Shown here piece by piece: positions 1 through 64,000 of a DNA stretch of 64,000 bases. Position 1 is the stretch's first letter. Each line of letters opens with the position of its first letter. The translations under genes and the position numbers were made by a program. The notes below the pieces were generated by a model that had not been told where the DNA came from, ran no database searches, and saw only the letters and a list, made by a program, of their open reading frames with translations. The DNA is from a virus (Duplodnaviria; Caudoviricetes), in the IMG/VR virus record IMGVR_UViG_3300033074_000711, positions 32,001 to 96,000 of that record. One strand, given 5' to 3'.

Positions 1-181
1 TTTTTGATAAAAATTTAGTTACATCCTTTAGTACATTATATGTGCATATTATTTTGTTATTATCATTTTTATCTCCTAATATAAATATTTTTACCATACC
101 ATATGTTTTTTTAATTTCTTCTACTGTGTTTTCTAATTTTTGTGGTGTAGTAAATGTACACAATAAACTCATTTTTTCCAT
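1..181 (-). CDS. Hypothetical phage protein, runs off the window edge (not in ORF track)
   Basis: ATG at 181 preceded by AGGAG; reads MEKMSLLCTFTTPQKLENTVEEIKKTYGMVKIFILG...CTYNV, open to position 1. Confidence 0.75.
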   Translation of the reverse strand, partial: MEKMSLLCTFTTPQKLENTVEEIKKTYGMVKIFILGDKNDNNKIICTYNVLKDVTKFLSK

Positions 182-190
182 TACAGTCTC

Positions 191-1375
191 CTATTCGTAA
201 ATTTCCATGTTATTGTAATTAACTCCCGCTTTTATTTTTATTTTATATTTATTATTTTCGAAAATACTACTAATATGTGTTAATAATTCTTTATCTTCGA
301 AATTAAAATCTATTAAAATTGAATCATAAATATACAAAATTATTTTTGATTTATAATTATTTTTTTCAATTATATCTAATAATTTTTTAATATTTAGTAT
401 AATCATCTCAGATTCATAACTCTGTAAAAAGTAACTAAATATATTTTTTTTATCTGGAACTTGTATAGGTTTATTAGCAAATGGTGATACTAACACTTCA
501 TATTTATTATAATACATTTCTAAATGTTTTTTAAAATCATCTAATTTTTTAAAAAATTCATGTTCTATTTTTAAATTACCATTTATAGCTGTATAACATA
601 ATTTTTTAACTTCTGATATTTCTAACTCGTTATTATATAAAACTTCATTAAAATATTCATACGGATATTTTTCAAAACTATATCCAATAATATCAGCACA
701 CATATACATAACACAAGCATTATAATCAACTGATACTAAAATACCATCATCACCAAATCTGCTACAAATTTTATCTTTTATTGGTGAATTCTTCCGTAAA
801 TTCATAAAATTTATTCTACCTGTAGCACTGACTCTACCAGCGTTATTTAATAAATTATGATTTAAATCATAATAATTACCATCACAAAATATTTTATTTT
901 GTTCAATTTTATTAAAAACATAAACAAAATCATCATTATAAATTTTAAAATTCTCTAAATTTATTTCATATCTATTAAAATAATTTATCATGTTTTTTAA
1001 TAAATCTAAATAATATTCACAATCAGTTATAACAAACGTTTTATTATTAAATTTTTTATTGTTATTAAAAAAATCACGATTATTTGTAAACATCATAAAT
1101 ATATTAATATCTATAACATTTTGACAATCTTTAAAAAATTTAATAAATCTTTTTTTATCTAATGTTATAATTTTTTTATTTTTTAAAAAATCACTAACAT
1201 CATTATATTTTAAATTTAAACAATCAAATGTGTTTATAGGTATGATATAAAAATTTTTAGTATCTATATCCAAAACATAAATACATATAATTTTTTTATC
1301 TATATAAATTGGTATTATTGCTATATTATAACCAATATTAAATAATAACTGTTTATCTTCAATTATTGTAACCAT
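191..1375 (-). CDS. Short, degenerate family A DNA polymerase-like protein
   Basis: GRVS...INFMNL pre-motif; motif A-like LVSVDYNA; motif B-like KKLCYTAING; LQSYESE; motif C-like LYIYDSILID; only 394 aa. Confidence 0.75.
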   Translation of the reverse strand: MVTIIEDKQLLFNIGYNIAIIPIYIDKKIICIYVLDIDTKNFYIIPINTFDCLNLKYNDVSDFLKNKKIITLDKKRFIKFFKDCQNVIDINIFMMFTNNRDFFNNNKKFNNKTFVITDCEYYLDLLKNMINYFNRYEINLENFKIYNDDFVYVFNKIEQNKIFCDGNYYDLNHNLLNNAGRVSATGRINFMNLRKNSPIKDKICSRFGDDGILVSVDYNACVMYMCADIIGYSFEKYPYEYFNEVLYNNELEISEVKKLCYTAINGNLKIEHEFFKKLDDFKKHLEMYYNKYEVLVSPFANKPIQVPDKKNIFSYFLQSYESEMIILNIKKLLDIIEKNNYKSKIILYIYDSILIDFNFEDKELLTHISSIFENNKYKIKIKAGVNYNNMEIYE

Positions 1376-1385
1376 AAAATTTTAT

Positions 1386-1583
1386 TTACTCATTTAAGTC
1401 TAAATTTATATTATTAATATTAAAATCTAAATAATTTTTTCTTTTTTTCACAACATCATTTATTTTATTTTCATCTTCATATAATAATTTATATAAAATT
1501 GTATTACTTTCAATCTCATTAATATCTTCTGGTTGTTCTTTATTTTCTATAACAGTATAATCACTAATTTTATTTAAATCCAT
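1386..1583 (-). CDS. Hypothetical protein
   Basis: 65-aa ORF abutting its neighbours in the operon. Confidence 0.55.
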   Translation of the reverse strand: MDLNKISDYTVIENKEQPEDINEIESNTILYKLLYEDENKINDVVKKRKNYLDFNINNINLDLNE

Positions 1584-1912
1584 TATTTATAAAACTCCAG
1601 TGAATTTATTAATAAATATAAAATTTCTTGTTCAAATTTTAAACTATTTTTGATATTTTTTAAATTTTTTTCACTAACTGTGTTTTTATCACCTGATATG
1701 AACCATTTTATAATAATATTTTTATAATATTGGTTATTTTTAAATTTATTATAATTTTTTTCATTTACTTCAAAAATACCAGAATATTTATCTGATGTAG
1801 ATTTTAAAAAATATCTATTAATATAACCATTTTTATAATCTTCATCTGTCGGTTGTATTTTATCCGATTTACTTATATAATTTTTATTAATATTTTTATT
1901 ATATGTAAACAT
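1583..1912 (-). CDS. Hypothetical protein, baseplate-associated by position
   Basis: PTDEDYKNGYINRYF...FEV...KW pattern; directly follows the hub gene. Confidence 0.55.
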   Translation of the reverse strand: MFTYNKNINKNYISKSDKIQPTDEDYKNGYINRYFLKSTSDKYSGIFEVNEKNYNKFKNNQYYKNIIIKWFISGDKNTVSEKNLKNIKNSLKFEQEILYLLINSLEFYK

Positions 1913-1914
1913 TA

Positions 1915-4845
1915 TTAAATATCCTTTATTTTTACAAAATCTTTTTTATTTTTATCTAATTTAACTATTTCACAATTATTATACCAAAATCCATCAGTAA
2001 CAACTTCATCCGTGGTATATTGTTTTTTAATATTTAAATAGTCATTAACATTAGATTCATTTAATGAATTATTTAATAGTTTTTGTAATAAATGTAAATT
2101 AAACCCTGGTGTTATTTCAGCTACTTTACCTTGATAAATATCACCATGTCTAACTATACCAGCACCTAGTGATTTCAATCCTGATGTTAAAGATATTAAT
2201 TTACTATCAAACTTATAACCTGTAAATATAACTTTTTTTGGTATATTATATTTATCACACATTTGTTTTATTAAACGATATGTTGCTAAAAATTGAGATT
2301 TTGTAAACATTGGTATGTATGTATGACCATAATATTTATTAGTTGGAAAATATAAAAAATAAGTTCCATCTGGTATTTTATCAAAACTATTTGCTTTAGA
2401 TGCTTGTTCATAATTTTTAGCATATGCACCAGCACCTTCAAACCAACCTATACTAATCATTTCTATACCTATTGTATGTGGATTACCACCCACATATATT
2501 TTTTTACCGTCCACATCTTTATAAGCTCTATTACCACCTCTAGATGAATTATTAGCCCAATACTTATCATCATAAACATTTTTAACAGAACCATTATAAT
2601 CTACTATATATTGTGTTGCAACTGGGCCCTCATCTAAATTTCTTTGCTTAAATGTGTTTATTGCATTATCAACACCATAACCAGCGGTATGATGTAAAAC
2701 TATACTAAATTTTTGTGTTTCTTCTTCATAACACATTTCATTAATGTTTACTTCTGTATTTTTTTTACTAGATTTTATTGAATTATTAAACGGCGATTCA
2801 ACAGTCTCATTAGACGGTGCATTTATTTTAATATTTGTTACTTTTTTATTATAATCAATGCACCTGTATAACACATTTATATTAGTAATCCAATTTGAAT
2901 TATCAATTTCATGCTCTACATATTTTACCTGTAAAACACCATTATTTTTATATTCTCTCGGTAATGCATCTACCAAAAAAACATCACCACTTCTAATTCC
3001 AGAAATACCTAAAATTTTTATATTAAATTCTATTGGTGGTAACACGAAAGTTCTAGAATTTATTAAACCATTTGTGCTACCACTAAATATTTTTCTTTTT
3101 ATTAAATCATCTTCACCAGGATAATAAAGACCAGCATTAAATAATGCTTTAGCTGTTCCATTTAAACTTATTCCAATTTTTTTGTCATTCTTGATTTTTA
3201 TTTTTTCATCATCATAATTTAATTTTGAAAAAAATACATCAAAATATATTTTATTTTTTTCGCTATCAAAAATATCATTAAAATAATTAAAATTATCATT
3301 ATATAAAACGGGATTTAAATCATCTTGGTTTTTATTTTTATTATATAATGTATTTAATGCAACAGCATTTGATGAATTAAATGATACATTAGTATCTAAT
3401 AAAATACTTTCAGAACCCCATTTAAAAGTGTATATATTAGAATCCTTTAAATTACTATTACTAATCATGTTTTCATCAGTAACAACAATTAAATTTGTAT
3501 TATCAATATTTCTTAAACTAAATTTCCAAAAATTAAAAAATGCACCGCTAACTTTATCTAATATACTTAAAATGGCATCTGATAAATTATTTATATTTTT
3601 AAATGCACTTTTAACTAAATTTTCATGTATAAAAATTCTTCTAATAAATCCAGTATTTCCATAATCATCATTTGGTTCTGTTGGATAAAAGTTATTTGGT
3701 ATAAAAAAACCAACAGTATGGTCTGTGCTAATTAATGATGGGGAAGCTGATATTCTAATGCCATAACTATTTATTTCAAAAAATTTTTTTCCATTTGATA
3801 ATAAACCAATATTATCATTTATTATTTTATCTTCAATAAATGACCAAGAATAATAAATATCTCTTGTTGATTTACCTGTAGATTCATTTTTACTCATTCC
3901 AACTTTTATAATATTTTTTTGTTCAGCTCCAGGTAAATCATTTGTAACATCAGTTATCCATACAGAATCTCTTGTTACAATATCTTCTAATTTTGAAGAA
4001 TCTATAAAATTTCTAATAGTTTTAATATACTCATCATTATAGTTATTTTTTGGTTCACCCAACGGTGTAGCTTGATTTGTTAAATTAACACCATAAAATA
4101 ATGAACCAATACTATTAACTGTTACACTTATTTCATACTTACCAACACCAACTATAGAAATATCATATTTTGTTATAATACCTAACATACCATCATAATT
4201 ATAATTTGATAATTTTTTCATTTTATCAAAATATGAATTTTGATTTCTAACAAAGTTTTCATCAACATAATTATTGATTAATATTTTTGATAAAACATTA
4301 GAATTACCAACAATGCTAGGGTCATTAAAACCCCACTCTATAACATTAGTAACACCGTTTGTAACAAAATATGGTGTTATTTTTTGAAATTCTTCTTCAC
4401 TCCAAACACTTATTTTATATGTTGCTTTTTTAGTACCACCATACTTACCATAATATTTTACTTCTAAACCAGTTACACCTGTGTATGGTCTACCGTCATC
4501 TATATATGGATTTCCTTTTTGACCATTTAATGTACCTTCAATAAACATAAATGAATTTGAAATTTCACCAGATTTATTAATTTCTTGTGCACCAGATGTT
4601 ATTCTAACCCATGGTGATTTAATATTTAATCTATCAGAAATTTGACTTCTTTTATTTAATTCTTTTATAACATCATTATCTATATTTTTTATATATGGAA
4701 ATCCAATAAACTTAGCAATTTCATCTTCTTTAGATTTACTATAATCGAATTTATTAGGTCCCGTTGCACTATTTGTATAAGTATTTACAGATATAATGTT
4801 TATACTTGTATTTGGTAATGAAACTAATTCTTTATCTACAGCCAT
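1915..4845 (-). CDS. Baseplate hub-like protein with C-terminal N-acetylmuramoyl-L-alanine amidase (Amidase_2-like) domain
   Basis: Hub-like C-part ILGISGIRSGDVF...VEHEIDNSNWIT; amidase motifs IVLHHTAG, TIGIEM, RHGDI; follows TMP and wedge genes. Confidence 0.7.
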   Translation of the reverse strand: MAVDKELVSLPNTSINIISVNTYTNSATGPNKFDYSKSKEDEIAKFIGFPYIKNIDNDVIKELNKRSQISDRLNIKSPWVRITSGAQEINKSGEISNSFMFIEGTLNGQKGNPYIDDGRPYTGVTGLEVKYYGKYGGTKKATYKISVWSEEEFQKITPYFVTNGVTNVIEWGFNDPSIVGNSNVLSKILINNYVDENFVRNQNSYFDKMKKLSNYNYDGMLGIITKYDISIVGVGKYEISVTVNSIGSLFYGVNLTNQATPLGEPKNNYNDEYIKTIRNFIDSSKLEDIVTRDSVWITDVTNDLPGAEQKNIIKVGMSKNESTGKSTRDIYYSWSFIEDKIINDNIGLLSNGKKFFEINSYGIRISASPSLISTDHTVGFFIPNNFYPTEPNDDYGNTGFIRRIFIHENLVKSAFKNINNLSDAILSILDKVSGAFFNFWKFSLRNIDNTNLIVVTDENMISNSNLKDSNIYTFKWGSESILLDTNVSFNSSNAVALNTLYNKNKNQDDLNPVLYNDNFNYFNDIFDSEKNKIYFDVFFSKLNYDDEKIKIKNDKKIGISLNGTAKALFNAGLYYPGEDDLIKRKIFSGSTNGLINSRTFVLPPIEFNIKILGISGIRSGDVFLVDALPREYKNNGVLQVKYVEHEIDNSNWITNINVLYRCIDYNKKVTNIKINAPSNETVESPFNNSIKSSKKNTEVNINEMCYEEETQKFSIVLHHTAGYGVDNAINTFKQRNLDEGPVATQYIVDYNGSVKNVYDDKYWANNSSRGGNRAYKDVDGKKIYVGGNPHTIGIEMISIGWFEGAGAYAKNYEQASKANSFDKIPDGTYFLYFPTNKYYGHTYIPMFTKSQFLATYRLIKQMCDKYNIPKKVIFTGYKFDSKLISLTSGLKSLGAGIVRHGDIYQGKVAEITPGFNLHLLQKLLNNSLNESNVNDYLNIKKQYTTDEVVTDGFWYNNCEIVKLDKNKKDFVKIKDI

Positions 4846-5147
4846 TAAAAGTTATTCTCACTAATAATATTAGCAATATAATTATTTATACTTTCTAAAG
4901 ATGGTATTCTCAATTGTTTTTCTTCTTTTATATATATAGAATCATAATTATTATTTATTGATGCTATAATCCACCACATTGTTGAATCACCATAATAATT
5001 ATAAGAAACTATGTCTAATCGCATTCCCTTATATGTAATAATATAAGTATCATCTTCACTATTAGGAAAATTTGGTAAAATATTTGTACTAAAATATTTT
5101 TTATTATTTTCATCTATTAATATTTTATTATATTGGTATCTATCCAT
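4845..5147 (-). CDS. Baseplate wedge protein, LysM/gp53-like
   Basis: RLDIVSYNYYGDSTMWWIIASINN...QLRIP signature. Confidence 0.8.
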   Translation of the reverse strand: MDRYQYNKILIDENNKKYFSTNILPNFPNSEDDTYIITYKGMRLDIVSYNYYGDSTMWWIIASINNNYDSIYIKEEKQLRIPSLESINNYIANIISENNF

Positions 5148-7245
5148 TTATCACACTATTCTTAAATTTAACTTCTTGATTTAAATAATTAGGTAAATCA
5201 AAATTATTTTTAGTAATATAATTACTATTAAAATGCTTTGTGTTTGTTATTGCTAATTTATTATTTTCTTCTAATAAAACATCCATTTGTATTGATAATG
5301 TTACTATATGTGGTAATTGCAAACCTGGTTGTATTTCCCACATAGAATTATCATTAATTTTTAAATTAACACTATTAAATTTAACATGAATATTATTTAA
5401 GATATTACCAATGGTTAATTTAACAATAGGTGCAACCATAGTTTTTCCTTGCAAATAATAACTTGGATAACACAATCCATACATATAATTAATTTTTCTC
5501 CATTGTGGTATCAATTCTTTTGGATTTGTTACATAAACTGTAAAATCGAGTGAAATTGACCTACCGTGTCCATCATAAGTATATGATTTATCACCTCTAC
5601 CAACATATGTAACATCACTCCAATTTGCATTAACGGAATCATCTATATTATTTATAGCGGCTCTGAAAACTATAGGTATTTCTTTTTTATTTTGATTTGA
5701 ATTAATATGTACAAATTTAAAATCTATTAAATCTTTTATTTCTTCACCATTATATATTAAATCAGCACTAGCCGAATATTCTGTATTTGCTTGCATATTT
5801 GCATAATCTTCTCCAACATCTAATATATTAAACTTATCTAAATAATCATCATTAAAAAATATATGAGATTGTAATGGGTCTCTAGGTCTATCATAAGAAA
5901 ATCCATACGAATTATATAATGTTTTTTTCACTAATTCGTTTTGTATAACTTCTTCATATTTCTTAGAACCAGATGTGTTTTTATTAAATCTATTATAATA
6001 TTGTAAATTATCAAATAAACCTACTATATTACTCTTCTGTATTTTTATATCATAATCGCTTTTATAATCTTGTTTAGATACATCATCAAAGCTAAACTTT
6101 ATTTTATTATCTTGATTTATTAGCTGGTCACTTGGTAACTTTATTAATGAAATATTTGGTGTATAATTTTGTATTTTCATTTCATTATAAGCTAAATGAT
6201 GTGTTGCTAAATTACCAAAATTAAACAAAGAATCACCATATAAAATTTGAGTATCGTTATTATATTGCATTGAATTTAGCATATCATATCTAACTAACAT
6301 AGTTGTATGTTGCTCATATGAATTTGAATAAATTCTAGCACTCGGGTCATTATTTGTTCCAGTTGATGTAAATCCACTATATTTATTAAAAGTTAATAAT
6401 GAACCTTTATCTATAGAACCAATAACTCCATTTTTATATAATGTTACAAAATTAGTATTTATTGGTTTAGTATTAAATAAATCAACATTAAAATAATTAT
6501 CCCATGTTGGTTTTGTTATATCAAATATCGCCGAACGTTCTGTATATTTTAAACCTTCTTGCGCCATTTGAATAATAGATAACCCATTTAATGAATCTTC
6601 AACTAAACCAGAACTTAATTTTAATAATGTTTTACTGGGATTTCTACCAGACAATAAATCACCAGGTAAATTTCTAACAACATTATCAAAACTGGTTTTT
6701 AATGAATTTTTTATTATAGTATCTTTATAATCAGAACTTATTCTTAATTCTGGATACGGGCTATATAAAAATGTTAAATAATCAGACGGAACTAATTGAT
6801 TTATTATTAAACCTTCTTTAATACCATTATAAGAATCGTTAGTTAAACTATTTATTTGTGATGATATTGTTGGATTATTTGTAAAAGCTGTTGTTAATGT
6901 TTTGGTAAAACCACCAACATTTGTTAAACTGCCTATAGATTTATCAGCAAATGTTGATAGTGTTATATTACCAGTTAATAAACCACCAATATCACTTATA
7001 CCATTAGATAAAGAAAAATTTTGATTATATATTTTAACAAGATTATTCTGTTCTGGTATTTTATCATCTATATAAAAACTTCTATTTTCTGTTATATTTT
7101 TATTGTAAATTTCATTTAAATTTATAATATTTGGTGTATTTAAAATATTATAATTATCACGATAATAAATCTCTAAAGAAAAATTAGTTTCATTTTTAAC
7201 ACTTTTATTAACACCACTATTAAACAAATCTAATAATTTTGACAT
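5140..7245 (-). CDS. Baseplate / tail-tube initiator-like protein
   Basis: C-terminal FRAAINNIDDSVNANW...YVGRG...YTY...RSISLDF...PIVKLTIG tube-like domain; lies between TMP and wedge genes. Confidence 0.6.
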   Translation of the reverse strand: MSKLLDLFNSGVNKSVKNETNFSLEIYYRDNYNILNTPNIINLNEIYNKNITENRSFYIDDKIPEQNNLVKIYNQNFSLSNGISDIGGLLTGNITLSTFADKSIGSLTNVGGFTKTLTTAFTNNPTISSQINSLTNDSYNGIKEGLIINQLVPSDYLTFLYSPYPELRISSDYKDTIIKNSLKTSFDNVVRNLPGDLLSGRNPSKTLLKLSSGLVEDSLNGLSIIQMAQEGLKYTERSAIFDITKPTWDNYFNVDLFNTKPINTNFVTLYKNGVIGSIDKGSLLTFNKYSGFTSTGTNNDPSARIYSNSYEQHTTMLVRYDMLNSMQYNNDTQILYGDSLFNFGNLATHHLAYNEMKIQNYTPNISLIKLPSDQLINQDNKIKFSFDDVSKQDYKSDYDIKIQKSNIVGLFDNLQYYNRFNKNTSGSKKYEEVIQNELVKKTLYNSYGFSYDRPRDPLQSHIFFNDDYLDKFNILDVGEDYANMQANTEYSASADLIYNGEEIKDLIDFKFVHINSNQNKKEIPIVFRAAINNIDDSVNANWSDVTYVGRGDKSYTYDGHGRSISLDFTVYVTNPKELIPQWRKINYMYGLCYPSYYLQGKTMVAPIVKLTIGNILNNIHVKFNSVNLKINDNSMWEIQPGLQLPHIVTLSIQMDVLLEENNKLAITNTKHFNSNYITKNNFDLPNYLNQEVKFKNSVING

Positions 7246-7254
7246 TTATTATAC

Positions 7255-10038
7255 CTAAGTTTTTCTATTTGATATTGAATTTGTTGCTAATTGTGTATTA
7301 ACTTTTTTATTATCTAAATAAATATTTATATGTTTAATTGCGTCAACAACATTATCTAATTTTTTACTTAACTCGTTAACTAAAGCTTTATTTTGGTTAT
7401 CTTTTATTTCATTTAACTTATCTGTATTTATATTATTTATACCTGTTAAATCAATAGATGGTACTTTACTTATAGTTAACAATGATGTTGCTACACTACC
7501 TAATGCAACTGCTAGTTTTTCAAACTTAGGTGCATTATCAGCTAATTCTATTAAATCACTAAATGGATTTCCAGACACTATACTAAAAATAGAATTTGCA
7601 CCATTAAATATAGAAAGTGCTGTTAATGCTGTTGTTAATCCTATAACACTATTTGTTGCTGAAGCTATTCCAGATGATTTATCTGCTAAACCTATCATAC
7701 TCTTTGAAATTAAACTTAAAGCAAAAGCAAAAATCATTAATACACCACCAATACCAGCTAACAATAAAAATGCTGGTACAATAACAGCACTAAATGTTGT
7801 TGCTACTTGACCTAATACAATTAATGCTGGAATAAATATTAATAAAGCTGTTGCAACACCTGATAAACCTATCATCATAGATTCAAAATCTATACCATTA
7901 AATTGTTTTAATCCGTATGCAAAAACAACTAATGCACCACCCAAAATTAATATTGCTGTAGCGCCCTTTATTAAAGAAACTGGATTTATTTTACTAAATG
8001 ATGACATAGCACTACCAATCCCAGAACTTATTGTTTTAGCTGTTCCACCTAATGCACCAGCGGCTCCAGCGGCCGCACCTCCTGCACCAAATAACGAAAA
8101 ACCAGACATTATACCTTTTAATAACATTACACCTTTAAATAATTTATATAATGTAAAGCCAGCTAATGTTAATCCAACAACCCATGATAATATATCAGTA
8201 TTTATATTACTTATTAAATTTGCTATAAATTCTAATGTTGGTGCTAATACATTTAAAATTGGTGTTAAAATTTGAGCCAAAGAACCTAAAATATTTTTAA
8301 AAGATTGTTCAACTGATTGTGTAGATACTGCATATTTTTTTTGATTTATTAATGAATCCACTGTTTCATTATTTATATTTGATAATTGTTTTGAAATTTT
8401 ATCAAATTCTTGTCTTTGACCAACAGTCATTTTTGATATAATTTCCTGTTGCTTATACATTTTTAATAATTCATCTATAGATAAACCAATAGCATCTGCA
8501 ATAGCTTCTTGCTGTATTGAATTTAAATTATTAAATGTTTCAAGTGAACCTATTTGGTTAATTATGTCTTTTACACCACCTTCAACATTTTTATTAAATA
8601 TTTTATATCTTGCTGTATTAAAATCAATTTGCTTACCTAATAATGCTGTTAAATTCATTTCATTTTCTATTGAACTTTCCCAATCCATTATTTTATTTAC
8701 AATTTTAGAAACATCAGATAATGATAAACCTAATTTTCTAGCTTCTATAACAGTTTTAGTTATATTTTTTAAATTATTACCCATGTATTTTGATATTAAC
8801 TCTGAATTTTCATTTATTTCTTTAAATAATTCATTTGGTGCTATACCCATTATTTCAGAGAAATCTACTAAAATTGAAGCTGAATTTTTAGCAATTTTAT
8901 CTGTGTTTTGTTTAGATAATAAAGTCATTGATAAAAATTGACCAGCATTTTCTATATTTAATTTATTTAACAATGCTGTTGTTTTTAATAAATCTTTATT
9001 TAATACATTTATAGTTGAATATCCTTCATAAATACTTTCTATCGATTTTGATAATTCTTTTACACCTATATTATATTCACGCATTGAATTAGCATTATTA
9101 ATTAATATTTTATTTATAGAACTCATTGATTTATTAGTTAAATTAGTATTATCTTGTATTGATAATGTTTCCTCATCTATTTTACTTAATTGATTATATG
9201 CTAAAGCTAATGTTCCAACAATTAAGCTCATGCTTATTATAGCTGGATTAAAAATGATACTAAAAATTGGTTTTAATGATTTAGCTAAAATCATAAAACC
9301 ATTTTTAATAGCATCTATTGAAATATTTACTTTTCCATTTGTTATTGTTATAGCACTGTCTAAAATTTGTGTTAAATCTGTTTTTAATTTATTTTTAACA
9401 TGTTGTATATTAGGAAACAATTTACTAAATAAGTCAAATAACGGTATTTTTTCAATATATGAAAAAACAGAATCAAATATATTTAAATATTCTTTTATTA
9501 TTTTATTTTTTTGTTCTTTTATAGTTATTGCATTTACTATAGAATCTTGAACAATTTTCATAGTATCTGTTAAGGAATTTAAGTTATTTTCCAAATCACT
9601 TAAAATATTTTTAGCGGCACTAGATAATTTAGTTTTATCAATAGCATTTAAAGATGACATTGTACTTAATATCATCGTTTTATAATTATCTGTTATTTTA
9701 TCTAATTCCGCTGATGCGTTTACCGAATTTAATCTTGATGCTGATTCTGATAATTTTTCTGCAATATCTTCTATATTTAAATCACCTAATATATCTGGTA
9801 TAGACGTTAATGATTCAATTGTTTTATTTAATTGAGATTTAGTTGATTTACTATTTCTACTTTTATTTATTGTTTTGTTTATATCAAAAACAACAGAATC
9901 AAGTGATTTATCTATATTGGTTAATATTTGGTCAGTAAACCCTATTAATTTTTTACTAAGCGATTGTATTGAATTTTCAAATTGCCTGTCTCTTGAATAT
10001 CCATAATCACTATCATCATCAAAATCATGTCTAGGCAT
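7255..10038 (-). CDS. Tape measure protein
   Basis: 927 aa, helical, Ala/Gly-rich hydrophobic C-terminal half; downstream of tube and chaperone genes. Confidence 0.85.
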   Translation of the reverse strand: MPRHDFDDDSDYGYSRDRQFENSIQSLSKKLIGFTDQILTNIDKSLDSVVFDINKTINKSRNSKSTKSQLNKTIESLTSIPDILGDLNIEDIAEKLSESASRLNSVNASAELDKITDNYKTMILSTMSSLNAIDKTKLSSAAKNILSDLENNLNSLTDTMKIVQDSIVNAITIKEQKNKIIKEYLNIFDSVFSYIEKIPLFDLFSKLFPNIQHVKNKLKTDLTQILDSAITITNGKVNISIDAIKNGFMILAKSLKPIFSIIFNPAIISMSLIVGTLALAYNQLSKIDEETLSIQDNTNLTNKSMSSINKILINNANSMREYNIGVKELSKSIESIYEGYSTINVLNKDLLKTTALLNKLNIENAGQFLSMTLLSKQNTDKIAKNSASILVDFSEIMGIAPNELFKEINENSELISKYMGNNLKNITKTVIEARKLGLSLSDVSKIVNKIMDWESSIENEMNLTALLGKQIDFNTARYKIFNKNVEGGVKDIINQIGSLETFNNLNSIQQEAIADAIGLSIDELLKMYKQQEIISKMTVGQRQEFDKISKQLSNINNETVDSLINQKKYAVSTQSVEQSFKNILGSLAQILTPILNVLAPTLEFIANLISNINTDILSWVVGLTLAGFTLYKLFKGVMLLKGIMSGFSLFGAGGAAAGAAGALGGTAKTISSGIGSAMSSFSKINPVSLIKGATAILILGGALVVFAYGLKQFNGIDFESMMIGLSGVATALLIFIPALIVLGQVATTFSAVIVPAFLLLAGIGGVLMIFAFALSLISKSMIGLADKSSGIASATNSVIGLTTALTALSIFNGANSIFSIVSGNPFSDLIELADNAPKFEKLAVALGSVATSLLTISKVPSIDLTGINNINTDKLNEIKDNQNKALVNELSKKLDNVVDAIKHINIYLDNKKVNTQLATNSISNRKT

Positions 10039-10041
10039 ATA

Positions 10042-10272
10042 TTACACATTAAAAAATGTTTTTAAAAAATCTTCATGGTCAATATCTATTTTACTTAAAT
10101 GTTTTTTATATAATTCTAAATCAGCATCTAACCTTTGTTGAACTTTTTCTAAATCAGGATTATTTTTTAAAGCATTTTGTAGTTTATTAGATTTACCAGT
10201 TAATGTTAAATAAATAATTTTTTCAAGTATTTTATCTATAAATCCTTCTTTTAATAATGGTTCTAATTTCAT
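10042..10272 (-). CDS. Small hypothetical protein (likely start 10272 rather than 10332)
   Basis: AAGGTG SD before ATG at 10272; promoter motif at 10291-10300; begins MKLEPLLKEG. Confidence 0.6.
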   Translation of the reverse strand: MKLEPLLKEGFIDKILEKIIYLTLTGKSNKLQNALKNNPDLEKVQQRLDADLELYKKHLSKIDIDHEDFLKTFFNV

Positions 10273-10290
10273 AATACACCTTTTATTTTT

Positions 10291-10300
10291 TATAAATATA
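10291..10300 (-). promoter_or_regulatory. Putative late promoter TATATTTATA
   Basis: Recurrent sense-strand motif upstream of structural genes. Confidence 0.6.
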
Positions 10301-10302
10301 AA

Positions 10303-10334
10303 AAATGCCAAAAACTTATTTAGTTTTGGCATTT
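10303..10334 (-). terminator. Intrinsic terminator-like hairpin after the gp26/gp51-like unit
   Basis: AAATGCCAAAA-N10-TTTTGGCATTT inverted repeat with T-run on the minus strand. Confidence 0.6.
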
Positions 10335-10516
10335 ATTTCATCTAATTCTTTTTTCTCACTTTTTTTAACATCCTGTAACTTTTTAATAAAATGTTTTCTC
10401 AATATTGTCGGCATTTGATAAACTACATCAAAAGTAAAACCACCATTACTATAATATGATAATGAAAAAATTTCATTATACAAATCTAATCTATAATCAC
10501 TTGGAAGGCCAAAAAA
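10316..10516 (-). CDS. gp51-like baseplate/tail assembly chaperone extension; no ATG/GTG at its 5' end, probable frameshift product of the gp26-like gene
   Basis: Frame FFGLPSDYRLDLYNEIFSLSYYSNGGFTFDVVYQMPTILRKHFIKKLQ...TK* overlaps the gp26 end at the T7 run 10511-10517; in-frame TGA at 10535-10537. Confidence 0.7.
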   Translation of the reverse strand, partial: FFGLPSDYRLDLYNEIFSLSYYSNGGFTFDVVYQMPTILRKHFIKKLQDVKKSEKKELDEINAKTK

Positions 10517-11246
10517 AGTTAATATCCATCGGCATCATAACTGTGTCCTCGTGGCCACAATTATCACATGAATATAAAACTTTAGTATCAATACCAGGTG
10601 TAATTTTACTTATATAATTCCTTAAAGCTAATGAATCTGAACCCAATAATCTGTTATTAACAAAATTTCTAATATTTTCTTTTTTGCTATCACCATTTAT
10701 ACTATTTATCATTTTAATCAATCTTGTTGTAATTTCACCACTAACATTACTAAATTTTTTAGATGATTTTAACATTGCTTCAATTTCTTCATCATCAGCA
10801 ATTGTTAATAAACTAAAATCAACTGTGGCATTACTATATGGTAATACAAAACTGAATGAATTACTTACTACACTTTCATCAACTTCTTTAATATCTAAAT
10901 CTGATAAATTTATTTTCAATGGAACTGTTTCATTACATTGTGGGCACTTTAAAGATGTTTCATATATTTCAGTATATAATAAAATTCTACTAGCTATTAA
11001 TAATGCATTTTTATCACATAATAAAATATCACTATACTTTATATTTTCATCAACTATTAAAGATTTTAAAAATACATCCAATACCACACCTTTAGTAACT
11101 AAATTTTTACTTAATAATATATCTTCATGCCTTGCTGTTGGTTTTCTTAATTCTATTGTGCCTTTACTCAATGGACTACTAGAATCATATAATTTACCAC
11201 CACTTGGTAAACTAATAACTTCTGTTGGATATTTTTCGATATTCAA
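10497..11246 (-). CDS. T4 gp26-like baseplate hub assembly chaperone
   Basis: LPSGG..Y, EDILLS, two CxxC pairs, ends NFFWP; TTG start with TAAGGAG SD; follows the tail tube gene. Confidence 0.8.
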   Translation of the reverse strand: MNIEKYPTEVISLPSGGKLYDSSSPLSKGTIELRKPTARHEDILLSKNLVTKGVVLDVFLKSLIVDENIKYSDILLCDKNALLIASRILLYTEIYETSLKCPQCNETVPLKINLSDLDIKEVDESVVSNSFSFVLPYSNATVDFSLLTIADDEEIEAMLKSSKKFSNVSGEITTRLIKMINSINGDSKKENIRNFVNNRLLGSDSLALRNYISKITPGIDTKVLYSCDNCGHEDTVMMPMDINFFWPSK

Positions 11247-11295
11247 TTAATAACTCCTTAATTTATTTTTGTAACGTTTATTTATATAACTATTT

Positions 11296-11321
11296 AAAAT
11301 GCGCCATTTTATTGACGCATT
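11296..11321 (-). terminator. Possible terminator after the tail tube gene
   Basis: AATGCG-N12-CGCATT with T-run. Confidence 0.4.
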
Positions 11322-11324
11322 ATA

Positions 11325-11816
11325 TTAATATTCTAATACAGCATAATCAAATTCTATGGTAATAGGAATTTTATTAACTGTGTTTGTACTATTCCAGTCA
11401 CCTTTTCCATAATCAACACTTTTAATAAAAGCACCAACTATTCTCCACTCACTAACAACATCACCAACTGGACCCAAAACCTCTAAACGCAATTCTTTTT
11501 TATACATACTAGAATATCCAGCTCTACCAGTTATAGACTCATAACATAATCTTTGCCATTCTATAGCGGCTTGTGCGCCACTGGGTGAAATTGGGTCTAA
11601 TAATGTTATAGTTATCGGTTGCCAAGTACCTTTACCAGCTAATTTTCTAGTCGTATTTATATGCGGTAAGCTAACAGTATCAAAATCCATTTTAGGATAA
11701 TCTGATGATTCTATTATATATGATGGTATTCCATTAATATACATTTTAAATCGGTGCTCTTGTTTAGGTTCAAAGTCTTTAAAAAACATTTCATCTGTTT
11801 CTAATATTTTCGCCAT
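11325..11816 (-). CDS. gp19: Tail tube protein (gp19-like)
   Basis: FEPKQEHRF, W..ITITL.DPI.PSGAQA..EW, GPVGDVVSEW...GAF; follows the sheath gene. Confidence 0.9.
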   Translation of the reverse strand: MAKILETDEMFFKDFEPKQEHRFKMYINGIPSYIIESSDYPKMDFDTVSLPHINTTRKLAGKGTWQPITITLLDPISPSGAQAAIEWQRLCYESITGRAGYSSMYKKELRLEVLGPVGDVVSEWRIVGAFIKSVDYGKGDWNSTNTVNKIPITIEFDYAVLEY

Positions 11817-11838
11817 TTTAATCCTCGTTTAATTTATA

Positions 11839-11848
11839 TATAAATATA
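11839..11848 (-). promoter_or_regulatory. Putative late promoter TATATTTATA
   Basis: About 23 nt upstream of the tube ATG. Confidence 0.6.
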
Positions 11849-11856
11849 AAAAAATT

Positions 11857-11888
11857 AAAAAATGATACCATATTTCTACAGTATCATT
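11857..11888 (-). terminator. Hairpin/terminator after the sheath gene
   Basis: AATGATAC-N12-GTATCATT followed by T-run on the minus strand. Confidence 0.45.
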
Positions 11889-11896
11889 ATTGTAAT

Positions 11897-14242
11897 TTAT
11901 TCTGAAAAAGTTGTACCTGTTGGTGAAATATTAAAATCTAATTTTATAATTTCTGCCGATGGCACTGGTATAATATAAATTGCACCAATTAATTCATTTC
12001 TATCTATTACATCAGGTGTATTATTTGTTTCATCCATAACAACTTTAAAACCAGATAAACCTGACCTATTTTTAACTGTTTCTAAATATGGGTTTACTAA
12101 ACTTAAAAATTGATTTCTTAATGCACTATTATTTTGTTCAAATACTAATAATCTTGCAATATTACCAATATATTTTCTAAGTGTTAATAATAAACGTTTA
12201 ACATTAATTCTATTAACTAGTGATACTCTTTTTTGTAAATTCTTTTGGCCATATACTGATATACCTTGATTAGCAAATATAGCAATTGGATTTATTCTAT
12301 TTTCATATAAAGTATCTCTTTCTTTTTGTGTTAATCTTGTTCTAATATCAGTTGCTTCTGGTACACCACCTCTATTTAAACCTGCTGGTGCGTACCAACT
12401 TGCTGATATTCTATCATTAAAAGAAATAACACCACTTATTACAACTGACGGTGGCACCCAAGTATATTTACGTGTAATATTATCAAATATTTTAACCCAC
12501 GGGTAATATGTTGCTACAGAATTGTTATCAATACCTGATACAGAATCAACTGCATCTTGTATTGCATCATTTAATCCGCAACAATCCATTGGATAAAAAA
12601 CATCACTTCTTAAATTAGATGCATAATCTGTTACATAAGGATGTTTATTGTTTAATATACCAGGTAATATTAACATATTAATATCATATTCATCTTCATT
12701 TGATACAGCGTTTAATGCATATTTATATGCTATAGTACCTGCTGATGTTGCTGTGCTACAATCAAATCCAAAAACATTTGTATTTACAATATTTTCACCA
12801 ACAAATTTTGGTTTATTATAAGCTATTCCATCAAAGCCACCTTGAAAACCTACTGCAAATTTTAACATTTCAGTTGGCGCTAAACTACTTGATAATGAAC
12901 CAGAAAATAAAGATGAACTGGCATGACCAAATAAATTGTCTAAATTAAACGAACCACTGATATTTAATACAGCACTACCAGAATCTGATATTGAAGAACA
13001 ATATTCTAAGTTATCAGTGTTTGTAAAATCTAGACCAAATGGTATTCTTGAATTATATGTTGTTGAATTTCCTTGATATTGAGTAAATGCTAATTTTGGA
13101 TAATATGCAGAAACATTATTAATACCAGTTGGTGTTAAATAACTTGAGTGACCAAATGGTACAATTTCATTTGGTATTGAATTTAAGTTATCTGACGGAA
13201 TAACCCTAATAAATGATGATTTATTTGGATAATCACCATTTATTATTTTTTTACCAGTTGACGGTTGAAATGTTGTATATTGTGTACCAATTTTATTACA
13301 AATATAATTTTCAGAATTAGGGTCTAATGTACATCCAGAAAACGTTTCTAAAACAACAGGTTGATTATTTGTATCAGCAAAATCTCTAACAACAACATTA
13401 AATGTACCATAATCTAATGAACCAGATGCTGGTTTTTTTACATCTGAGATAACAACTTTAACTTTTTTATTCGCATAATCACCATCGGAGATTGTTGCAA
13501 ATTTAAATAAATTATAAGGGCCGCCAGAAACACTATTTTGTGATGTAATATAAGGTGTTGATGCGTACGAATAATTTTTATTAACAACAAATGAAAATCC
13601 ATTTGATTCATTACTACCAGTAACTTCAACAGAACCAGATGCTAATGCAAATATATTTGAATTATTTGAAAATAGTTTATAACAATAAAAGTTTTTAGAA
13701 ATATCATTACCATTAGTACTGGTTGGTGAACTACCAAAAACCTTTGCTACATAATTAGGACTAGATGTTAAAAAAGATGCTGATACACCAACTGAACCAC
13801 TTTTAATAATAAAGGAACTATTAGTACCAACAACTGTTAATGATGTTGCTAACAATGAACCACTATTAATTATTGTTGGTGCTAAAACAACACCGACCTG
13901 CTTACCATCACTGCCAGTGGCATTGCTACCAGAAACATACACAACATATGAATTAGCATTTGCAACTGGTATTCCTTCAGTATTTAATACTCTAACAACA
14001 TTAACTAATCCATTGTTTTTTAAATAATTTTTAACAGTTTGTGCAGTATATGAATAATCATTATTTCCACCAAATATTAAATCATATTCGTCACTTGAAC
14101 GTATTTGAACTGGCACAAAAGCGGGGCCATCTGTTGTGGGACCAATGACAGCTATACCTGTTTCACCAACACCGGGTGCAACAAATGTTTTGTCATTTTC
14201 GCTTGTGTAAACACCAGCAGATACTATTTTTTCTACAGCCAT
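11897..14242 (-). CDS. gp18: Contractile tail sheath protein (gp18-like)
   Basis: SAGVYTSEND, GPAFVP, YYPWV, WYAPAGLNRG, RINVKRL, VFEQN, NNTPDVIDRN. Confidence 0.95.
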   Translation of the reverse strand: MAVEKIVSAGVYTSENDKTFVAPGVGETGIAVIGPTTDGPAFVPVQIRSSDEYDLIFGGNNDYSYTAQTVKNYLKNNGLVNVVRVLNTEGIPVANANSYVVYVSGSNATGSDGKQVGVVLAPTIINSGSLLATSLTVVGTNSSFIIKSGSVGVSASFLTSSPNYVAKVFGSSPTSTNGNDISKNFYCYKLFSNNSNIFALASGSVEVTGSNESNGFSFVVNKNYSYASTPYITSQNSVSGGPYNLFKFATISDGDYANKKVKVVISDVKKPASGSLDYGTFNVVVRDFADTNNQPVVLETFSGCTLDPNSENYICNKIGTQYTTFQPSTGKKIINGDYPNKSSFIRVIPSDNLNSIPNEIVPFGHSSYLTPTGINNVSAYYPKLAFTQYQGNSTTYNSRIPFGLDFTNTDNLEYCSSISDSGSAVLNISGSFNLDNLFGHASSSLFSGSLSSSLAPTEMLKFAVGFQGGFDGIAYNKPKFVGENIVNTNVFGFDCSTATSAGTIAYKYALNAVSNEDEYDINMLILPGILNNKHPYVTDYASNLRSDVFYPMDCCGLNDAIQDAVDSVSGIDNNSVATYYPWVKIFDNITRKYTWVPPSVVISGVISFNDRISASWYAPAGLNRGGVPEATDIRTRLTQKERDTLYENRINPIAIFANQGISVYGQKNLQKRVSLVNRINVKRLLLTLRKYIGNIARLLVFEQNNSALRNQFLSLVNPYLETVKNRSGLSGFKVVMDETNNTPDVIDRNELIGAIYIIPVPSAEIIKLDFNISPTGTTFSE

Positions 14243-14281
14243 TTTTACTCCTTTTAATAATTAAATAAAATTTATTATATT

Positions 14282-14291
14282 TATAAATATA
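14282..14291 (-). promoter_or_regulatory. Putative late promoter TATATTTATA
   Basis: 40 nt upstream of the sheath ATG; AAGGAG SD present. Confidence 0.6.
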
Positions 14292-14311
14292 AAAAATTTT
14301 TTGATATTTAA

Positions 14312-14557
14312 TTATTTTATAAGCTCACCAGTTTCTAAATTTAATTGACCATCTCCATATTTTTTAATAATATATTCTACTATATTTTTTTCTTCTATTT
14401 TTATATCATCATAATTTTTTAATAATATTTTTTCTTCTTCTTTTAATACTTCCATATTAATTTTATTTTTACCAATTTCTAAAAATAATTTAGATAATTT
14501 TATTTGAATTTCTTTTATTTTTAAAATATCTTCTTGTTTAAGTTTTGTTACACTCAT
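14312..14557 (-). CDS. Small coiled-coil hypothetical protein
   Basis: Ends KYGDGQLNLETGE; sits between gp15-like and sheath genes. Confidence 0.65.
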   Translation of the reverse strand: MSVTKLKQEDILKIKEIQIKLSKLFLEIGKNKINMEVLKEEEKILLKNYDDIKIEEKNIVEYIIKKYGDGQLNLETGELIK

Positions 14558-14561
14558 TTAA

Positions 14562-15290
14562 TTATCCTATATTTTCTTTAATGTTAATTTTATATCTTGG
14601 TATTATTCTTTTTATAGTTGGTTTATTCATATAAAAATCTGATAAAATTTTAGCAACAACTGTAATTTTTAAATCGGCTTGAACTATTCTTTTATCATCA
14701 ACTATGTTTATTTTACTATCATAAGATTCAATATTTACATAATATTGATTTTTATTATCAATGCTCCAATATTTATTTGAATAAAATAAAAATGTAGTTA
14801 ATAATGAATCCATATGTTCTTTATATGCTGTCCAAATATTCATTGTATAATCAATTTGAACAAATTTAGCTGGTATTGCTTCATAATAGTTTATCTTTTT
14901 ATTTGGTTCATTAATTAAACTAAATAAACCATATGGATTATTTTTACCATACTTTGTACCAAAAACTATTGTATTATTGTAATCTAAATGTGGTATATTA
15001 AAACCTTCATATGGTCTAAAACCATTATCACCTATAACTATTATCGGTAATAATATTTGTTTTGTATTAGTATCTCTTATATAATTATCATTTCTAACAG
15101 CTTTACTTCTTTCAGGTGTTTGAAACTTAACAGGCACATTATAAATATTACCGTTTTCAACTATATTAGGATTTATAATAGTTTGTATGTATTTTAATAA
15201 TGTTTCATTAACATTTTTTAATGTAAAAATATTTTTTTTATTATTATTTATAGATTTTGCTATATTTTTTGATTTATTTTTATTATTCAT
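14562..15290 (-). CDS. Tail terminator / sheath stabiliser (gp15-like)
   Basis: VPV...PER, LPII, P..V.I.Y...IWT...EHM; synteny gp13-gp14-gp15-gp18. Confidence 0.7.
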   Translation of the reverse strand: MNNKNKSKNIAKSINNNKKNIFTLKNVNETLLKYIQTIINPNIVENGNIYNVPVKFQTPERSKAVRNDNYIRDTNTKQILLPIIVIGDNGFRPYEGFNIPHLDYNNTIVFGTKYGKNNPYGLFSLINEPNKKINYYEAIPAKFVQIDYTMNIWTAYKEHMDSLLTTFLFYSNKYWSIDNKNQYYVNIESYDSKINIVDDKRIVQADLKITVVAKILSDFYMNKPTIKRIIPRYKINIKENIG

Positions 15291-15738
15291 ATCTTGAAGC
15301 CATATTTAAAAATGATTTATTAGTACTAGTACAATCTAAAACTATAGTAAAATTATATCCTGGTCTATTTTGTAAATATTGATTAACTTTTGTATTTATA
15401 ACTTCATAATAAAAGTTATTCCACTCAACATAGTCGCCAACCATTGGTAACCAACCTAATTGCTCAAAAATATTCTGTTTTAATGCAAAGGTTGTTTTTG
15501 ATGTTTCGCTAACACCAATTTCACTAAAAGTTTCTGACGGTGAATCATGATTCATTAAACACTTTACTTCAACTGGCTCTAAATATGTTTTGTTAATATT
15601 TTCACCGTAAATATCATCACTCATTTCAGCTAAATTTGCTCTATAAATTCTAACACTTGTATCAACAACTTTATTAACTAATTCGTCTGAAACTGTATGT
15701 ATAAATCTATAATCTCGTTCTGTTAAAAATCTTGGCAT
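15283..15738 (-). CDS. Neck / head-closure protein (gp14-like)
   Basis: DIYGE, P.VGDYVEWNNFYYEV; synteny. Confidence 0.7.
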   Translation of the reverse strand: MPRFLTERDYRFIHTVSDELVNKVVDTSVRIYRANLAEMSDDIYGENINKTYLEPVEVKCLMNHDSPSETFSEIGVSETSKTTFALKQNIFEQLGWLPMVGDYVEWNNFYYEVINTKVNQYLQNRPGYNFTIVLDCTSTNKSFLNMASRYE

Positions 15739-15740
15739 AA

Positions 15741-16862
15741 TTATATCACAAATATTGGTAAAGGAACTTTTTGTAAAACACCTTGTAACATCTCACTTTC
15801 GTCTTTTTTATTTTCTAACTGAGATTTTTTAGAAACTTTTTCTAAATTATCTTTTAACTGTTCAATTAATGCATCTCTTTCTGCTTCACCTGAAGCTCTA
15901 AGTGAATCAGCATCTAATGAAACAGAACCATCTGGTAAAGGTATATTTTGAAATTTACCTCGTATTGTACCCAATGTTATTTTACTTATAGCTAGACAAT
16001 ATTCAAAAATCCACTGTTTACCAGCACTATTAATATTAGAATATGTTAATAAATTAAATGGTGTATCTGATATATTATTTATTTTACCTGTTGTACTTTC
16101 ATTATAACTATAAACTTCACTATCTATTGTATATTCAAACCATAATTTAAAATCACTCATTGGTCTAGGAAATAGCTTTAAAACATTATTCACAATTTTA
16201 AATGAATAATTAGCTTTTCTAATTTGGTCATTTAATTCAACGGCTTGCATTCTTAAAATATCTTCATAAACTGGTCTTAATAAATATATTTGAGAACCTT
16301 GTGTATAAGAATTAAAACCAAATGCTATTGAGTTAACAACATCATTTCCATTTCCTGTGTAAAAATCATAATTTCTTATTATTGACGGTATTGGATTGTG
16401 AAACACTTTTCTAATAGTTACACTACTTGAAAATAAACTTTTTAAATCGTAAGTTTGAACATTTGATGTGACATTTAAAGATGCACTATAATAATTAACA
16501 TGACCACCAACGCCGACAGCAGTTCCATATGAATCAGCTATTTTTATTATATTGTTAATATTATTAACCATTGCATATGGATTACTAGATGTTGGAGAAC
16601 CCTTTAATAATAAAAAATTATCTACAGCACTGTGATTATTAACCATGCTTGCAAATTTATTAATAGATTCTTCAAAATTTGAATATAATATTGTATCTGT
16701 TAATTCAACATCTTGTATTGGATATCCTAAACGCCTGCAAATCCATTTACTAACTTTTTTAGCATCTTGTGTAAATATTGTGTCAGAATCATAATACCCA
16801 AATGGTGTAGAACCTGATACTTCACCAGGATTATCATCCCAAATTACTGAATTAATATCCAT
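15741..16862 (-). CDS. Neck protein (gp13-like)
   Basis: RRLGYPIQDVEL, WIFEY.LA..K..LG.IRGKF. Confidence 0.85.
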   Translation of the reverse strand: MDINSVIWDDNPGEVSGSTPFGYYDSDTIFTQDAKKVSKWICRRLGYPIQDVELTDTILYSNFEESINKFASMVNNHSAVDNFLLLKGSPTSSNPYAMVNNINNIIKIADSYGTAVGVGGHVNYYSASLNVTSNVQTYDLKSLFSSSVTIRKVFHNPIPSIIRNYDFYTGNGNDVVNSIAFGFNSYTQGSQIYLLRPVYEDILRMQAVELNDQIRKANYSFKIVNNVLKLFPRPMSDFKLWFEYTIDSEVYSYNESTTGKINNISDTPFNLLTYSNINSAGKQWIFEYCLAISKITLGTIRGKFQNIPLPDGSVSLDADSLRASGEAERDALIEQLKDNLEKVSKKSQLENKKDESEMLQGVLQKVPLPIFVI

Positions 16863-16889
16863 TGTAATACCTATTTTAATTTAATTATT

Positions 16890-16899
16890 TATAAATATA
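16890..16899 (-). promoter_or_regulatory. Putative late promoter TATATTTATA
   Basis: Upstream of the gp13-like gene. Confidence 0.6.
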
Positions 16900-16913
16900 A
16901 AAAATATAAATAA

Positions 16914-17045
16914 TTATTCACTTTGTAACTTTTTATGCTTTCTTTTTCTATTATATAATTTAGAGGATGCCTTTACATACGGTCTTTGTGTGGGTAAAGG
17001 CATCCTAATTTTTGGTTTTTTTATTTTTATTTTAAAATTTTTCAT
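16914..17045 (-). CDS. 43-aa basic micro-protein with an ArfA-like YxRKxKH motif (not in ORF track)
   Basis: MKNFKIKIKKPKIRMPLPTQRPYVKASSKLYNRKRKHKKLQSE*; fills the intergenic gap on the operon strand. Confidence 0.6.
   Translation of the reverse strand: MKNFKIKIKKPKIRMPLPTQRPYVKASSKLYNRKRKHKKLQSE
16964..17006. repeat. Perfect 13-bp inverted repeat
   Basis: AGGATGCCTTTAC-N17-GTAAAGGCATCCT. Confidence 0.9.
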
Positions 17046-17067
17046 TTTGTAAACATTTAATTAATTT

Positions 17068-17685
17068 TTATTTTTCACTAATAGCGGTATCAAGTTGCAT
17101 AAGATTAGAATCTAAATCATCACCAAGTTCAGATAATGTTTTTAATAAAAGTTGCATTTTATCAATATCTTTTTGTTTTATACTGCCTCTATATTTAGTA
17201 CCAACTTTTTGCGGTGAAGCATTTTTAACAAGTTCTAATAAATCTCTGGCAGACTCTAATGTAAATTTATGTTTTTTTGTATATTCGCTTAATAATTTTT
17301 CATAAGTTTTTTTCAAATCATCTTCTTCATTCAACTGACTTTCTAAAATTTTTTGAACTTTTTTAGTTTTAACTAATAAAGCTTGTAATTGTTTTTTATT
17401 CTTTTCCATTTTTTCCTCGTTAACTATATTAAATAATTTATTATAAACACTTAATGCTTCTTTTTCATCTACTAACCCAGCATCAACTAATTTACTATAA
17501 TACTCTGGGTTTTCTGTTAAGTGGTCTATTGCAACTTCTTTAGCAATGTTTTTATCATTTGTATGTTCTAATTCTACATAAATTCCAACTATTAATTGAT
17601 TTTTATCTATATTAGATATATCAGTTTTATCACCTTTACCACCTGGTAGTAAATTTTCATCGCTTATTATATTTTTTAATTTCAT
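17068..17685 (-). CDS. DUF5661-like protein, probable internal head protein
   Basis: GIYVELEHT...AKEVAIDHLTENPEYYSKL. Confidence 0.65.
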   Translation of the reverse strand: MKLKNIISDENLLPGGKGDKTDISNIDKNQLIVGIYVELEHTNDKNIAKEVAIDHLTENPEYYSKLVDAGLVDEKEALSVYNKLFNIVNEEKMEKNKKQLQALLVKTKKVQKILESQLNEEDDLKKTYEKLLSEYTKKHKFTLESARDLLELVKNASPQKVGTKYRGSIKQKDIDKMQLLLKTLSELGDDLDSNLMQLDTAISEK

Positions 17686-17686
17686 T

Positions 17687-17992
17687 TTAATATATCCATT
17701 TATAATTTATTAAATCATAACTTAAAAACATCGAATCACTATTACTACCACCGCTTGTGTGTTTATAAACAAAATAAAATTGAATTTTTAAAATGTTCTC
17801 ATCGTTATTTACTTTAATACTTATAATTAATTTTATGTCATTAAATAATAATTTAAAAGTATTATCACATCTATCTGTTAAATCTAAAATATAAGGTAAA
17901 ATATTATCATTTAGTGAGTTAATATTTAATGGTATATTTAACTCACTAAATTTGTTATTAATATCTTCTAATATTTTTGTTAAATTTTTCAT
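17687..17992 (-). CDS. Hypothetical protein, paralogue of the next ORF
   Basis: IQFYFVYKHTSGGSN...YDL. Confidence 0.6.
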   Translation of the reverse strand: MKNLTKILEDINNKFSELNIPLNINSLNDNILPYILDLTDRCDNTFKLLFNDIKLIISIKVNNDENILKIQFYFVYKHTSGGSNSDSMFLSYDLINYKWIY

Positions 17993-18436
17993 TTATAATT
18001 GAATAATATAATCATCTAATTTTTTATCTGTTAAATCATAAAATATTCTATTAGTAAAACCATTTCTACCCCCGTTCGGGTGTTCATATTTAAAATTTAA
18101 CACAAATTGAATCATTGAGTGACCGTCATATCTACCACCCACGTCAACATAACTACCAGCTTGTATATTTAAAGTCATTGTTTTAAATAAGAATCCACCA
18201 ACACCTGTTATTTTTGGAGAGTAGCTGGTTTCCTCAAATTTATTTTTACCAACTTTAACATTCGGTGCTTGCATTCCTTTAGAAGTGAATAACTTCTTAA
18301 ATTCATTTATAGCCCATTGTTCATTAGTGCTATCATAATTTTTGTAACTAGCTTCATACTCATCTTCTTCGTTTAATTTGTTTTCTAACAAATTTAATGC
18401 TTTTTCTAATTTTTTTAAATCCATTTTTTTCCTCAT
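17993..18436 (-). CDS. Hypothetical protein, probable internal head protein (start may be 18424)
   Basis: IQFVLNFKYEHPNGGRN...YDL; LNEE motif. Confidence 0.6.
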   Translation of the reverse strand: MRKKMDLKKLEKALNLLENKLNEEDEYEASYKNYDSTNEQWAINEFKKLFTSKGMQAPNVKVGKNKFEETSYSPKITGVGGFLFKTMTLNIQAGSYVDVGGRYDGHSMIQFVLNFKYEHPNGGRNGFTNRIFYDLTDKKLDDYIIQL

Positions 18437-18452
18437 TAAAATATTTGTTTTT

Positions 18453-18493
18453 TATAAATATAAATATAATAAAAAAATTAACAAAAGTAAATA
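18453..18493 (-). promoter_or_regulatory. Overlapping sigma70-like (TTTACT-N17-TATATT) and late (TATATTTATA) promoters
   Basis: Same -35/-10 spacing as at 43670-43702 and 46198-46230. Confidence 0.55.
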
Positions 18494-18500
18494 GTTAAAT

Positions 18501-18535
18501 AAAAAAAATAGCGGTATTTTTAGTACCGCTATTTT
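18501..18535 (-). terminator. Rho-independent terminator after the major capsid gene
   Basis: AAAATAGCGGTA-N7-TACCGCTATTTT plus T8 on the minus strand. Confidence 0.85.
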
Positions 18536-18559
18536 AATAATATACTTACTAATCAATAA

Positions 18560-20179
18560 TTAAATAGTATCTAATCCGTGAATAATAATTCTACCATACA
18601 TTTCAGGTTTAATAACTTTTTTACCATAACGAGTGATAAATCCAAGTCTAGGTGTGAAATTATTAACATCCCAAATTAACGGAGTAGAAATCAATGGTAC
18701 ATAAGGAGCATATACAGCACCAGTTTCTAAGAAACTCTTACCTCTATATCCTGCTAACATTACATTTCTTGTCATATATGGATTTTTATAAATTGTTACT
18801 CTTTTTGAAATTGAACCAACTTTAGTGATACCTGCACCAAATACCTCTTCATCTCCAGTAGAATCTGTTTGATAACCAGGTATTGATTCTAAAATTGTTG
18901 CAACTTCAGGAGAACACTGAATAAAATTAACACCACCCATAAAAGTTTTTTGATGAATTTTATTACTAATTTTATTAATTTTTGTACCTAATGTTTGAAA
19001 CCACGTATTTTGTGTATAAGCAGTTCCTTCAAAAGATTCAGGTGCAAATCCAGAACCATTCCAAACCCAACCAGTTCTAGCTGACCAATACTCTTCTGTC
19101 GAAGCTCTGTTTAATAACATTTCTAATAACTCTAAATCAATCTCATTAGCAATTAATTTATGTATTACATCAGTTACTTCAGCTTGAGCATCGATTGAAT
19201 GGTATGCATTCAAGTCTTGCATAATTTCAGGTGTCCACATCGTTTTTAATTTTCTAGTTTTAGCAACGATTGGCTCTGATTTCATTTGTAAATCAATTTC
19301 GGGAATATCTAAAGTTGAATAAGAACCAGAAACTGTTAAATCCTCAAAATCACCACGATTATCTGCAGATGGCATTTTATAATATTGTACAGCCCAGTTT
19401 GTACCTGGTACTAAAGCGGTGGCTGAACCACTAACTAAAAATGTCACAACATAATTTGTTCCACTAGCGCTAACTGTAGTATATTCTGGTAAATAAACAA
19501 CATTAGCACTTGCTGAAGTTGGTTTAAATGCTCTAACAGCATCTGGGTCTGCATCTGAACCTAACGTTAAAGATACTTTTCTAATACCATCTGATACTGC
19601 GGATGCAGATAATCCTGAATAAAATTTAACATCAGCCCAAGAAGCAGATGCTACAGCGGCTGTTAATGAACCACTTGTATAATCATTCATTGAATATCCA
19701 AATCTACCAGCTCCATAAAAACCACCATTTATACCATTTGTTCTACCAAATAATCCAGTAGTTCCGTCATCATTGTAATCACCACCATATACTGAATTTC
19801 CTAATGTAAATCCAGGTTGATTACCCGAACCATATTTGAAATCTAAATAAAATACCAATCCAGTTGGTAAATTCATTGGTTGGATTGACAAGCAATCTTG
19901 AACTGATAAATTACCAAAAATACGTCTAACGATTGGTAAAGCTACATTTGACCATTCTTCAGTTCCATCACCACCAACTCTAGTTGATTCTGCCAATAAT
20001 TGTCTACCTTGATTTTCTAACAAAATAGCCATATTGCGCAATTTGTTTTCATCTTCGATACCTTTTAATAATCCAGTACCACTCCATTTTTTAACCAAAC
20101 CCTTTGTTGCTTCTAACAAAGCATTATACTCTGCGTTTGGTTTAATCATACTTCTTAATTCGTTTGAATATCTACCCAT
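18560..20179 (-). CDS. gp23: Major capsid protein (gp23-like)
   Basis: KWS.TGLL, LLENQ, LPIVRR, QPMNLPTGLVFYLDF, AKTRKLK..WTPE..QDLNAYH, YAPYVPL, TRYG. Confidence 0.97.
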   Translation of the reverse strand: MGRYSNELRSMIKPNAEYNALLEATKGLVKKWSGTGLLKGIEDENKLRNMAILLENQGRQLLAESTRVGGDGTEEWSNVALPIVRRIFGNLSVQDCLSIQPMNLPTGLVFYLDFKYGSGNQPGFTLGNSVYGGDYNDDGTTGLFGRTNGINGGFYGAGRFGYSMNDYTSGSLTAAVASASWADVKFYSGLSASAVSDGIRKVSLTLGSDADPDAVRAFKPTSASANVVYLPEYTTVSASGTNYVVTFLVSGSATALVPGTNWAVQYYKMPSADNRGDFEDLTVSGSYSTLDIPEIDLQMKSEPIVAKTRKLKTMWTPEIMQDLNAYHSIDAQAEVTDVIHKLIANEIDLELLEMLLNRASTEEYWSARTGWVWNGSGFAPESFEGTAYTQNTWFQTLGTKINKISNKIHQKTFMGGVNFIQCSPEVATILESIPGYQTDSTGDEEVFGAGITKVGSISKRVTIYKNPYMTRNVMLAGYRGKSFLETGAVYAPYVPLISTPLIWDVNNFTPRLGFITRYGKKVIKPEMYGRIIIHGLDTI

Positions 20180-20200
20180 TTTTGCCTCATTTTATAATAA

Positions 20201-21202
20201 TTATTTTATACCTGCTAATTTTTGAAATCTTTTTACAGTATCTTGTGAAAAAATTCCTTCACCTCTTTGATTACCAATATATCCAGTTCTTTTATTTGCT
20301 CCAAATCCTTCTTTAATTGTTTTTTTAGTTCTTTTTTTACTATCAACTCTTTTAAGTTTTTTAGAAATACTCTCATATACTTTAACAATTTCTTTAACAT
20401 TTCTAGCTTTGTCTAATAACTGAATACATTTATTTTTTTGTTCTTTGGTTAATTTAAATGTTTCAAATAATTTAACAGCACATTTAACTCTAGCATCTAA
20501 AGTTTTTACTTCATTTATAGTTGATTCATATACTTTATTTGCTCTATTTGCATTGTTTAATTTTTTACGCATACTAACTAATTTGCTCTCAAGTTTAACA
20601 ACTTTATCATCTTCTTTTTCATCTAACTCATCTAAAATATCATTAACATCAACATCTTCTTCATCATCAAGTTCCTCAACAATATCATCTTCAGTTTGGT
20701 CTTCTTCATCATATAACATGTCATCATCTTCTAACTCTGATTCTAATTCTTCAACTACAGAATCTAAATCTTCGTCATCTTCTGTTTCCATGCTATCATC
20801 TTCTAACTCTGATTCTAATTCTTCAACTACAGAATCTAAATCTTCGTCATCTGATTCAATTTCCTCAGCAACTGAATCAATACTATTATCATAATCCTCT
20901 GTCATATCGTCTTCTTCATCTTCATCTTCACCGTCTAACTCTGATTCTAATTCTTCAACTACAGAATCTAAATCTTCGTCATCAACTTCTTCTTCTGTTT
21001 GTTCTGAAACAACATCCTCTTCTTCATCAAAAGCTTCTGGTGTTTCAATTGGGTCTGTGGAATCACCTGCTTCTAATTCCTCTAAAATTGAACTTTTAAT
21101 ATTTGTTTTTAATGCTTTTTGTAATTTTTCTTTAGCATTAATTTTAGCAATATCTTTAATTATTTGTGCATCAAGAATAGCTTCTTTTAAAATATTTGAC
21201 AT
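20201..21202 (-). CDS. Prohead core scaffold protein (gp22-like)
   Basis: Acidic repeats, coiled-coil C-terminus, ends RFQKLAGIK; between protease and capsid genes. Confidence 0.85.
   Translation of the reverse strand: MSNILKEAILDAQIIKDIAKINAKEKLQKALKTNIKSSILEELEAGDSTDPIETPEAFDEEEDVVSEQTEEEVDDEDLDSVVEELESELDGEDEDEEDDMTEDYDNSIDSVAEEIESDDEDLDSVVEELESELEDDSMETEDDEDLDSVVEELESELEDDDMLYDEEDQTEDDIVEELDDEEDVDVNDILDELDEKEDDKVVKLESKLVSMRKKLNNANRANKVYESTINEVKTLDARVKCAVKLFETFKLTKEQKNKCIQLLDKARNVKEIVKVYESISKKLKRVDSKKRTKKTIKEGFGANKRTGYIGNQRGEGIFSQDTVKRFQKLAGIK
20730..20983. repeat. Three identical 50-bp direct repeats inside the scaffold gene
   Basis: TCTAACTCTGATTCTAATTCTTCAACTACAGAATCTAAATCTTCGTCATC at 20730, 20802 and 20934. 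Confidence 0.92.
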
Positions 21203-21258
21203 ATTTACCTCGTTTTTGGTTATTTTTTTTTAAATTCATTTTGGTGGGAATTTAATGG

Positions 21259-21316
21259 TAATGATTAATATAAATCATTATTTTTGAGTTTAAATATAGA
21301 TTATTATAAATCTATA
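21259..21316 (-). promoter_or_regulatory. Twin stem-loops in the scaffold/capsid leader
   Basis: TAATGATT-AATATA-AATCATTA and TATAGATT-ATTATA-AATCTATA (plus-strand reading). Confidence 0.55.
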
Positions 21317-21323
21317 ATTATAT

Positions 21324-21363
21324 ATAAATATAAAAAAATTTTAAATATTTTATACTTTTTTTT
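21324..21363 (-). promoter_or_regulatory. Late promoter region, 40 bp identical to 52581-52620
   Basis: ATAAATATAAAAAAATTTTAAATATTTTATACTTTTTTTT on the plus strand at both sites. Confidence 0.65.
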
Positions 21364-21955
21364 AATTATTTAAGCCACTTATAATATTATTTATAGTATT
21401 ATTAATTTTGTTATAATTAATTTTATTATTAACATCTTCTTTAATACTATAACTAGCACCGTGAGTGGATGGGTCAGAAACTAAATCCCAACATATTAAT
21501 GATAAATCATTATCAACTATATCTGCATCAGATTGAGAATCATATTTAACCGAACCATTTGCTCTTGATGATATACCTATGGGACATTTATGAATTAATA
21601 ATAAATTTTTTACAATATTACCCATTGGTAAAGTATGTAAAATTTCTACATCACCTTTAACAGTATCACCATCCCAATAAATTTTTGTTATAATATGTGA
21701 TGCATTTTTAACATCTGTTGATTGACCATCAGTATGGTCTAACTCACCAAATGCTCTTCTTTCATTAACATATTCGTTAATATATCTATTAATTTCAGAC
21801 TCTAATATTTCTTTAGGATAAATTCTACCATTTTTATTTTTAGCATTAGCACGCTGTAATATCATATCTTTAAGTACTAATTTATTAGTTTTATTAAATT
21901 CTTCGGTTAAAATATCAGCATTATAATTTAATACTTCAGTATTTGATATTAACAT
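21362..21955 (-). CDS. gp21: Prohead core protease (gp21-like)
   Basis: N.NGRIYP, AFGELDH, ASHII, GISSRA.GS, WDLVSDPSTHGA. Confidence 0.93.
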   Translation of the reverse strand: MLISNTEVLNYNADILTEEFNKTNKLVLKDMILQRANAKNKNGRIYPKEILESEINRYINEYVNERRAFGELDHTDGQSTDVKNASHIITKIYWDGDTVKGDVEILHTLPMGNIVKNLLLIHKCPIGISSRANGSVKYDSQSDADIVDNDLSLICWDLVSDPSTHGASYSIKEDVNNKINYNKINNTINNIISGLNN

Positions 21956-21957
21956 TT

Positions 21958-22839
21958 TTACACCCCAAACTGTTCAAATAATTCATAAATCTCCATTAAC
22001 GCAACAATGTTATCTGGTTTTAATTCTTTTTTTAATTGTATTTTATCTAATAATGTATTAATTTCATTTATTTTTGTTATTAATACTTGATTATCTTTAT
22101 TTTTTTCATTTATTGATAGTAATTTTGACTTTATTGTTGGTATTTTATCATTAATATACTTTTTAAAAGAAAAATCAACGCTATCAAACATATACGCACG
22201 AATTAAGTTTTTTTGATTTTTATTAAATGTTTTTGAATAAGTTTCATTAAATTTATTAATATAAAGTTTATATGCTAATTCTTTTGTTTTTGGTGTTAGT
22301 TTATTAAAATCTTGTAACAATTTTTCATTTTCTGTTATTACTTTTTGATTTTTATTATCATTATTTTTTCGCATTAAAAAGTTAACTAAATTTATTCTAT
22401 TTTCCATTAATTCAGATGGATTTATTGATTCTGTTAATTTACTATAAGAAAATATTTTGTATAGTGATGCATATGTTGTATAATTTTCTATTTTTGTATT
22501 AAAAAACTCTTCTAAATTATAAGATTCTTTTATGTTTTTTATAGCGTTAAATTTTTCTTTATTTAATTTAATTTTATTTATTTTATCATATTCATTTAAT
22601 AAATATTCTATAAAAACATTAGCATTTTGTTCATTATTAATTTTTGTATTAGAAAATACTGATTGATATAATTGAACTTCTTTCAACATTTCTGAATTTT
22701 TATTAAAAATTCTTTTTATTAAATTTGTGGATTTGTTATTATTTTCACTAACTATTAAATCAGATGTTATTTGTTTTATCAAACATTCAAAAATAACACC
22801 TGAGTTTTTAATTTTATTATGTTTTAATTTATTTTTCAT
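21958..22839 (-). CDS. Conserved head-morphogenesis hypothetical protein
   Basis: KHNKIKNSGVIFE.L..QIT.D N-terminus; between portal and protease genes. Confidence 0.65.
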   Translation of the reverse strand: MKNKLKHNKIKNSGVIFECLIKQITSDLIVSENNNKSTNLIKRIFNKNSEMLKEVQLYQSVFSNTKINNEQNANVFIEYLLNEYDKINKIKLNKEKFNAIKNIKESYNLEEFFNTKIENYTTYASLYKIFSYSKLTESINPSELMENRINLVNFLMRKNNDNKNQKVITENEKLLQDFNKLTPKTKELAYKLYINKFNETYSKTFNKNQKNLIRAYMFDSVDFSFKKYINDKIPTIKSKLLSINEKNKDNQVLITKINEINTLLDKIQLKKELKPDNIVALMEIYELFEQFGV

Positions 22840-22857
22840 GATTTTCCACTATTTTTT

Positions 22858-22867
22858 TATAAATATA
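22858..22867 (-). promoter_or_regulatory. Putative late promoter TATATTTATA
   Basis: Upstream of ATG 22839. Confidence 0.55.
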
Positions 22868-22882
22868 AAAAATTATAAAAAA

Positions 22883-24568
22883 TTATACACCTAACGGTCC
22901 ACCATTATTATATGAACTTTTTATATCACTTTTATCTAAATTAGTATCATGTAAATCTTTATCTTTATTATTTTTTATATCAATTTTTGTATCATTTTTT
23001 ACTTCATTATCATCCCATCTACTATCTTTACCCTTTACATAAATATTTGACGGGTCATCTGCATCTCTAACAGTTCCTTCGGAATCAACATTCATTTCAG
23101 TTTCATTAGGGTCGTTACCTTCATTTAATATTTGTTGCAATCTGTGTTCAAATTTACAATCATTTATCAATGTTTCTTTATATTTTTTTATTTCATCATC
23201 ATTAAATTTATAAACATTTTTATAAACCCAATCAGAATCAACCATTTTTTGTTCTTTGAACGAATTTGCTAAATCTACTTTTGACTTCCATAATTCTAAT
23301 TTTTCTTGTTCATATATAATAGATGGATTATTTAATTTTAATGTAAAATTTAAATCATTAAATGAATCAAAACCTTGTAAATATAAATGTATTTTAGCTA
23401 TTCTTATTAATTCAGATTCAACAATTTTTTGAATTCTCTCGACAGTTCTTTGAAATCTTAAATCTTCTTGTGCTAAAGTTGCTTTTGCACCTATTGCTTC
23501 ATCAAATGTTAAAAACCCTTTAGGCACTCTAAATGCGGCTAACATTTTATTTTTTAAATATTCTATATCCTCTATTGCTGAATATTCTCCAGACTGTAAT
23601 GTATCTATACTTGTTGCACTATCACCTCTAACTGGTATAACAAAATCTTCAACTATATTTTGTGTGTTATAGTATAAATTATAATCACCAGTGTTTTGGT
23701 CTATATATGGCACTTGTTTGATTTGACTAGTTATGTTATTTATATATTGCTGAACTTCGTTATTTGGTAAATTTCCAACATCTATTTTAAAAACTCGTTT
23801 TTGTGGTGCACGCATAATTCTATAAATTAGCATTGCATCTTCCATTAAATTTAATTGTTTCCATGTTCTTCTACCACCTTCAATTAAACTTTTTCCATAT
23901 GGTATATAATTATTATCAGAAAACAATCTAAAATGAGCAACTTCAAAAAAATTAAAATCACCAGTACCTATAATATTAGATGTTAATTTAAACGTTACAT
24001 CTAATTTTGAAGTTTTTGGATTAAAATTCTCTTCTCTATTAATATCATAAACAGAAATTGGTATTACATCAATAACACCTATTCTTTCAACAACATTTAA
24101 TTTTAAAAAATGGTCACCATATTTAACTAAATTTCTAACCCAACCTAATAAGTTATATTCTATATTTAAAATATCATAAAATAAATTATCTAATATCTTT
24201 TTAATTTTATCATTAGAATGCTCTATAGTTACTATTTTACCTAATTCGTTTCTAACAACTGTTTCTTCTGCATATAAATCTAAAACTGAACTAATAATTG
24301 GGTCACAATCCATTAATTCATAATCATAAAATAATGCTGTTCTATTAGCTTGAAATTTATTTCTATTAAATAAAAAATTATTATCAGACACATAATTCAT
24401 TAAATATCTATTATAACGCTGTTGTAGATAGTTATTTGGTAAATTTGACATTGTTTTACTATCGTATGGGTCAATATTCATTAAATTTGTTCCGCGATAG
24501 TTATAAACATTTATATCAGGTGAAAAGAATTTTTTAATCTTTTCAAAACGACTTTCTTTTTTATCCAT
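22883..24568 (-). CDS. gp20: Portal protein (gp20-like)
   Basis: MEDAMLIYRIMRAPQKRVFKIDVGNLP, EDFVIPVRG, IEDIEYL, F.RT..RIQ. Confidence 0.96.
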   Translation of the reverse strand: MDKKESRFEKIKKFFSPDINVYNYRGTNLMNIDPYDSKTMSNLPNNYLQQRYNRYLMNYVSDNNFLFNRNKFQANRTALFYDYELMDCDPIISSVLDLYAEETVVRNELGKIVTIEHSNDKIKKILDNLFYDILNIEYNLLGWVRNLVKYGDHFLKLNVVERIGVIDVIPISVYDINREENFNPKTSKLDVTFKLTSNIIGTGDFNFFEVAHFRLFSDNNYIPYGKSLIEGGRRTWKQLNLMEDAMLIYRIMRAPQKRVFKIDVGNLPNNEVQQYINNITSQIKQVPYIDQNTGDYNLYYNTQNIVEDFVIPVRGDSATSIDTLQSGEYSAIEDIEYLKNKMLAAFRVPKGFLTFDEAIGAKATLAQEDLRFQRTVERIQKIVESELIRIAKIHLYLQGFDSFNDLNFTLKLNNPSIIYEQEKLELWKSKVDLANSFKEQKMVDSDWVYKNVYKFNDDEIKKYKETLINDCKFEHRLQQILNEGNDPNETEMNVDSEGTVRDADDPSNIYVKGKDSRWDDNEVKNDTKIDIKNNKDKDLHDTNLDKSDIKSSYNNGGPLGV

Positions 24569-24602
24569 ATAAGTTAACCAAAAATTTTAAATTTTATTTA
24601 TA

Positions 24603-24612
24603 TATAAATATA
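24603..24612 (-). promoter_or_regulatory. Putative late promoter TATATTTATA
   Basis: Upstream of the portal gene. Confidence 0.6.
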
Positions 24613-24632
24613 AAAAAAATATTTTTATATTA

Positions 24633-24953
24633 TCATTTTGGTAAAATAGTTGCTATTTCATACCAATTTTTAGGTAAAACAATAGCATCTTTTGGTATGT
24701 TTTTTACTTTATAAACTTCAGACCTAACAAATCTTAGCCATATATTTTTATTTTTATAATAACCATATAAATTACCATCTAAATTTGCTTTTAGATATTT
24801 ATTTTTTTCTTCATATGATACTTTATATTTTTCTATATTCAAATCTATTAAACCAAATTCATATGAATCATAGTGTGGCATTTCATTTAAATTTGATTTA
24901 CATTTCATTTCAATTAAATTTAATACACGAATTAAATTAAAATATTTTTTCAT
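24633..24953 (-). CDS. Hypothetical protein
   Basis: 106 aa, ATGA-coupled to the TerL-C stop. Confidence 0.6.
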   Translation of the reverse strand: MKKYFNLIRVLNLIEMKCKSNLNEMPHYDSYEFGLIDLNIEKYKVSYEEKNKYLKANLDGNLYGYYKNKNIWLRFVRSEVYKVKNIPKDAIVLPKNWYEIATILPK

Positions 24954-26425
24954 AAAAACTCACTTAAATTTATAAATTCTTTACCTGTATTTGTTTTTTG
25001 ACCAGTTTTATACATTGGATTACCAACCATACCATTGTTAATTTTTTGAGTAAATTGTTCTCTATTTTTATTAAAATTTAAAGAAATATTACTCAAAATG
25101 CTTTTACTCTTTTCAACAGATTTATTATCTAATTGTAAAATAACATCTCTAACATATAAACCTATACTTAACGACATTACAATATCATCATTAAAACCAG
25201 ATAATGCTTCAGCTTTAGAATTATGCCAAACGAATGTGTGTAGTTGATTTATTGTTCTATTTGATTTAATAACTACAGTTTGTTGACGCATACACTCCAT
25301 TAATTTATTTATAATTAATGGTCTAGTAGATGAGGATGTGGTAAAACCAGGTATTAATTGCTTTTTCTTATTAAAATCTATTAATTTATTTTGTAAATCT
25401 TGTATATTATATTCATCAATATATTTTAAATTTGTTTCAGTATAATATAAATTACCATAATTTAAATTTATTAATTCTTGAACAACAGCCCAACCAATAC
25501 TAGCATTTTCACACGCTATTTTAGCACAATTATATCTATTACCAACTTCAAACAATAAATACGCATAATCTGTTGTTGATATTTTACCTTCGTATTCAGC
25601 AATTTGCTCGAATGTGTCCATATCTATAACATGAAATGCTGAAAAGTCACCACCATCACCTCTACCAACGTCTGCGGATATTAAGTATCTTGATTCTTCT
25701 TTAGGTTCTGACCAAATCCATAGCAAATCATTATATTCTTTTTTTATTGGGTCTGTAACATAATTTTCTTTATAAAACTGTAAGTACTTATCATCAATAA
25801 TAGAGTTACCAGTACCTATAAAACTAGCATCATATTCTTGTTTAGCTTCTAATTCACCTAAATCTATATCTTGTTGTTTTCTCCAATTATCGTCTCTTTC
25901 TGGGTGCACTCTCCAATCTAATTTAATTGGATTAAAATCATTTTTATTCTCTTCGGCATCAACATATGTTTTATGAAACCAATTACCAACACCACCGGGA
26001 CTTGATAATACGATAATTTCACCACCTGTTGATAATGTTGGTTGCAATGCTATCCATAATGTAGTCATATTTGGTATAAATGCACAATTGTGGCTTGTTA
26101 TATCATTTGTAATATATTCAGCACAATCTGAAACATTTAATAAATCATATAATATTATATCTTCTTCTACATATTGTATATTTGTTATTATTTTATTTTT
26201 ATATATTATATCATTTATAGTTATATCTTTAGCATATACAAATATACCATTATTTAGTTTTATTTTATGATTAGATGAGCATTTAATTGTGTTAATATTA
26301 TTATTATGCTTATATTCTATTTTAAAATAAAAATTTTTATTTATTTTTTTTACACCATCAAAAGATTTAAACCCATAGTCAGTTAAAACCTCCCAATCTG
26401 TATTACATTTTACATTAACATCCAT
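24950..26425 (-). CDS. terL: Terminase large subunit C-terminal fragment preceded by a 113-aa split-intein C-fragment
   Basis: IntC ends LYDLLNV...YITNDITSHN|CAF; then PTLSTGG, SSPGG, W..HPERD, QEY...F, ADVGRG.G.DFSAF, DD.VMSL. Confidence 0.93.
   Translation of the reverse strand: MDVNVKCNTDWEVLTDYGFKSFDGVKKINKNFYFKIEYKHNNNINTIKCSSNHKIKLNNGIFVYAKDITINDIIYKNKIITNIQYVEEDIILYDLLNVSDCAEYITNDITSHNCAFIPNMTTLWIALQPTLSTGGEIIVLSSPGGVGNWFHKTYVDAEENKNDFNPIKLDWRVHPERDDNWRKQQDIDLGELEAKQEYDASFIGTGNSIIDDKYLQFYKENYVTDPIKKEYNDLLWIWSEPKEESRYLISADVGRGDGGDFSAFHVIDMDTFEQIAEYEGKISTTDYAYLLFEVGNRYNCAKIACENASIGWAVVQELINLNYGNLYYTETNLKYIDEYNIQDLQNKLIDFNKKKQLIPGFTTSSSTRPLIINKLMECMRQQTVVIKSNRTINQLHTFVWHNSKAEALSGFNDDIVMSLSIGLYVRDVILQLDNKSVEKSKSILSNISLNFNKNREQFTQKINNGMVGNPMYKTGQKTNTGKEFINLSEFL
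26087..26425 (-). mobile_element. TerL atypical split intein, C-fragment (113 aa)
   Basis: EVLT..GF, block B CSSNH, block F LYDL, block G SHN followed by Cys+1. Confidence 0.9.
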
Positions 26426-27504
26426 TTTTTAACCGTGTTTTTAAATTTACTTAGTTGCGGCTGTGCGTTAATATCTATTAAATTAAAATTTTGTATAAAG
26501 TATTGTTCGCTTATTATTCTGAAGTCAACTTGATTTTCTGAACACCATTTTTTACAATAGTTAAATTTTATAATATTTATTTTTGTATCAGCTAATTTAC
26601 TTGGTTTTATTTCATATAAAATTTTATTTTTATCATCATAAAAATCTACTATATAATTATGAAAAACACCATCTATGTAATATGGTATTCTGATTTTTTC
26701 ATATAGTAAATTTTCATTTAATAAGTGAAAACAAGCTTCCCAATCACTTCTATATTTTATTTTTATATTATTTAATATTAAATATGATTCCCAATGTGTC
26801 CATGAATTTGTAATACATGGTGTGAATTTACCATCTTGTATTAACTTTTTCATTTTATTAGAAATTTTTATATGAGAATCTTTATATATTTTATAATATT
26901 TATTTTTAAATTCTTCAGATAACATTGTTTTCGAATTAGACTCTCTTATTTTTTGTTTAGTTTCTTCTGTGTGCCATACTCTATTGTTATTTTTTCTACT
27001 ATTTACACGTTTTAGTTTTTCAGACTTTGTTTGTTTTCTTTTTTTATTTCTTTCACTTGCCATTAATTTTAATTCATCTGCTCGTTCTTTTCCTAACCTA
27101 TCTTCATAACTTATACTATTAGCAATGCCTATTTTTTTGCGTATTTTATTTTTTTCTTCATCACTCATGTTTTTATGCCAATCACTAACCCGCTTAGATT
27201 TATTTAATTTGTTACATTCTATTGATTCACAACAATCTCTTATTTTGTGTGAACTTTTTATAAACATAGCTTTAGTTTTACCACAGTATTTACATATTAC
27301 TACATTAAATATATTATTTTGTATATAATATATTCTTTCATTTATTGAAACATTTAAGTATTCATTCAAAAATTCTGTTAAATTGTATATAGATTTTATA
27401 TAAATTTCATTTTTTTCTAATACTTTATTTCTAATTAAATTTCGTTTTAATTTATTATTTTTATAATTTATTACAAAATCTAAAATTTCATCTCTATTTT
27501 TCAT
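26410..27504 (-). mobile_element. Free-standing homing endonuclease between the TerL halves (NUMOD3 repeats plus TnsA-like PD-(D/E)XK domain)
   Basis: HTEETKQKI; YRSDWE, YEKIRIPY, YIVDFY, YEIKP; overlaps both flanking fragments. Confidence 0.85.
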
Positions 27505-28079
27505 AATATTTTATATAATTCTTCAATATTTATATATCTAATTTCATTTGTATTTTTATTTTTAATTGTTATTTTTGTGTCACCAGCCACACACTCATCA
27601 ATTATCAACAAAGATAATGCCTCAGACCTACCAGCATCTTCTGTTGTTGCTATTGCTGTAATTTTAGAATTATTTGCAAAACCTTGAGAAAATTTATTAT
27701 CATCAACTCTCTTAGTTCTAATCCAATCTGGTAAATATTTATAAATATAAGAAAATTTATGTATAATATTTTTAGCAACTGATTCTTTTGTTGCAATTAC
27801 TAAAATATTTTTATCATTTTTAAATTGAGTTAACCAAACAGAATAAGCTGAACTTAACCAAGAAATACCTAATTGCCTTGATTTATTTATTATATTCTTT
27901 TTGTGTGTGATTAATTCAAGTAAAACCTTTTCTTGAAATGGCCATAATTTAAATGGTATTTTACCACGTATAGGGTGCTGAATATAGCAATAGTTTTTTA
28001 TGAAATATACTGGGTCTATAGCACATTTTTCATATTCTATAGCCAAGTATTCTTTTATTAATGTATCTTCTTTTTGCAT
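27501..28079 (-). CDS. terL: Terminase large subunit N-terminal ATPase fragment plus a 30-aa split-intein N-fragment
   Basis: DPVYF, LWPFQ, KSRQLGIS (Walker A), LLIIDE (Walker B) then CVAGDTKITI...EELYKIL*. Confidence 0.93.
   Translation of the reverse strand: MQKEDTLIKEYLAIEYEKCAIDPVYFIKNYCYIQHPIRGKIPFKLWPFQEKVLLELITHKKNIINKSRQLGISWLSSAYSVWLTQFKNDKNILVIATKESVAKNIIHKFSYIYKYLPDWIRTKRVDDNKFSQGFANNSKITAIATTEDAGRSEALSLLIIDECVAGDTKITIKNKNTNEIRYINIEELYKIL
27504..27593 (-). mobile_element. TerL atypical split intein, N-fragment (30 aa)
   Basis: Block A CVAGDTKITI immediately after the Walker B DE. Confidence 0.88.
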
Positions 28080-28087
28080 TTTAAATT

Positions 28088-28126
28088 AAAAAAATCCAAT
28101 ATTCATTTTTAATAAATATTGGATTT
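28088..28126 (-). terminator. 12-bp hairpin/terminator overlapping a late-promoter variant upstream of terL
   Basis: AAATCCAATATT-N11-AATATTGGATTT; contains ATATTTATT on the minus strand. Confidence 0.55.
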
Positions 28127-28150
28127 AATAAAAAATGTGATAAAATAATA

Positions 28151-29431
28151 CTATTCATTAAAACTATATTTGAATTTATGTTGATTAGCATGTTCAACTT
28201 TAATATTCCGCTCCCAACTAACACCATATTTTTTATTTATGCCATATATTTTTTGAGAAGCTTCTGAAGTAGTGTTTAATCTATTAAGATTAAATTCACT
28301 ATTACCAACTAATGAGCCATTTACTATTAATTTACCATCTTTTAATTTTAAATCTTGATGGTAATGCCCTATTTCCATATAATCAAAACCACCTCTGCTT
28401 CTTCTTAGTTCCTGTTGATTTGCAAAATTTCTAATCATACCATAAACTGGTATGCCAGCGAAACCACCTCTAATACTATCACCGTGTGTTAATAAAAACT
28501 TCCTATCCATTCTATCAACAACTATAGCTGGACTAAGCGGTATATTAAACTTTATATTTTTATAATTACTTAATATTTGTTCAATTTGCTTGTAAATTAA
28601 ATAATCCCAATTATTGTAAATACCTTTACTAGGTGGTTTATTTTCTAATCTACCATGATTACCAACAACACATGTTATCTCTATTTCCTCAAAATGTTTT
28701 GACATCATTGCAATTGCTTGACTTAAAACATAAGATGTATTTAAAACAACTGGTATTATAGGAAATTCATTAAATTCTTTTTGATGTATCTCACCATGAA
28801 CAATATCTCCTAAAAAATCAATATATAATTTTCTAATATTTGATATATTTTTTTGATTTTCTACTATTTCTATTGTTTTTTCGCATAAAAAATAAACTCT
28901 ATTACACATTATTTCAAAATTATATTCACCCATATGTTCCATTTCATATGGATTTACAACCTCACCAGCATGAACATCTGAAATAACCATAACAACGTCT
29001 TCATCTATCTTTTTTTTATCATATTGAAAATTTTGAACTTTTTCTATATTTGGTAAATTAGGTATTGAACAATTTAACCCATCTATTATTTTTTCTTGAT
29101 TTTCAATCTCTTGTTTTAAAACTTTATTAATTTTTTCTTTTTCATTTAATTTATCTTTTAGTTGTTTTTCATTTAATTCTCTTTTAATCCAATCTTTTTT
29201 TGTTATTTCTAAATCTGAATCTATAACCTTTATTGAATTTTCTATTTCCTTTTCATTTATTATTGAAATTCCATTTTTAACATCACTAACCCTTTTAGCA
29301 AATGTGCTTAATTTTATGTTTTTTAATAAATCTGGTCGTTCTTCGTATATCTTTTTAGCAATTTCTATGTTTTTTAATTTTGTTGTATTTAATAAAATTT
29401 TAACAAGACTTTCTAATTCTTTACTATACAT
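28151..29431 (-). CDS. Calcineurin-like metallophosphoesterase with N-terminal coiled coil (likely start 29431)
   Basis: SDVH, GDIVHG, GNHG, THGD, GHYH; AGAGG SD before ATG 29431. Confidence 0.85.
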   Translation of the reverse strand: MYSKELESLVKILLNTTKLKNIEIAKKIYEERPDLLKNIKLSTFAKRVSDVKNGISIINEKEIENSIKVIDSDLEITKKDWIKRELNEKQLKDKLNEKEKINKVLKQEIENQEKIIDGLNCSIPNLPNIEKVQNFQYDKKKIDEDVVMVISDVHAGEVVNPYEMEHMGEYNFEIMCNRVYFLCEKTIEIVENQKNISNIRKLYIDFLGDIVHGEIHQKEFNEFPIIPVVLNTSYVLSQAIAMMSKHFEEIEITCVVGNHGRLENKPPSKGIYNNWDYLIYKQIEQILSNYKNIKFNIPLSPAIVVDRMDRKFLLTHGDSIRGGFAGIPVYGMIRNFANQQELRRSRGGFDYMEIGHYHQDLKLKDGKLIVNGSLVGNSEFNLNRLNTTSEASQKIYGINKKYGVSWERNIKVEHANQHKFKYSFNE

Positions 29432-29438
29432 AAAACCT

Positions 29439-30068
29439 CTATTGTATTTTTGAATAAAAATTATTTTGAGAAATTTGTTTATCAAAAGATTTTATATGCA
29501 TTAAACAAAAATCTTCCGTAAATGGTAACTTACTATAGATTTTATAACCAACTAATCTTTCGTGAACTTTACCTTGATATTTAATATCTTTTTTATTTTT
29601 CCATATTCTCTGCTGTGGGTCTGGGAAGTTTATATAATTTTTTTCATTTTTATTCCAACCCATATTATTAATATAATCATCTGTTATACCATTAACTATA
29701 TTTATTCTACCCAACCAAAATAAATCGAATTTACTATTTGTTTTTAAAATATGATGTAAATTGGCTAATAATGACTTATTTGGATATTCATCAGCATCTA
29801 ATTGAAATATATATTCTTTAGTGCAATTTTGTATTAAAAAATTTTTTAATTCAGAAAAATCACCATTAAAATTGAATAACTTATAATTAGTGTTTTTTAA
29901 ATTTGAATTTAAAATTATATTTTGAATTTCATCTTTACTACCTTTATAAGAACTAAAATCTTGAACTACTACAACTTCATCATCATCCTTAATATAATCT
30001 TTTATTTTATTTATTAATAAATCAAATTCATAAATTTCATTTTTAACAGTTATTGCAAAACTAATCAT
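29439..30068 (-). CDS. Glycosyltransferase family 2
   Basis: ISFAITVKNE, FSELKN, QLDADE (DxD), PDPQ.R, KVHE. Confidence 0.85.
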   Translation of the reverse strand: MISFAITVKNEIYEFDLLINKIKDYIKDDDEVVVVQDFSSYKGSKDEIQNIILNSNLKNTNYKLFNFNGDFSELKNFLIQNCTKEYIFQLDADEYPNKSLLANLHHILKTNSKFDLFWLGRINIVNGITDDYINNMGWNKNEKNYINFPDPQQRIWKNKKDIKYQGKVHERLVGYKIYSKLPFTEDFCLMHIKSFDKQISQNNFYSKIQ

Positions 30069-30538
30069 TATTGCTCCGATTTATGTTGACTTGTGTCTAT
30101 TAATATTTGTTTAACATCCATTGTAACACCAACTACACCACTTATTTTATTAAAAAAATATGTACGATATAATGGCACTCTACGTCTGATAAATGATTTT
30201 ATTGTATCATGATACATCGAATAAGGGTCTTGTGAATCCATCACTCTTCTTGCTGTATATACAATATCTCTAGATGGATTTGGTTCATATTTAATTCCTA
30301 AATTGTATAATAGACTTATAAAAGTAACAGGTTGTATATAATCTATAACCAAAGCGTGCATTTTACCTTCATAATTTGGATTTAATACAAACAAATGTGG
30401 ATTGTCATTATGTGGTGCATTTTTATATCTTATTCTTAAAATATTACCTTTTTTTATTCTGCTTTTAGTATGTGAATAATACCTTTGTATGTATTTTTTA
30501 TACAATGGTATGTAACTTACATATCCTGCTGTATCCAT
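30068..30538 (-). CDS. Hypothetical protein, possibly T4 gp2 DNA end-protector-like
   Basis: P.LFVL...HALVIDYI...LYRTY weakly resembles gp2. Confidence 0.35.
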   Translation of the reverse strand: MDTAGYVSYIPLYKKYIQRYYSHTKSRIKKGNILRIRYKNAPHNDNPHLFVLNPNYEGKMHALVIDYIQPVTFISLLYNLGIKYEPNPSRDIVYTARRVMDSQDPYSMYHDTIKSFIRRRVPLYRTYFFNKISGVVGVTMDVKQILIDTSQHKSEQ

Positions 30539-30539
30539 T

Positions 30540-30920
30540 TTAATTGACCATATTTAAATTATTAAAAAATGCTGTTATAAACTGAATACATTTATTAAAT
30601 TCATTTAATTCGTATTCTAATACTGAACCTGATGTAACTATAAACCATGTTAATTGTGATTCATTATTATAATCTAAAAAACAAGATATTTTTTGCGTTA
30701 TTAATGTAAATGGAAACCAATATAATTCAGATTCATTATTATAAACAATAAATTCTAATTGATTTTCTTTAGAATTTAATAATTTTTTTACTAACACATC
30801 ATCATTTTTTTTATAATTAGATTGTGATGTATATCCGCAATTTTCACAGAAATATATTTCAACAACATCATCATTTAATAATTCTAATCTTGTATTTTTA
30901 TTGCAATTGCCACATTTCAT
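30540..30920 (-). CDS. Zinc-ribbon protein
   Basis: CGNC...CENCGY. Confidence 0.6.
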   Translation of the reverse strand: MKCGNCNKNTRLELLNDDVVEIYFCENCGYTSQSNYKKNDDVLVKKLLNSKENQLEFIVYNNESELYWFPFTLITQKISCFLDYNNESQLTWFIVTSGSVLEYELNEFNKCIQFITAFFNNLNMVN

Positions 30921-30921
30921 A

Positions 30922-31128
30922 TTAATCCTTCAAAATTTTCTTATAAGGTTTATAATTTTCATTAAACTTATCACAATCAATAGAATAAAAATTATTAAAA
31001 GATTCATCTAAAAATATTATCATTTTGTCTTCGTCTAAAATTTTAGTTGCTTTAATTATTTGATTAGTATTTTTATTTATATATAATTTAACATCAGATA
31101 AATTAACCTTATTCACTTTCAACCTCAT
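30922..31128 (-). CDS. Hypothetical protein
   Basis: 68 aa, overlaps the upstream GT gene. Confidence 0.5.
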   Translation of the reverse strand: MRLKVNKVNLSDVKLYINKNTNQIIKATKILDEDKMIIFLDESFNNFYSIDCDKFNENYKPYKKILKD

Positions 31129-32404
31129 CTATTGATAATAATTCTGGTAATTCTATTTCTTCAAAAACAGGAATATCTGGTATATATTGAGTTAATATTT
31201 CATCTAACTTTTTAGTCATATTATGTAATGAAAACTTTTCAGAATTAATTTTTGCTAAATTATTAGATTTTTCTAAAAAGTATTGATAATTTAACATACA
31301 ATTTATTAATGCTGGTGATATTTTAGTTTCATCAACGTTAAACCATTTAGATTCTTTTATTATAATATCATCCCAAACAGCATTTTTTTCAACAAATTCT
31401 AATGTACCTGGTAATAAAATAGAATGTTCTATATCTAAAAAATCTAACTGACCAGACCAAGCCGTTGTTATTATTGGCTTACCTGTTGTAGAAAATTCAA
31501 GCAAAGGTCTACCAAAACCTTCACCTTTAGTTAAACTAATCATACTTTTAATTTTTTCATGATTATATAAATCATTCATTTGATTTTCATCAAATTCACC
31601 TGTTATTATATAAATATTAGGAAATTTTATTTTATTACCTAATTTTTTTAATATTTTATTTTTTATTTGTTTTATTTTTTTGTTAAAATTGTTCATTTCA
31701 ACTTTACCAAAATTTATACCCACTTTTAAAACTAATCCTGGTTTTTCACTTTCGCTAACCGATTGAAACATACCTATTGAAAACGTTTCTAAGAATTTCT
31801 CAATTAATAATGATACATTTTTTCTATCTGCATTATTTATCATCCATTGACCAACAAATAAATATAAAAATTTGTTATCAATATTATTTAATAAATCCCT
31901 AATAGTTTTACTACAATAATCTTTTTTATAAAAAACTTTAGTATCTACGCCTTCAAATAAAACTTCAACAGGTTTCTGACAAACTAAAACATGATTATCT
32001 TGTGATTGATATTGTGTATACACAATTGTATTTTTACTATGCATGGATGGAACTAAAACCAAATCCATTTGATTTATATTTTCTAACCATTTAGCACTAA
32101 CATGTGTTGTTTCTATTCCTGCTGTTATTCCTATATTATATTTTCCTATTCTTTTAAACTCATTTGGTATTGTTATTTGAACGCAAATATCTGGCTGATT
32201 GGTTATACTATGTATAAGTAAATTATTTAACTCACTTTTTAAATCCTCTGGTATATAATTATTAGGTGTTATACCCCAATTTATTGGAATAATCTTAATA
32301 TCATATTTATCAATCTTTAATAAAGACCTTAAAATATCTCTAGCATGGTCACCGTAACCACTTCTTGATAAAATTGGTGCTATCAATAATAAACTATTTT
32401 TCAT
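31109..32404 (-). CDS. Glycosyltransferase family 4 (GT-B)
   Basis: SRSGYGDHARD, RKNV, KGEGFGRPLLE, WSGQLDFL. Confidence 0.88.
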   Translation of the reverse strand: MKNSLLLIAPILSRSGYGDHARDILRSLLKIDKYDIKIIPINWGITPNNYIPEDLKSELNNLLIHSITNQPDICVQITIPNEFKRIGKYNIGITAGIETTHVSAKWLENINQMDLVLVPSMHSKNTIVYTQYQSQDNHVLVCQKPVEVLFEGVDTKVFYKKDYCSKTIRDLLNNIDNKFLYLFVGQWMINNADRKNVSLLIEKFLETFSIGMFQSVSESEKPGLVLKVGINFGKVEMNNFNKKIKQIKNKILKKLGNKIKFPNIYIITGEFDENQMNDLYNHEKIKSMISLTKGEGFGRPLLEFSTTGKPIITTAWSGQLDFLDIEHSILLPGTLEFVEKNAVWDDIIIKESKWFNVDETKISPALINCMLNYQYFLEKSNNLAKINSEKFSLHNMTKKLDEILTQYIPDIPVFEEIELPELLSIDEVESE

Positions 32405-32405
32405 A

Positions 32406-33821
32406 CTATACCTTTAAAATATTTATTTTATTTTTATCTATTATTTTATTTTCTAAACATAAATTAATACTTTTAACTATATTTTTACACATGCTATCAG
32501 AATCCATATTATTTTCTATCAAATATTGTCTACCAACTTGATTATCAATGTTATCTTTATCATGAAATGCTTTTAATAATTGTTTTGTTACATCTTCTGT
32601 ATTTACAATATCATCAAAAATATATGGTGTTTCTATAGAACCATTACATGTTGTTGATGCAGGAAAAACTGGATAACACCAATCTCCATGTAATTTTGTT
32701 ATCTGACCTTTATTATTTGTATTTTTAATTTCATCAAAATCATCTACTGTAATATATTTATCATCGATTTTAAAACCACATTGGTCTTGTAAACCACCAG
32801 TAACATTAACTAAAATTGGTGTACCAGCCATTAGACTTTCAGCAGTTGATAAACCAAAACCTTCTGCATTTGAGATGCTTATTGTTAAATTAGCCATATT
32901 ATATAAATAATTCATATGTTTTTTTGAATATACTTGCTCATCAACTATTATATCATAGTTTGAAAACAAATCGCTTATAACAGCATCTAAATCTGTACCT
33001 GCTTGGTCGCTAACTGATGTGTGTAAATATAATAATAATTTTTTATCTTTTAGAATATCACATAAACCCTTATATGACATAATTACATCAGTTATTAATT
33101 TTCTTCTAATATTCCTACTATTAAAAAATATTATAAAATCATAATTCTCTTTATTTTCTGGTAACTTTGTTGATATAAACGTTTTAAATTCAACATCATT
33201 TTCATTTATTGGAAAATAATCTTTTGAATTTATACCATGTGGTACATAAGATAACATTAAATTTTTATCTTTTTTATTTTGAATATTATCTAACTTTAAT
33301 TCATTTACTTTATCTTTACCAACAACATATTTAACATTATTGTACGATAACTTACTAATAGCCATTATTAAATCACACGATTCAAAATATGGTTTATTAT
33401 AATAGCTAAATGGCACATTATCCCAAACATGATAATAAACTATTTTTATACCTCTTTGGTGTATTTCATATTCCATTTCGAATAACCACACCCAATAGCG
33501 TGGGTCTGTAAATATCATTATAATTTCTGGTTTTTCTATATCCATAATTTGTCTTAATAAAAATGGATTACCATAACCATTTGATGGATATATTAGTGTT
33601 TTTATATCATCATAACCTAAATGATTTTTTATATCTTCCGAAACATCAATAATTTTACCAACGTCTGGATTATTTATCATAGAACCTATCTGAACCCAAT
33701 TAAAAACATGTGCTGTATTTATTATTATTTCTTTAGAAATTGTGCCAACACCAGATGGTATTCTCATATCATCACTTAATAATAATATTTTTTTTCTTAA
33801 ATTATAAGGTACATATTCCAT
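32406..33821 (-). CDS. Glycosyltransferase family 4 (GT-B)
   Basis: SDD.R..SGVG, PHGI, RNIRRK, AEGFGLSTAES, TGGLQDQ. Confidence 0.88.
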   Translation of the reverse strand: MEYVPYNLRKKILLLSDDMRIPSGVGTISKEIIINTAHVFNWVQIGSMINNPDVGKIIDVSEDIKNHLGYDDIKTLIYPSNGYGNPFLLRQIMDIEKPEIIMIFTDPRYWVWLFEMEYEIHQRGIKIVYYHVWDNVPFSYYNKPYFESCDLIMAISKLSYNNVKYVVGKDKVNELKLDNIQNKKDKNLMLSYVPHGINSKDYFPINENDVEFKTFISTKLPENKENYDFIIFFNSRNIRRKLITDVIMSYKGLCDILKDKKLLLYLHTSVSDQAGTDLDAVISDLFSNYDIIVDEQVYSKKHMNYLYNMANLTISISNAEGFGLSTAESLMAGTPILVNVTGGLQDQCGFKIDDKYITVDDFDEIKNTNNKGQITKLHGDWCYPVFPASTTCNGSIETPYIFDDIVNTEDVTKQLLKAFHDKDNIDNQVGRQYLIENNMDSDSMCKNIVKSINLCLENKIIDKNKINILKV

Positions 33822-33822
33822 A

Positions 33823-34251
33823 TTAATTCTCTATTAATTTACAAAATTCTTTATCTACTTTAGAAAAAAAGTATTTAAAATACTTATTATCATATTCTGT
33901 TAAATAATCTTTATTCATAAAAAAAATAAAATAATTACAATTTTCTATTATTTTTCTAATTGAAGTATTTATCCCAATATCATTATGTTTATATTTGTTT
34001 AAATACCAAAATTTAGGTAAAAATAAAGTACTTTGATGTTTTACATACTTCATATTAAATGGTGGTATTTCAAAATATTCTATAGAGTGTGATTCACACA
34101 ATTCTTCTATAAAATTGTCTAAACCATATTTATTACCCCGTGTTATAATTGTAACATCGTTTTTATACGAATCTTTAATGTTACTTATAACTTTTTTAAT
34201 TTTAAATTGATTTTCATAATTATCTGAAGTTGTAGCAAATATATAAACCAT
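33823..34251 (-). CDS. SLOG/YspA-like hypothetical protein
   Basis: IITRGNKYGLDNF loop in a Rossmann-like pattern. Confidence 0.4.
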   Translation of the reverse strand: MVYIFATTSDNYENQFKIKKVISNIKDSYKNDVTIITRGNKYGLDNFIEELCESHSIEYFEIPPFNMKYVKHQSTLFLPKFWYLNKYKHNDIGINTSIRKIIENCNYFIFFMNKDYLTEYDNKYFKYFFSKVDKEFCKLIEN

Positions 34252-34264
34252 TTTATTTTTTTCT

Positions 34265-34642
34265 TTATTTTTTTAAAAGATGATTGTTATTTAAAAACGC
34301 TTTAATAAATCCTATTGAGTTAACTAAACAAGTTAAAAACTCATTTTCACTTTCTTTTTTATATACAAATTTAAATTTACCAGAAAAACTTTCATCATGG
34401 TAAATTATTATATTGGCTTTACTATATCTAAATAAATTATCATGTATAAATTTTATATTATTACTCGAGTATTTATTTAACTCCAAATCTAAATTTTTAT
34501 CACTATTGTACATTATTAGTATATCATTATTAGTATTTATAGTTAAATTTTCTGCTAAATTTATAAACATTTCTAACATATTAAATTTTTTAAAATCATC
34601 AATATCAATTTTTATTCTAACACTAGCCATTTTTTCCGTCAC
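34265..34642 (-). CDS. Hypothetical protein
   Basis: 125-aa ORF in the operon. Confidence 0.5.
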   Translation of the reverse strand: MTEKMASVRIKIDIDDFKKFNMLEMFINLAENLTINTNNDILIMYNSDKNLDLELNKYSSNNIKFIHDNLFRYSKANIIIYHDESFSGKFKFVYKKESENEFLTCLVNSIGFIKAFLNNNHLLKK

Positions 34643-35480
34643 AATGATTATTTAATAATGGGCAATATTTACAATTTTTATTGTTTTTATTAAAAGTTAA
34701 GTTTTGATTATACGAACCATCTTTATTAAAAATAATTTCAATATCATCATTAAAACTTTTAATAACGTTTTTAAGAGTTCTTTCACTACTGGGTGGGTAA
34801 ACGCGCTGTATGCGTTTAGGTGCGTATTGTAATGAATCATTTATAAAAATTTTTTGCTTAAAAATCATAAACTCAACATCAATATTTTCCAGCGGAACAT
34901 TAAATTGTTTACTATAATAATATTTATATAATTGTAATTGAAGTCTCTTATTATCTGATTTTGTTTGGTTTTCAGACCAACCTCTATAAGATTTTTTAAA
35001 ATCTATTATAGTATATTTATTGTTTATAATATCTTTTATAACTATATCAATGTAACCGTGAAAATTTAAATTTTCTGAAATTTTTGATAAAAGCTCAACT
35101 TCACAACCTACTAATTCATAATTCTTTTTTATAAAGTAATCTGCTCTATGTTTTTTAAACCACATTAAAATTTCTAAGCCATCATTATAATACTCAGACA
35201 TTTCGTCAACTGTAACATAATCTTTTATATTTTCACCACACTTTTTAAAATTGTTAATCATAGAATTTTGTAAAAATGTAGAAAAATCGAACCCATCAGA
35301 CTTTTTAATAGATTCATTATATAAAATTTCTAAATATTTTTGTAAAGTTTCATGTAATGCTGAACCAAAAATTAAATGTATATTTCCAGGTGCTGTTTTT
35401 ATTTTATCAATATATAATAATTTAAATTTATATTGACATTCCTTATATGTAACATATTGTGAATAACTTATATTAGACAT
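34623..35480 (-). CDS. PD-(D/E)XK nuclease, Cas4/RecB-like with Fe-S cysteines
   Basis: SYSQ...C, G..LH..L, GYIDIV, IIDFK, QL.LY, CKYC...C. Confidence 0.85.
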   Translation of the reverse strand: MSNISYSQYVTYKECQYKFKLLYIDKIKTAPGNIHLIFGSALHETLQKYLEILYNESIKKSDGFDFSTFLQNSMINNFKKCGENIKDYVTVDEMSEYYNDGLEILMWFKKHRADYFIKKNYELVGCEVELLSKISENLNFHGYIDIVIKDIINNKYTIIDFKKSYRGWSENQTKSDNKRLQLQLYKYYYSKQFNVPLENIDVEFMIFKQKIFINDSLQYAPKRIQRVYPPSSERTLKNVIKSFNDDIEIIFNKDGSYNQNLTFNKNNKNCKYCPLLNNHCDGKNG

Positions 35481-35482
35481 AT

Positions 35483-36130
35483 TTATAAAATCCCATCAAC
35501 TAAACCATATTTAACACACTCATCTGGAGTTAAATATATATCACTATTTAATAGCTTATCTAATTCTTTAACTTTTAAATTTGATTCTTCCAAATATATT
35601 TTTTTCATCATATCTTTTATTTTTTTAACATTTTCAGTTTCTTCAATATGTTGTGTTAGCTTTCCATAAAATCCGTATGATACATCGTGTATTAACATCA
35701 ACGAATTTTTCTTCATAAATCGTTTTGTTCCGCTTATAGCTAATATAGAACCACCTGAAGCCGCTATACCACTAACTATTGTATTTATATCTATTACTTT
35801 TTTTAATAATCTTATCTCATCATAAACAGAAAATGCGGCAGTTGCTGAGCCACCGTATGAGTATATAAATAAATTAATACTATTAATCATAATTTGTTGA
35901 GTTTGCATATTAGCTTGTGGTGGTAGTGAATATACAACATTTCTTAAAACCGTTGTCAAATATAACATACTTTCTTCTGTTATATCACCTGTAAAATAAA
36001 TATTATTATCAATAACCTGAATAAGCTTTGAACTTTCTGTAGGTAATACTGTAACATTAACTTCTTCTTTGTTTAAAATTCTTGTTCTTGAGTATAAATC
36101 CACGCTTTTAGATACTACGGTATTTTTCAT
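35483..36130 (-). CDS. clpP: ClpP-like serine protease
   Basis: SYGGS, AASGG (catalytic Ser), MLIH, D.YL...E...YGLVD. Confidence 0.85.
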   Translation of the reverse strand: MKNTVVSKSVDLYSRTRILNKEEVNVTVLPTESSKLIQVIDNNIYFTGDITEESMLYLTTVLRNVVYSLPPQANMQTQQIMINSINLFIYSYGGSATAAFSVYDEIRLLKKVIDINTIVSGIAASGGSILAISGTKRFMKKNSLMLIHDVSYGFYGKLTQHIEETENVKKIKDMMKKIYLEESNLKVKELDKLLNSDIYLTPDECVKYGLVDGIL

Positions 36131-36180
36131 ATATATCCTTATTTTGTTTTAAGTAACTGTTATAAATAACCATTATATTA

Positions 36181-36190
36181 TATAAATATA
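36181..36190 (-). promoter_or_regulatory. Putative late promoter TATATTTATA
   Basis: Upstream of the clpP-nuclease-glycosyltransferase operon. Confidence 0.55.
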
Positions 36191-36195
36191 AAAAT

Positions 36196-36630
36196 TTATA
36201 TTTTATTTAATACTTTTTTTACATCTTTTGGTAAAAACCCATTATTTAACAATATTCTTTCTATCTCTATTTTTTTATCATCTTTTATTAATATTAAAAA
36301 ATATATATTGGCATCATATTCTGACACATCATAAAATTTTTGAATATTTTTTATTATAATTTTTTTATTATCATTTTCTTTATCTGATTTTATGTATTCA
36401 CTTCTATAATTATTTTTTGGTATTGTTTTTATATAAAATAAATTTAAAATATTATTAGGTATATTATATTTTTGAATAAAATTAACAACGTGTATAATAT
36501 TAGCATTCATTGATAAAAACTTATTAATCATATATGTTGACCAAATTTTTTCATCGGATTCAGTAACACTATTAAAAAAGTTTAAATCTTTAATTTTATT
36601 TATGTTTTCTATATAATCAAATATTTTCAT
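36196..36630 (-). CDS. Clamp loader small subunit (gp62-like)
   Basis: IFDY, YMINKFLSM, YIK, YDVS; adjacent to gp43/44. Confidence 0.75.
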   Translation of the reverse strand: MKIFDYIENINKIKDLNFFNSVTESDEKIWSTYMINKFLSMNANIIHVVNFIQKYNIPNNILNLFYIKTIPKNNYRSEYIKSDKENDNKKIIIKNIQKFYDVSEYDANIYFLILIKDDKKIEIERILLNNGFLPKDVKKVLNKI

Positions 36631-39209
36631 TTTAATTTAAAAAATTTATTAACGAGTTTAGTTCTGTTATTTGGAAATTCCCAATTTAATGCTTCATAAA
36701 AAGTTTTTAATTTATTTTCTAATTTAGTTTCATACATTTTTTCTTTATCCACATATTTTTCTATTATTTCTAAAATTTGTGGTGGATTAGATTCATCTGT
36801 ATAAGCTAAAGAATCAATATTATATTGATTTTTATATAAATAAACCCACTTAACTTTCATACCGCTTTCAATAAAATTGAATTTTGATTCTAAATTAAAA
36901 TATTTTATCAAATGGTTGTAGTTAATAATACCTTTAATATGTGCTTGTGCACCTTTGGAATAATCAAATAATTTACCAGTTTCGTATTTTTTAATATCTT
37001 TTACACCAGTTGTTTCGGCTAAATAATTATAAGGTACATTTTTAATATTATTTTTATATTCTAAAATCTCATCATCTATATATAAATGTGAATTTTTTTT
37101 ATCATGTTTTATAATTTTATTTAATATTGACTCCATTAAAGTTTTAAAGGATTGTGGTGAACTTGATCTAACAACATCTAAACCTGCGTAAGATATTTTA
37201 TCAATTTGTTTACCTTCATCATCTACGACGTGTAGTGCATAATTCTTTTTGGCAACAAAAAACGCACACTTGCATATTTTTTCCCTTTTCATATCAAAAT
37301 ATGAATTTTTTGATTTAAATATAACAGTGCTTAATTTTTTTAATTCGTTATTAATATGTTTTTGTATTTGATATGATAATTCTTTCGTAAATTCTATTTC
37401 ATTTTCTTTACTTATACCCCATTCTTCTATAAAATCATTAGATGTGAAATAACCAGAATCAGTATCGGAGTAAAGCATTGTGTTATTTATATCTTTTTTA
37501 AGCTTTTTGGAATAATAATTATCAACAACAGCAGATGTGTATTTTATAACACTTTGCCCTGATAATGTCACAGATAAAGCATTGTCTAGATCATAAAACC
37601 TAAATGAATTTAATCCTAAAACACCGTACATTGAATTTAATAATGTTTTTATAGAAAGTTCTATCGTTTTATAAATGTTATAATTTTCTGTATCATTGTT
37701 ATTTCTAAACTCAAAAGATTTTGTTTTGTATTTAACCCTGTCATTAAACCATTTTGTTAAAATATCTGGAATGACACCTGTTTTACTAATGTCATAAACG
37801 ACGCCGTGTGAGGATATTGTCACGTCATTGTTTAATAAAAATGTTTTTAAATCAAAACCTTTTATTTTTTTATTATCATTGTTTTGTATTATTTCATAAA
37901 TTTCATCATCATTTAAAAAATTTAATTCTTCATAATCCTTATTTAATTTTTCAATATTATCCTTATTTATTATTTTACTAATGTTGGGCCACTTTACAAT
38001 TTTAAAAAGTTTAGTTTCTGGTGAAATGTTTAATGTTCTGATGGTTGATGGGTATAATGATGTTGCATCTAAACTAAAAACATTATAATATAAACCTGGT
38101 TTTGGTTCCATGACAAAAGCACCTTCAAAATCTTCTTTATCACTTTTATTAGGTCTATTTTTTGAAATCATGTTTTTATTATATAAAAACGTTATAATAG
38201 AACCTTCTAAATATTTTGACGAGTAATAAATATCTTCATAAATGACATGACCAATGTGACAAATTCTATAAACTAAATCCAATAACTTTAATTTTTCATT
38301 TAACTCAACAACTAATATAACGTCATTTATATTATATTCTATATATTTATTTTTATCTGAATTATATAAATCTTTAAGCGTTCCATCATATTTAATTTTT
38401 TCTTTATTTATTTCAATTTTACATATATTATTTAACGAATAACTAGATCGAGGTTTAAATGTAAATTTTTTGTAAATTTTCATATAATCTAATAATGATA
38501 CACCTTTTATTGACCAAATTTTATTATACTCATCTAAAATAACGGCACCGACTGGACTTAGTGTGTTAACGTATTTGTCGTTAAGTATATTTTTTATTCT
38601 GTTTATTAAATACGGTATATCAAAGTTATCGGTGTTCCAACCGGTTATAACTGTTGGTGAATATTCTGAATAATATTTTAAAAATTCTCTCAATAAAATT
38701 TTTTCATCATCAAATGATAATATTTCTGTATTATTTGTTGTTGAATTTTTAATTTGTTTGCCTTCATCTAAAATAAAAGCCATATATTTATCATCGCTTT
38801 TTAAATACATTGCTATAGCTGTTATTTTATTTTGTGCTAAATTAATGTCTGGTAAAGAATTAGTAATATCAACTTCAATATCAATATACAATTCCCTATT
38901 AATTGATATCTCATCTGAGTGACTGTATTCCTGCACTATTAATTTTAAAGCATTATTGACATCATGTTCTAATATTAAATTATTCTCTATATCATTTTGT
39001 GTCCATCTATAAATTTTATCATATCTATCTCCACTAATAGATATATATTTACCATTTTCATTTAATTTATACGCATATGGTTTAAATTTTTTTACTATCT
39101 TTCCGTTTTTATCGTCAAAAATAACCGCGTTATAATAGTAGTTATTTATATTTTCAGTATCATTATTTTTTTCATATATTTTATTACCTAAATAAACATT
39201 TTGATACAC
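36627..39209 (-). CDS. gp43: Family B DNA polymerase (gp43-like)
   Basis: ExoI DIEV, ExoII GWN...FD.PY, ExoIII YN..D; DATSLYPS, K.LLNSMYG, YSDTDS; GTG start. Confidence 0.96.
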   Translation of the reverse strand: MYQNVYLGNKIYEKNNDTENINNYYYNAVIFDDKNGKIVKKFKPYAYKLNENGKYISISGDRYDKIYRWTQNDIENNLILEHDVNNALKLIVQEYSHSDEISINRELYIDIEVDITNSLPDINLAQNKITAIAMYLKSDDKYMAFILDEGKQIKNSTTNNTEILSFDDEKILLREFLKYYSEYSPTVITGWNTDNFDIPYLINRIKNILNDKYVNTLSPVGAVILDEYNKIWSIKGVSLLDYMKIYKKFTFKPRSSYSLNNICKIEINKEKIKYDGTLKDLYNSDKNKYIEYNINDVILVVELNEKLKLLDLVYRICHIGHVIYEDIYYSSKYLEGSIITFLYNKNMISKNRPNKSDKEDFEGAFVMEPKPGLYYNVFSLDATSLYPSTIRTLNISPETKLFKIVKWPNISKIINKDNIEKLNKDYEELNFLNDDEIYEIIQNNDNKKIKGFDLKTFLLNNDVTISSHGVVYDISKTGVIPDILTKWFNDRVKYKTKSFEFRNNNDTENYNIYKTIELSIKTLLNSMYGVLGLNSFRFYDLDNALSVTLSGQSVIKYTSAVVDNYYSKKLKKDINNTMLYSDTDSGYFTSNDFIEEWGISKENEIEFTKELSYQIQKHINNELKKLSTVIFKSKNSYFDMKREKICKCAFFVAKKNYALHVVDDEGKQIDKISYAGLDVVRSSSPQSFKTLMESILNKIIKHDKKNSHLYIDDEILEYKNNIKNVPYNYLAETTGVKDIKKYETGKLFDYSKGAQAHIKGIINYNHLIKYFNLESKFNFIESGMKVKWVYLYKNQYNIDSLAYTDESNPPQILEIIEKYVDKEKMYETKLENKLKTFYEALNWEFPNNRTKLVNKFFKLK

Positions 39210-40162
39210 TAATTAACCTCATCAAGTATTTTTAAAATCATTGCAATAACATTTATTTCTTTATCAACAACAAACGCGTCATAATATTGATATTCAGCTA
39301 TTATAACTATTAAATTTTCAATATTAAAATTAATTAAACTATCTATATTATTATATAAATATGTAAAAAAGTCTATAAAATTTTTAACATGATTGTTAGC
39401 TATAATTTTTCTTATATTTTTATATGTTGTTTGTTTATTTTTTTTATAGTTAATTAACTCTTTTAAAATCTCTTCTTTATAATCACTTAAATTTGATAGA
39501 TTTTTATCTAATAACAAAACACCATCTTTATTATACCACTGTATTAACTGTAATAATTTTCTAATATCTGGATAATATTGATTTATTAATATAACTAAAT
39601 CATCTAATGAAAATTTAATATTTTCCTTTTCTAATATAATACTTAAATGTGTTGCTACATCTGATTTATTAGGTGGTAAAATCTCAAGAACTGTACATCT
39701 TGATTTTATAGGGTCTATTATTTTTTCAAGATAATTACAAGTAAAAATAAATCTAACATTATTACTATATTCTTCAATAACTGAACGTAACGCAGCCATC
39801 GAAGATTGTGATAAATAATCAGCTTCATCTAATATTATAATTTTATAACCTGTTAACGAAACTGTTGATGCGTATGGTATTATTTTTTCTCTAACGACGT
39901 CAACACCATTATCATTCGATGCGTTTATATATAAACCATCACAATCGAAACTATTTATTAAAATTTTAGCTAAAGATGTTTTTCCCGTACCCGGTTTTCC
40001 GTGTAACAATAAATTGGGTATATCTTTATTTAAAATGTTATTTTTTAAAGTTTTCTTTAAGTTTTCAGAACCTATAAATGATTCTAAATTATCTGGTCTG
40101 TATTTTTCACAAAATAATGTACTATTTTTACTTGTTGGTTGACTTCTTTTTATTTTAAACAT
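39209..40162 (-). CDS. gp44: Clamp loader large subunit (gp44/RFC-like)
   Basis: EKYRP, GKPGTGKT, ILDEAD, SRC. Confidence 0.93.
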   Translation of the reverse strand: MFKIKRSQPTSKNSTLFCEKYRPDNLESFIGSENLKKTLKNNILNKDIPNLLLHGKPGTGKTSLAKILINSFDCDGLYINASNDNGVDVVREKIIPYASTVSLTGYKIIILDEADYLSQSSMAALRSVIEEYSNNVRFIFTCNYLEKIIDPIKSRCTVLEILPPNKSDVATHLSIILEKENIKFSLDDLVILINQYYPDIRKLLQLIQWYNKDGVLLLDKNLSNLSDYKEEILKELINYKKNKQTTYKNIRKIIANNHVKNFIDFFTYLYNNIDSLINFNIENLIVIIAEYQYYDAFVVDKEINVIAMILKILDEVN

Positions 40163-40169
40163 GAAACTC

Positions 40170-40889
40170 CTAATTATATGAAACTAAAAAATAATCAGCA
40201 TTAAATACATCATTTTCTATCTTTAATTCAAACATACCATCTTCATAAATATTTATTAAAATGTTTTCATTTTTATATTTTGTTAATATTTTTGATAAAT
40301 ACTTGCAATTAAATTTTAAAGTATTTTCCATAATTTCCTTTTTTATATCACATTTATGTGAAATTCTAACTTTAGATGATGTTGTTTCATCACCGAAATT
40401 AAAATATAATTCATCATCAAATGCCGATAAACTAAACGTCTCATGGTTTATTGTCGATATTGATTTACAAATTTTATTATTTAAACTTTCATTTAATAAA
40501 AATGATACATTTGCTATAGGCATATCATTTATTTCTTCCAGCTGTTTATATAAACTAAGGTCTCTTAAACTATTTTCTATTTTAGAATTTTTATCAAATA
40601 AAATTAAAATACTACTAGTGTTATTATTATTTTGTATTAGCATTTCAATATCTTCATCTAAAATATCTAATAATTTGTTTATTTTAACTGAATCTAATAT
40701 ACCAATTTTAACATTTACCTTTAACTCATATTTATAATTAATATAACCAACTATAACTTGTTGTTCATCTATGAAATTACAATTTATAACATCATTATTA
40801 AAATTCCATATGACGCTATTAATTTTATCGGTTATTAAATATTTATCTATAAAATCTTGTAATACACTTTTTTTAATTTTTATATTCAT
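40170..40889 (-). CDS. Sliding clamp (gp45-like)
   Basis: 239 aa beta-rich, directly upstream of the clamp loader; FIDKY, C-terminal YFL. Confidence 0.7.
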   Translation of the reverse strand: MNIKIKKSVLQDFIDKYLITDKINSVIWNFNNDVINCNFIDEQQVIVGYINYKYELKVNVKIGILDSVKINKLLDILDEDIEMLIQNNNNTSSILILFDKNSKIENSLRDLSLYKQLEEINDMPIANVSFLLNESLNNKICKSISTINHETFSLSAFDDELYFNFGDETTSSKVRISHKCDIKKEIMENTLKFNCKYLSKILTKYKNENILINIYEDGMFELKIENDVFNADYFLVSYN

Positions 40890-41625
40890 TTATCCTCTGT
40901 AATGCTATTTGACAATATTTTTCTGAAATATCAAAACCAATGTATTTTCTATTTAATTTATGTGAAACTAATGTGGTTGTACCAGAACCATTAAATGGGT
41001 CACACACTAAATCATTAACATATGTAAACATTTTTATACATCTATATGGCAATTCTTCTGGAAACATTGCTGGATGATTAAAAACTTTTAATTTTTTTTC
41101 AGGTGCAAAATTCCACATACCTATAGCAAAATTAACAAATTCTTCTTTTGTTAAATCTATTTCACCTTTATGTTCTAATTTACATGATTTATTCTTACAA
41201 AAAACTAAAATATATTCAAATGTTGAAGGAAAACTAGGACTAGAAGGGCTCATAAATGAACCCCATGCGGTTCTACAATTAACATGATTTTTATTCCAAA
41301 TTATTGTAGTCATTTGTGTGTATCCTATTTCTTTCAATATTTGTATTAAATCTGAATGAACACTTGTTTTTCCATTATTTTTGTCACCAATATTAATAAT
41401 TATTCTACCATCATTTTTTAATTTATCATATGCGGTAATCCAAACATTTTTCATAAAATCAAGCCATTCTTGGTGAGTTATATTATCTTTATAAGAATCA
41501 TAAAAAATATCAACATTATATGGTGGTGAAGTTATTATTAAATTTATACTATCATTTTTTATTTTTTTAAATCCATTAATACAATCTATGTTATATATAT
41601 TATTTTCCAGTACTTCCGAAACCAT
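40873..41625 (-). CDS. DNA methyltransferase, N4-C/N6-A beta class
   Basis: TSPPY, HPAMFP, DPFNGSGTT. Confidence 0.92.
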   Translation of the reverse strand: MVSEVLENNIYNIDCINGFKKIKNDSINLIITSPPYNVDIFYDSYKDNITHQEWLDFMKNVWITAYDKLKNDGRIIINIGDKNNGKTSVHSDLIQILKEIGYTQMTTIIWNKNHVNCRTAWGSFMSPSSPSFPSTFEYILVFCKNKSCKLEHKGEIDLTKEEFVNFAIGMWNFAPEKKLKVFNHPAMFPEELPYRCIKMFTYVNDLVCDPFNGSGTTTLVSHKLNRKYIGFDISEKYCQIALQRINEYKN

Positions 41626-42100
41626 TAGAACCTCTATTACTTTTAGTTAATTTATCTGATAACATAATATTATTAAATGATTTTAAATCTTTCTGAACTA
41701 ATTGAAATAATCTACTACCTTCTTTAACAACATAATCTAAATCACTTGTATTATAAACTGGAGATATTAATTCACCTTTATATTCAGAGTCTATTAATCC
41801 AACAGAATTTGACATTATTAATGGTGTTTTTGAAATTGAACTTCTAGGCATTAATAAAAATGGCTCGCAGTAATATTCAATCTTATTTTTTAAATTTAAA
41901 AGTTTATATAATTTATACAATAGTTTGAATTTTTTATATTTCCTAATTTCACATGCTATTCCATATTTTATAAAAGTTGTTTGTTTAGCTTTACATATAA
42001 CATCTTCTTGAACATATAAATCAAAACCAGAATCAGTATTATAATTTTTTTTAACATTATATTTAAATTTTAATTTTTTTAATGGATTTATTACTAACAT
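41600..42100 (-). CDS. dut: Trimeric dUTPase
   Basis: DSGFDL, PRSS, GLIDSEYKG, RLFQ, RGSNGFGSTG. Confidence 0.93.
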   Translation of the reverse strand: MLVINPLKKLKFKYNVKKNYNTDSGFDLYVQEDVICKAKQTTFIKYGIACEIRKYKKFKLLYKLYKLLNLKNKIEYYCEPFLLMPRSSISKTPLIMSNSVGLIDSEYKGELISPVYNTSDLDYVVKEGSRLFQLVQKDLKSFNNIMLSDKLTKSNRGSNGFGSTGK

Positions 42101-42114
42101 TATTTCTCCTATTT

Positions 42115-42300
42115 TTATTTTTTATTATACCCATCTTTGAACCAACCGTCACCTTTTAATTCAAAATATGAATTACTTATAATTAATAACATCTCTTCAT
42201 TACATTTTGGGCAAATTTCTTTTGAATTATCTTTAATTGATTTTTTTAAATCTTTAATTTCATAACCACATTTTTTACATTTATAATCATAAAATGGCAT
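42115..42300 (-). CDS. FmdB-family zinc-ribbon protein
   Basis: MPFYDYKC..CG...CPKC...LKGDGWF...Y. Confidence 0.85.
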   Translation of the reverse strand: MPFYDYKCKKCGYEIKDLKKSIKDNSKEICPKCNEEMLLIISNSYFELKGDGWFKDGYNKK

Positions 42301-42530
42301 TACTCACCTAAAATTAAACTAGATTTAGTTTCATTAGTATTATTTTCATCTTCTGTTTGTAAAAATTCTTTATTAACATTTCCGCAGTCTGAACATTTAA
42401 ATACTTCTATTGGTGCTAAACCACCTTTACCATCTTTACTTTCTAACGGTGATACTTTATACAGCATAAATGTTGGTTCAAAATAAATAGAACCACACCT
42501 TTCACAAACTAAAAGTTTTTCTGATAACAT
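42300..42530 (-). CDS. Zinc-ribbon protein
   Basis: CERCG...PIEVFKCSDCG. Confidence 0.7.
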   Translation of the reverse strand: MLSEKLLVCERCGSIYFEPTFMLYKVSPLESKDGKGGLAPIEVFKCSDCGNVNKEFLQTEDENNTNETKSSLILGE

Positions 42531-42531
42531 A

Positions 42532-42774
42532 TTATTTCTCCATTTCTATTTTTATTTTATTCAATCTTTTTTGTTCTTTATTTTTAATATTTAATGTATT
42601 ATATGATTTTAATTCAGCAATTTGTTTATATTTTTCACTTAAATATTCAATTAAAATTAACCTAATATCTGGTGTAACATAATTTAAATCAGATAAAATT
42701 ATATCACATTCTTTTGTAATATTATTTAATATTTCTGAAGTATTACCAAAATATATATTATTTATTTTTTTCAT
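42532..42774 (-). CDS. Hypothetical protein
   Basis: 80 aa in the operon. Confidence 0.5.
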   Translation of the reverse strand: MKKINNIYFGNTSEILNNITKECDIILSDLNYVTPDIRLILIEYLSEKYKQIAELKSYNTLNIKNKEQKRLNKIKIEMEK

Positions 42775-43355
42775 TATCTTATAAACTCACTAAAATCAAA
42801 AATTAAATCAAAATCAAAACTGTGAAACACTTCATTATATTTAAACTTATCTCTAATAATTGTAGCAAACGTATTTTTAACTGTAAAATGTGTTAAATAA
42901 GCTGCTAACTGATTCCAACTCCAGAATGTTTCAACACCGTAAAACTTCTTCCAATTATTAAAAGCCGTTCTATCAAATGAATAATCTGTTGCTCTAAATA
43001 TTTTATGCCATGTTAATGATTTACCAAATACAGCATCAGTTTGTGGTCTCCAATTATACCAATTTTCTAAAGGTTTTGGTAACCACTCTGAATGTTTATA
43101 ATTAAATAAATATGATTCGTAAGCACCCAGTGAAATTCCAGATAATGTTGAACTTGTAAAACCTTTATAAAAAATATTTATATCGTATTTTTCTTGTGTT
43201 ATATACATTTCATACACTTTTTCATATTCTAATTCGCACATACCAGTGTGTATATATTTACCATATAAATCTAATATTTCTTTAACATCATTTTTAGTTA
43301 CTTGTGCTGTAACCAAATTTGTTAAAAATAAAATAAAAAATATTATTTTTTTCAT
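42774..43355 (-). CDS. Secreted/envelope hypothetical protein with Sec signal peptide (likely start 43355)
   Basis: GAGGAG SD; MKKIIFFILFLTNLVTA|Q. Confidence 0.6.
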   Translation of the reverse strand: MKKIIFFILFLTNLVTAQVTKNDVKEILDLYGKYIHTGMCELEYEKVYEMYITQEKYDINIFYKGFTSSTLSGISLGAYESYLFNYKHSEWLPKPLENWYNWRPQTDAVFGKSLTWHKIFRATDYSFDRTAFNNWKKFYGVETFWSWNQLAAYLTHFTVKNTFATIIRDKFKYNEVFHSFDFDLIFDFSEFIR

Positions 43356-43363
43356 ATATCTCC

Positions 43364-43633
43364 TCAAATTAATTTATTATTTTCTTCAAACGTATTATTC
43401 ATAAATGGTACAAATTCATATTTTTCTATCTCACTTCGTAAAAACCTAACTTCAGAATTTGGTTTTTCATAATAAGCATAATATGTTAAATCATAATTAT
43501 CTAAAAAACTTTCTCGCTCTGTTATTAAACTTATATCTGGTTTATTTAATAGATTTGCAACATCTTCTCTAGACCAACCTTGATTTCTATAAAACCTGTT
43601 AGTTAAATTAGCTCCTATTATTTTTTTTATCAT
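43364..43633 (-). CDS. Hypothetical protein
   Basis: 89 aa, downstream of a sigma70-like promoter. Confidence 0.5.
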   Translation of the reverse strand: MIKKIIGANLTNRFYRNQGWSREDVANLLNKPDISLITERESFLDNYDLTYYAYYEKPNSEVRFLRSEIEKYEFVPFMNNTFEENNKLI

Positions 43634-43669
43634 AATAATTTATCACATTAGTAATTTAAAAATATTTTG

Positions 43670-43702
43670 TAAATATAATCATAATTAATTAAAAAGTAAA
43701 TA
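43670..43702 (-). promoter_or_regulatory. Host sigma70-type early promoter TTTACT-N17-TATATT
   Basis: TATTTACTTTTTAATTAATTATGATTATATTTA. Confidence 0.6.
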
Positions 43703-43703
43703 T

Positions 43704-44216
43704 TTAAATTACTTTTTTATTATTCATTATCTCTTTTATTTGCTCAAATGAATATAAATTATAATTATTAGTATCTATACCAACATCTAATCTTTTTTTA
43801 TTAGTAGTATCTATAAATTTTCCGTGACTATGACCATACAAATGCCATGAGCCTCTTTCTTGTTCATTCCAAATTTCCATGCAATAGTGATTCATTATAA
43901 TTCTTTGAAAATTTGTAAATATTTCTAATTGTTCATGTTTTTCAACATTTAAATTATACTTTATATATTTATCGTGATTTCCTAACAAAAATATTATTTT
44001 ACCATTCAATTGTAATAAAATTTGATTAATAAAATCAGGTTTACCAAAAGAAAAATCTCCAATATGATAAACAATACCATCTGATTTAACTGTTTTATTC
44101 CAAATATCTATTAAACCTTTATTCATATCTTCTAAATTTTCAAACGGTCTATTACAATATTTTATAATATTTTTGTGACCAAAATGAAAATCAGATGTAA
44201 AATAAATTTCACTCAA
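43704..44216 (-). CDS. Calcineurin-like phosphoesterase
   Basis: TSDFHFGH, GDF, GNHD, HLYGHSH, DVGID. Confidence 0.9.
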   Translation of the reverse strand: MSEIYFTSDFHFGHKNIIKYCNRPFENLEDMNKGLIDIWNKTVKSDGIVYHIGDFSFGKPDFINQILLQLNGKIIFLLGNHDKYIKYNLNVEKHEQLEIFTNFQRIIMNHYCMEIWNEQERGSWHLYGHSHGKFIDTTNKKRLDVGIDTNNYNLYSFEQIKEIMNNKKVI

Positions 44217-44473
44217 TTTTTTATCCTTATATTAAAATATTTTTCTATTTTACCTGGTATTTTAATTTCATTTATTACATATTTATTATTTACAGATTTA
44301 AATCTACGCCATTCACGTGAAAAGGTATCTGGATTATGCATTACACCTTTATATTCCATTAACTTTTTCACATGAACTTGGAATATTCTTGAACATACTG
44401 TAATTTGACCTTCTAATTTAATTCTATTATCAAGGTACTCTTCTATAAATTTTCTTATGCTTTGTTTTTTCAT
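44213..44473 (-). CDS. Hypothetical protein
   Basis: 86 aa, GAGG SD. Confidence 0.55.
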   Translation of the reverse strand: MKKQSIRKFIEEYLDNRIKLEGQITVCSRIFQVHVKKLMEYKGVMHNPDTFSREWRRFKSVNNKYVINEIKIPGKIEKYFNIRIKN

Positions 44474-44492
44474 TTTTGCAACCTCATTTATG

Positions 44493-44999
44493 TTAATTTT
44501 CTAATGAATTTAAATATTCATCTATTTTCCAATTTTCTACTAAATTTTTAGAATCTTTTGATTTTAAGTAATCACAATATAAAATATTCGGGCACCATGT
44601 TTCAGGTTGGCTTGATTCCACTTTAACTATTCTATCATAATTTTTATCAATGTGTGATATAATATCATACCAATCTGTTATATCATGCATTTTATATGAT
44701 AAAAATAATGCATCGTTAACAGCTTCATTAAATAACATCACTTTAAAATACATTTCTTTTAAAATGTTATCATTTCTTTCAAGTTTAACATATTCATTAT
44801 TATTTTTTATTCGTGTATTAATAAACTTACCAATGCTTTCTCCGTTTTCTTTAGCATTTAATAAATCATTAAAAGTTTCTGGTAAAACATTATTATATGT
44901 ATATAATGTATTACTCCCTTTAAATCGAACTGTTAATTTATCATCATCATAAATTATATGTTCAATATTGCTTGAATTTAAATTATCAATTATTATCAC
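44493..44999 (-). CDS. KTSC-domain protein
   Basis: SSNI..I.YD...L.V.F....Y.Y.NV....F..L..A....SIGKF. Confidence 0.8.
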   Translation of the reverse strand: MIIIDNLNSSNIEHIIYDDDKLTVRFKGSNTLYTYNNVLPETFNDLLNAKENGESIGKFINTRIKNNNEYVKLERNDNILKEMYFKVMLFNEAVNDALFLSYKMHDITDWYDIISHIDKNYDRIVKVESSQPETWCPNILYCDYLKSKDSKNLVENWKIDEYLNSLEN

Positions 45000-45196
45000 T
45001 TTTTCTCCATTTCTTCTAAATATTTAATTTGATTAACTAATTCTGATATTAAAAATTTAATATTTTTTATTTGTTTTAATATAGATAAATCCTCCTCACT
45101 TTTTAACTCTGAAGGATTACTTAAACAGCCGTCTATTAAATTATTTAAGTTTAATTCATTTTCTGTTAATTGTTGTTTCATCTGTTCATAATTCAT
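44996..45196 (-). CDS. Hypothetical protein
   Basis: 66 aa, AGGAG SD. Confidence 0.55.
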   Translation of the reverse strand: MNYEQMKQQLTENELNLNNLIDGCLSNPSELKSEEDLSILKQIKNIKFLISELVNQIKYLEEMEKK

Positions 45197-45216
45197 ATAT
45201 TACTCTCCTGTAAATT

Positions 45217-45247
45217 AAAATAGCGGTAATATTTTATTATTACCGCT
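45217..45247 (-). terminator. Rho-independent terminator
   Basis: AGCGGTAATA-N6-TATTACCGCT; shares the AGCGGTA stem with the capsid terminator. Confidence 0.7.
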
Positions 45248-45256
45248 TGTTTTTTA

Positions 45257-46159
45257 TTAAAAATTAAATGTTTTTGATAGTTGTTTTTGTAAAAATATCA
45301 TTCTTTGTTTTTCTGTTCTACTAACATAAAATGTTAAAATTTGATATAAATTCCAAACATCTATTGTTTGTGGGTCAACTTGCATTAGACTCATCGCTCT
45401 TATTGCAAATTCTGCTCCTCGTAAACCAACTATATTAATTGCTTTATTAAATAATTCTGTTGTTGCTTTTTTGATTTGCATTAATTCGACTTTTTGTTTA
45501 AATACCGGTACTTGTTCTGTGGCTACTTCAATCGCTTCTTTAATACTATTTATATCAAATTTGTTATTGTGTAAAAAATTAATACTACTTAATTCTTTAC
45601 TCCTAACAATCATTCCGTTTGTACAAACTGCTCTAATTAATCCAAATTCAACCTTAACTCTTGTTGAACCATCAAATGAATTTGTTATAAATGTACTAAC
45701 ATAATTTTCTGAATCACCGTCTTTAATTGATAATTCTGGAAAGCTTAAATGTAATGTTGACCGCTTTGGAGTAATTACTGTGTGTTTTTTATGTATTGTA
45801 TAACCGATTTCTTGCATGTTGTCTAAAATAGGCATTAAGATGTCTCTATTTTGAATTAAATTGTAGTGGTTACTCATAAATGATAAAAACTCACCGTTTG
45901 AATTATACAATGCATTTTTCTTAGGGTTTATATATTCACCAGTACTTAATAGTATTTTAGGTGATTTATCTACATAAACGTCAATACAAAACTCATTCAG
46001 CAATTTTGTTACTTCATCATCACCTTTATAAATATCTTTTGTTATTACGTTATTATTTGGTGATGTAATAATATTACCAAACTCATTAATCATTAATGAT
46101 GATTTTTCTGTTTGGTTTTTTGTTTCTAAATTTCTTTTTACTTCTTCGTATGTTAACAT
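45257..46159 (-). CDS. DUF932-like protein
   Basis: Y.LIQN, TNSFDGS, RAVCTNG, H. Confidence 0.75.
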   Translation of the reverse strand: MLTYEEVKRNLETKNQTEKSSLMINEFGNIITSPNNNVITKDIYKGDDEVTKLLNEFCIDVYVDKSPKILLSTGEYINPKKNALYNSNGEFLSFMSNHYNLIQNRDILMPILDNMQEIGYTIHKKHTVITPKRSTLHLSFPELSIKDGDSENYVSTFITNSFDGSTRVKVEFGLIRAVCTNGMIVRSKELSSINFLHNNKFDINSIKEAIEVATEQVPVFKQKVELMQIKKATTELFNKAINIVGLRGAEFAIRAMSLMQVDPQTIDVWNLYQILTFYVSRTEKQRMIFLQKQLSKTFNF

Positions 46160-46197
46160 TGTAACCTCTTATGTTTAATTAATTTTAATTTCTAATA

Positions 46198-46230
46198 CAA
46201 ATATAACAAATTAATTTGAAAAAGTAAATA
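46198..46230 (-). promoter_or_regulatory. Host sigma70-type promoter TTTACT-N17-TATATTTG (fits the Bacteroidota-type TAnnTTTG element)
   Basis: TATTTACTTTTTCAAATTAATTTGTTATATTTG. Confidence 0.6.
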
Positions 46231-46231
46231 G

Positions 46232-46444
46232 TTAATTAATTTTTTTTTCATAATTATTTTTAATTCTTTTTATTTCTCTAGCAAAAACAAAAATAAAACT
46301 AATTATAAATATTATTATAAAATCAACCCACAGTGGACTAAATATATACCACCAACTCCAATTAATATTATTTGTTAATTTTAACACTAAAAAAATTAAT
46401 GTCAAAATCATAGGTAAAGATAAACCATCACTCTTTGTTTGCAT
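46232..46444 (-). CDS. Small two-helix membrane protein
   Basis: LTLIFLVLKLT..INWSWWYIFSPLW. Confidence 0.75.
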   Translation of the reverse strand: MQTKSDGLSLPMILTLIFLVLKLTNNINWSWWYIFSPLWVDFIIIFIISFIFVFAREIKRIKNNYEKKIN

Positions 46445-46446
46445 TA

Positions 46447-47268
46447 TTATAAATCCTTAATTTTATTTAATTTATTTTTAAACTCTATTATTTCATTATT
46501 ACTTAAATTTTGTAAATCAGTTGAATTTATTAGATTTATGTCTATTATATTTTTAATAATATTTAATTCATCCTTACTGAATTTTAAGCTATTTAATTCA
46601 TAATCTTCAAAAGCTTCCCATGTTAATGGAAATAAATCTTTAATTATTTCTACAATTGCATTAGCATACTGACGTATTTCAAATTGAGCATGATAGTCTA
46701 ATCTTAATTTAAGAAAATGTAGTAAATTATGTAAATCAATTTTCCAATATGCTTCGGTATAATTAGATAATAGTAAATCTTTACGTGCTTGCTCTCTTGC
46801 TAAACCTAATTCTAATCTTTGTTTATATATATTTTTTGTTAGTATGTGTAGTTGACGTTCTTTTTCTGTTAAAATTTCACCAATATTTTTTTCTAAAAAA
46901 CCATCACTTCCTTGTTTGTTATCTTTAGATTGTAATCTCCATTCGTCGCTATTTGTATATTCATTTTCATCTATTGCTATAGAATATCTAGTTGAATATT
47001 CATTTACTGACGCAGTTCTATGTCTAATCCATTGCCTCCAAACATCTATTGGCACTTTTATATGAAATTTAATCTCACACATTTCTAACGGGCTTGTATG
47101 TTTATGTCTAACTAAATATCTAATTAATGCTCTATCTTGACTAACTGTTTTAGTTCCTTTACCATATGAAACTCTTGCGGCTTCAACTATAGCACCATCA
47201 CTTCCCATATAATCAACTAATCTTACAAAACCGTGCTTTAAAACATTTATTTTTTTATAATTATCCAT
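46447..47268 (-). CDS. thyX: Flavin-dependent thymidylate synthase
   Basis: AARVSY, HTSPLE, QWIRHR....NEYSTRY, REQAR, HAQFEIR. Confidence 0.96.
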   Translation of the reverse strand: MDNYKKINVLKHGFVRLVDYMGSDGAIVEAARVSYGKGTKTVSQDRALIRYLVRHKHTSPLEMCEIKFHIKVPIDVWRQWIRHRTASVNEYSTRYSIAIDENEYTNSDEWRLQSKDNKQGSDGFLEKNIGEILTEKERQLHILTKNIYKQRLELGLAREQARKDLLLSNYTEAYWKIDLHNLLHFLKLRLDYHAQFEIRQYANAIVEIIKDLFPLTWEAFEDYELNSLKFSKDELNIIKNIIDINLINSTDLQNLSNNEIIEFKNKLNKIKDL

Positions 47269-47298
47269 TAATATCTCACTAAAATTATCAATTTACAC

Positions 47299-48291
47299 TT
47301 ATAACTCACATTGGCCACCAGCACATGCTAACTCACCTTGTAAATCTGTTTCATCATCATCTTCTATAATTTTAGTTATATCAACTTCTTTTAAATGTGA
47401 CATCAAATCGTTATATTTTTCTTCTGTAATAGATTCAAACGGTGCTTGAATATATGTACCACCATCATAAGGAAGAACCGAAATACCATTATAACCATTT
47501 CTATTTTCCCATAACCATTTTCCAACAGATTCCCACTCATCATCTTTTATTGATATTGTAACACTAACATTATTATAATTAGAACCTTTGTTATGACCTT
47601 TCATAACCCATTCGGTGTTAAATTTTTTAACACGGTCTAATAATTTAAAAACACTTTCGGTTCTTATTTTAGCTGTTTCGGGTGCTTTTAATGGTATTGA
47701 GATAACTGATTGTAAATGTGGTTTAAAATAATCGTCTTCTAATAACTCTTTGTGTTTTTTATTTAAATATTTATATATAGCTTCATTTTTACCAACTCTA
47801 ATTCTTCTAATATAATATTTATCGTGATATGCGTGTATACCACTTGAAGTACCAAGAACTAAAGCTGATGTGCCACTTGGTTTAACTGTTGTTGTTCTCG
47901 CTGATGTGTTTATATTTAATATCTTAGAAACTCTTTTATTTTCTTTCACTACAATTTTACTGGCTTCTTCTAAATTCAAATTATCTAATGCACCACTTGC
48001 GATACCAGTTATACCAACACCAATTAACGCATCTTTTTCTGTTGATTCTTTCCATACACTTCTTAAATAATGAAAATCTGTATAGCCAGCTTGTAATGTT
48101 GCTATAAACGATGCCACTCTGGCTCTGTTATTAAAATCTTCTTGATTTTCTATGTTGCTAGCATTTATTTCAACTAGATTACAAAATGAAAATGGTTTTA
48201 AGGAAATTTCTGAACAATCTACATTCAAAATACTGTTATCCAAGTGTGTTGAATTTTGTTTTGTGTGCTTTTTAATACTATTTATTTTCAT
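47299..48291 (-). CDS. nrdJ: Class II ribonucleotide reductase C-terminal fragment with a 25-aa split-intein C-fragment
   Basis: ...SILNVD|CSEISL..FSFCNL; TTVKPSGT, SSGIH, YIQAPFE, LACAGGQCEL. Confidence 0.9.
   Translation of the reverse strand: MKINSIKKHTKQNSTHLDNSILNVDCSEISLKPFSFCNLVEINASNIENQEDFNNRARVASFIATLQAGYTDFHYLRSVWKESTEKDALIGVGITGIASGALDNLNLEEASKIVVKENKRVSKILNINTSARTTTVKPSGTSALVLGTSSGIHAYHDKYYIRRIRVGKNEAIYKYLNKKHKELLEDDYFKPHLQSVISIPLKAPETAKIRTESVFKLLDRVKKFNTEWVMKGHNKGSNYNNVSVTISIKDDEWESVGKWLWENRNGYNGISVLPYDGGTYIQAPFESITEEKYNDLMSHLKEVDITKIIEDDDETDLQGELACAGGQCEL
48217..48291 (-). mobile_element. NrdJ split intein C-fragment (25 aa, ends in Asp)
   Basis: MKINSIKKHTKQNSTHLDNSILNVD precedes the catalytic Cys. 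Confidence 0.7.
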
Positions 48292-49597
48292 AATTTTCCA
48301 TTAATATTTTTATTAAATTATCAACAGTATTATAATATTTTACTATTGATTTTATTCCTATTTTTGCATTTATTTTATTTATTTCACGCTTTCTTATCAA
48401 TAATATCTCATTTAAATTTTGTTTTTTTAACATACTAATAACATAATTTAAAGACGTATCTAATATCCATTTATCTAAAAATATAATTATTGATGTTTTT
48501 CCCATTTTAATATGTGTTGTTTTTTTCTTTTCTTTTCTAATACACACTTTACATAATTTTTCCGATTCTTTTTTTATTTTATTTATAATATTATCACAAT
48601 TTTTACATTTAATATTATAATCATATTTTAATAAACTTTTTTTAAAATTTGTTTTAGCTAGTGATTCTGCTCTCTTAATTTTACTTTCTTTTGATAAATT
48701 TTGTTCTCTTATTTTAGCTCGTTGTGAAGCCTTATCATATAAAGTTGGGTCATCTATATATCTTTGTTTTTGTGAATTTGATAATTTTTTTCTATATTCT
48801 GGATTTTTTCCTAATTCTTTTAACTTTTTACTAATTTTTTTACGTGTTTGTTCAGTAACTATTGCTCCATATCTTGGATTTAATTTACCAACATTAGTTC
48901 TATTAGTATTTGGTGAATTTTTCCAATTTTGTAATTTATTTTTTAATTCTATACTAACTTCTTCATCAAAGTTTGTTACAATTTCATATAAAATGTTATT
49001 TTTATTAAAATATTCTATAACTAGTTTATATTTATCGGTTATTATAAAGCTTTTATCTTTTACTTCTAATAATTTAACTAATATGTTATCTTTATAAATA
49101 AAAAAGTCAGGTTTATAGTTAAATTTATTATCTATATTAAACATATATTCTTCATATCGTATGTTGTTTATGCCATATTTATTTGACAATATATGATAAT
49201 ATAAAAATTCATTAGATGAGCGACAATAACATGAAACACCATCGATTTCAAACGAACCACTACAGCCACGACTGTTAAATTTTTTTAAATGTTTTTTAGC
49301 AACATCACTTCTATTTGTATTTTTATAACTAACAGACATAAATTCATTTGAATATTTTTTATAATTAACGTTAGCTTGTTCAAAATTCATATTCTTTCTT
49401 AAAATCCAATATGATAAACTACACTTTGAATTAGAACTATTAATAAATTTAACTATCTCAATAGCATCATTTTTATTTATATTAAAAATATTTATTTGTA
49501 AATAATTTATTGTATTAATTAAAAATTTAGAAAATCCTTTTCTTATTTTTTTATTTGCTAAAAATTCTATCTTATTTTGCAAAACATCATCATTCAT
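48278..49597 (-). mobile_element. Free-standing homing endonuclease between the NrdJ halves (PD-(D/E)XK plus NUMOD3)
   Basis: CRSSNE, IRYE, YKPDFF, LLEVK; GKLNPRYG...TEQTRKKIS. Confidence 0.85.
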
Positions 49598-49621
49598 AAC
49601 AATATCTCATTTTAATATATT

Positions 49622-49631
49622 AATAAATATA
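49622..49631 (-). promoter_or_regulatory. Late-promoter variant TATATTTATT upstream of the endonuclease
   Basis: Lies in the 39-nt gap between the nrdJ-N stop and the endonuclease ATG. Confidence 0.5.
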
Positions 49632-49636
49632 TAAAA

Positions 49637-51112
49637 TTATAAAATATCATCACATATTTCTAAATCTTTAGCAAATTTTTTACCAAATTGTGTGTTGATG
49701 ATTTCATATGGATAAAAATATATTGATTCATTTATTTCAATTTTTTCTTCACCAAATGTTTCGTCACAACAATAATTAGCAAAAAAATTAAAGTTCGGTG
49801 TTGCAGTTAAATCATAAACTGGTTCATTATAATTTAATTTTTCGACTTTAATAATATTTACTATCCTATTATACCCTAATACATTAACAATTTCACCATT
49901 ATTTAAATTGTTGATTGTATTTTGTACAGAGATTTCTGAAAAATCTTCTTTATAAAACTTATGGGTAATATTAGTTAATTGAAAACAACCATTATTAAAA
50001 TAAATTTTATATATATTATCATCTTTATTTGTTATTCCACACCAATTTAATTCAGATTCAAATAACTCACCATATTTATCTTGTGTAATAATCTTAATAT
50101 TTTTATCACTATTATATATTTTTGATAGTTTTTGTATTTCTACAAATCCTTTATTAGTTAATACTTTTGTTGAACCAACAACGCAAGGATTTGTACCAAC
50201 TTCCTTATCATTAGAAAATAAAAATCCAGGTTCACCTGATTTAGATAATTCTATTTTTTTCCAAAGTTTGTTAAAATCTTCTTCTTTAATTCTATGTCTT
50301 AGTAAAACAACACTGTTATTAGCTCTTGCTCTCTGTGGATTTAACTCCCACCAATTACCGAATTTACACGATAACATATCTTCATCATCAAAACTAAATA
50401 ATGAAATTAATGCGGCTCTCCTTATTCCACCAGCTAATACAGCATCTGCTATATAACAAATTATATCATGTGCTTGTATTGATTTTAATTTTTCACCTTC
50501 ACCGACACTATCTAATATTTTTTGAATATTATGTAAACAATCTTTTAATGGTTGGGGGCCTGGTGCTTTACCACCACTTGTGATTAATTTAGCACCTTTT
50601 GGTCTAATATCACTAAAATCAAAATTTGGTAAATGACTTCCGTTAAAATATGCATTCATTAAAACTTTAACAGCATCAGCCCATCCTTCTATACTATCAC
50701 CTATCAAATATCTTTTTAATTTACCCGGTTTTTTTATAGATGGTAATTTTTTAATATGGTGTTTTTGAACGCTAACACCAACACCAGAACCACCTAATAA
50801 TAAAAACATTATTTCTTGAAATGATTCTACTGCATCTACTGGTAAAAAAGAACAATTGTAAATTCTATTTGGTGAAATTTCTATTGATTTACCAGCAAAT
50901 TGTAAACTTCGCATTGATGGTAAAACTTTTTTATCATAAACATATTTATATGCTTCTTCTATTTCATCTTTTAAATTTTGATGTTTTTTTAAATGCATTT
51001 CTTTATTTCTTGTAACTAATTCATACCAATTTTCTCTTCTTTTTTTATGTGGTATGTATTTAGCATATTTCATATGTACTATAATATCTGATAAAATTTT
51101 ATTAGCTATCAT
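49637..51112 (-). CDS. nrdJ: Class II ribonucleotide reductase N-terminal fragment plus a 182-aa split-intein N-fragment
   Basis: KYA, LPSMRSLQF, YNC, DSIEGWAD, GGIRRAALI, SGEPG, GTNP|CVVGSTKVLT. Confidence 0.92.
   Translation of the reverse strand: MIANKILSDIIVHMKYAKYIPHKKRRENWYELVTRNKEMHLKKHQNLKDEIEEAYKYVYDKKVLPSMRSLQFAGKSIEISPNRIYNCSFLPVDAVESFQEIMFLLLGGSGVGVSVQKHHIKKLPSIKKPGKLKRYLIGDSIEGWADAVKVLMNAYFNGSHLPNFDFSDIRPKGAKLITSGGKAPGPQPLKDCLHNIQKILDSVGEGEKLKSIQAHDIICYIADAVLAGGIRRAALISLFSFDDEDMLSCKFGNWWELNPQRARANNSVVLLRHRIKEEDFNKLWKKIELSKSGEPGFLFSNDKEVGTNPCVVGSTKVLTNKGFVEIQKLSKIYNSDKNIKIITQDKYGELFESELNWCGITNKDDNIYKIYFNNGCFQLTNITHKFYKEDFSEISVQNTINNLNNGEIVNVLGYNRIVNIIKVEKLNYNEPVYDLTATPNFNFFANYCCDETFGEEKIEINESIYFYPYEIINTQFGKKFAKDLEICDDIL
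49640..50185 (-). mobile_element. NrdJ split intein N-fragment with blocks A, B, F and an extra Hint-like tail
   Basis: CVVGSTKVLT, TNITHKF, VYDLTATPNFNFFAN, then tail ...NTQFGKKFAKDLEICDDIL*. Confidence 0.82.
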
Positions 51113-51124
51113 AAATTTCCTTTT

Positions 51125-51313
51125 TTAAAAAAATTTTAAAATTTCATTCTTTGAAAATCCTGCTTTTAATAACATTTTAACAATATCATCTTTTTTATAA
51201 TTATTTTTTAATAAAATTTTAACAGCTTCTTTGTGATTCATACCGCCTAAAGCTTCAGCTCCGAATTCACTTAATTTTAATGTTTCTAATGCTACTTTAA
51301 CTTGATTATTCAT
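51125..51313 (-). CDS. Hypothetical protein
   Basis: 62 aa in the operon. Confidence 0.55.
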   Translation of the reverse strand: MNNQVKVALETLKLSEFGAEALGGMNHKEAVKILLKNNYKKDDIVKMLLKAGFSKNEILKFF

Positions 51314-51328
51314 TTTATTACTCTTTTT

Positions 51329-51970
51329 TTATTTTTTATCCATATAAAAACTTCTTAATAATAATAACACAGCCCAGCAATCATAACTTGCATCATGTAA
51401 TTTACTTTCATCAAACTTAATATCAGCACGTCTAAGACATTCTTTTAAATCTGGAATACATTCATCATTAACAATATCTGTATATAATATAGCTGGATCT
51501 AAAATCCTATGTCTATAGCATAAATTATAATCATTATAAAATAAATTAAAATTATTTTGTATGATAGGAATATCAAAATTTGATATATTTTTTCCAGCTA
51601 AATTTAATAATACTTTTGGAAAAATATATTTTATTTTTTCTTCACCGTCAACTGTAAATTTATATTTTTCTATTTTTTCAAATGGAATTTCTAAACATTT
51701 ATAAACAAATTCTATAACATATTTGATAACATCTTTAGGTTTTACTAAAATATCTGGATTATTTTCTATAAACGTTAATAATTTACTATTAAATTTTAAT
51801 GTTTGTGGTGAACCTATCAGTGGTATATTTTCTATATATAGATTTAATTTTGGTAAATCTTCTAATGGTAATTGCTTATCAGTATCTTCAAATATCATTG
51901 TAAATTGTAAAACTTGTGCATCTTTTACTGATGTATCTGTAGTTTCGGTATCAATTATAAAATATTTCAT
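51329..51970 (-). CDS. DEDDh 3'-5' exonuclease
   Basis: IDTETT, GKN..NFD, LD, HDASYD. Confidence 0.85.
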   Translation of the reverse strand: MKYFIIDTETTDTSVKDAQVLQFTMIFEDTDKQLPLEDLPKLNLYIENIPLIGSPQTLKFNSKLLTFIENNPDILVKPKDVIKYVIEFVYKCLEIPFEKIEKYKFTVDGEEKIKYIFPKVLLNLAGKNISNFDIPIIQNNFNLFYNDYNLCYRHRILDPAILYTDIVNDECIPDLKECLRRADIKFDESKLHDASYDCWAVLLLLRSFYMDKK

Positions 51971-51980
51971 AAAAAACCTA

Positions 51981-52547
51981 TTATTTAGTTATTTGTTCGT
52001 TTATTCTTATTAACCATAAATCACTAGTGACTATTTTCATTTTATTATAGTATTTATCATTTTTAGCACCATAATAATATTTAATTAAATCATCTATAAT
52101 GAATTTATCATTTTGTTTTTCATTAATAATATTAATAAAATATCTTAAAATAAATGCTGTAGCATGGATATTGTTATCAATTTTTCTTAATTCATTTTTT
52201 GATTTAGCTATATTATTTTCAATTAATTTATTTTTCCAACATGACCATACTACACCACCTAAGCCTACAGCATAATCATTATTATGTTTAATCCAAAATT
52301 TATATTCAGTTTCTATTCTAAATATAGAATGCAATAATCCTATAGGTAAATTATATTTAATAGAATATATTTGCATATTAAATATTATTTTTTCTATATC
52401 TTTATTTTTTAAATAATTATATGTTTTTAAATCTTCTTTTATAAGTTCTGATTGAAAATTATCTAATTTTAAATAACAAGTTTTATTTTGATTAGCTGTA
52501 TTATATTGTAAATGTGTTATAAAAAACAATATTAGAAAATATCTCAT
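51981..52547 (-). CDS. Lytic transglycosylase (SLT-like) with N-terminal hydrophobic segment
   Basis: IFRIETEY (catalytic Glu), AVGLGGV, NNI...AFIL, YYG. Confidence 0.65.
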   Translation of the reverse strand: MRYFLILFFITHLQYNTANQNKTCYLKLDNFQSELIKEDLKTYNYLKNKDIEKIIFNMQIYSIKYNLPIGLLHSIFRIETEYKFWIKHNNDYAVGLGGVVWSCWKNKLIENNIAKSKNELRKIDNNIHATAFILRYFINIINEKQNDKFIIDDLIKYYYGAKNDKYYNKMKIVTSDLWLIRINEQITK

Positions 52548-52580
52548 GTAACTTTATCCTTGTGTTAATGTATATTAAAA

Positions 52581-52620
52581 ATAAATATAAAAAAATTTTA
52601 AATATTTTATACTTTTTTTT
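52581..52620 (-). promoter_or_regulatory. Late promoter region, identical to 21324-21363
   Basis: 40-bp exact duplicate. Confidence 0.65.
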
Positions 52621-52627
52621 TATTTTT

Positions 52628-53290
52628 TTAATCTAAATCATACGAAAAAATTTCTAATAAGTCAAGATATGTTATCATTAATTTTTGATATATTTTTATC
52701 TGTGTTCCAACACCTAATCTTCTAGACCTTATTTTAAATAAATCTTTTCTCATTTGAAATGTATTAATGTTTTTAGCTGATATCTCTGAAAATAAATTCA
52801 TATTATAATCTTCAAATTTACTAATCATTGATAAAATTTGTTCTATTTTTTGAATTTTATTAACTATAGATTGTTGATTCATACTTGAATTTTTAAGAAC
52901 CATATATTCATATTTAGATTCTAAAAATATAGTTTCATTAAAAATTTTAACATAATTTAATAAAAAACCTAAAATATTAGGGTTTAATAAATTATTAGAT
53001 TTTAAACTTGAAACATTTACTCCATTTACATAAAATCCACTTTCATTAACACCTAATGTTAATACATGTGTTCCATAATCTTCAATATTTATTAATAAAT
53101 TTAATAAATTGTTCATATTAGTATGTTTAGATTCTAATATCTTTATATCATTTGATATGAAATTTATAAAATTATTAAAAAATTTAAAAAATAATTCATT
53201 ATAAAATTTTTTTAATTTTATATCATCAGAAGAAGTATTTTCTAATTTTTCTTTAAGTTTTTTTAATACAGCTAAAAGTTTAGCTTTCAT
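52628..53290 (-). CDS. Hypothetical protein
   Basis: 220 aa, AGGTG SD. Confidence 0.55.
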   Translation of the reverse strand: MKAKLLAVLKKLKEKLENTSSDDIKLKKFYNELFFKFFNNFINFISNDIKILESKHTNMNNLLNLLINIEDYGTHVLTLGVNESGFYVNGVNVSSLKSNNLLNPNILGFLLNYVKIFNETIFLESKYEYMVLKNSSMNQQSIVNKIQKIEQILSMISKFEDYNMNLFSEISAKNINTFQMRKDLFKIRSRRLGVGTQIKIYQKLMITYLDLLEIFSYDLD

Positions 53291-53453
53291 ATGTCACCTA
53301 TTTTCTTTTTTTTTTGTTAAAATGATGTTATCATTTTATAATTATATAATTTATTTATTTATATTTATATATTTTATACTTAGATATAATTTATATTTAT
53401 ATAATTTAATAATTATATAGTATTATAATTTTGATATAAGTACTATATAATTA

Positions 53454-53500
53454 TAATATTGTAATATTGTAATATTGTAATATTGTAATATTGTAATATT
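53454..53500. repeat. Tandem octamer repeat (TAATATTG)x5 plus a partial copy, in the divergent intergenic region
   Basis: Read directly from the sequence. Confidence 0.92.
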
Positions 53501-53519
53501 CTCATTAGGGTAACTATTA

Positions 53520-53617
53520 TATAAATATAAGAAAGTTTTATTAAATTTTATACTTTTTTTCAAAAATTTTAATTTTTTTTATATTTATATAAAAATTTTA
53601 ACTTTTTTATATTTATA
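53520..53617. promoter_or_regulatory. Divergent late promoters
   Basis: TATATTTATA on minus at 53520-53529 and on plus at 53580-53589 and 53608-53617. Confidence 0.6.
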
Positions 53618-53641
53618 ACTATAAAAAACGGAATACATTTC

Positions 53642-56110
53642 ATGGCAATACTACAATTTAGAAGAGGAAATACACCATCATCACCGTCAGAATTAGGCTC
53701 AGGTGAACTTTATTTAGACTTAACTCAAGATAAATTTTTATATAAAAATGTAGGTGGTGATAAATTATATTCAATTTCAAGGTCAAATGTTGTTAATAAT
53801 TTAACACAATTAAATAATATAAGTTCATTATTATTAGAAACTGGTGATATAGGTGTAACAACCGATGACCAAAGAGTTTATATGAGAAGTGGTTCTAATT
53901 GGTATCCATTAATGTATGAAAGATTATTAAATTCTGAAGATATTTCTAATAATGCTATAACTGGTGATAAAATATTAACAGGTTCAATAAGTTATGAAAA
54001 TTTAAATGATGATTTAAAATTTACAGTTGATAATATTAATAATAATTTAAAATATGGTTTAGATTTTGATGGTAATACAGAATATTTAACTAGACCTATT
54101 CAAATAATATCAAAAACCGATTGGAGAACATTATCAAATTTTAACAGTATTTTAAATGTTACTGGTAGTAACTCTAATATATCAAATGACTTATCTAGAC
54201 CATATGTAGTACCACTTAGTTCATCATTATTTAACTCTAATGGTTATATTGGAGTTACTGGTAGTGCTGGATTAATAGTTGGCAAAAGATATATGGGTAG
54301 AATAACTTATTATAACGATAATGCTACAGATTTTAGAATAGGGTCAACAAATAGTAGTAGTGCATATAAATTATTAGATAAAAAAAGTAAAAATTGGCAA
54401 GAATCAGAATTTAATTTTATAGCTACTAGTACAGATATTTATGTTAAATTAAATGGAACTGGCACAGGATATGTTCAAGAATTAAGAATAAAAGAAGATA
54501 CTGGGTTAGATTTAAATGATTCTGAAATGATTGATAATAGAATATCAAGAAAGTTTACAACATCTGGTGTGTTCAACTATCAATCAGATTTTAGTAGTGG
54601 ATTAAGTAACTTCACTGCTGTTAGAAGTGTAGCTACTGGTAACAACGATGGTGTTAGTGATGGTTCAATCTCATACGATAATGTATTAAAATATTATGCA
54701 AACAATGAAACAGACACTCATTATATTAATTTACCAAATGCTAACACTAATTTAAGATTAAATAAATCTTATAGGATTAAATTTTGGTATTTAATACCAT
54801 CAACTAATACTAATGTGAAACGTTTAATTTCGACAAATGGCATTTCAACTATATTTGGTTCTAGTGATGGTACCGTATTAGATATGTGGACTGAATACTC
54901 AGCAGATGTTGTGGTTACTATAGATTTAACAAATATAAGATTATATTTGGGCACGTCATTTTCATTAACTTTTACAGGTTCTAATTCACCAACTGACGAT
55001 TTAGTATATATATATGATTATAGAATTGAAGAAATACCACAAGAACAAAGTAACGGTAATCACGCTTTTTCTATTGACTCAATAACAGCATTTAATGCTA
55101 GTGGTGTGACTAATAAAAGTAAATGTGGTAAGATTATTTCAAGTGGTACCGGTGACAGTGATTCAAATAATATTAGTTTACCTGCAACAAGTTTTAATGT
55201 TTTGGGCTCAACTGATAGTAGAACAAAAGTATTAAGTGGTTTCAAATATTTAATTACTTTCCTTGCTAAAGCCGCAACTAACAACACAACAATAAATGTG
55301 AATATTGGTAGTAAAACGGGAACAGCATTAACGCTTGCTGACAATACAAAATGGTATTTATATACTTATCAATTTTTAGCAACAAGTTCGGAAGTTGATG
55401 CACAACTAAAAATATTCTTAAATCAAGCTGATACTGTTTATATTGACGAATTAAGTATATCAAAAGCATACGATATGCTAATTAATATCTGGGATAGGAA
55501 TGTAATGGGTTTATCAAATTTAAATATAATTTGTTTTGGGGCTCTGGGTTCTTTAAATTCAAATGGGTATAGAATATATAGACCTATGCCAAACGATTTA
55601 TTATATTTTAGAATACAAGGGTATGAATATACAACAGCGAATCCAACTTATTCAAATTCTTTAATAATATCGAATAATAAATCTATTATATTACAATTTT
55701 TATTACGCACAGGTAACATAAAAAGATATGAAAATGACACATCATTAAGTGATTATACTACTATATTTTCATATATAAATAATTATTCATCTAATTTATT
55801 TTTTGGTGCTTTATCAACTTTATCTGAAAAATATCTTGGTCTAATCGGTCAAATACAATTTGTAAGATTTAATAATGCTGATTCTTTTAATCCTCTTGAT
55901 ATTGATGGAGCAGGAACTTCAATTTATGAATATTCTCAAACACATAAAGGTTACCCTAACTCTTATACAGGCGGTGAAATAGTATTTTGGTTTGATTGGG
56001 TCGGTGATACAGATACAGAAATGCTCACTGATTTAAGTGGTAGAGGAAATAATTTGACAGGCGTAAATGTAACATTATTAGATGATAGACGAAGATATAT
56101 TTTAGAATAA
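53642..56110 (+). CDS. Tail fibre / virion adhesin with carbohydrate-binding and LamG-like domains
   Basis: MAILQFRRG...GELYLD anchor; LDFDG..EYL; VYIDELSI; C-terminal DLSGRGNN. Confidence 0.65.
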   Translation: MAILQFRRGNTPSSPSELGSGELYLDLTQDKFLYKNVGGDKLYSISRSNVVNNLTQLNNISSLLLETGDIGVTTDDQRVYMRSGSNWYPLMYERLLNSEDISNNAITGDKILTGSISYENLNDDLKFTVDNINNNLKYGLDFDGNTEYLTRPIQIISKTDWRTLSNFNSILNVTGSNSNISNDLSRPYVVPLSSSLFNSNGYIGVTGSAGLIVGKRYMGRITYYNDNATDFRIGSTNSSSAYKLLDKKSKNWQESEFNFIATSTDIYVKLNGTGTGYVQELRIKEDTGLDLNDSEMIDNRISRKFTTSGVFNYQSDFSSGLSNFTAVRSVATGNNDGVSDGSISYDNVLKYYANNETDTHYINLPNANTNLRLNKSYRIKFWYLIPSTNTNVKRLISTNGISTIFGSSDGTVLDMWTEYSADVVVTIDLTNIRLYLGTSFSLTFTGSNSPTDDLVYIYDYRIEEIPQEQSNGNHAFSIDSITAFNASGVTNKSKCGKIISSGTGDSDSNNISLPATSFNVLGSTDSRTKVLSGFKYLITFLAKAATNNTTINVNIGSKTGTALTLADNTKWYLYTYQFLATSSEVDAQLKIFLNQADTVYIDELSISKAYDMLINIWDRNVMGLSNLNIICFGALGSLNSNGYRIYRPMPNDLLYFRIQGYEYTTANPTYSNSLIISNNKSIILQFLLRTGNIKRYENDTSLSDYTTIFSYINNYSSNLFFGALSTLSEKYLGLIGQIQFVRFNNADSFNPLDIDGAGTSIYEYSQTHKGYPNSYTGGEIVFWFDWVGDTDTEMLTDLSGRGNNLTGVNVTLLDDRRRYILE

Positions 56111-56139
56111 ATTTTTAAAAATAAAAAATAAGAAAAATT

Positions 56140-57633
56140 ATGTCAATATTAAGAATAAAACGTGGTACATCATATACAACATCATCTCTATTATATGGTG
56201 AATTATATTTAGATGAAAATAAAGATAAAATAACATACTTAAATAATAGTGGTTCTGGGTTTAACACTATACAAATATTAGAATCACAAATTATAAATAC
56301 TACTTATTCTCAATTATCAAGTAGCTTATCAAATGGATTATTAATTCCGGGTCAAAAATATAAAATTACTGATTATCAGACAACTTATAATATGCCAGAA
56401 GTTACACCAACTTTATTAGCAAGTGGTTCTATCGAGCCATTAATAGTAACAGCAATGACTAGTTCTAGTTTAGAATCGATTGCATTTAGTGAGCAATACC
56501 CGCAAGATTTAATTTATTATGATATAATAAATAATCAAACAATAATACCAGGATGTAATAAAGGATATATATATAGAAGAATAGATACAAAACAAAATAA
56601 TGATATATGTTTTGATTTTAGACAAGTTAAATTTAGAAGATGGAAAATAAATATAACTGAAGAACATGCAGATGGTAATGCAGCTTATACAAAAAGAACA
56701 GTTATAAAAAAAACAAATTCAAATGATATTTATGTAAAATTAACAAATGCTACTGGTAGTTTTGATTCATATATATACCCGAATATTGAAAATCCGTCTA
56801 CTAATAGTTCAACCTACTGGGATAAAATTTCTAAAAATTATATAACACACCCGAATCATTTAAATGGCGTATATTGTTCATGGTCATCATCAAATCTTTC
56901 AGTTGGTAATTTAACATTTTCAGTTGATTCTGCTGATTATATAGATATGTATATGTTTTCAAAATTTTCGGATTATAGTTTACATTACACACAAGATATA
57001 ATAAATAATACATTTAATACACCGTCTACAGATATAATAAAAAATTCTAATGTTGTTTTTATACACGATTATAGTAATATTAGTAACAATGTATTTTATT
57101 TTAGAAGTAAGAATTTTATTAATAATAATAATACTATAATAACACCAGTATCATATGGTGGCTCAAACGGTTTTGTATCAGATTTTTATAATAATATATG
57201 TAAAATAAAATCATGTTTAATTTTATATACTAACTATGATAATAAAATAATTTCATCAGCTTCTATAATATCAAATTGTTCATTTAATGATATAAATATA
57301 AATTATTCTACATTAAAAAATGTTTCATTATCTAATATTACAGGAAGTACATTAGCATATGTATTAAATGGATATTTAGTTAATGGAAAAGTTTATGGTA
57401 TTCATTTTTATTTAAATGCATTAAAAGATATAATTTTAACTTCCGATAGTTACATAAAATTAAATAATATAAATTTTAATAACATTAACACATCATCTAT
57501 TGCTGAACTGTATAATGAAGATTTATATAAATCTTTTTTAAAATTTGTAATTTTAACTAAATCTGGTACACTTAAATATTATTATCATGACGATACAACA
57601 TTTGCACCAGTATATAAGGATATTACTGAATGA
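56140..57633 (+). CDS. Tail fibre-like virion protein
   Basis: MSILRIKRG...GELYLD anchor shared with the previous gene; LIPGQKYKITDYQT; Asn-rich beta-helix-like C-part. Confidence 0.65.
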   Translation: MSILRIKRGTSYTTSSLLYGELYLDENKDKITYLNNSGSGFNTIQILESQIINTTYSQLSSSLSNGLLIPGQKYKITDYQTTYNMPEVTPTLLASGSIEPLIVTAMTSSSLESIAFSEQYPQDLIYYDIINNQTIIPGCNKGYIYRRIDTKQNNDICFDFRQVKFRRWKINITEEHADGNAAYTKRTVIKKTNSNDIYVKLTNATGSFDSYIYPNIENPSTNSSTYWDKISKNYITHPNHLNGVYCSWSSSNLSVGNLTFSVDSADYIDMYMFSKFSDYSLHYTQDIINNTFNTPSTDIIKNSNVVFIHDYSNISNNVFYFRSKNFINNNNTIITPVSYGGSNGFVSDFYNNICKIKSCLILYTNYDNKIISSASIISNCSFNDININYSTLKNVSLSNITGSTLAYVLNGYLVNGKVYGIHFYLNALKDIILTSDSYIKLNNINFNNINTSSIAELYNEDLYKSFLKFVILTKSGTLKYYYHDDTTFAPVYKDITE

Positions 57634-60206
57634 TTAGAATATTAATATGGGATACATTATTACCGCATGCAAATAATATTATAACAGCAATTTCAACTGG
57701 ATATGGTTCAGATATATCAAACCAATGTTTAATAGTTTCATCAGACCCTTTTGTAAGTGCATCTTTAGATAATAATATAATAGCTATAGTTAGAAGTTAT
57801 AGTGGCTGGGAAAGTAATGTTTCTCAATCATTAGGTGTATATCCAAATACTTTAACTTTTTTTCCAGCAGGTAGTAATACATTTTCATTAGTAGCTATAA
57901 CACAAGAATCGGAGATTCCTAATTTAGTATTAACTGGTGCTGGTGATGTTGGTTATGAAGATAAAAATAATACTGGTTATGGAATAGAATTTTGGGATTC
58001 TGATTTAAATTTAAGTAGTACTTCAGATGAAAGTAGTTATTCAACAGGAATAATTTTAGGTAAATTATTAAAAATAAAAGATACATTAAACTGCTCTTGG
58101 TGGGAAGCAAGATATAGAGCAAGAAAAACGACAGATAGAAATGAAAGTAATAGATTAACTTCTGAATGGGATTTATATAATGGTTATGGTATTATTAATG
58201 TTAATAATGCTATAAATTATTCTGGTGAAATAATTTCAGACCCATTTTTACCATTACCATCACCATTAATATATTATAATACATCACAAACTTATACAGC
58301 ATATTGCTCCACTGGGTATAGTGGTAGTAATACAGTAACTATAGAAAATAATATTTTTTCTAGTAGTATATCTCAAGCTGATGCTAATAATTTAGCATAT
58401 AACTTTGCAAGTAGCAGTGCTATTAATAATTTAACATGTTATTTATTATATTACAATAATGAACAAAGTTATACAGCTATATACCCAAATGGTTATAGTG
58501 GTAGTTATACTTCAACTATACCAGCAAATACATTTTCTAGTAGTATGTCACAAGAATATGTTAATAATTTAGCATATAATTTAGCAAGTAGCAGTGCAAA
58601 TTTAAATTTAGTTTGTACTTTAATAACAACAGGGTATAGTGAACCTATACCTTTAGGAGGATTTGAAATGAGTACAAATAGAAGTACTTTAGTTAATGCG
58701 ATACCGTTAACAAAAACACAAATGAATTCATTAATGAATAATGGTTCAATAATAGTTGGACAAAAATATATAATAACTGATTCTGTAAGTGGTAGTATTA
58801 TGGTTGAAGGTTATAATAGTAGTTCATTATCAAGATATGTAATAAATAATAGTGGAAGTAATATATACTATATTTTAAGTGGTAGTGTAGAAACTATTAA
58901 CAGTTTAGTTAATATATCTGGTTCAAATTCGTTAGTTTTAGGTGGATATGATATTAATAAAACATATTTAACAGGGAGTGTTTATTTAAATAATAATTTA
59001 TTTTATGATTATAGTAATAATATATTTGATGTTAAATTACAAAAAACAAATATGCGCACAAGTATATTAATAGGAAATAGAAATAAAAATTTATCAGGAA
59101 CTGATAATATAATATTTGGTAACTTAATATGGGACGCTATGAGTAGCGGGTCACATAATATTTTAATAGGTGACCAAGTTGGTGGTTCAGTATATGGTTA
59201 TAATGTTAATAATTGCATAATGATAGGTTCACTCACATATTTCACTAGTTCTGGTGTTTATAGTGAAGGTGATAATAACGTTATATGTATAGGGTATAAT
59301 GCTATAGGCAATGGTAATAATACTGTTACCTTAGGTAATGATAATATTATTAAAACATTTTTAAAAGGTAGTGTTTATTTAAATAATAATTTATTTTATA
59401 TTAGTTCAAGTAATAAAATATCAAGTAGTTTCATATCAGAATTAAATACAAATAATTTTAATACTGATATGAAAGAAAAGTTGGATAAAGCATTTAATAA
59501 TAATAGTGAAAATCTAATTATAGGAAATAATTCTGGCATTTTGACGAACTGTTATGGTGATATAATAATTGGTGTGAATGCTAGTCCATCAGTAATTCAG
59601 TCTAGTCAGAATGTAATAATAGGTAATAATACAGCAACAACTGGTTATAATAATCGTAATGTTGCTATTGGTAATTATTCATTACAAATTGGAGGTAGTT
59701 TAAATAATAATATTGCTATAGGATATGAAAGCGGATATAATTTATTATACTCAGAAGATATTGCTAATATTTTTATAGGTTATAGAGCTGGCAAATATAT
59801 ATATGGTGATAACGGAGAAGGAAATGTTATTTTAGGTAATTATTCTGGTATTGAATTTGTAGATTCAGAGTTTTATGTTGATAATTTAGATACAAATGTA
59901 TTGATAGGTAGTTATATTAGACCAAAATATGAATTGAATGGTAATGAAAAGATAACTAGTAATCAAATCATAATAGGTTTTTTAACTAATGGTAATGGGC
60001 CAAACACTGTAACTTTAGGCAATGATGATATTACTAAAACATTTTTAAAAGGTAATGTCGGTATAAAAACTAATCCAGTTTCACACTCATTAGAGGTAAG
60101 CGGTAGCATATATGCCAGTGAATATTTTATTTTAAAATCACCAAACGGTAATAAATGGAAAATTTCAGTTGATGATAGTGGTAATTTAAATTCATCATTA
60201 TTGTAA
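57630..60206 (+). CDS. Multidomain virion protein: compact subtilase-like domain, two DUF5977-like repeats, beta-solenoid fibre
   Basis: SSYSTG...GYGIINVNNA; YYN...T..C..G...SQ..AN..A twice; many N(V/I)xIG repeats; ends LKSPNGNKWKISVDDSG. Confidence 0.6.
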   Translation: MIRILIWDTLLPHANNIITAISTGYGSDISNQCLIVSSDPFVSASLDNNIIAIVRSYSGWESNVSQSLGVYPNTLTFFPAGSNTFSLVAITQESEIPNLVLTGAGDVGYEDKNNTGYGIEFWDSDLNLSSTSDESSYSTGIILGKLLKIKDTLNCSWWEARYRARKTTDRNESNRLTSEWDLYNGYGIINVNNAINYSGEIISDPFLPLPSPLIYYNTSQTYTAYCSTGYSGSNTVTIENNIFSSSISQADANNLAYNFASSSAINNLTCYLLYYNNEQSYTAIYPNGYSGSYTSTIPANTFSSSMSQEYVNNLAYNLASSSANLNLVCTLITTGYSEPIPLGGFEMSTNRSTLVNAIPLTKTQMNSLMNNGSIIVGQKYIITDSVSGSIMVEGYNSSSLSRYVINNSGSNIYYILSGSVETINSLVNISGSNSLVLGGYDINKTYLTGSVYLNNNLFYDYSNNIFDVKLQKTNMRTSILIGNRNKNLSGTDNIIFGNLIWDAMSSGSHNILIGDQVGGSVYGYNVNNCIMIGSLTYFTSSGVYSEGDNNVICIGYNAIGNGNNTVTLGNDNIIKTFLKGSVYLNNNLFYISSSNKISSSFISELNTNNFNTDMKEKLDKAFNNNSENLIIGNNSGILTNCYGDIIIGVNASPSVIQSSQNVIIGNNTATTGYNNRNVAIGNYSLQIGGSLNNNIAIGYESGYNLLYSEDIANIFIGYRAGKYIYGDNGEGNVILGNYSGIEFVDSEFYVDNLDTNVLIGSYIRPKYELNGNEKITSNQIIIGFLTNGNGPNTVTLGNDDITKTFLKGNVGIKTNPVSHSLEVSGSIYASEYFILKSPNGNKWKISVDDSGNLNSSLL

Positions 60207-60223
60207 TAAAAAATTAAAAATTT

Positions 60224-60233
60224 TATATTTATA
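60224..60233 (+). promoter_or_regulatory. Putative late promoter TATATTTATA
   Basis: Upstream of 60277 on the plus strand, showing the motif follows gene orientation. Confidence 0.6.
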
Positions 60234-60276
60234 AATAAATATGAAAGAAAACAAATAAAACAATTAGGAATAAATT

Positions 60277-60570
60277 ATGCCAATAGATAATTTCGAAACA
60301 ATATTAACAGGCAGTGATAATATAAAAGCATTAAAATTATTAGCGGGTGCTAGAAAAGCTTTTGTATTAACAGCTTCAGACACAGTTGATGAAACATTAT
60401 TATGTAGAGCAATACATAGTAATTCAGATGGTACAATACGAGTATTATTAGCAGATGATAGTACGCCAATTGATTTTAAAGTAATAGCTGGTGCTGTTTA
60501 TAATCTTCGTGTAAAAAGATTATTTGTTACAGGAACTGATGCTGGAATGAATATAATAGGATTGGAATAA
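60277..60570 (+). CDS. Head-spike base protein-like (RcGTA rcc01079 type)
   Basis: T.SD..D.....RAI....DG.I.V...DD...F...AG....RV.R...TGT.A..I.L. Confidence 0.6.
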   Translation: MPIDNFETILTGSDNIKALKLLAGARKAFVLTASDTVDETLLCRAIHSNSDGTIRVLLADDSTPIDFKVIAGAVYNLRVKRLFVTGTDAGMNIIGLE

Positions 60571-60572
60571 CA

Positions 60573-60797
60573 ATGGGTGGTTTAGGTTTTGGTTTAAGAT
60601 TTATATTTAATCTTTTTAGAGGGCGAAGTAGTTATAGTGCATATGTTAAAACTCGTTCGAATGATTATATATTAACTAGAGATAATAGAAAATTACTAAT
60701 ACCATCTTCAATAGATTTAGTATCTATAAAAATTTATACCAAAGATGAAAATCAAATATTAACTAAATCTGGTATAGAGTTAAATTTAAAATTGTAA
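60573..60797 (+). CDS. Small protein with GLGFGL N-terminus (spike-docking type)
   Basis: MGGLGFGL; repeated ILT motifs. Confidence 0.5.
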   Translation: MGGLGFGLRFIFNLFRGRSSYSAYVKTRSNDYILTRDNRKLLIPSSIDLVSIKIYTKDENQILTKSGIELNLKL

Positions 60798-60816
60798 TAA
60801 TAAGGAATTGTAAATT

Positions 60817-62727
60817 ATGCCACAAATATATGGACTCAATGACCCACAATTAAATACCATTACTCCACAATTAACAGATGTTATATTAATAGAAAATGCA
60901 TCAGAAACTGGTAAGTGTACGTTAGAATCGGTTAAACAAATTTTATTAAATGAAGATATTTATTATGATATAGGTGTAATGGGTACTGAAGGTGCTGGCG
61001 TTGGCGTAATACCAACTAGATATTTACCCTGGTACATTAGACCTATGGAAGGCACTGAAATAAAAGGTAGTGTTAATTATGGTAATTATAAATGTGTTAT
61101 TGATAATTCTATAATGGTGTGTATTACAGCGTTTGTGTATAAATTAGAACATAATGGTACTACATTAATAAATAAAATTACAATTAAAAATTTTAAAGAT
61201 TATAATTTTGATGAAAATTTAGCTATAGCAGATGGATTTGTATTACCAAGAGCATTTATAGATGGTGGTGAATTTAAAACTGCAATTTTAGTTGATAAAT
61301 ATAAATGGTCACTTACAAATGCAGTTGAAGGTGTAAGCGGAATAGCAAGTTCGATTAAAAACAGTAATCCAATATCAAGTTCGAGTGCTATGAAACGCTG
61401 GCGAACAGCTAATATTAGCAATGCAGTTGCTGGTAGTGGTATAGTCACTATCACAAGTACATCGCACGGATTCAAATCAAATAATACCGTCACTATTAGC
61501 GGTGTTGTTGGGATGACAGATATTAATGGTACTTTCGTAATTACGGTAATTGACACAAGTAGTTATTCAATCCCCGTTAGCACAGTACAAACATACATAA
61601 GTGGAGGAGTTGCAAAAGTTGCGAATTATCCCGGCTCGTTTTCTAATTGTATTTCCAACGGACAAACGCCTGCTGATATTTATGGCGGTGCTTATTCGGT
61701 AGCAAAATCAAGAGGAAATGACTTTTTTGTTACTCCTATATATGTTTGGCAAGCAATACAAATATTACAACAAGCACATGCTCAAGCTTCTACAAGTAGT
61801 ACTTATTGTGCTTGGTATGACGGAACGGGAGCTAAAAATTATCCAAAAGGGAATAACAACTATGGTGCTGATATAGATGACGGTACAATAACATTTTCTA
61901 ATTGTACTGATGATTATTGGAAGGCATTACCCGGAAATGAAGCCAAACAAAATGGGGGAGCAAGTAATTTAGCAAAGACTACGCATAATGGACAGGAATG
62001 CGGAATTAGTGGTGTGAATGGGAATCAATTTGATGTAGTAAGCGGGCTGACTTGTAAAACGACAACTTACACGATTGATTTGCTAACAGGTGATGGTTCA
62101 AAAGTAACAATTCATACAACAGCAAGCCACAATAGAAGCGTCAACGATTGGATTATGCTAACTAATCTTGGTGCAGAAATTACCGATAAGTTGTTTAAAG
62201 TTACGGATATAGTTGATAGTCAAACGCTAAAAGTAGCAAGTGCAGTAACAAGTTTCACAGATACAAGTGGAACGATGACGGCTGGGACATTTTATTTGTT
62301 AAAAGATACGTTCCAAGTCAAAAATCTTACAGGCGGGAATAGTTTAACAACAACAGATATGTTTAACTCTACATTTCTAAGTACTTATTGTGACATAGTT
62401 ACTCCCGATTTCGTAAATGAAGGTGCTTTTGCTCAAAAGCATGGAAATGGAGCAAACCAAGTGCTTGAATTTAGCACGAATAAAACGTCAAATGCTTACA
62501 AAAAAGCGAGTGCCTTAATGCCAAAAGCAAATGGTGTAAGTTCTTTGGGTACGAATCAATTTGGAATAGATTATTTTTATCAATATTTGCGTGACGAACT
62601 CGTCCCGATTGTTGCCGGTAGTTGGAATAACGGTTCCTATGCGGGCGTGTTCTATTTGACCTTGTCTTACAACCGTACAAACTCGATCAGTACTGTTTCG
62701 GGTCGCTCTTGCCTGTATGTAAATTAA
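60817..62727 (+). CDS. Receptor-binding protein with C-type-lectin (FGE/Mtd-like) fold, two FCCH-like insertions and a DGR-type variable C-terminus
   Basis: LPRAFIDGG...VDKY; TTHNGQ.CGI.G.NGN..; ends AGSWNNGSYAGVFYLTLSYNRTNSISTVSGRSCLY. Confidence 0.7.
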   Translation: MPQIYGLNDPQLNTITPQLTDVILIENASETGKCTLESVKQILLNEDIYYDIGVMGTEGAGVGVIPTRYLPWYIRPMEGTEIKGSVNYGNYKCVIDNSIMVCITAFVYKLEHNGTTLINKITIKNFKDYNFDENLAIADGFVLPRAFIDGGEFKTAILVDKYKWSLTNAVEGVSGIASSIKNSNPISSSSAMKRWRTANISNAVAGSGIVTITSTSHGFKSNNTVTISGVVGMTDINGTFVITVIDTSSYSIPVSTVQTYISGGVAKVANYPGSFSNCISNGQTPADIYGGAYSVAKSRGNDFFVTPIYVWQAIQILQQAHAQASTSSTYCAWYDGTGAKNYPKGNNNYGADIDDGTITFSNCTDDYWKALPGNEAKQNGGASNLAKTTHNGQECGISGVNGNQFDVVSGLTCKTTTYTIDLLTGDGSKVTIHTTASHNRSVNDWIMLTNLGAEITDKLFKVTDIVDSQTLKVASAVTSFTDTSGTMTAGTFYLLKDTFQVKNLTGGNSLTTTDMFNSTFLSTYCDIVTPDFVNEGAFAQKHGNGANQVLEFSTNKTSNAYKKASALMPKANGVSSLGTNQFGIDYFYQYLRDELVPIVAGSWNNGSYAGVFYLTLSYNRTNSISTVSGRSCLYVN

Positions 62728-62745
62728 TTAAATTAAAGGTGAAAA

Positions 62746-63138
62746 ATGTATTATTATAATATTAATGAAATAGTAAAAGATTTTACAACTTATTCAATAG
62801 TTGTAGACGAAGGAAATAGATTAATAAAATATTCTGATGGATATTATGGAACAGAAAAACCTATTAATATGGATAAACAATATTCAGAATGTCAAATAAT
62901 TGAAATACAATTTAATGATATTAAATCAATGCTCGATAATTGTAATCATATGAAAATGATTAATAATCAAATTGTTTTTGAGATTAGATTAAAATATTCT
63001 ATTGATGATGAAATGAAGTTAATTAAAAAAGCATTAATAAATCCATTAGACAAGGAATATTTGGAAATGCAAAAGTATATTGAAAATATTAAAAATATTT
63101 ATAATATAACAAAAAAAGATATGGGATTAATATTATAA
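62746..63138 (+). CDS. Hypothetical protein, possible fibre chaperone
   Basis: IRLKYSIDDEMKL motif; follows the receptor-binding protein. Confidence 0.5.
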   Translation: MYYYNINEIVKDFTTYSIVVDEGNRLIKYSDGYYGTEKPINMDKQYSECQIIEIQFNDIKSMLDNCNHMKMINNQIVFEIRLKYSIDDEMKLIKKALINPLDKEYLEMQKYIENIKNIYNITKKDMGLIL

Positions 63139-63155
63139 TAATGGAAAAATAAATT

Positions 63156-64000
63156 ATGGCAGATGTATTATTTCAAAATTTACCTTCACAATCAGTAGTA
63201 GCACCATCACATGAAGTATTGTTAGATAATGGTTCAGTAACAGGTAGAGCAACAGTTAGTAAATTAATAGATTTATTTAATAACTCTGGTAGCATTAATA
63301 CGTTAACATCATCTGGAAGTATTAATATTAAATCAAATTCAGATTCTTCTGGTGGTGGTGATATTAATTTTTTAGTTGGTAATAACGTATTAAATAATAA
63401 AATTAAAAGTAATGCTGGTGGTACACAAGGATTATTTGAAGTAATTGAAACTCATATAAGTAGTTCGTTTTTATCAGCATCAGCTAATTCTGTTGGAATT
63501 GGTGCAAAAGAAAATCAGCTATATCGTATTGATGACGCTGGTAAAACAGGACAATTAATTTGTGCCGATGATTGGGGCGAGCCAAAAGGGGGATACATGT
63601 TTGATGGAGTGAATGATTATATTAGTGTACCAAATAATTCTAACCTTAATTTTGGAATAGGTGATTTTAGTCTATCTTGGTGTGGGATCGTGAATAATCC
63701 TACTTCGGGATCCCAACACTTGGCTGGGAAAAGAGGTATTGGGTCTAATTGGTATAGAATAGTATTATATTCTACTTCGGGTAAACCAACATTAGAAGTA
63801 AACACAACTACAAGATTACAAGCAAATACAGTTTTGCAAGCTAATACTCTATATCATATAGTAGTTACAAGAATCAATGGAATTGCATACATATATATCA
63901 ATGGGAAACTTGATATTTCTGGTAGTCTGACATCTGATGTTAGCAATACTGATACATTTACGATCGGAGCTTATAGTTCATCAAATTATTTTAATGGAAA
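63156..64000 (+). CDS. LamG/ConA-like domain virion protein, runs off the window edge (not in ORF track)
   Basis: MADVLFQNLP...FDGVNDYISVPNNSNLNFG.GDFS...YHIVVTR..G...IYING...TIGA; open to the end. Confidence 0.8.
   Translation, partial: MADVLFQNLPSQSVVAPSHEVLLDNGSVTGRATVSKLIDLFNNSGSINTLTSSGSINIKSNSDSSGGGDINFLVGNNVLNNKIKSNAGGTQGLFEVIETHISSSFLSASANSVGIGAKENQLYRIDDAGKTGQLICADDWGEPKGGYMFDGVNDYISVPNNSNLNFGIGDFSLSWCGIVNNPTSGSQHLAGKRGIGSNWYRIVLYSTSGKPTLEVNTTTRLQANTVLQANTLYHIVVTRINGIAYIYINGKLDISGSLTSDVSNTDTFTIGAYSSSNYFNG

Follow-up and report, generated by a model that had tools for sequence, protein, structure and literature searches.

We examined a 64,000-nucleotide stretch of phage DNA (the window), on whose minus strand the class II ribonucleotide reductase (RNR) gene nrdJ is present as three genes: an N-gene, a 439-aa open reading frame (ORF) and a C-gene (47299-51112; Table 1). 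The ORFs and translations that we recomputed match those described in an earlier note on this DNA. Intein residue Cys1 is residue 310 of the N-gene (50185-50183) and stands directly after GTNP; it belongs to block A (CVVGSTKVLT), which is followed by block B (NITHKF) and block F (VYDLTATPNFNFFAN), and the tail beyond block F ends in KDLEICDDIL before a TAA stop at 49637-49639. The C-gene begins with MKINSIKKHTKQNSTHLDNSILNVD and then CSEI, so that Asp25 (48219-48217) borders Cys+1 (48216-48214), which is the thiyl-radical residue in the TNPC loop. The middle ORF, which the earlier note does not mention, lies in the N-gene's frame, with a TAA and a TGA between the two, and its 3' end overlaps the start of the C-gene by 14 nt; the N-gene and the C-gene are in different reading frames. 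A promoter scan gave nothing better than shuffled sequence.

Table 1. Features of the divided nrdJ locus, in positions of the window
Feature	Positions	Strand	Description or basis
N-gene	49637..51112	-	491 aa; last 182 residues are intein (IntN)
NrdJ N-extein, residues 1-309, ending EVGTNP	50186..51112	-	RNR-II_ins_dom and RNR_Alpha matches
Intein Hint core, positions 1-137, with blocks A (Cys1), B (N72..H75) and F (VYDLT...NFFAN)	49775..50185	-	NrdJ-1 alignment, invariant columns, dN/dS
45-aa tail, N-terminal part of the F-G insert module	49640..49774	-	family alignment; co-fold contacts
Middle ORF, 439 aa, candidate free-standing homing endonuclease	48278..49597	-	motif, sub-threshold NUMOD3, homologous ORFs at the same place
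C-gene	47299..48291	-	330 aa; first 25 residues are intein (IntC)
IntC head, residues 1-19 (MKINSIKK...), C-terminal part of the insert module	48235..48291	-	M-[KI]-I-x-K-I pattern in 5 loci; predicted tail contacts in co-fold
Block G strand SILNVD with C-terminal Asp25	48217..48234	-	pattern in split and contiguous relatives; predicted pairing with NFFAN in co-fold
NrdJ C-extein, from Cys+1 through the stop codon	47299..48216	-	Ribonuc_red_lgC match; Mel-JY01 alignment

When the 207 intein residues are taken out in silico, the ligated exteins make a 614-aa NrdJ, which aligns over residues 2-614 to residues 3-616 of the intein-less NrdJ of Microcystis phage Mel-JY01 at 63% identity, with a single gap in the whole alignment and none at GTNPC. 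The N-extein taken by itself is 67.7% identical to that protein over residues 2-310. The C-half of nrdJ occurs in one copy only in the genome record; because this record is only about 67% complete, the phage may carry a second RNR elsewhere in its genome.

An intein broken between blocks F and G

We checked the block assignment by profile against the solved NrdJ-1 intein (8ubs) and compared intein columns in sub-range alignments. Intein positions 2-137 align to NrdJ-1 positions 5-142 (E 3.7e-4), and blocks A to F, together with the canonical split point, are therefore contiguous in the N-gene. In this alignment the Thr position of block B is an invariant Asn (NxxH) and its His is invariant, while in block F the Asp of VYDLT is invariant and the His position holds Tyr or Phe. 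In all members of the family described below an Asp immediately precedes Cys+1: they end in [VE]-D, with neither a penultimate His nor a terminal Asn. The catalytic positions are invariant across split and contiguous members, namely Cys1, N72/H75, the Asp of VYDLT, the terminal Asp and Cys+1. Because of the terminal Asp and the missing block F and penultimate His residues, the last splicing step would be atypical. Inteins ending in Asp are rare but known, and work by Amitai, Dassa and Pietrokovski in J Biol Chem in 2004 reportedly showed that such inteins splice. Chy RIR1, said to be treated in the 2004 work of Amitai et al., shares with the present family a C-terminal Asp in an RNR intein; it is contiguous and cellular.

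In a comparison of the window with a related split locus (L002), dN/dS was 0.21 in the N-extein, 0.22 across intein blocks A-F and 0.28 in the G strand, and all three are under purifying selection. The tail gave 0.84 on 44 codons, a noisy value from which constraint is not clear.

The same break recurs in other phages

The earlier note had called for a search of metagenomes for homologues with the same split, and a profile search, in which proteins were counted as representatives of 50%-identity clusters, recovered them. Proteins that stop 46-60 residues past block F make up 18 clusters (19 with P0022), 16 of which stop at 46-49 residues. The two-gene split itself is seen in five further loci for which DNA is available, three with the same nuclease ORF and two with a short gap only. 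In the latter (L002 and L009), the N-gene and its stop are followed by a gap of 48 or 91 nt with a ribosome-binding site (RBS) and then the C-gene; two others (L007 and L008) have the order N-gene, homologous nuclease ORF, C-gene, and in L006 the nuclease ORF lies 3' of the N-gene. Across the split loci IntC is 25-29 aa long, with the pattern S[IV]LN[VE]D in 5/5 split loci and M-[KI]-I-x-K-I in 5 loci. The break between blocks F and G and the short, Asp-terminated IntC without a penultimate His, all of which the earlier note had read from the window, are thus kept in 5 further DNA loci and about 18 further protein clusters.

The search also returned eight contiguous inteins with the same F-G insert, 24-67 aa long (P0016, P0018, P0020, P0023-26 and P0028), in which block G reads [SL][ILV]L[NS]VD and is followed by Cys. 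The graft of a split junction that the earlier note had proposed is not unique to this intein: the window's intein is one member of a family that includes contiguous inteins with the same insert. The family is marked by a beta-rich F-G insert of 24-67 aa, by a C-terminal Asp without a penultimate or block F His, and, in most members, by a break inside the insert. In a tree of the intein cores at least one change between split and contiguous forms is forced and three are most parsimonious, with weak support.

The same layout is found in independent assemblies from different samples, and a chance origin is excluded because the architecture recurs in independent loci. Other searches returned no further members: a single-protein scan of viral contigs had no match; a pattern scan of the genomes of 185,579 species found no family member and one match (L011), over residues 1-32 only; and a word-indexed search with the IntC region returned only an intein-less NrdJ fragment (P0004). 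The sole match of a metagenome scan (L003) was set aside as an unrelated PEP-synthase intein whose block A is similar. Many uncultured phages share the F/G-split layout, which appears to be undescribed.

Predicted fold and docking of the two fragments

The AlphaFold2 model of P0016, a contiguous relative and not the window's own chains, has a pLDDT of 90.8 (88-95 in the insert) and a pTM of 0.88. It superimposes on NrdJ-1 (8ubs_A) with Z 19.1 and an rmsd of 1.9 A over 140 aligned residues (model 4..210 to chain 2..151), and this relative is accordingly predicted to have a complete Hint domain, its G strand in position, and an extra beta module.

Folded alone, the insert matches Hint domains only, with weak scores (Z up to 5.8), and these matches fall in the central part of the Hint domain, around the canonical split site. 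By profile-profile comparison the insert reached a probability of 0.2% against the family's own Hint core and 1.2% against eight canonical mini-inteins, where the sole aligned stretch paired KKFAKDLEICDDIL with the strand that precedes the canonical split site; its profile had no match among PDB sequences. The earlier claim that the insert resembles a canonical split junction is supported by structure, with weak scores, and not by significant homology in sequence.

A co-fold of the two fragments agrees, at the level of prediction, with the earlier idea that the insert acts as a docking module. The window's IntN (187 aa) with IntC and 15 extein residues scored 0.91, compared to 0.00 for the best of 3 controls, and passed a mark that is reached by 58/80 solved complexes and 2/110 mismatched pairs; these counts are rough here, with our own alignments used. 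Contact agreement among the runs was at least 81%, and partner pLDDT was at least 65. Contacts are predicted between IntC residues 1-10 and tail residues 180-186, the SILN strand is paired with NFFAN of block F, and Asp25 and Cys+1 adjoin Cys1. Pairing of the F and G strands occurs in every intein structure, and the high score is possibly a memory of solved inteins.

The ORF between the halves

The middle ORF contains a PD-(D/E)xK-type motif (YKPDF...EVK) together with one NUMOD3-like and one Cys-rich stretch. The motif is kept as YKPDF...E[VI]K in three homologues, and homologous ORFs occupy the same place in L006, L007 and L008. All Pfam matches of this ORF are below threshold, NUMOD3 among them (E 0.0071; 16.7 bits against a cut-off of 20.4). 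There was no Tn7_TnsA-like_N match by HMM and no significant match in PDB sequences or PHROGs; look-alike clusters in the Atlas carry NUMOD3 and Tn7_TnsA-like_N, which is a lead only. We regard the ORF, from its sequence, as a candidate PD-(D/E)xK / NUMOD3-type nuclease. The locus has the 'fractured gene' layout, with a host gene in two ORFs that carry intein parts and a putative endonuclease ORF between them, although the nuclease nature of that ORF is presumptive.

A split intein that probably splices in trans

We put at roughly four in five the probability that this is a working, naturally split, class-1-type trans-splicing intein in a 'fractured' phage nrdJ, broken inside a Hint-like docking insert and belonging to a phage-borne family that is inserted in class II RNRs just ahead of their thiyl-radical Cys (TNP|C). 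The analysis establishes its anatomy, recurrence and conservation and predicts its fold and docking; we infer that the fragments associate in the cell and splice, and that the middle ORF has nuclease activity. The N-protein would supply a near-complete Hint domain (blocks A, B and F) and the strands that begin the insert, and the 25 intein residues of the C-protein would supply only the insert's last strands and the block G strand. The halves of the insert would dock by strand complementation, which would set SILNVD beside NFFAN of block F and bring Asp25 and Cys+1 to Cys1. Splicing would then take its usual course, with an N-S shift at Cys1 and transfer to Cys+1, after which the terminal Asp would cyclise and an S-N shift would give NrdJ with its GTNP-CSEI loop intact. 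The ORF in the gap would act as a free-standing homing endonuclease of PD-(D/E)xK/NUMOD3 type that spreads the cassette.

Alternatively, the halves might associate non-covalently through their intein pieces and never splice, leaving the RNR, active or not, as a complex of two chains. A passage of Dassa 2009 (PMC2677866) cites such a precedent, a functional phage NrdA divided by a free-standing endonuclease with no intein involved, and with an Asp terminus and no assisting His residues the last splicing step could be lost. The break, however, falls inside the TNPC active-site loop, where about 207 foreign residues would be left at the catalytic Cys, and docking alone would not call for the invariance of Cys1, block B His, block F Asp, terminal Asp and Cys+1 in split and contiguous members alike. 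The contiguous members, moreover, need splicing for an intact RNR loop, and we consider a complex that never splices improbable.

The chance that the locus has decayed, nrdJ being a pseudogene and the intein a dead remnant, is smaller still. In favour of decay, three positions that normally assist catalysis hold non-canonical residues, and the genome record is not complete. Intact ORFs, a stop position shared by about 18 diverged clusters, dN/dS near 0.2 for the extein and the intein core, and the confident prediction of fold and docking speak against it.

The earlier note had also raised, as a lesser alternative, a nested intein (C...HLDN|S). An active element of this kind, running from the Cys of YCCDETF to HLDN|S, would trans-splice first, and the outer intein, then contiguous, would splice in cis. 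The insert is indeed Hint-like in fold, a Cys stands at the start of the tail in both the window and L002, and in the window N|S precedes the G strand. Elsewhere in the family, though, the Cys is replaced by I, Y, H, R or K and the Ser is preceded by E, R, K or N; the module, of only about 62-67 aa, lacks a block B His, and in the contiguous members the insert is a permanent part of the intein. As an active element the nested intein is thus very unlikely, and a literature search found no paper with 'nested intein'. Removal of the interruption as an RNA intron carrying the nuclease ORF, or an assembly artefact, is hardly credible: group I introns are frequent in phage RNR genes (PMC3653736), but 44000-54000 has no Rfam match (E up to 1), the N- and C-genes differ in frame, nuclease-free alleles keep the stop, RBS and ATG, and the layout is repeated across samples.

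Relation to known split inteins

In canonical natural split inteins, of the DnaE, gp41-1 and NrdJ-1 type, the break falls between blocks B and F and an IntC of about 35-40 aa carries blocks F and G, whereas here the N-gene encodes blocks A, B and F together and IntC holds block G only. NrdJ-1 (PDB 8ubs) is the closest solved intein in sequence and fold, and with the 'fractured gene' loci (Dassa et al. 2009, PMC2677866) the present locus has in common the active-site loop of a phage class II RNR, a free-standing (here putative) endonuclease gene between the halves, and Cys1. The NrdJ-1 insertion site is one residue further (TNPC|S, compared to TNP|C), and that intein has the canonical B/F split and an IntC of about 40 aa with blocks F and G, ending in HN. 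In the present intein the canonical site is unbroken, the split comes past block F in an extra insert, and the 25-aa IntC ends in VD. The candidate nuclease is PD-(D/E)xK/TnsA-like here, and is not assigned to the Vsr-like or GIY-YIG types.

A break near the C-terminus is otherwise known from S11 split inteins (Ssp DnaB / GyrB), which are engineered cuts in contiguous mini-inteins (PMC11766414). These likewise consist of a large, near-complete Hint fragment and a small piece with the last strand; they are man-made, have no docking module and end in Asn, whereas the present family is natural and recurrent, and the two parts of its split insert are predicted to dock. Natural IntC fragments are about 35-40 aa long (PMC10189870). 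AceL-TerL, GOS-TerL, VidaL and PolB16 OarG (PMC10189870) are also natural, derived from phages or metagenomes, and non-canonically broken, with one very short fragment. [quoted passage not shown]

Among tools for protein ligation, natural split inteins behave best, and their value for semi-synthesis hinges on a fragment short enough to synthesise. Split inteins with a short IntC have so far been man-made, and a natural IntC of 25-29 aa with a docking module would be a new start for C-terminal labelling; if active, the family would provide a ready scaffold by which synthetic peptides could be joined to the C-termini of proteins. The family also touches two basic questions. One is how the last splicing step proceeds when the terminal residue is Asp and both helper His residues are missing. 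The other is what decides where inteins break: here both the break and the putative endonuclease gene lie in a Hint-like insert, and not at the functional Hint domain's usual site. Tentatively, we suggest as possible, though not as the probable case, that the F-G insert is a domesticated remnant, either of a second, inner intein or of a Hint lobe that was duplicated, and that the outer intein then broke at the canonical endonuclease or split site belonging to the inner module. If true, this origin would explain a natural third break point and the shortest natural IntC (25 aa), with its built-in docking module and Asp-based C-terminal chemistry.

Architecture of the fractured nrdJ gene

The class II RNR gene nrdJ is fractured into three consecutive ORFs on the minus strand of the window, an N-gene, a middle ORF and a C-gene (see table), the first and last of which carry the intein pieces IntN and IntC. 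Because the N-gene ends in TAA and an additional TGA lies upstream of the middle ORF's ATG, read-through is no option. When joined in silico, the exteins (614 aa) matched NrdJ of Microcystis phage Mel-JY01 (617 aa) end to end at 63% identity, and the alignment to this intein-less protein passed through GTNPC without a gap. Rfam returned no intron-like RNA, and no second nrdJ C-half was found in the IMG/VR virus record (155.9 kb, GC ~23%, estimated completeness 67%).

Features of the window and of related loci
Feature	Location	Strand	Description
N-gene	window 49637-51112	-	491 aa; NrdJ residues 1-309 to GTNP + 182 intein residues
Middle ORF	window 48278-49597	-	439 aa
C-gene	window 47299-48291	-	330 aa; 25 intein residues to SILNVD, then CSEI + remaining NrdJ
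ThyX-like ORF	window 46447-47268	-	flavin-dependent thymidylate synthase, by eye from translation
Overlap, middle ORF 3' end/C-gene start	window 48278-48291		14 nt
Same overlap, L007	L007:7105-7124		20 nt
Same overlap, L008	L008:6838-6872		35 nt
RNR genes, L009	L009:4098-8366		four consecutive genes, three split inteins
RNR, P0023	L010:2766-7187		second intein upstream of family member
Mini-intein, P0070	residues 281-421		canonical, contiguous

The ThyX-like ORF lies immediately downstream of nrdJ-C, which would make this a nucleotide-metabolism block. Minus-strand ORFs extend across at least 45-53.5 kb of the window; the sign of the GC skew flips near 54 kb (about 53000-54500), negative before and positive after, and the coding strand probably switches there.

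The intein is broken between blocks F and G

Positions 2-137 of the intein-part profile aligned to residues 5-142 of the solved, fused NrdJ-1 intein (8ubs; E 3.7e-4), and thus blocks A, B and F lie unbroken in the N-gene, as does the NrdJ-1 split point; of the blocks, only G is in the C-gene. The same alignment pairs NrdJ-1's block B Thr with Asn and its block F His with Phe/Tyr. The earlier note had proposed an F|G split leaving a 25-aa C-fragment with terminal Asp (SILNVD), and this is borne out by the ORFs, the 8ubs alignment and recurrence in other loci.

All natural split inteins, the terminase one excepted, are stated to break at the place of endonuclease-domain insertion (Dassa et al. 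2009, PMC2677866). Natural IntC pieces measure ~35-40 aa, atypical natural cases being those with a short IntN (Pasch et al. 2023, PMC10189870), and short-IntC ('S11') splits have been described as engineered (PMC11766414). Among the papers searched, none dealt with a natural F|G split or with nested inteins, which is not proof of absence in either case. Split inteins in fractured genes are already known; what seems new is the F|G variant, for which splicing is predicted.

The split recurs in a family with contiguous members

We searched 1.84 billion cluster representatives with a profile and classed the 26 matches below 1e-10 by the sequence after block F. Eighteen proteins (19 with P0022) terminate 46-60 residues past block F (46-49 in 16 of them), at ...GDE[IL][IL]. 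Eight run on for 24-67 further residues, reach [SL][ILV]L[NS]VD|C and enter the C-extein. The host proteins are class II RNRs of several kinds, with insertion always at TNP|C. The window intein is one member of a family that includes contiguous members. The earlier note's observation stands, with the corrections that contiguous relatives exist and that a putative endonuclease gene sits in the break.

Homologues with the same split, for which a metagenome search had been suggested, were found both in proteins and in loci with DNA. The close homologue P0002 (66% identity; JGI contig L002) stops at the residue where the N-gene stops and is followed by a 48-nt gap with an RBS and no ORF, and then by a C-gene with a 29-aa head to SVLNVD, then Cys. 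At L009, F|G-type halves are separated by a 91-nt gap only. In L007 and L008, a homologue of the window's middle ORF (413 or 419 aa) stands between the N-gene and the C-gene; L006 has such a homologue after its N-gene. In all two-gene loci, IntC is 25-29 aa long, with a common start (M-[KI]-I-x-K-I) and end (S-[IV]-L-N-[VE]-D). A pattern scan covering 185,579 prokaryote species at one genome per species turned up no member of the family, which thus looks phage-borne.

Several of these RNRs hold further inteins. The first split intein of L009, a 43-kb viral contig, is of F|G type; the remaining two are split canonically, between B and F, and their IntC pieces end HN|S and HN|T. None of the three gaps contains an endonuclease gene. 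In P0009, P0011, P0022 and P0023, a second intein, LAGLIDADG-bearing in some and a mini-intein in others, lies upstream of the F|G-family member. The mini-intein of the RNR P0070 ends ...NHNFFANGVLVHN then CAEEP; its site is apparently of TNP|C type with +1 Cys, and it could be the normal counterpart of the F|G family, without the F-G insert and with terminal Asn.

A candidate homing endonuclease occupies the break

In homologues of the middle ORF, a PD-(D/E)xK-type motif (YKPDF...E[VI]K) is conserved, alongside a NUMOD3-like stretch that falls short of Pfam's cut-off and a Cys-rich stretch; look-alike clusters in the Atlas that carry NUMOD3, Tn7_TnsA-like_N and DUF1064 serve as no more than a lead. 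Some alleles have the ORF and others lack it, its place is always between the halves, and in all three loci with both genes (window, L007, L008) its last codons run into the start of the C-gene. Free-standing homing endonucleases in the fractured genes of Dassa et al. (2009, PMC2677866) behave in this way. A GGAAAATT-ATG stretch ahead of the C-gene start is common to the window and to L002, an allele lacking the nuclease ORF; together with the overlap, it suggests that the nuclease gene sits directly before a ribosome-binding site that was already there.

Predicted docking of the halves and possible origin of the insert

The F-G insert comprises the tail (the 45-aa end of IntN after block F) and the head (IntC residues 1-19). 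We co-folded the window IntN (187 aa including 5 extein residues) and IntC with 15 extein residues, supplying our own alignments. The score was 0.91, against 0.00 for the best of 3 controls; among solved complexes 58 of 80 attain the co-fold mark, among mismatched pairs 2 of 110, counts that are rough given our own alignments. Contact agreement between runs was at least 81% and partner pLDDT at least 65. IntC residues 20-23 (SILN) pair with block F NFFAN and contact the region of the block B His. The first ten residues (1-10) contact tail residues 180-186 and the preceding strands, and Asp25 and Cys26 lie against Asn-Pro-Cys1. The predicted association, a check the earlier note had suggested, supports its main reading of a split intein with an F-G docking module. 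To our knowledge, F-G strand pairing is present in every solved intein, so part of this co-fold pass may be memory; we know of no solved structure with the tail-head contacts.

The AlphaFold2 model of P0016, a contiguous relative with the insert (213 aa with flanks, 11-row alignment), had pLDDT 90.8 (insert 88-95) and pTM 0.88, and its best PDB match was NrdJ-1 (Z 19.1, rmsd 1.9 A, 140 aligned, model 4..210 to chain 2..151). P0016 is accordingly modeled as an entire Hint fold in which the G strand keeps its usual position, with ~65 residues added. Folded alone, the insert (66 aa) reached pLDDT 78.8, and nearly all of its top 40 Foldseek matches were inteins (best 6bs8_C, E 0.14, probability 0.99). 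Exhaustive alignment to 48,161 chains gave only 32 at Z 2 or more, the top 28 all Hint domains (Z 5.8 to 2.3, rmsd mostly 4-6.7 A), mostly matched in the central part flanking the canonical split site (e.g., 8ubs 52..127, gp41-1 36..103). These scores are weak, yet Hint-domain-specific. Sequence profile comparison gave nothing significant for the insert; the single stretch aligned, the tail's end with the strand preceding the canonical split site, was likewise not significant as homology. With moderate confidence, the models point to a Hint half-domain-like module, either a nested-intein remnant or a duplicated lobe. An active nested intein is improbable, given that the residues supposed to catalyse it vary in the family.

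In the family alignments, Cys1 and Cys+1, N72, H75, the VYDLT Asp and the C-terminal Asp are invariant. The comparison of the window with L002 gave a dN/dS of 0.84 in the tail (44 codons; a noisy estimate), 0.28 in the G strand, 0.22 in intein blocks A-F and 0.21 in the N-extein.
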